This document shows positions 1 through 64,000 of a stretch of 64,000 nucleotides of DNA, piece after piece. The DNA lies in contig OZ024743.1 of NCBI GenBank assembly GCA_964016885.1, positions 79,360,001 to 79,424,000 of the forward strand. The letters run 5' to 3'. The translations under genes were made by a program, and so were the position numbers. The DNA comes from Eledone cirrhosa (taxonomy: Eukaryota). A model generated the notes under the pieces. That model had not been told where the DNA came from, searched no databases, and was given only the letters and a program-made list of their open reading frames with translations. How positions within the stretch are numbered: position 1 is the first letter of the stretch; every line of letters starts with the position of its first letter.

Positions 1-12355: not shown

Positions 12356-13148
12356 TAGTGTGTAGTAATATTAAGTAGGGACGAGGTATCAAAATATCAT
12401 TCAGTTTATTCACGTGTGAAGCGTGTTTCGCGATTGATCAGTTCAAGGTTCGATCTCTATCGATCGGGCCCGACTCTGGAATCAAAAGCTAATCAGACTT
12501 CTGTTTTCTTAATGACGGAATGTTCCACGTCAGCTGAACGTCTCAACAAACAGCAAAATCGAAAGAACAAACACAAAACGCCATAAACCTTGAAATTCCA
12601 TTCCCAGTAATCTTTTGTATATGAATGCTCAATCAGGAAACGCTATAGAAAGTGTAGTACCGGTGACGGTACCCTAGCATGGCCTTAGTCCTATGGCCGG
12701 AACACAAAATAAAAATAGAAATCGTAGTTTCGACAACTTTAAACTGGATTACACCCACCCTTCGATGTATATAGTATTAAAAACTAATTCTATAATCTAC
12801 ATGAGAGCCAATATAAAAACAATAGACCTATAAAAGAGACAAGACAGAACGTTACACGGATAAAAACTTCTCGTCTGTCCTCAGTTACAGTCAATGGTCC
12901 TTCCTACCTATAACCCAAGACTACTTCATCTTTTGTCCGTTTTAACTAAAGCCTTTCCACCAAGGCCTCACCAGAAGTCACAACCTTTTCCACACCAACT
13001 CTCTCTCCCTCTAGCGTTCAAACGTTTAACGCCAACCATATTTAGTGATAGCAGTATTCTGTGAATGTCTGGCTTAATTAGTGCTTCTGTTTAAGTCTAA
13101 CGACCCTTATATATTTATATATAATATATATATTTACCCCCCCCCCCA

Positions 13149-13193
<45 letters not shown>

Positions 13194-13649
13194 TTATATA
13201 TCTTTATATATTCATATATGTATATACATATATTTGATGTCACGTTCTTGATGTCTATTTTGTTTATGTTTTGTCTCATACACACGTTAGCTTTTGTATG
13301 ACTCCTTGACAGTTTTTAAAACTAGTTTTGTACATTGCTGACATGTCTAAAGGTGTCGAAACTACGATGATATCCGATAGTCAGCTGAAGATGTCTCCAC
13401 GTTATGTCATATTCTGCTTTAGCTTTTCATCTTTTCTGTTGTCATAGTTTCCGTACATGTCTTATTCCCCTATCCGCTATTTCTTTCATGTATTGTCACT
13501 TCCGCACGTTAGTCTAACTTACGGAGTTTCGTTTTAAATTAGGAAAACACACTTTAAAAATGGAGTCTCATATATACAAAAGGACGAAATAGCTTATATA
13601 TAAATATCTTATTATGTCTTCCTATCTATCTGTCTAAATAGATGTGAGT

Positions 13650-13728
<79 letters not shown>

Positions 13729-14315
13729 AATCAGTATAAAGAGAGAAGTAGACATAGAAGTATGTATTCAATCATAGGGGATAGAAAACCACCAGTGTCT
13801 ACGAATGAAAGGAGAATACAGATCAATTAAAATAATACATTAAAGTGTACTAACCATCCAGTAATAACTATTACCCCTGGACATGTTCTAATTACAGTAG
13901 GTTTCGCCACAAAAGGTGAAGATTTCATATTGTTGACGAGTCCTCTACAATGTGTTTGTGTATGCGAGTGTATGTGTGTATATAAGTGTATGTGTGTATA
14001 TAAATGTATGTGTGTATATAAGTGCATGTGTAAATTAACTACCTAAACAATGATTAACACCAAATGTGATCAAAGGAAATATTGGAAAGCCGCGGTGTGG
14101 TTTGTGAACTATGTTATGGTGTGGGGGGACTGGTGGACTTAACTCTTTATATCCCTATCTGTCATGAATGATACAAAATCACATATGTCTTGTCTCTAAA
14201 AACATCTCAAGATAGAACTCAGGGAATAAAATCGAGCCCTAAAAATTATAAGAAAGTGAATGAAATATATTCATACACACATAAGTATGCATTAAAGAGG
14301 GTCGGACACCATGCT

Positions 14316-14507
14316 AGGGTGGTGGATTGGCAGTATCGGTAGAGGGTCGGACACCTTGCTTTCCAGCATGATTACGTCCCTTTACGGTCTGTGTTCAAAT
14401 CCCGTCGAGGTTAACTTTGCCTTTCATCATTACGGAGTCGATAAAATAAAGTACCAGTAATGTACTGGGTATTTGCTGGCTTTGTGCCAAAAGTAGAATC
14501 AATTATT
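14316..14507 (+). mobile_element. tRNA-derived SINE
   Basis: Same boxes, body and tail as 3555-3731. Confidence 0.9.
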
Positions 14508-14684
14508 ACATTGAAAGTAAAGGATGTCAGGAATGATACAAAATCAAACATATGTCTTGTCTCTAAAAACAGCCATTAATTTAATAAGATACTCAACGAA
14601 TTATGTAATCTTACATTTAGTACAGACTGTCTCTAGTTTTAAGTTTCGATGTATTTTGATGCACACTTATGTATGTATGGATAT

Positions 14685-14735
<51 letters not shown>

Positions 14736-14737
14736 TT

Positions 14738-16635
14738 TACAACGTGATGACCAGAAACAGGAGGTATTCAAGATTGCGAGGCAGTGTGTCAGAGATAGTT
14801 GTGATGTCATTGGAGAGAAGTGTATCCGGAATGATAAAGGTGAGCTTGCCCTCACAAGTGCTGAGAAGAAAGATGCATGGAAGAGTCATTATGATAGATT
14901 ACTAAATGAGGAGAATGCATGGGAAGAAGAGACCCTACCCCAAGTAGACCCTATAGAGGGACCAGCAGTACAAGTCAGCGGCAGCGTAGTAAGTAAGGCA
15001 ATCAGAGATATGAAGATGGGGAAGGCAACCGGTCCATCGGGTATAGCTGCCGAGATGCTGAAGGCATCTGGGTCTGTAGATCACACTATAACCACACGTA
15101 TCGTTAACCAGGTAATACTAGAAGGGGCCATACCAAAAGATTGGTGCAGTAGCATCATTGTCAACTGCTACAAAGGTAAAGGCGATGCACTAGATAGAGG
15201 AAACTATAGAGGTATAAAGTTGATGGACCAGGTCATGAAAGTAACAGAAAGAGTTATAGCACAGCTGATTAGGGACCGGGTGAAAATAGACGAGATGCAA
15301 TTTGGGTTTGTACCAGGAAGAGGCACCACTGATGCCCTCTTCCTTGTGAGGCAATTACATGAAAAGTACCTAGCTAAAAGTAAGCCACTCTACTTGGCAT
15401 TTGTCGACCTTGAGAAAGCCTTTGACAGAGTTCCACGTGCTGTAATCTGGTGGGCTCTTAGAAAACTAGTAGATGAATGGCTTGTGAAAGCGGTACAAGC
15501 CATGTATAGGGGAGCAGTCAGCAAAGTTAGGATTAGCAATGAGTATAGCGAGGAATTTAGCGTACAGGTTGGGGTCCACCAGGGCTCTGTTCTTAGCCCT
15601 CTCCTGTTCATCATAGTCCTGCAGGCAATAACGGAGGAATTTAAGACCGGATGCCCATGGGAACTCCTGTATGCTGATGACCTCGCACTCATAGCTGAAT
15701 CTATGGTAGAACTATAGAATAAATTCCAAACCTGGAAGCAGGGACTAGAAAGAAAGGGTCTCAAAGTCAACATGACAAAGACTAAGGTCCTTGTAAGTAG
15801 ACGAGAAAACAGAACCCAGATCCCCTCAGGGAAAAGGCCTTGCTCAGTATGTAGGAAAGGTGTAGGTAGGAACTCCATTCTCTGCCCCAAATGCAAACAA
15901 TGGGTACACAAGAGATGTAGCGGGATCTCAGGAAGCTTAATTAAGAATGTAGGATTCACATGCAACAGCTGTGCTGAGACAGCAAACAGCAAACAGCCAC
16001 AGGAAACAAGTACCACCAATCTCTGGGAGGGCCCTGTAGAAACAGTAGACAGCTTCTGCTACCTAAGTGACCGAATTAGCAACGGAGGTGGGTGTTCAGA
16101 AAGTGCAATAACTAGGGTAAGAACGGGATGGAAGAAGTTTAGGGAACTACTACCACTGCTAGCTGCAAAAGGCTTCTCCCTCAGAATGAAAGGCAGACTG
16201 TATGATGCGTGTATCCGAACAGCGATGCTGCATGGTAGCGAGACCTGGGCGCTGAAGGTGGAAGACTTACGTAGATTAGAGAGAAACGAAGCCTGCATGC
16301 TCCGATGGATGTGTAACAATAATATACGTGAACGACAAAGCATAAATGAATTGAGAGAGAGACTGAGCATAAGAGGAATCAAATGCTGTGTGCAGGAGAG
16401 GCAGTTGCGCTGGTATGGACATGTGATGCGTATGAAGGATGATAGCTGCATAAAAAGGTGCAGAGCACTAGAAGTTGATGGAAACCGCGGAGTGGGGAGA
16501 CCCAAGATGACCTGGGATGAGGTGATAAAAGCCGACCTTACCCAATTACACCTCTCAAAGACAATGACACACGACCGTGACTTCTGGCGTCACGCAGTAA
16601 TACAGAGTACCCGACCTCCCATGGGTACAAGCTGA
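14738..16635 (+). pseudogene. 5'-truncated RTE-clade LINE reverse transcriptase ORF with one in-frame TAG
   Basis: NYRGIKL, QFGF, FVDLEKAFDRV, GVHQGSVLSPLLF, YADDL, LHGSETW, RWYGHVMR; TAG at 15715-15717 is in frame with ORF 15772-16635; no APE domain present. Confidence 0.95.
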
Positions 16636-16895
16636 AGCATATAGACAATATTCCCCCACACCCCCCACCGCAAGGTGGTCGTGGAGGTGCCACGGAAAAA
16701 AAGCACCCAGCCCACACTGTAAAGTGGACGTGTAGGCGCCACGGAAAAAAAGTACCCAGCACTCACTGTAAATGAGGTTGGTGTTAGGAAGGGCATCCAG
16801 CTGTAGAAATCAAGCCAAATCAGTTCCTGTATGAGCAAGGCATGGTCAGCCGACCAGACACTGCCCACAACAGGACAACTCGTCTAACCCATATA
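16636..16895 (+). mobile_element. 3' UTR of the RTE LINE
   Basis: Two tandem GCCACGGAAAAAAAG-CCCAGC-CACTGTAAA units, then GGTTGGTGTTAGGAAGGGCATCCAGCTGTAGAAA. Confidence 0.65.
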
Positions 16896-16944
16896 TAATA
16901 TTGCCAGAATTAATAACAGAACACACTCACTGCAAAACTAATTC

Positions 16945-17130
16945 ATCGCCTGTTGGCAGTATAGGTAGAGAGTCGGACGCCATGCTTTCCACCATAGTTA
17001 CGTCCCTTTACGATCTGAGTTCAAATCCCGCCGAGGTTGACTTTGCCTTTCATCCTTACGGGGTCGATAAAGTAAAGTACCAGTAATGCACTGGGTAATT
17101 GCTGGCCTTGTGCCTAAAGTAGAAACAGTT
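16945..17130 (+). mobile_element. tRNA-derived SINE
   Basis: Same family as 3555-3731. Confidence 0.9.
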
Positions 17131-17199
17131 ATATATATATATATATATATAAATAAGAAAGTCACACACACACACACACACATATATATATAAGAAAGT

Positions 17200-17268
<69 letters not shown>

Positions 17269-17289
17269 GTCACAGACACACATATATAT

Positions 17290-17449
17290 ATAGCCACCAC
17301 CGCTGCCATCACCACAACCAACACCATCACCACCACCAACAATACCACCAGCACCACCACCACCAACACCTCGACCACCATTACCACAACCAACACCTCA
17401 ACCACCATTACCAACACCAACACCAACATCACCACCAACACACTACTAT

Positions 17450-17502
<53 letters not shown>

Positions 17503-17504
17503 AG

Positions 17505-17557
<53 letters not shown>

Positions 17558-17560
17558 AAC
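17290..17560. repeat. (CCA)n-like tract followed by (CTA)n microsatellite
   Basis: Direct reading. Confidence 0.9.
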
Positions 17561-17631
17561 AATCGCATCAGAATATTTCACTGGTGTCGCAAACATGTCC
17601 ATACAAAACTGCTATCAAATATATATATATA

Positions 17632-18148
17632 TGATGGCTGCAAACTCTGCTAAGAGTACTGCAATCGCTTGTCAGATTTTAGAGTTTGGTGTACTTTTAG
17701 GCTGCAGCCAGCTACACAAACCTGTAACATATCCTGAACAAGCAATGCCTGTGCTTTGAAGGTTTTTTAAGTGGGGAAAGGCCTTGCACTCGACCAATCC
17801 CACTCTCTCAACATCGAAAACACTACCCGAAAAGGAGAACTTGTCAATATCAACGGTTGCTTCCGAAGCCGCAGGTTTTTTTTTTCAGAGTTACCCTCAC
17901 CTAGAAAGGTCTTGTGACAACAACTGGGGGCCTTTCACTCCCAAGTGGAAAAAAAAAGAGAAAAGTACTATTTGGATGGCCGTTGACTCTGCTGAGTTCC
18001 TCCGCCCTTTTCCGGGTCTTGTATTTCATCCCCCGGGGGGTCCAAATATCACCCTCCTCACCAAGCAAGCTTGGTTTAGTTGCCGGTTTAGTCGCCGACG
18101 ATCCAATCATGGGACAGGTTGTACTGGGTTACATGTTACCAGTAGCAC
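17632..18148 (-). mobile_element. Non-autonomous retroposon, family B-like (diverged)
   Basis: Homologous to 6097-6620; homology stops at TTACCAGTAGCAC. Confidence 0.75.
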
Positions 18149-18361
18149 TGGTGGGGATGAAAGATAAAGGTGACATTGGTGAGATTGGAGTCCATATTAT
18201 AAAGAAACCCAGATTTAATACCACAGTAAACATTCTGTAAAACATTCTGTAAAACACTTTAAAGTTTCTTCCAATTCCCCGCCCCAATATAGTAGCAGAC
18301 ATGTTTCCATTATTGACCACAAAGGGTTTAGCAAAGATACTCTAAGGACGGCACAATGTGG

Positions 18362-18567
18362 GTTTCTGATTGAGGCCAACAATTTGGGAAAGGGAAAGTC
18401 GATTAAATTGACCTCAGTGTATTACTGGTACTTTATTTTATCAACCACGTTAGGATGAAAGCCAAAGCTACACCACGTCGGAATTTAAACTCAGATCGTA
18501 AAGGGCCGTAACTCTGTGCCACAAAGCATGTTGTCTGACGCTCTACCGATTACTGCCAATCCACCAA
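18362..18567 (-). mobile_element. tRNA-derived SINE
   Basis: Reverse complement of the dominant SINE. Confidence 0.8.
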
Positions 18568-18626
18568 TAATAATAATAATCTTTATATATATATATATAA
18601 GAGGATATGCTCCGAAATCAATAGAC

Positions 18627-18714
18627 GTGTCCGAGGAACCTGAGAGTCTAGAGTCAGGTCGATCCACACACAAATCGCACCTTCAGCTGTTCGCCGGGGA
18701 AACAATTGTAACAC
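18627..18714 (+). ncRNA. Type I hammerhead motif, degenerate (U4C), homolog of 11992-12086
   Basis: GTGT-CCGAGGA-...-GAAA-CAATTG-TA-ACAC. Confidence 0.6.
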
Positions 18715-18754
18715 AATAAATTGAGCTCCGATGCATCACTGATTTTTCGTTTTC

Positions 18755-18884
<130 letters not shown>

Positions 18885-18972
18885 CCCAGCATGGCCTCAG
18901 CCGGATGGCTGAAACAGGTAAAATAGTAAAAGAGTATATATATATATATATATATATATAGGAACCAGTAAG

Positions 18973-19066
18973 ACCCCGACAGCTGAGCTCAAGCCGTTTC
19001 GACGGCTAATTCTGGACTAAATGAAAATTTATCCTGGTATTTAAATAGCCGATCTTCTCAAGGGGT
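18973..19066 (-). ncRNA. Type I hammerhead motif with U3-A8 core (mirror copy)
   Basis: Exact reverse complement of 21996-22089. Confidence 0.7.
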
Positions 19067-20167
19067 AATTCCATATATGGTCAAAGTGATTGTCAAAAAT
19101 CAGTAGTAATTCTGTGGTTGCAAATTAGTAGGGGAGATGGTGGCTAAACCTGCCAGTAGGAGAAAGAGGGGAGGGGTGGAGTAGACCCAATCAAGCGTTG
19201 GTAGTGCCAGCTACAGCTGGGCATGAGGTCAAAGAAGATACAGGGGAGGGGGAGGAAGTCGGAACAGTAGGTAGAACAAAGAGGGGTAGAAACAGGAAAG
19301 AAAAAATACTGAGAGTGAAGAAAAGCAAATAAGTGTAAAGAAAAAAGTAAAGTAAATTAAATTCTACGACCTAGGTGTCAGGCTATTGTTAGGCGAGAAT
19401 AAAATAAAGAAAGAAAGAAAGAAGTAAAGAAATAAATAAATAAATAAATAAGGAAATAAGTAAAAGAACTAGGTGGGACGGAAAAGGCAAGGACCCTTTT
19501 AAGAGGTATAAGTACGTAAATGATACGGTGACGGGTCAACAAAAGGGGCCAAAATACTAAAGAGACTACCACGAAATAAACAATAAAGGTTTCCATCCCG
19601 GGCCAGCAACGACCCAGTGCAGCAAAGTGAACTTGTACGAGATAATAATTCTGAGTCCCGAGAAAAATATATACTAATGCTAACTCTAAAAGATCTAAAA
19701 CAAGCTACATGAAAGTTCGTACGAAATAAAGGTAGAATACGGAGAAATAAATTCAGAATCCACCCCGCCCAGAAGAAAAGCGAAGCAAGAAATACTGAAA
19801 CGAAAAAATAAGGCATAAGTGCCACTAAGAAATATAGAGGGCACAGAGAATAGTGGGAGCGGTCGGAAAAAGGGGGCAAGTATCCGGGGTCTAAGCCAAC
19901 TGCTATAAAGGGCGGAGTCCGCCAAATCTATCATAGACTAGGGGAGGGGGTGGTGGGGGTACTAAGGCTACATGGGGCCAAAGGGCAGCCTCGGGTGGGC
20001 GAGAAAAGACGCCGACAAAGGAGAAGAGCTGGGGTAGAAGGACAAAGGAGAGAGGGGGGAAGGAAATAAAGGAAGCGATAAAAGAATACAAAGAAGATCT
20101 TACGTCTTCCTTGGCAAGCAGGGGTTACCCATTGCAAAATCGGCAAGTGGGGTGTTATAGCCCTAGT

Positions 20168-20590
20168 CTACCCCCCCCCCCCCCCCCCCGGGTCATTATG
20201 GGGTTTGAGGGCGAGGTAAGTCCTACGCAATCTATGTTTACATGCAGTAACCAGTTCATCTTTCTTGTTTAGGAGTTGGTCCGTCGAAAACAGCATTTGT
20301 AAGGTTTCCTCCGAGCATAAATTGCACGGACGGCGTCCTCCCGTGTAAGAATTGGCTCTGGACAGTAATCTCCAAGTGAGATCATAGGTGATGTTGTTGT
20401 CCTTGAGGTCCCATATGTGGCCCGAAAGTGTAGTGGCGTGACGCCGGGCCGGGTTTCGGAAGGTATGGTGTAGCCGGGTCTTGAAGTCACATGCGGTAAG
20501 TCCTATATAGGCTTTGTTGGAGGTATCCGTCCTCACGTTGCACTGGTAGATCACATTACGGTCTCTGCATCTATTGTCGAGTGGGTAAAA
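20168..20590 (-). pseudogene. GIY-YIG endonuclease C-terminal fragment of a PLE (Naiad-type motifs)
   Basis: PLDNRC-NVIY-YIGLT-FKTR, LSGHIWDLK, CNLCSEE, LLNKKDELVTACKH; no RT present. Confidence 0.85.
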
Positions 20591-21995
20591 CATAGACATA
20601 CCTTCCGAAACCCGGCCCGGCGTCACGCCACTACACTTTCGGGCCACATATGGGACCTCAAGGACAACAACATCACCTATGATCTCACTTGGAGATTACT
20701 GTCCAGAGCCAATTCTTACACGGGAGGACGCCGTCCGTGCAATTTATGCTCGGAGGAAACTTTACAAATGCTGTTTTCGACGGACCAACTCCTAAACAAG
20801 AAAGATGAACTGGTTACTGCATGTAAACATAGATTGCGTAGGACTTACCTCGCCCTCAAACCCCATAATGACCCGGGGGGGGGGGTAGACTAGGGCTATA
20901 ACACCCCACTTGCCGATTTTGCAATGGGTAACCCCTGCTTGCCAAGGAAGACGTAAGATCTTCTTTGTATTCTTTTATCGCTTCCTTTATTTCCTTCCCC
21001 CCTCTCTCCTTTGTCCTTCTACCCCAGCTCTTCTCCTTTGTCGGCGTCTTTTCTCGCCCACCCGAGGCTGCCCTTTGGCCCCATGTAGCCTTAGTACCCC
21101 CACCACCCCCTCCCCTAGTCTATGATAGATTTGGCGGACTCCGCCCTTTATAGCAGTTGGCTTAGACCCCGGATACTTGCCCCCTTTTTCCGACCGCTCC
21201 CACTATTCTCTGTGCCCTCTATATTTCTTAGTGGCACTTATGCCTTATTTTTTCGTTTCAGTATTTCTTGCTTCGCTTTTCTTCTGGGCGGGGTGGATTC
21301 TGAATTTATTTCTCCGTATTCTACCTTTATTTCGTACGAACTTTCATGTAGCTTGTTTTAGATCTTTTAGAGTTAGCATTAGTATATATTTTTCTCGGGA
21401 CTCAGAATTATTATCTCGTACAAGTTCACTTTGCTGCACTGGGTCGTTGCTGGCCCGGGATGGAAACCTTTATTGTTTATTTCGTGGTAGTCTCTTTAGT
21501 ATTTTGGCCCCTTTTGTTGACCCGTCACCGTATCATTTACGTACTTATACCTCTTAAAAGGGTCCTTGCCTTTTCCGTCCCACCTAGTTCTTTTACTTAT
21601 TTCCTTATTTATTTATTTATTTATTTCTTTACTTCTTTCTTTCTTTCTTTATTTTATTCTCGCCTAACAATAGCCTGACACCTAGGTCGTAGAATTTAAT
21701 TTACTTTACTTTTTTCTTTACACTTATTTGCTTTTCTTCACTCTCAGTATTTTTTCTTTCCTGTTTCTACCCCTCTTTGTTCTACCTACTGTTCCGACTT
21801 CCTCCCCCTCCCCCTCCCCTGTATCTTCTTTGACCTCATGCCCAGCTGTAGCTGGCACTACCAACGCTTGATTGGGTCTACTCCACCCCTCCCCTCTTTC
21901 TCCTACTGGCAGGTTTAGCCACCATCTCCCCTACTAATTTGCAACCACAGAATTACTACTGATTTTTGACAATCACTTTGACCATATATGGAATT

Positions 21996-22089
21996 ACCCC
22001 TTGAGAAGATCGGCTATTTAAATACCAGGATAAATTTTCATTTAGTCCAGAATTAGCCGTCGAAACGGCTTGAGCTCAGCTGTCGGGGT
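21996..22089 (+). ncRNA. Type I hammerhead motif with U3-A8 core in the PLE terminus
   Basis: ACCCC-TTGAGAA-GATCGGCTA...TAGCCGTC-GAAA-CGGC-TTGAGCTCA-GCTG-TC-GGGGT. Confidence 0.7.
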
Positions 22090-22180
22090 CTTACTGGTTC
22101 CTATTACCCACTCTACTACCTCAAGTATTGAGTACTTTGGTGCGTTATGGTCCACCTGGTTCCTTACCACATTTCTTTCG

Positions 22181-22243
<63 letters not shown>

Positions 22244-22362
22244 GGAGGTGAGTTTTATTGTAGTACAATAAAGCAATGCAGATATCGGATAAGAAGCATC
22301 CTACAGTTTGTAGGACTGGAGTATAAATAATATATAAGATCAAAAGATGGTTAAAAGAGTTC

Positions 22363-22447
22363 CATGTATTTTATTATGCGCATTTCAAAAACAAATATCA
22401 TCATGCAATAACATTTGCGTTTTCGTCAGATAAAATAGGGAGACATG
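22363..22447 (-). ncRNA. Minimal type I hammerhead ribozyme motif
   Basis: TATTTTAT-CTGACGA-AAACGCAAATGTTATT...GATGATATTTGTTTTT-GAAA-TGCGCA-TA-ATAAAATA. Confidence 0.8.
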
Positions 22448-22551
22448 ATATGAAGGTTAAAACACACTTGTGAATAGTGCAGTTATATGAATAGTGCAGA
22501 ATATGTTGATTTAAAACTGCACTATTCACAAGTGTGTTTTAACCTTCATAT

Positions 22552-22636
22552 CATGTTTCCCTATTTTATCTGACGAAAACGAAAATGTTATTGCATGATG
22601 ATATTTGTTTTTGAAATGCGCATAATAAAATACATG
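22552..22636 (+). ncRNA. Minimal type I hammerhead ribozyme motif
   Basis: Stem I TATTTTAT/ATAAAATA (extended by CATG/CATG past a bulge), CTGACGA at 22570, GAAA at 22613, palindromic TGCGCA, AUA cleavage triplet. Confidence 0.8.
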
Positions 22637-22660
22637 GAACTCTTGTAACCATCTTTTGAT

Positions 22661-22730
<70 letters not shown>

Positions 22731-22743
<13 letters not shown>

Positions 22744-24746
22744 AAGTGAAGTTGGGCGTTGTTTGTTTGTTTGGTGTCCCGAACTTGCAGGCTACACCGT
22801 TCATCTGATTTTCATGAAACTTGACACATATATAAAACTCGAGCCGTACATTGGAATAGGCTGCAGAAGCCAAAAATCGATATTTTCAAAATTCGTCCGA
22901 TTTCGATGAAACTTGATGCAAGTGTGGATTTTGATCCGGTGATTTACGTGGGCTACATTTAATTTCCAAAAATCGATAATCGGACCCCAGAGGCAATATT
23001 CCGGCAACCGAAAAACGCCATTCTTCTTGCTTCCATTTGTCGCGACTCCCGCCATGCAAAAAATGTTCAATCTATCAGGATTATCCACCGTAAGTTTCTT
23101 TAAATTAACGCTCACCATATTCAGCAAACCTTTTATGCCGATTCTTCCATTTCTTATATAAGGACTATCAAGACTATACCGACGTGCATCATCCTGTATT
23201 GCGCCCAGTCTTCTCAAGCGATCATCGAGCCTACATGCGCTCTCTTCATTCCCGTGGTCCCGCTACCGTAGAATAATGAGGCATCCGTCAACCCCTGCCC
23301 TTTCCCTTCCCTGCACGCCGTCGTCCCACTCCATCGTTGTGCATCACCATGCGCATCAATGCTCTGTCAGCCGCCATCCCCCCCTCGGCCCTTTCTTTTG
23401 CCTACCCGCAGTGCTCCTTCAAGACTGCCATGGCTCACCATGCGGCATCCTTGCCACCCTCCACCCCTGCCCTCTTCCTTGCCTGCTGGCCGTCGTCCCA
23501 CTTCATCGTCATGCCTCAGGATGCCACATCCATGCACTGTCTGCCACCATCCCCTCCAAAGCCCTTTCTTTTGCCCCTACCGCCGTGCTCCTTCAAGACT
23601 CCCATGGCTATCTATTCCACATCCATTCCTTGCCACCCGCTTAAACGTCATCAGCTTATTGTTGCCCAATTTGACCACCGATTTTCGCAGGCTAAACACA
23701 ATACCAACATGCACGATAGTCCATGGTAAATCTTTTTAATTACATGTTCATCATGCTAAGCAAAGGATGAATAGCAACACTTTCATTTCTCCTGACATGC
23801 CTTTCTGTCAATTATAGCCGAGAAGCATCCTGTGTAGCATCGCGTCTTCTCAAGCGAACAGCGTGCCTTCCACTGTCCTCATAATTGACTCACAACGCCG
23901 CATCTATTCTCTGCGACGCCCCTAAACATCATCAGCATGGCGTATTTTTCTGCCGCGTTTATCCGGCCCTCATTCTAGGCTATAAACAACAAAACCGCAC
24001 GATGATGCTGCGTAAGTCTATTTAAATTAATGGTCAACATGTTCAGCAAAACAATTGTACCAATTCTTCCTCTTCACCTCCAAGGCCTATCCATTACATC
24101 TTAGAGGTCGGGATTCGCAATTTCTACGATTTCAATATTGACACAACAATCCGTCAGGTTTTTCGACACATGTTGCTCCGATAGGAATATCAACGCGATT
24201 TTCACTTAATTCGTAAGTGTTCAGTCTTCCGTGTGCTTTTATTTTTTATTGATACAACACCGACTACAATAATCTAACTTCACTTTGTAGGCTAGACGCG
24301 AATCACAAGGAAAACAATTCTCTGATATACAACCCCACCAAATTCTTTGGTCTACCTAGATTTCAATGGCTATATCCTTTGCTTTTGTACGGTTGTACAT
24401 TTGACAATATCGCAAAACATTATTCCACTTGATTCTTACCTTTCAGCTATGAATTGGGCAGTGCCAAAATATCCCGGTTTATTTGCGTGCAAATTTTTTG
24501 TATCTTATGAATGGAGAATCGAAAACCCTTTTTCTTCTAACCTGATACTTGCGTTACACATGCTCCATGGATGTTTGTGGACTATTTTTTCAAAATACCA
24601 ATATCACAGATTGGAGCACAAAAAGAAACGTTTGTTCTTCATTTATTTCGGTTAAAACATCCTGCTGGAATTTAGTGCAGACCCGTTTTAATCCAGCGCC
24701 TTATAACTCCGAGTGTAACCGGGTACACCAGCTAGAAAGACAAATG
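22731..24746 (+). mobile_element. 5' portion of a non-autonomous Helitron-like element
   Basis: TATATATAAAGTGAAG...(GTTT)n start resembles non-autonomous Helitron 5' ends; linked by a 181-bp overlap to the CTAG-ending 3' part at 25534-26414. Confidence 0.55.
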
Positions 24747-25415
24747 AACACTGGCGAGACCTTCAAGATAGTAAGGAATCATCTGTACTCTACCAACATG
24801 CTAAAATAGAACACAAGGGTAAATTAGAGAACATAGAAATAAAAATAGAATCTACACACAGAAAAGACGCAATGTTTAGACAAATTACAGAGGCAATAAA
24901 CATAAAAGAATTACAACCAAAATTAAATAGAAAATATGAGTGGAACAGCAACATCACAACTTACAATTAAGGCCAAAATGAAAACACACACACACATAGA
25001 ACAAACAACCAACCAGTAACATGTAAATAAACAAATAAATAAATGAACATAAACACACACAGACACCCGGATGTGGCGCATGCGCAGACTGAGCACACAA
25101 CACACACACAGAAACAAAATGGTGTAGGACAGAACAAAGGAGAGGCACAGAAACAAAGAAAGGAATCCCCAGTCACTGAAGAGGTCACAGAGTGTGTGAC
25201 GAAAGAACTATGACTATATATAAACAACTATCTGGTTGTGGAACCAACCAACCAACCAGAAATTTATAAATTTATAAATTTATTATAATAAATTGAAGTG
25301 AAAGCTACTGGTGCGTGTGTTTCTTATTGGCAACATGACCCTCCCAAAGTATAACAATATCGGTTTCAACACACGGTTTCAGATAAAGAATCTTGCTAAA
25401 CAAATTCAGAAACGA
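24742..25415 (+). mobile_element. Penelope-like element, short 5'-truncated copy
   Basis: 24742-25360 nearly identical to 26662-27291. Confidence 0.9.
25171..25215 (+). ncRNA. Minimal type I hammerhead motif in PLE pLTR
   Basis: AGTCA-CTGAAGA-GGTCACA-GAGTG-TGTGAC-GAAA-GAAC-TA-TGACT. Confidence 0.75.
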
Positions 25416-25436
25416 AATATATATAAATAGATATAG

Positions 25437-25533
<97 letters not shown>

Positions 25534-25534
<1 letters not shown>

Positions 25535-26414
25535 TAGCAGAAGTACCCAGCATTGCCCGGGTGTAAGTAGACCTTTGCTCTGTTGTTAAAATGTGTGAAA
25601 GATACTTCCCACGCATCACAGGTGCAAAAACCTTCGAACCTCAAGGAAAAAAACAGAGGTTAGTAGACGCAGGTGTGTAATTGACCATAAATAATGGATC
25701 AATTGTAGGTACATAGTGTATCGTTGAAATTGTTCTTTGCACGACTGACGGAAGTCAAATTCACTTGAAATTGAATTTTCAGTTGATTTTTAAAGCAGGG
25801 TGAAAAAGTCGATTTTTTTCACAGTTTTTTTTTTTTTACAATTTTTGCGCTCACATGTGCAGAAGAAGAAATCATTATCTGAAATCATTATCTGAACCGC
25901 GGCATAATGGCGAGTCTTTTCCGACAGTTTTCAAGAAAATCGGACGTTCCTTAAAAAGTTTTCCCATGTGCAACTTTGCCTTGGTTTTGCGCAAAGTCGA
26001 AACCCCGCTTCAGTTTTATTGATTTTCTGCATGAATGCATGATCTCTGAAGTAGATTTGAGTAGCTAAAAACCTGTCCCGGTAAATTTGCTATAGGTGAA
26101 AAAAAGTTGATCAAAATTGTGTCTAGGGTTATTGCCCTTTGCAACAGCCTCAACGTGTCTTCAAGTATGGTTTGCTAATTTGTTGTGGAACTAAATCGAC
26201 TTTCGTCAAATTGGGCCGAGGAAACAATGTTTCCATTTGTCTTTCTAGCTGGTGTACCCGGTTACACTCGGGGTTATAAGGCGCTGGATTAAAACGGGTC
26301 TGCACTAAATTCCAGCAGGATGCTTTAACCGAAATAAATGAAGAACAAACGTTTCTTTTTGTGCTCCAATCTATGATATTGGTATTTTGAAAAAATAGTC
26401 CACAAACATCCATG
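25534..26414 (-). mobile_element. 3' portion of the Helitron-like element, inverted
   Basis: Minus strand ends CCCGGGCAATGCTGGG-TACTTCTG-CTAG|T: subterminal hairpin plus CTAG terminus. Confidence 0.7.
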
Positions 26415-26461
26415 TTCAAAAGGGTATGTCTTGCTAATAAGTGTTTTTACGGGGGTACCTG

Positions 26462-26890
26462 GTAAAAACACTTATTAGCAAGACATACCCTTTTCAAAGA
26501 CCCTCATGTATAGATAAGAAATGTATAACCTGTAAAATAAGCCCCCATATTAACTGTAAAACTAGAAATGTAGTGTATAGCATAAGATGTACTGAAGGAC
26601 AATGTAGAGATAAAAATATAGTGTACATAGGTGAGACAGCTCGTAGTGTAGGGGAATGGATAAATGAACACTGGCGAGACCTTCAAGATAGTAAAGAATC
26701 ATCTGTACTCTACCAACATGCTAAAATAGAACACAAGGGTAAATTAGAGAACATAGAAATAAAAATAGAATCTACACACAGAAAAGACGCAATGTTTAGA
26801 CAAATTACAGAGGCAATAAACATAAAAGAATTACAACCAAAATTAAATAGAAAATATGAGTGGAACAGCAACATCACAACTTACAATTAA
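26462..26890 (+). pseudogene. GIY-YIG endonuclease fragment of a PLE with Cys-rich linker
   Basis: CIDKKCITC, NVVYSIRC, VYIGETAR, EH, EAINI, LNRKYEW; W occupies the usual catalytic R position (GEWINEH). Confidence 0.85.
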
Positions 26891-27090
26891 GGCCAAAATG
26901 AAAACACACACACACATAGAACAAACAACCAACCAGTAACATGTAAATAAACAAATAAATAAATGAACATAAACACACACAGACACCCGGATGTGGCGCA
27001 TGCGCAGACTGAGCACACAACACACACACAGAAACAAAATGGCGTAGGACAGAACAAAGGAGAGGCACAGAAACAAAGAAAGGAATCCCC

Positions 27091-27134
27091 AGTCACTGAA
27101 GAGGTCACAGAGTGTGTGACGAAAGAACTATGAC
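27091..27134 (+). ncRNA. Minimal type I hammerhead motif in PLE pLTR
   Basis: Same as 25171-25215, with 4-bp stem I GTCA/TGAC. Confidence 0.75.
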
Positions 27135-27446
27135 AATATCTAAACAACTATCTGGTTGTGGAACCAACCAACCAACCAGAAATTTATAAATTTATAAATT
27201 TATTATAAATTTATTATAATAAATTGAAGTGAAAGCTACTGGTGCGTGTGTTTCTTATTGGCAACATGACCCTCCCAAAGTATAACAATATTTATATATA
27301 TATAATTTTATATATCTATATTTATATATATATATATATATTTATATTTTTTAAATATTTTTCTCAATGGATGAATGATTCTGAGTAGAAAAGAGTGTGT
27401 ATAGGTGGTGGTGTAGGTGGTGGTAGTAGAGGTGGTGGTAGTGGTA

Positions 27447-28378
27447 CAGTCGAGTCCGCTTAAGAGTATACCATCGGGAATGGAAAATAGTATACTCTTA
27501 ACCGCACTATACTCTTATCCGGACTAAGTAAAAATCTTCCATAGTATTATTATTTTGAGTCTTTCAATGATTAAAAATCGCTTTATTATCATTTAAAATG
27601 CATTTATAAGTAAAAAAATGAAAGTTACACCAAAAAATTCAACAAGAATTATTGCAAATTATAGATAAATTAAGCAATATTTCCACATATTGGTATGCAA
27701 TTTTTATATCTTAAAAATAGTCCAAAATGCTTTTTTGCACTCGATTTCTCGCAATTTAAAAAAAAAATCAATTACTTCGATTTCAGACGGAGTATAATTT
27801 TCAAAACGATTGCATCATATAGGACCGTACAGTCAACAAAGCATTTATTCCTTCTTTTCCAGAGATCTAAAATATTGATAAATGATTAAAGTTATGTTAG
27901 GTACCTATGCAGATTCATATAAATATAAAAATAATACATACTAACCTTTGAGTAATAGATATTTTTTGAGTAATGGATAAAGCAGAGCGTTTCAAAGACA
28001 TTTTTATTACACAATGAATTATTATTTTTGTATTTGCATATATTAAACTTAAAATTGCTTTTAAAATTGCTTTTAGAATGGTTGTATAAATGACATCATC
28101 GCATTTCATTTTGAATTGTTTTAAAATGGTTGTTACATTATAAGCCCAATTTACTTTACCGTATTCATTATACTCTTATACGGACTAAATTATATAGGAA
28201 ATATATAAACGGGAATTAATTATGCTATACTCTTATGCGAACTATACTCTTATCCGATATACTCATAAGCGGACCCATGCACTGTACAAAACATAGTACA
28301 TAAATTCGGGAATTGATTCTGCTACACTCTTAAGCGGCCTATATTCTTATCCGATATACTCTTAAGCGGACTCGAATG
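27447..28378 (-). mobile_element. pogo/Tigger-like (Tc1/mariner) internal-deletion derivative
   Basis: 24-bp TIR CAGTCGAGTCCGCTTAAGAGTATA (1 mismatch), TA on both sides, subterminal TATACTCTTA repeats, remnants KRSALSITQKISI and QKSILDYF*. Confidence 0.88.
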
Positions 28379-28913
28379 TACTAGTATAGGTGGTGTTGGT
28401 GGTAGTATAGGTGGTAAAGGTGGTGTAGGTGGTGTTGGTGGTATAAGTGTGGTATAAGTAGTGGTGGTGTAGGTGGTGTTGGTGGTATAAGTGGTGGTGG
28501 TGTAGGTGGTGGTGATGTAGGCGGTGTTGGTGGTAAAGGTGTTGACACAGAAGTCATGTTACCTCCCCTTGACCCAGTACTCTCCTGTCAGTGAAATGTA
28601 AATAGCTCTCAATATCACTGGAACCATGTCCCCCAGATATATCTTCTTGACTCTCTCACACTCTCTCTCTCTCTATCTCTCGCTCTCTCCCTCCCCCATC
28701 TCCACCCCTCTCTCCCTCTCTAACCATCTGCCTCTCTCTCTCTCCCCCATTCCCCCTCCCCCCCTCCCTCCCCCCTCTCTCCAAACCCCATTCAATCTCT
28801 CCGTTCAACATAGTAACCAGAGCCAGCTGTCACCCTACCAACATATAGCCACAGCTGCTTATATTCCAGTCACCACAATTAGACCATATTTACTCTCTGT
28901 TATTACTTCTTCA

Positions 28914-29106
28914 AGGGCGGTGGTTTGGCAGTATCGGTAGAGGGTCGGACGCCATGCTTTCCAGCAGAGTTACGTCCCTTTAGGATCTGAGTTCAAATCC
29001 CGCCGAGGTTAACTTTGCCTTTCATCCTTACGGGGTCGATAAAATAAAGTACCAGTAATGTACTGGGTATTTGCTGGCCTTGTGCCAAATGTAGAAACAA
29101 TTATTA
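28914..29106 (+). mobile_element. tRNA-derived SINE (well-preserved copy)
   Basis: Same family as 3555-3731. Confidence 0.9.
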
Positions 29107-29300
29107 CTTCTTCTTTTTCTTCTTCTTCTTCACTGGCATATATGTATATGTATATACCACACCTATACTACCACCTATACACCACCAACACCTTCACTAC
29201 CACCACCTATTTATATATATATATTTATATAAACATATAATATACATCCATACACATATATTTATACATATATATGTGAGTGTGCATGCATGTATGTATG

Positions 29301-29875
29301 TACTCAGTAGACCCTGTCTCATGGTTGGGTTGTTGGCGACTAAACTGGCAACCCCACCAAGGTTTCTTGGTGAGGAGGGTGACTTTGGACATCCTGCAGG
29401 ACTAAAAACAAAACCTGTCAAAGAGAAAAGGTGCTCTTAAGAGTCAATGGCCATCCAAAATCACCGGGAGAGATGACCCCTTAGCCTTTGTCAAGGCAGA
29501 ATTCTAGGAGAAGGAAAACTCTGATATAACACTTGAAACCCTGATGGTATCCAATGATGTTGACTTGTTCTTCTTTTTGGTAAATATCATCTTGGTTAAG
29601 AGAGTGGGACTGGCTTTGTGCAGTGCCTTTGCTCACTATAAAAGCTTCACGGTACAGGCATTGCTTTATATCTGGAGATCTCTCTGCACTTGTCGTCTCA
29701 TGGTACCATGAGCCCAGCACTATGTCAATAATTGTCACAGGTGTAGTGTTTGTACCAGAGTTTTCAAGTTGCTGGCTGGACTGAAAAGTCACACTCGTTC
29801 AGCGCTTCGGTAGAGGTTCTCCTACATGGATATAAAGTAGTGGCCGTACTCGAAAACGAGTTGGCAGCCACCATG
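29301..29875 (+). mobile_element. Non-autonomous retroposon family A (longest copy)
   Basis: Contains CTAGGAGAAGGAAAACTCTGATATAAC (RTE 5'UTR-like motif); fixed 3' end GGCAGCCACCATG. Confidence 0.85.
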
Positions 29876-29894
29876 TACTCATGTAAGCTGGTGA

Positions 29895-29942
<48 letters not shown>

Positions 29943-29994
29943 ATGAACACGCGAATGAATATATGCACAATATGTGTGCAATGAGTTGAACGTT

Positions 29995-30329
29995 TGTGTG
30001 CGGTACTGTATATGTGTAGTGTAGTGTGTGTGTGTGAGTGCAGTACTGTATATGTGTAGTGTAGTATGTGTGTGCGTGCGCGCAGTACTGTATATGTGTA
30101 GTGTAGTGTGTGTGTGTGTGTGTGTGCAGTACTGTATATGTGTAGTGTAGTGTGTGTGTGTGCAGTACTGTATATGTGTAGTGTAGTGTGTGTGTGTGCA
30201 GTACTGTATATGTGTAGTGTGTGTGTGTGTGTGTGTGTGCAGTACTGTATATGTGTAGTGTGTGTATGTGGTGCAGTACTGTATATGTGTAGTGTGTGTG
30301 TGTGTGCAGTACTGTATATGTGTAGTGTA

Positions 30330-30361
<32 letters not shown>

Positions 30362-30422
30362 AGTACTGTATATGTGTAGTGTAGGTGTGTGTGTGTGTGT
30401 GCACTACTATATATGTGTATTG

Positions 30423-30456
<34 letters not shown>

Positions 30457-30476
30457 AATACTGTATATGTGTAGTG

Positions 30477-30518
<42 letters not shown>

Positions 30519-30740
30519 ATGTATATGTGTAGTGTGTGTGTGTGTGCAGAACTGTATATGTGTAGTGTAGTATGTGTGTGTATGTGTGTACAGTACTGTA
30601 TATGTGTAGCGTAGTGTGTGTCTGTGGAGTACTGTATATGTGTAGTGTGTGTGTGTGCAGTACTGTATATGTGTAGTGTAGTGTGTGTGTGTGTGTGTGT
30701 GTGCAGTACTGTATATGTGTAGTATAGTGTGTGTGTGCAG
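29995..30740. repeat. Compound minisatellite: GCAGTACTGTATATGTGTAGT(GTAGT) plus (GT)n
   Basis: About 20 cores separated by variable GT runs. Confidence 0.92.
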
Positions 30741-31121
30741 TCACGTTCCTTTTCGCCTCCGTCGTCTGCTGCTGCCCTCTAATGTAACCTTATACCAATT
30801 TTACTCCTTCAATATCTTTGATGGACACCGATTATTTTCATGCCCTATCCCTCCGGGGCCGTTAACGGCGGCGAGAGTGCAATGAGATTCTCAAGAGGCA
30901 GACGTTAGTTGATGGCCAACACACGACCGAGTCCGTCAAAGAAATTCGGGTAACACCACATGACGGAATTGCTAGTAAAATGTAGAAAGTTCTCGTCAGA
31001 GTTGACCGCTGTACATTTCAACCGCAATATTTTATACAACCATACATCTCACTTATTGCACTTCCACTAATCAATTTTACCCCTCCCACACTGATGTCCT
31101 CTCTCTATTCACCTCCCCCTC

Positions 31122-31162
<41 letters not shown>

Positions 31163-31163
31163 T

Positions 31164-31230
<67 letters not shown>

Positions 31231-31321
31231 ATTTCAAGCCCCACCTCTCTCTCCACATTGCTACCAATGTATAACGTGATGCATATTACATTATCACATC
31301 ACTGTTTCTCACTGTATGTAT

Positions 31322-32673
31322 ATTATCTCTTTCTCTTAATTTCGAGTATATTTTTTGACCGGCCACCTTCCTGGTGGCAAGATTGTAAAAGAAAAGAAAT
31401 TGTCATCCCTTGAATTGCAAGAATGTTTTGCAAATTTTGAAGGTGCCAGCTATCGCAGCCATTTGTAGACAATGAATTAGGGAGCTGTGCTGTTTGTCCG
31501 CAAATCCAAGTTCAGTCATACTTTGGTCCAAGCGGGTTGGTATATAACCCGTAGCTCCAATAATGATGGGTATGAAGCTAAAGGTGTATCTTGGATACTG
31601 GATTTGTAAACTCCTCATCAATGGTCCGTAGATATCCTCCTACTTCTGTATTTTTCTGACAACGTTTACATCAAGTGGGTAGCTGATCTCCACAACAGAA
31701 CACGTTTTCAATGTGTGGTCCCAAACAAAAATATCAGGCCGGTTGTGCTTTAATTTGGTGGCAGTTTTTATTTTCAGGTTCCACCAGTATTCCTTAGTGC
31801 CATCTGTCTCAATATATTCCTCCTCGTTTGTTGTTAATTTTGTTTTCCGAAGTGCGTTCCAGATGGTTCTAGCTATCCCATCGTGTCTCATGGGGAGGTA
31901 GTAGCGAGATTACATTCTTTCGCAGCTGGCAACAATGTGACTTACATCTTCGATCTTTGTTTTACATAACCTGCATTTATTGTCAGCTGATGACCCTCCT
32001 CTTTTGTGCAGCAGATATTTGGTAGGGAGTTCTTGTTCCTGTATTGCATAGAGATATCCCTCAAGGTGTGATGTCATAAACTTGTAGGAACTCCATGCCA
32101 GGCTTTTTGAGTGGTTTATCCCCTCTATGGTTTGTGTTTTACGCCTCAAGTATCCATGCACAACTTTTTCTGTAAATTGGTCAATTTTTTCATCTTGTTT
32201 GAACATTGAATAGGATCCTCCGATTTCTCTGGGTGAGAGATTTATATCAGGCTTTATTTCATATCTCTCCTCCGGATCAGTGGCTATCCTAATGATATTT
32301 TTTTTTCATGCTCATAAACCTGGGCAAGATGGTTGCCAACCTTTTTCCTCTGTTGAAGATGTTGCTTCAGTGTTACTATCCGGGTCTCATATGATGTTAA
32401 TATTGATTTTAGACCCCGGCCACCTTCCTTGCGTGAGAAGTATAGCCTATCCACATCACCATTGATGTTAAAGTTCCCAGTAAAACTGAGAAGTTTGCGA
32501 GTTCTAACATCCATCTCACGTAGTTCTTGCAATGACCAGTTCAGCAGGCCAAATGTTGGCGTTAGAATTGGCACAGCATAAGTATTGTGGGCAATGTATT
32601 TGTTGTATGCTGACAGTTCTGATGACCATATTTTCTTTACTCTTCTGAGGTATTCAGTTCTGGTTCTCTCCTT
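31322..32673 (-). pseudogene. 5'-truncated, frameshifted R4/Dong-clade RLE LINE
   Basis: RLYFSRKEGGRGL, CRLC-H-C zinc knuckle, RHD, HNRPDI..VVEIS (PD-(D/E)XK), IPIIIGATG. Confidence 0.92.
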
Positions 32674-32721
32674 ATGTATGTATGTATGTATGTATGTATG
32701 TATGTATGTATGTATGTATGT

Positions 32722-33274
32722 ATGGTCGGGTCGTTGGCGACTAAACTGGCAACCCCACCAAGGTTTCTTGGTGAGGAGGGTGACTTTGGACATCCTGCAG
32801 GGCTAAAAACAAAACCTGTCAAAGGGCAAAGGAGCTCTTAAGAGTCAATGGCCATCCAAAATCACCGGGAGAGATGACCCCTTAGCCTTTGTCAAGGCAG
32901 AATTCTAGGAGAAGGAAAACTCTGATATAACACCTGAAACCCTGATGGTATCCAATGATGTTGACTTGTTCTTCTTTTTGGTAAATATCATCTTGGTTAA
33001 GAGAGTGGGACTGGCTTTGTGCAGTGCCTTTGCTCACTATAAAAGCTTCACGGCACAGGCATTGCTTTATATCTGGAGATCTCTCTGCACTTGTCATCAC
33101 GTGGTACCATGGGCCCAGCACTATGTGTCAATAATTGTCACAAGTGTAGTGTTTGTACCAGAGTTTTCAAGTCGCTGGCTGGACTAACAAGTCACACTCG
33201 TTCAGCGCATCGGTAAGGGTTCACCTACATATAAAGTAGTGGCCGTACTCGAAAACGAGTTGGCAGCCACCGTG
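32722..33274 (+). mobile_element. Non-autonomous retroposon family A in (TATG)n
   Basis: Near-identical to 29320-29875; (TATG)n on both sides. Confidence 0.85.
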
Positions 33275-33384
33275 TATGTATGTATGTATGTATGTATGTA
33301 TGTATGTATGTATGTATGTATGTATGTATGTATGTATGTATGTATGTATGTATATGTGTGTATGCATGTATATGTGTGTGTGTA

Positions 33385-33935
33385 TGTGTGTATGTTCTTC
33401 TGGTTTTATAATTTCACAAAGTTTTACCAATAGAGGGAGAGAGTCAGTTTCTAACATAGACACAAGACTCTCACATTGGAATTTACACATCAACTAGGTA
33501 GATATGCATGTATGCATGCATGTGTAGATATGGATGTTATTGTATGTGTGGATGTGTATCTTTTGAGTTGTATGTGTGCATGTGTATATGCTTTGCATCT
33601 GTACATGTGTATATGCAGTTATTAGATGCAAAATATTTGGAATGTTTTATATATTTTTACTGTTCCATTAATGGATTGTACTTGTAATTTCCTTACTAGT
33701 TGTTTTCTTTCTGTTCCTGTGAAGCCTAGCTTCTCAAGATTTGTATTGAGGCAGTTACTAACATACCCTAGTGCCCAATAATCACAGGCATAAATCTGAA
33801 GGTGTAATCAGGGTGGACTATCTGCAGATTTCTCATCAGTTCTGCATAAATATTCTCCTTTTCACTAATCTTTGATATTATATTGGCATCTGCTGGGCAG
33901 CTAATTTCCACTACTGTGCATGCTTTCTTCTCCCT
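33385..33935 (-). mobile_element. 3' fragment of a second R4/Dong-clade LINE family
   Basis: CTVVEISCPADANIISKISEKENIYAELMRNLQIVHPDYTFRFMPVIIG/LGYVSNCLNTNLEKLGF...GTVKIYKTF; ends ATAAAACCAGAAGAA then CATAC repeats. Confidence 0.85.
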
Positions 33936-34084
33936 ATGTATGTATGTATGTATGTATGTATGTATGTATGTATGTATGTATGTATGTATGTATGTATGTA
34001 TGTATGTATGTATGTATGTATGTATGTATGTGTGTGCGTATGTGTGTATGTATGTATGTGTGTATGTGTGTATGTATGTATGTA

Positions 34085-34353
34085 TGTTTTTCTGGTTTTA
34101 TAATTTCACGAATTTTTACCAATAGAGAGAGAGTCTGTTTCTAACATAGACACACCACTCTCTCATTGGAATTTACACAATATCAACTAGGTAGATTATG
34201 TATGCATGCATGTGTAGATATGTATGTTATTATATGTGTGTATGTGTATGTTTTGAGTTATATGTGTGCATGTGTATATGCTTTGTATCTGTACATGTGT
34301 ATATGCAGTTATTAGATTCAGAATTTTTGAAATGTTTTACATATTTTTACTGT
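34085..34353 (-). mobile_element. Shorter 3' fragment of the same R4/Dong family
   Basis: Diverged copy of 33390-33664; (TATG)n on both sides. Confidence 0.8.
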
Positions 34354-34380
34354 TGTATGTATGCATACATTACATACATA

Positions 34381-34918
34381 CATGATGGCTACAACGCGAT
34401 TTCGAGTAATGTTATCACTTGATACTTAAGTACGACGTGGCTTTTTAGTCCTGCTCGGGACTTGCCTGTGGTCAGCAATACCATTTACCGCAAAAAATGC
34501 CACATATCATGTGATGCCTATGCTTGAAGCTTTTTTAAGTGAGGAAAGGTTTTGCAGGGGGCCAATCCCACTTTCTGGACATCGAATGCATTTACCCAAA
34601 AAGAAGAACTGGTCTACATCATTGGCTGCAAATGAAGGTGCAAGTTTTATATCAGAGTGACCTTCTCCTAGAGAGATGTATTAATGGAGGCTAGGGGTCT
34701 CTCGCTACAAAAAAAAAAAAAAAAATAATAATGATATTCTTTATTGGATGGTTGTTGACTCACCTGAGTTTCTTCGCCCTTTAATGGGTTTTATTTTTCA
34801 GCTCGTAGGGTGTCCCAAATCCTCCTCCTCACCAAGCAATCTTGGTGGGGTTGCCAGTTTAGTCGCTGCCGGCCCAATCATGCAGAGGTTGTACTGGGTT
34901 ACATGTTAACAGTAGCGC
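34381..34918 (-). mobile_element. Non-autonomous retroposon family B
   Basis: Homologous to 6097-6597. Confidence 0.8.
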
Positions 34919-34994
34919 TGAAGAGTGGCTTCACTATAATACATACAGATATACATACGTACATATATATACATACAAACAAAAATAGACCCAC

Positions 34995-35060
<66 letters not shown>

Positions 35061-35114
35061 ATATATATATATATATACATATATATGTATATGTATATGT
35101 ATATATATATATAC

Positions 35115-35145
<31 letters not shown>

Positions 35146-35185
35146 CTGATGTTGGTTATATTATCAATAGTAGTATTATTGGGCA

Positions 35186-35313
35186 CCCACTGAGAATTAT
35201 AAAAGCCCACTTGAATATATATATCTGTTGATGGTATACAAGCTCCTACATAAATTGATATAATTTCACCCAAATTGTAGGAATCTTATAATGAAACGAG
35301 ACGTCCGTCTGGG
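35186..35313 (+). ncRNA. Type I hammerhead motif with 1-nt core deletion
   Basis: CCCA-CTGA_GA-ATTATAAAA...TCTTATAAT-GAAA-CGAGACGTCCG-TC-TGGG. Confidence 0.65.
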
Positions 35314-35873
35314 AAGAGATATATTCGATATGTCTCATATAAAATAATACAGCCAATTTTCCGCACAATACAATTAGTTAGCACCCCGAACGTTTAATTA
35401 GGAATTTACTCAGTTATGTGCTAATGTTTGTTGAGCGAGTTGGAATTTAACCGGGGTATCGCTAAAAGCTTTCTCCGATAATCTATTTATTTATTTACTC
35501 TTGGTGCAACAGATATGAAATTCCCGATATAAGGTTTGACTGTCTTTGTTTATTTTTTTATATATGAATATTGATTGTTTCTTGTATCTCATTCTGTTAT
35601 TTTGCCCGAGAAAATATCTATGTGTGTACACACATAGATATTTTTTCAAGTTCCAATTGAGTTCTAGCACGTGGCCTGAATTCCTTTTAGAATTCATTGT
35701 CCTGCGCATGTATTGTTTTTTTTTTGGCGGTAATATACTTCCTCATTTTTGAATCAGTTTGAGTATTTCTTTAGAACTGCTGGAGTAGCAACCTAACAGA
35801 TACCTCAGGCACTGATGATGATTACGCTAAATACTGATGTTGATTAGATTATCAATAGTAGTATTGTTGGGCA

Positions 35874-36000
35874 CCCACTGAAGAATTATAAGAGCCCACT
35901 TGAATATATATCTGTTGATGGTATACAAGCTCCTACATAAATTGGTATAATTTCACCCAAATTGTAGGAATCTTATAATGAAACGAGACGTCCGCCTGGG
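35874..36000 (+). ncRNA. Type I hammerhead motif with intact core but GCC triplet
   Basis: CCCA-CTGAAGA-ATTATAAGA...TCTTATAAT-GAAA-CGAGACGTCCG-CC-TGGG. Confidence 0.7.
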
Positions 36001-36167
36001 AAGAGATATATTCGATATGTCTCATATGAAATAATACAGCCAATTTTCCGCACAATACAATTAGTTAGCACCCCGAACGTTTAATTAGGAATTTACTCAG
36101 TTATGTGCTAATGTTTGTTGAGTGAGTTGGAATTTGGCCGGAGTATCGCTAAAAGCTTTCTCCGATA

Positions 36168-36211
<44 letters not shown>

Positions 36212-36214
<3 letters not shown>

Positions 36215-64000: not shown

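Follow-up and report, generated by a model that had tools for sequence, protein, structure and literature searches.

We identified a hammerhead-shaped RNA motif with a non-canonical U3-A8 core in each arm of a two-armed Penelope-like insertion in the window, the 64,000-nt stretch of DNA analyzed here. The motif is probably a hammerhead that lies within the pseudo-LTR of a Penelope-like retrotransposon of the Hydra clade and is predicted to cut the element's transcript after the GUC that ends at 22084. Judged by its letters, it is a real hammerhead-shaped RNA element for which self-cutting is predicted, and the identification is based on a descriptor match, position and a pattern of conservation rather than on a profile. 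The U3-A8 core is already known, including from Penelope elements in 2014; here it is found in another clade and another host, and what our analysis adds is a history leading from C3.A8 to U3-A8 together with the conservation pattern.

The right-arm motif (21990-22101, + strand) reads GGAATT ACCCC TTGAGAA GA(T)CGGCTA, followed by a 37-nt loop and then by TAGCCGTC GAAA CGGC TTGAGCTCA GCTG T C GGGGT CTTACTGG TTCC. The first-pass annotation had described a UUGAGAA core, GAAA, GUC and three stems, all in register, and the sequence is as it stated: the 2.1-1.1 C-G pair, U4 G5 A6, A9, the G10.1-C11.1 pair, G12 A13 A14, the A15.1-U16.1 pair and C17 of the GUC triplet fall where a type I hammerhead places them. 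Eleven of the 13 fixed type I core positions match, and the two replacements (C3 to U and G8 to A) leave letters that can pair with each other. The core is surrounded by three helices of 5 (+6), 2+6 and 5-6 bp, of which helix I is open; pairing in stem II requires one bulged U, and stem III contains one G.U pair. The predicted cleavage site lies between 22084 and 22085. As had also been claimed, an identical motif, facing outward, is present in the left arm (18960-19071, − strand). The 21-mer ACCCCTTGAGAAGATCGGCTA, which extends from stem I across the core to stem II, is found at 21996 (+) and 19046 (−), two window copies against a chance expectation of 0.01. A descriptor that requires a U3-A8 core plus minimum stem lengths of 5/3/5 bp matched the full window twice, at the two arms, and had no match in any of 40 dinucleotide shuffles. 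The minimum-free-energy fold of 21990-22101 recovers the three-way junction, in which loop 2 contains a hairpin and stem I a 6-nt bulge, at an unexceptional energy (z = -0.23).

The two motifs belong to two dead, 5'-truncated copies that sit head to head within a (TA)n microsatellite. The left arm (18958-20596, − strand) retains the last ~175 ORF codons including the GIY-YIG region, ~1.2 kb of 3' UTR and the hammerhead, and ends tailless at GGTTCC (18958) directly against the left (TA)n flank (18800-18957, with TA runs at 18800-18876 and 18927-18957 and other sequence between them). The right arm (20597-22177, + strand) carries the C-terminus of the ORF followed by 3' UTR, hammerhead and a tail (22102-22177) that corresponds to the interval between the two alternative 3' ends of family copies, and it ends against the right (TA)n flank (22178-22240). 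A stop-to-stop open frame (20168-20695, − strand) encodes the left arm's piece of the C-terminal GIY-YIG nuclease (VIYQCNV..YIGLT..CNLC..CKH), and the ORF remnant in each arm comprises the last 140-175 codons only. The motif had been placed at the terminus of a young Penelope-like element copy; the end location and the young age stand, but the right arm extends past 22101 by its ~75-nt tail, to ~22177, before (TA)n begins.

The palindrome arms (18958-20467 and 20597-22104, ~1.5 kb each) are 100% complementary and flank a unique 129-nt center (20468-20596) that is counted here within the left arm. Chimeric long reads can yield such palindromes, and the 3.1-kb two-armed structure with its identical motifs could in principle be an assembly fold-back artefact. 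This explanation is very improbable given that minus/plus outward-facing pairs occur at a great many loci, with arms of varied length, that the two arms are asymmetric in the family's regular manner, one tailed and one tailless, and that inverted 5'-truncated copies have been described for Penelope-like elements (Craig et al., 2021; PMC8557442).

The tandem unit of the element (locus L031) is 3,542 nt long and consists of the hammerhead, ~190 nt, a 719-aa ORF, a 1.1-kb 3' UTR and the next hammerhead. The ORF encodes a reverse transcriptase and then a C-terminal GIY-YIG nuclease (VIY..YIG near the C-terminus), contains the motifs SDKTGN, RLRWR (RWR, not RWK), CNCPDRSIC, CNLC, CKH and LYRDDGL, and has 2,027 homologues of ~700 aa at ~40% identity. 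Reading through the 719-aa sequence revealed no CCHH pattern, and a Pfam search with the ORF and the window fragments returned no match. Traits described for the Hydra clade are a C-terminal GIY-YIG domain, no CCHH, DKT in place of DKG, RWK, a CxCx5C linker, CxxC and CxH around conserved E and N residues, LYRDDGL, and a (TA)n target (PMC8557442). The element in question has a reverse transcriptase with a C-terminal GIY-YIG domain and no CCHH, contains DKT, RWR, CxCx5C, CxxC, CxH and LYRDDGL, and inserts into (TA)n. Its ORF motifs and (TA)n target identify it as a member of the Hydra clade.

This assignment replaces the label "Naiad-like" given to the element in the first-pass annotation. Naiads are defined by an N-terminal nuclease (PMC8557442), so the label fails for an ORF whose N-terminus lacks GIY-YIG, whose nuclease is C-terminal and which contains Hydra-clade motifs. 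The element does share with Naiads a bias towards insertion into (TA)n, the presence of pseudo-LTRs and of inverted truncated copies, and a unit of ~3.5 kb, whereas the same source describes Naiads as having an N-terminal nuclease, a CxC motif and DKA and as being without a canonical hammerhead, against a C-terminal nuclease and DKT here (PMC8557442). At 3.5 kb the unit is longer than the published Hydra elements (<3 kb; PMC8557442) because of its 1.1-kb 3' UTR. A first-pass protein search of the same genome with a Hydra-clade homologue gave 92,414 candidates. The genome data suggest a very large load of Hydra-clade copies, in at least three families with intact frames of 714, 719 and ~784 aa.

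Relatives of the element carry canonical hammerheads. Across 77 metagenome loci of relatives, we found 53 sense-strand descriptor matches compared with 1.6 in shuffles, and all the compact well-formed matches among them read CTGANGA. In the same genome, the sister Hydra families B and C carry the cores CTGACGA and CTGAGGA ~230-290 nt upstream of the ORF. Because these canonical C3-G8 hammerheads stand at the same place before the ORF, the U3-A8 motif is their positional counterpart. Hydra-clade hammerheads listed in File S2 of Craig et al. (2021; PMC8557442) share with the motif the type I layout, a pseudo-LTR location immediately upstream of the ORF, the G10.1-C11.1 pair, GAAAC and a stem III that starts with AC. 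The File S2 Hydra rows examined differ in having a ctgaNga core and short loops, of 3-9 nt for loop 2 and 1-3 nt for stem III, whereas the motif described here has UUGAGAA, a 37-nt loop 2 that contains a hairpin, and 7-9 nt in the loop of stem III.

Profile searches passed over the motif. The Rfam hammerhead models had no match in the window at gathering score and none locally at E values up to 10. Loci with canonical Hydra hammerheads were likewise without an Rfam match (8 loci at gathering score, and also at E values up to 10), so that the Rfam miss of the motif says little. A covariance model that we built from 16 canonical Hydra hammerheads (R1) recovered held-out canonical Hydra hammerheads at 20.7-67 bits but, with filters off, gave the U3-A8 motif no more than 1.2 bits. 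A "cuganga" descriptor misses the motif by construction, and both Rfam and R1 miss it, but the expectation that standard searches would overlook this variant is weakened because the effect is not specific to U3-A8: Rfam misses the canonical sister hammerheads too. Hydra-clade elements can bear non-canonical hammerheads that descriptor and profile searches overlook. As such hammerheads escape searches, calls of "ribozyme-less" Penelope elements need to be rechecked with relaxed cores (U3-A8 and C3.A8) and long loop 2 arms.

The lack of an Rfam or own-model match and the ordinary fold energy would also fit a coincidental hammerhead layout in an A/T-rich 3' UTR, unrelated to Penelope hammerheads. 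We give this reading next to no credence, in that none of the 40 shuffles contained such a motif, the motif has the same position upstream of the ORF as in the sister families, and its conservation (described below) matches the hammerhead model column by column.

The first-pass annotation had called U3-A8 a natural but uncommon variant, which agrees with published descriptions. C3-G8 covaries to U3-A8 in several hammerheads (Perreault et al., 2011; PMC3088659), and the same paper, citing its reference 32, states that U3-A8 variants are active in vitro. These natural variants have the same core covariation as the motif and, in the available part of that paper, are without a link to the Hydra clade. 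U3-A8 also occurs in the Cercyon Penelope elements of Schistosoma mansoni, where the canonical descriptor misses it and ~1,300 matches were reported (Cervera and De la Pena, 2014; PMC4209133). The Cercyon hammerheads resemble ours in their core covariation, in their location in a Penelope pseudo-LTR and in being missed by the canonical descriptor, and differ in belonging to another element family and host and in being minimal, with a very short helix III (PMC4209133). Neither a C3.A8 stage nor a repeated origin of U3 appears in the part of that paper available to us (PMC4209133).

We found 2,171 exact copies of the 21-mer in the 3.0-Gb genome, compared with 0 for a reversed control. Many of these copies form minus/plus pairs, and some lie in tandem arrays with a 3,542-nt period. 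In the GAUC context, which defines the window's subfamily (2,189 copies in total), the 2,171 U3-A8 copies stand beside 14 C3.A8, 4 U3.G8 and no C3-G8 copies. The older GCUC context (1,671 in total) includes 990 C3.A8, 7 U3.G8 and 2 C3-G8 copies, which leaves 672 U3-A8 copies by difference. A still older type, omega, which has GUUC and another loop 2, is represented by 835 copies, of which 30 records were typed. A hand tally of these 30 gave 14 with C3, 13 with U3 and 1 with A3, with 2 junction-truncated records set aside, and a classifier applied to all 30 including the two truncated ones gave 14/14/2 (C/U/A). All complete omega copies among the 30 have A8, with G, C, U or A at N7.

A8 is present in all sampled subfamilies of the superfamily, each sample consisting of the first matches on contig C1 and not of a random draw; the sister Hydra families are C3-G8. 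The first-pass annotation had suggested checking whether U3 and A8 are fixed together across copies. They are not simply so: A8 is universal in the superfamily, but position 3 is C in large subfamilies.

The order of these core changes was addressed with a tree of 43 copies and 660 columns, from which the trait columns were removed and in which each half served as outgroup to the other. The tree is a ladder in which C3.A8 copies form a basal grade on both sides. U3-A8 appears once as a derived clade within the old omega type and again in a derived series (alpha, beta, gamma, delta) that ends in the window's young subfamily, so that position 3 needs two changes. An approximately unbiased (AU) test rejects a single clade of all U3 rows (p-AU 1.5e-39), and single clades of the alpha-C3A8 and omega-C3A8 copies are rejected at p = 0.0016 and p = 0.027, respectively; the groups in all these tests were named after inspection of the tree. 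The root may lie on the long branch that leads to the old U3 clade. An earlier tree without omega copies was unrootable and hinted that C3.A8 was derived, a result that was reversed when omega was used as reciprocal outgroup. For ORF-based rooting, only 1 sampled hammerhead locus has an ORF following it.

Since the sister families have a canonical C3, the tree makes a change of G8 to A, followed by two changes of C3 to U, the most economical order. On this sequence evidence, C3.A8 looks ancestral in the superfamily. We also considered U3.G8 as the ancestral stage and rejected it: the 7 + 4 copies with this core lie mid-ladder, and at least one is unlike its own partner arm. We read the U3.G8 copies as a minor side line or as point mutations. 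As a separate observation, well-formed U3.G8 hammerheads, TTGATGA and TTGACGA, occur on the minus strand of a metagenome relative (L063, 2500-2547) and on the minus strand of a locus of the same genome (L128), and U3.G8 is another possible intermediate between C3-G8 and U3-A8.

Conservation within the superfamily follows the hammerhead. A divergence estimate from BLAST-anchored distances took the place of one from a whole MAFFT alignment, in which non-homologous flanks had inflated the value. Per site, the net divergence between subfamilies is 0.16-0.19 in the upstream flanks, 0.21 in the stem I bulge, 0.12 at N7, 0.097 in loop 2, 0.051 in the 3' strand of stem III (a G-C to G.U change), 0.040 in the distal 5' strand of stem I, 0.038 in the tail, 0.023 at C17 and 0.000-0.016 in all other stems and fixed core letters. 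Stems and core have thus changed between subfamilies 10-30 times more slowly than the flanks. The 5' words are partly fixed by the search patterns and the 3' half is unbiased; in this unascertained 3' half, decay within subfamilies is roughly even, at ~0.06-0.13. The stems are nearly invariant within the superfamily, with almost no true covariation. Such a pattern is consistent with purifying selection that acts on the shape of the hammerhead in active lineages. Because the tail is conserved as well, recognition by the element's enzyme is a live alternative to catalysis.

The alternative can be put more fully as a catalytically dead relic: the G8-to-A change would have ended cleavage long ago, the fold would be kept since the reverse transcriptase or nuclease recognizes the 3'-terminal RNA (the 3' half of the hammerhead plus the tail) to start copying, and the C3-to-U changes would be neutral transitions. 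The wide spread of C3.A8 subfamilies (990 copies in one context), the conservation of the adjoining tail and the failure of profile models to score the motif are in keeping with such a relic. Against the relic, the unpaired U4 G5 A6, A9, G12 A13 A14 and C17 are fixed while N7, the sole free core position, varies, which is the hammerhead's own pattern. A pairing-restoring C-to-U change at position 3 arose twice, and U3-A8 hammerheads have been reported active in vitro (PMC3088659, citing its reference 32).

The ends of the copies bear on the same question. The window's two 3' ends, at GGTTCC and after the tail, recur throughout the family, and in tandem copies the tail runs on into the 5' UTR and then the ORF. 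They are similar to the pair of sites at which reverse transcription starts and by which the Penelope "tail" is defined (PMC11167929). Both lie beyond the predicted cut site, which means that the copied RNA was uncut at that hammerhead. Genome-wide, 3' halves of the motif number 33,269 versus ~4,700 complete 5' halves, and 27 of the 32 sampled 3'-half copies start inside the motif, at the equivalent of 22037-22057. Most 3'-half copies (for example L153, L158, L161 and L172) are tiny head-to-head palindromes in (TA)n whose junction falls inside the hammerhead, with one arm ending tailless at GGTTCC and the other after the tail. The location of both 3' ends downstream of the cut site and the excess of copies retaining the 3' half only are again what a relic maintained for recognition would leave, and hammerhead mutants of another Penelope element insert normally in vitro (PMC11167929). 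We nonetheless hold the dead relic to be a rather unlikely account of the motif. The combination of two fixed 3' ends with two-armed insertions provides abundant natural data on how these enzymes begin copying.

In the reading that we prefer, a hammerhead predicted to cut the transcript of a Hydra-clade element, the RNA shape would be kept by selection in active lineages, and the predicted cleavage after the GUC at 22084 would serve to trim read-through or tandem transcripts. Cleavage itself is likely dispensable for insertion because both types of copy end lie beyond the cut site. The growth of C3.A8 subfamilies to about a thousand complete copies means either that the mismatch is tolerated or that cleavage is dispensable. 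A run search for the motif sequence found it absent from RNA runs with raw reads (word shares of 0.06 in 1 run recorded as RNA and 0.04 in 15 presumed RNA runs). Four runs aligned to the motif consist of contigs, in which RNA ends cannot appear, and they speak neither for nor against cleavage.

Within this preferred reading, G8 would have changed to A first and C3-to-U changes would then have restored the 3-8 pair on two occasions. A stronger version, which we put forward only tentatively, is that the repeat record preserves a stepwise compensatory change of the core: a canonical C3-G8 hammerhead lost G8, the mismatched C3.A8 form still either promoted thousands of insertions or was carried along by them, two independent C3-to-U changes brought the pair back, and the lineage with the repaired core grew into the most prolific one. 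If this is true, the C.A core would be partly or conditionally active in vivo and selection would act on cleavage in Penelope elements. The subfamily ladder, C3.A8 and then U3-A8, offers natural constructs for testing the 3-8 pair in vivo. The same ladder provides a test of the role of hammerhead cleavage in Penelope retrotransposition, which in vitro work has questioned.

Several further features of the window and the genome are worth recording. The microsatellite that holds the two-armed insertion contains a second small palindrome (22330-22669; arms 22330-22487 and 22512-22669, 97% complementary) with a canonical-core CTGACGA match in each arm (22570-22624, + strand; 22375-22429, − strand) and stems that differ from those of family B (ATTTTAT versus CCTCGT). 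Two hammerhead-like matches to the canonical model, at 25171-25215 and 27091-27135 (+ strand; 19.6 and 19.7 bits; CACTGAAGAGGTCACAG..GTGACGAAAG), lie 1,920 nt apart and near a 99% direct repeat, D6 (24739-25038 and 26659-26958); they may be part of a retrozyme or of a further tandem element. Elsewhere in the genome, locus L147 (218-872) has three canonical minimal hammerheads (CTGATGA) that repeat in tandem every 312 nt next to a Hydra-family ORF, a retrozyme-like array. Upstream of the element, the window contains two open frames of 397 and 287 aa (14524-16635, + strand).

Follow-up and report, generated by a model that had tools for sequence, protein, structure and literature searches.

We consider it quite probable that a family of non-coding repeats in the genome of Eledone cirrhosa (assembly GCA_964016885.1), built of tandem units of approximately 690 nucleotides with one predicted type I hammerhead ribozyme in each, produces RNA that cleaves itself in vivo and that a Penelope-like reverse transcriptase copies into tracts of (TA)n, and that the member from which the family was recognized is a 5'-truncated copy of 1.5 units that later decayed. 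That member occupies 1.03 kb of the window (the whole 64,000-nucleotide stretch of contig OZ024743.1 that was analysed) and consists of 1.5 head-to-tail copies of the unit. As a dead copy, this locus has little importance of its own; the real finding is the family.

The first-pass annotation of the window had described a non-coding, retrozyme-like element in which two direct repeats, each with a hammerhead and with complementary lesions in the two, enclose a central region, and in which the predicted cleavage positions lie 687 nucleotides apart. This description was borne out. The repeats (35140-35483 and 35828-36170) align over 344 columns with 95.6% identity at an offset of 687-688, the predicted cuts fall at 35309 and 35996 with a spacing of 687 nt, and the region between the repeats contains no stop-to-stop frame longer than 83 amino acids. 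The interval from cut to cut (Table 1) is predicted to be strongly structured (z of -6.2 against 20 shuffles), and the two units share five variants found only at this locus. Because both flanks consist of (TA)n, a target-site duplication is not callable.

Table 1. Coordinates of the retrozyme-like element and its parts, numbered from the first letter of the window
Feature	Position	Strand	Basis
First unit, 5'-truncated, covering unit positions ~348-687 (the apparent '5' LTR')	35143..35483	+	Repeat alignment and family layout
Full 687-nt unit, ending at the fixed 3' end of the family	35484..36170	+	Family layout
Cut-to-cut monomer interval, 687 nt	35310..35996	+	Counterpart present as a free-standing piece in L211
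174 nt from cut to 3' end	35997..36170	+	Found alone as the commonest short copy class
TATTTA-rich stretch at unit junction; putative start of reverse transcription at a nicked (TA)n target	35484..35497	+	TATTTA(TA)n follows the 3' ends of the family; priming inferred
(TA)n target, left part	34996..35145	.	Flank sequence
(TA)n target, right part	36171..36215	.	Flank sequence
Hammerhead copy 1: one-base core deletion (35190-35195), GTC intact, predicted cut after 35309	35186..35313	+	
Hammerhead copy 2: core CTGAAGA (35878-35884), GCC (35994-35996)	35874..36000	+	
Copy 2 stem II around the 77-nt two-hairpin insert	35885-35893/35971-35979	+	

Several further features were observed elsewhere in the window. 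Directly after the retrozyme, within the TA run, lies a MITE-like element (36212-36468) with 105-nt inverted arms (97%), which has 18 matches among the inspected loci and sub-threshold Rfam matches to MIR8670 and mir-548; it is followed by a minus-strand minimal hammerhead-like motif with a U3-A8 core and a palindromic CCGG (approximately 36715-36753), and by an array (37655-62024, with other sequence around 45-48 kb) in which a 98-bp unit with a variable (TA)n spacer is repeated about 250 times. On the other side, a second partial duplication (33273-33664 and 33957-34354, 90% identical and ~685 bp apart) matches a dispersed repeat, and no hammerhead was found in it by a motif scan. Two identical minimal hammerhead-like motifs, 1920 bp apart at 25176 and 27096, enclose a GIY-YIG-like remnant (26471-26881), an arrangement that is probably a partial tandem of a Penelope-like element (PLE).

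Both hammerheads of the window element have a type I layout: stem I pairs CCCA with TGGG, stem II is 9 bp long and encloses a 77-nt insert with two hairpins, and the segment GAAAC and a 3-bp stem III complete the layout, the loop of stem III containing the palindrome GACGTC. An Rfam scan of positions 30000-42000 gave no hammerhead match at E<=1, probably on account of the stem II insert, and returned only sub-threshold microRNA matches on microsatellites and on the MITE-like element. Among 92 family hammerheads collected with a loose pattern, which itself favours better-kept copies, 66 are fully intact; the core reads CTGATGA in 60 and CTGAAGA in 28, and the cleavage site is GTC in 81 and GCC in 5. 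A type I hammerhead in every unit is in this sense a feature of the family that the window locus, with both of its copies damaged, has lost. Activity is abolished by GCC at the cleavage site. The core deletion of copy 1 is found in one of 39 aligned family cores (duplicate loci L008 and L010 left out), and loci with two damaged hammerheads are expected at a frequency of ~8%. Since most hammerheads of the family are intact, the two lesions in the window look like decay; the idea of lesions that complement each other by design is unsupported.

The structure is maintained across the family. In 75 distinct sequences, 97.2% of cells pair, one stem II pair occurs as A-U in 38 and as G-C in 33, and both hairpins of the insert display further changes that preserve pairing; this covariation amounts to few independent events, a compensatory change inherited by one subfamily being a single event. 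Alignment A1, made up of the two window copies and of 76 of 87 hammerheads that had been preselected for their core motifs, was not used to assess intactness because of that preselection. Relative to the minimum-energy structure, the hammerhead fold costs 4.8 kcal/mol in an intact copy (L004), 2.4 kcal/mol in copy 2 and 7.2 kcal/mol in copy 1. The further suggestion, that the core of copy 2 might cut the site of copy 1, survived in part: stem III duplexes between two copies (-16.1 kcal/mol, and -14.8 for the window pair) make dimeric cleavage possible in silico, but such a rescue in trans would give one cut at most, so that the locus is predicted to release no monomer.

A search of the 3.0-Gb genome yielded 3156 candidates, the best 40 of which were scored, and at each of the 30 loci inspected a partial unit is followed head-to-tail by a full unit of ~690-700 nt, at some loci with another full unit between the two. 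The apparent LTRs are consequently the overlap of a 1.5-mer, and the layout of repeat, core and repeat seen initially is a 5'-truncated unit followed by a full one. The family has one fixed 3' end, which continues into TATTTA(TA)n; an exact pattern for this end has 585 matches genome-wide, and a control has none. By this measure the family numbers at least 585 copies. Their 5' ends vary from copy to copy. The comparison of relatives that the first-pass annotation had proposed recovered a shared 3' end, but neither a fixed layout nor, at 214 family loci, a continuation into a PLE reading frame. In a sample consisting of the first 90 of the 585 matches, taken regardless of length (89 were aligned, with lengths from 28 to over 2000 nt; L146 gave no alignment), 57 of 89 copies cross the predicted cut and 15 of 89 are longer than one unit. 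Tandem structure was established at 65 non-redundant loci, the longest array being that of L264 with 3.6 units. Partial units always lie on the 5' side, and inverted 5' segments were seen by eye in at least L117 and L154. The family thereby displays integration traits of the PLE type, namely 5' truncation, partial tandems, inverted 5' copies and a microsatellite target.

Indirect evidence of cleavage comes from the 5' ends of these copies, those that start at the predicted cut being likely to record ribozyme cleavage in vivo and copying by a Penelope-like retrotransposon. In unit coordinates the predicted cut lies at position 514, which leaves 174 nt to the 3' end. Among 71 copies at risk, drawn from the 89 that had been chosen solely by their 3' junction, 14 end at positions 514-523 where 1.1 are expected from background (P about 2e-11), which is the highest count in any 10-nt window; a longer TA-like stretch used as a control (417-430) draws 2 of 50 ends (Fisher P 0.014). 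Nine of the 14 ends lie at 523, at an ATATAT able to pair with the target, so that trimming to microhomology is likely and microhomology shapes the peak. Starts exactly at the cut were found in 35 of 44 pattern matches with a base other than C before the site, a count made by eye in which the first T may belong to the flank; the other nine are point mutants, and at a control position three bases upstream one of 21 matches starts at the site. At 25 distinct loci among the first 100 of 320 matches, counted by eye with a pattern that excludes 523, nine starts fall at 514-515, ten at 516-522 and six at 502-512. Read depth rises toward the 3' end in three sequencing runs (of unspecified kind, from one sample that is possibly the assembly source), an observation that was not counted.

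The units of a tandem locus resemble one another more than they resemble units elsewhere. Across the 65 loci, tandem units share 22 locus-only variants, compared with 0.67 expected with shuffled partners, and subfamily columns agree within loci in 750 of 808 cases (93%, compared with 53% expected). Units of one locus differ at 3.4% of sites, evenly between units, and no column separates 5' from 3' units at P<0.03. These shared private variants fit a single molecule copied more than once, and also local duplication or homogeneous source arrays. Within-locus disagreement at several subfamily columns was found in L003 and L248.

The cut-to-cut monomer of ~690 nt that intact relatives had been predicted to release is present once in the sequences sampled, at locus L211 (G000:C1:337331984-337332655). 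This locus holds a 672-nt monomer that extends from one cut to the next, lacks the usual 3' end of the family, and is 89% identical to the window monomer. On both sides it is flanked by the 3' region of a Neptune-like PLE family (exemplified by L127) whose reading frames carry a reverse transcriptase and then GIY-YIG; these frames also have a C-x4-C-x2-C linker, which is described as a Neptune/Nematis trait in the available text of PMC8557442. Before the insertion point stands a motif that combines a U3-A8 core with a 4-bp stem II and a palindromic CCGG, and the point coincides with the predicted cut of that motif; U3-A8 minimal hammerhead variants have been described (PMC4209133). The empty PLE site has 2302 matches, and no base has been lost or duplicated in L211 relative to it. 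Three of the four joined ends are accordingly fixed by predicted cuts in two RNAs, because the PLE cut supplies both PLE ends. Chance DNA insertion is an implausible origin, and the locus may instead have arisen from cut RNAs that were ligated, or from template jumping between them. In three sequencing runs the empty site is the best-supported joint, and no contig bridging the L211 junctions is among the matches listed. L211 is also a single locus, and two observations count against this reading: the PLE subfamily concerned has GCAA in place of GAAA in its hammerhead motif, and none of the first 100 of the 2302 PLE copies starts at this site. A search for additional chimeras, which was blind to those followed by T, found that of nine copies with a base other than T after the cut triplet only L211 ends there. 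The tips of both stem II insert hairpins are missing at L211:1930-1990, with their stems kept. A bolder reading, to which we give somewhat less than even odds, is that the genome keeps the retrozyme RNA life cycle in the form of copies stopped at the cut, copies made by several rounds on a single circle, and a mixed circle of retrozyme and Neptune-like PLE ligated at both hammerhead cuts.

Reading frames with reverse transcriptase plus GIY-YIG exist in this genome, and the L127-type PLE family likewise ends in (TA)n. The tails of the retrozyme and of the PLE show a 13-nt similarity that was attributed to chance, 114 of 1000 shuffles being as good in a small sample of PLE families. A search with GIY-YIG recovered PLE open frames of 938, 844 and 1096 amino acids with reverse transcriptase at L121 (G000:C1:145869500), L122 (C5:100715500) and L123 (C1:83811000), respectively. 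Several Neptune-like families carry U3-A8 minimal hammerheads, with GCAA for GAAA in one subfamily, and at G000:C1:62704833-62704884 two PLE copies lie back to back, joined exactly at the palindromic CCGG of the hammerhead motif.

In the mechanism that we propose, a tandem transcript would be cut at each GUC to give cut-to-cut monomers, which would probably be ligated into circles by a host ligase, as is reported for RtcB and retrozyme monomers in PMC7229834. A PLE endonuclease would nick a (TA)n tract, and reverse transcription would begin 174 nt downstream of the cut, always at the same AU-rich site; a PLE reverse transcriptase that initiates internally has been described (PMC11167929). On an open (cut) RNA the enzyme would halt at the cut and leave a copy of ~174 nt, and on a ligated or uncut RNA it would pass the site and might exceed one unit, yielding partial tandems and their LTR-like overlap; the window locus would have decayed afterwards through a separate lesion in each hammerhead. 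From genomic sequence we infer that the units are transcribed, that their RNA is cleaved and then joined by a host ligase, that the AU-rich junction is where priming takes place, and that the helper is Neptune-like. Counting against the scheme, an anole PLE was found in vitro to use uncut RNA, with cleavage not needed (PMC11167929).

A possible but less likely account retains the cut and the PLE helper and dispenses with the covalent circle, the reverse transcriptase either jumping between linear cut RNAs or reading partly cut linear multimers, so that L211 would represent two template jumps instead of two ligations. It would be favoured by a possible second-pass peak of stops at the cut (4 of 24, compared with 1.1 expected, P 0.03; L257 was left out as a duplicate of L247), which falls to 3 of 23 (P 0.10) when L211 is removed; by the status of uncut RNA as the main in vitro substrate in that same report; and by L018, where GCC occurs in both units, a state that counts against a self-cut circle since such a circle should not yield it. 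Linear copying alone, however, would shorten arrays in every round, the unit junctions are seamless with one insertion seen (L024), and among 21 further copies whose start falls exactly at the cut, none was seen to run into a second unit (~2.6 expected by hand, P about 0.06). Local DNA duplication or gene conversion of a SINE-like, non-autonomous PLE derivative, with the hammerhead a relic and the short-copy peak due to a hairpin, to microhomology or to a transcription start, would also produce shared private variants, and could claim both the hairpin that starts just past the cut and the near identity of two of the three units at L008/L014 (1 difference in 276). We consider this unlikely, for it leaves unexplained the starts exactly at the cut bond, the end of the L211 monomer at the same bond, the covarying stem II, and the partial units that always lie 5'.

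Derivation of the unit from PLE coding elements is less probable again. The first-pass annotation had allowed that the element might be an ordinary truncated PLE; that alternative is unsupported because no copy at 214 family loci runs on into a reading frame, although the pattern of integration is PLE-like. A related reading, in which the unit is the 3' remnant (pLTR) of an autonomous PLE with full-length copies that were left unsampled, can draw on the truncated 5' ends, the partial tandems, the inverted 5' pieces and the insertion into (TA)n, all of them traits of PLEs (PMC8557442), and on genome searches that score only the best candidates. It is nonetheless improbable, given that the tail of one unit meets the head of the next in 64 exact matches, that no PLE frame is continuous with the unit at 214 family loci (PLE protein matches there sit in separate flanking sequence), and that among 50 GIY-YIG loci the unit occurs in only one, as a separate short insertion, with no other shared sequence; a strict hammerhead scan of those 50 loci missed minimal U3-A8 motifs that were seen by eye. 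The plant-type LTR retrozyme with two mutually complementing hammerheads, as originally proposed, is matched in size (repeats of 300-400 bp and a centre of 300-600 bp; PMC4918200) and forms a hybrid stem III that is stable in silico, but we give it almost no credence: the hammerhead is of type I, not type III, the lesions are rare in the family, TG...CA ends and a polypurine tract are absent, and the architecture is refuted by variable 5' boundaries and by arrays of up to 3.6 units.

The position of the family among known systems, the reports concerned being cited from their accessible portions, can be summarized as follows. Metazoan non-LTR retrozymes (Cervera and de la Pena 2020, PMC7229834; Li et al. 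2026, bioRxiv 10.64898/2026.07.22.740005) likewise consist of non-coding tandem units with one type I hammerhead each, low GC content, no primer-binding site (PBS) or polypurine tract (PPT), and a structured monomer, in genomes that also contain PLEs; a unit of 690 nt is unexceptional, since the units reported by Li et al. span 51-972 bp. The family differs from them in its 9-bp stem II with a 77-nt branched insert, where theirs is a 4-bp helix with a small loop, in consisting mostly of dispersed, 5'-truncated (TA)n insertions with one fixed 3' end, and in 5' ends that mark the cut and a monomer within a PLE hammerhead site, neither of which was found described for them in those portions. On each feature testable in DNA except PLE homology, the family fits the animal non-LTR retrozymes. 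Plant LTR retrozymes (Cervera et al. 2016, PMC4918200) resemble it in overall size and in an RNA of ~700 nt from cut to cut, but have type III hammerheads, true LTRs, a PBS and a PPT, none of which the family has: its open stem is stem I, and inspection by eye found no PBS, PPT or LTR ends at the element boundaries. They also have 4-bp target-site duplications, which the (TA)n flanks would mask here. Neptune-clade PLEs and non-autonomous PLEs such as MRC1 (PMC8557442, PMC4209133, PMC11167929) resemble it in their LTR-like partial tandems, their truncated 5' ends and inverted 5' pieces, their microsatellite targets and a type I hammerhead near the 3' end; unlike them, the family has no reading frame, no detectable similarity to the PLEs sampled, and a hammerhead larger than the minimal PLE motifs. 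The origin that we infer for L211 also has a counterpart in U6/LINE-1 chimeras (Moldovan et al. 2019, PMC6789731), in which an end with a cyclic phosphate is joined to a 5'-OH before retrotransposition; L211 differs in having two junctions, both at predicted ribozyme cuts and between two mobile elements, with ligation being the presumed step.

That PLE machinery mobilizes animal retrozymes by way of cut and circularized RNA has so far been a proposal. Cervera and de la Pena (2014) wrote of an 'absence of in vivo evidence' for PLE hammerheads, and Frangieh et al. (2024), in the text available, report no RNA reads ending at the cut and cleavage that is unneeded in vitro. No report of such 5'-end peaks or of retrozyme-PLE chimeras was found in a literature search conducted mostly outside subscription papers, and the supplements of Li et al. 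may list similar families. What appears to be new here is the expanded stem II, together with a candidate genomic record of cleavage. Because the expanded stem escapes Rfam, such families may be undercounted; the hazard of 5' ends at a predicted cut, and the search for cut-to-cut chimeras, constitute a test that is applicable to any genome with hammerhead repeats. In this family the cut appears to be preserved with single-base precision in the DNA copies themselves, and through one locus the monomer is linked to a particular PLE family. If the mixed circle is real, that chimera would name the helper PLE family, and hammerhead ends would be interchangeable connectors for the recombination of unrelated retroelement RNAs.
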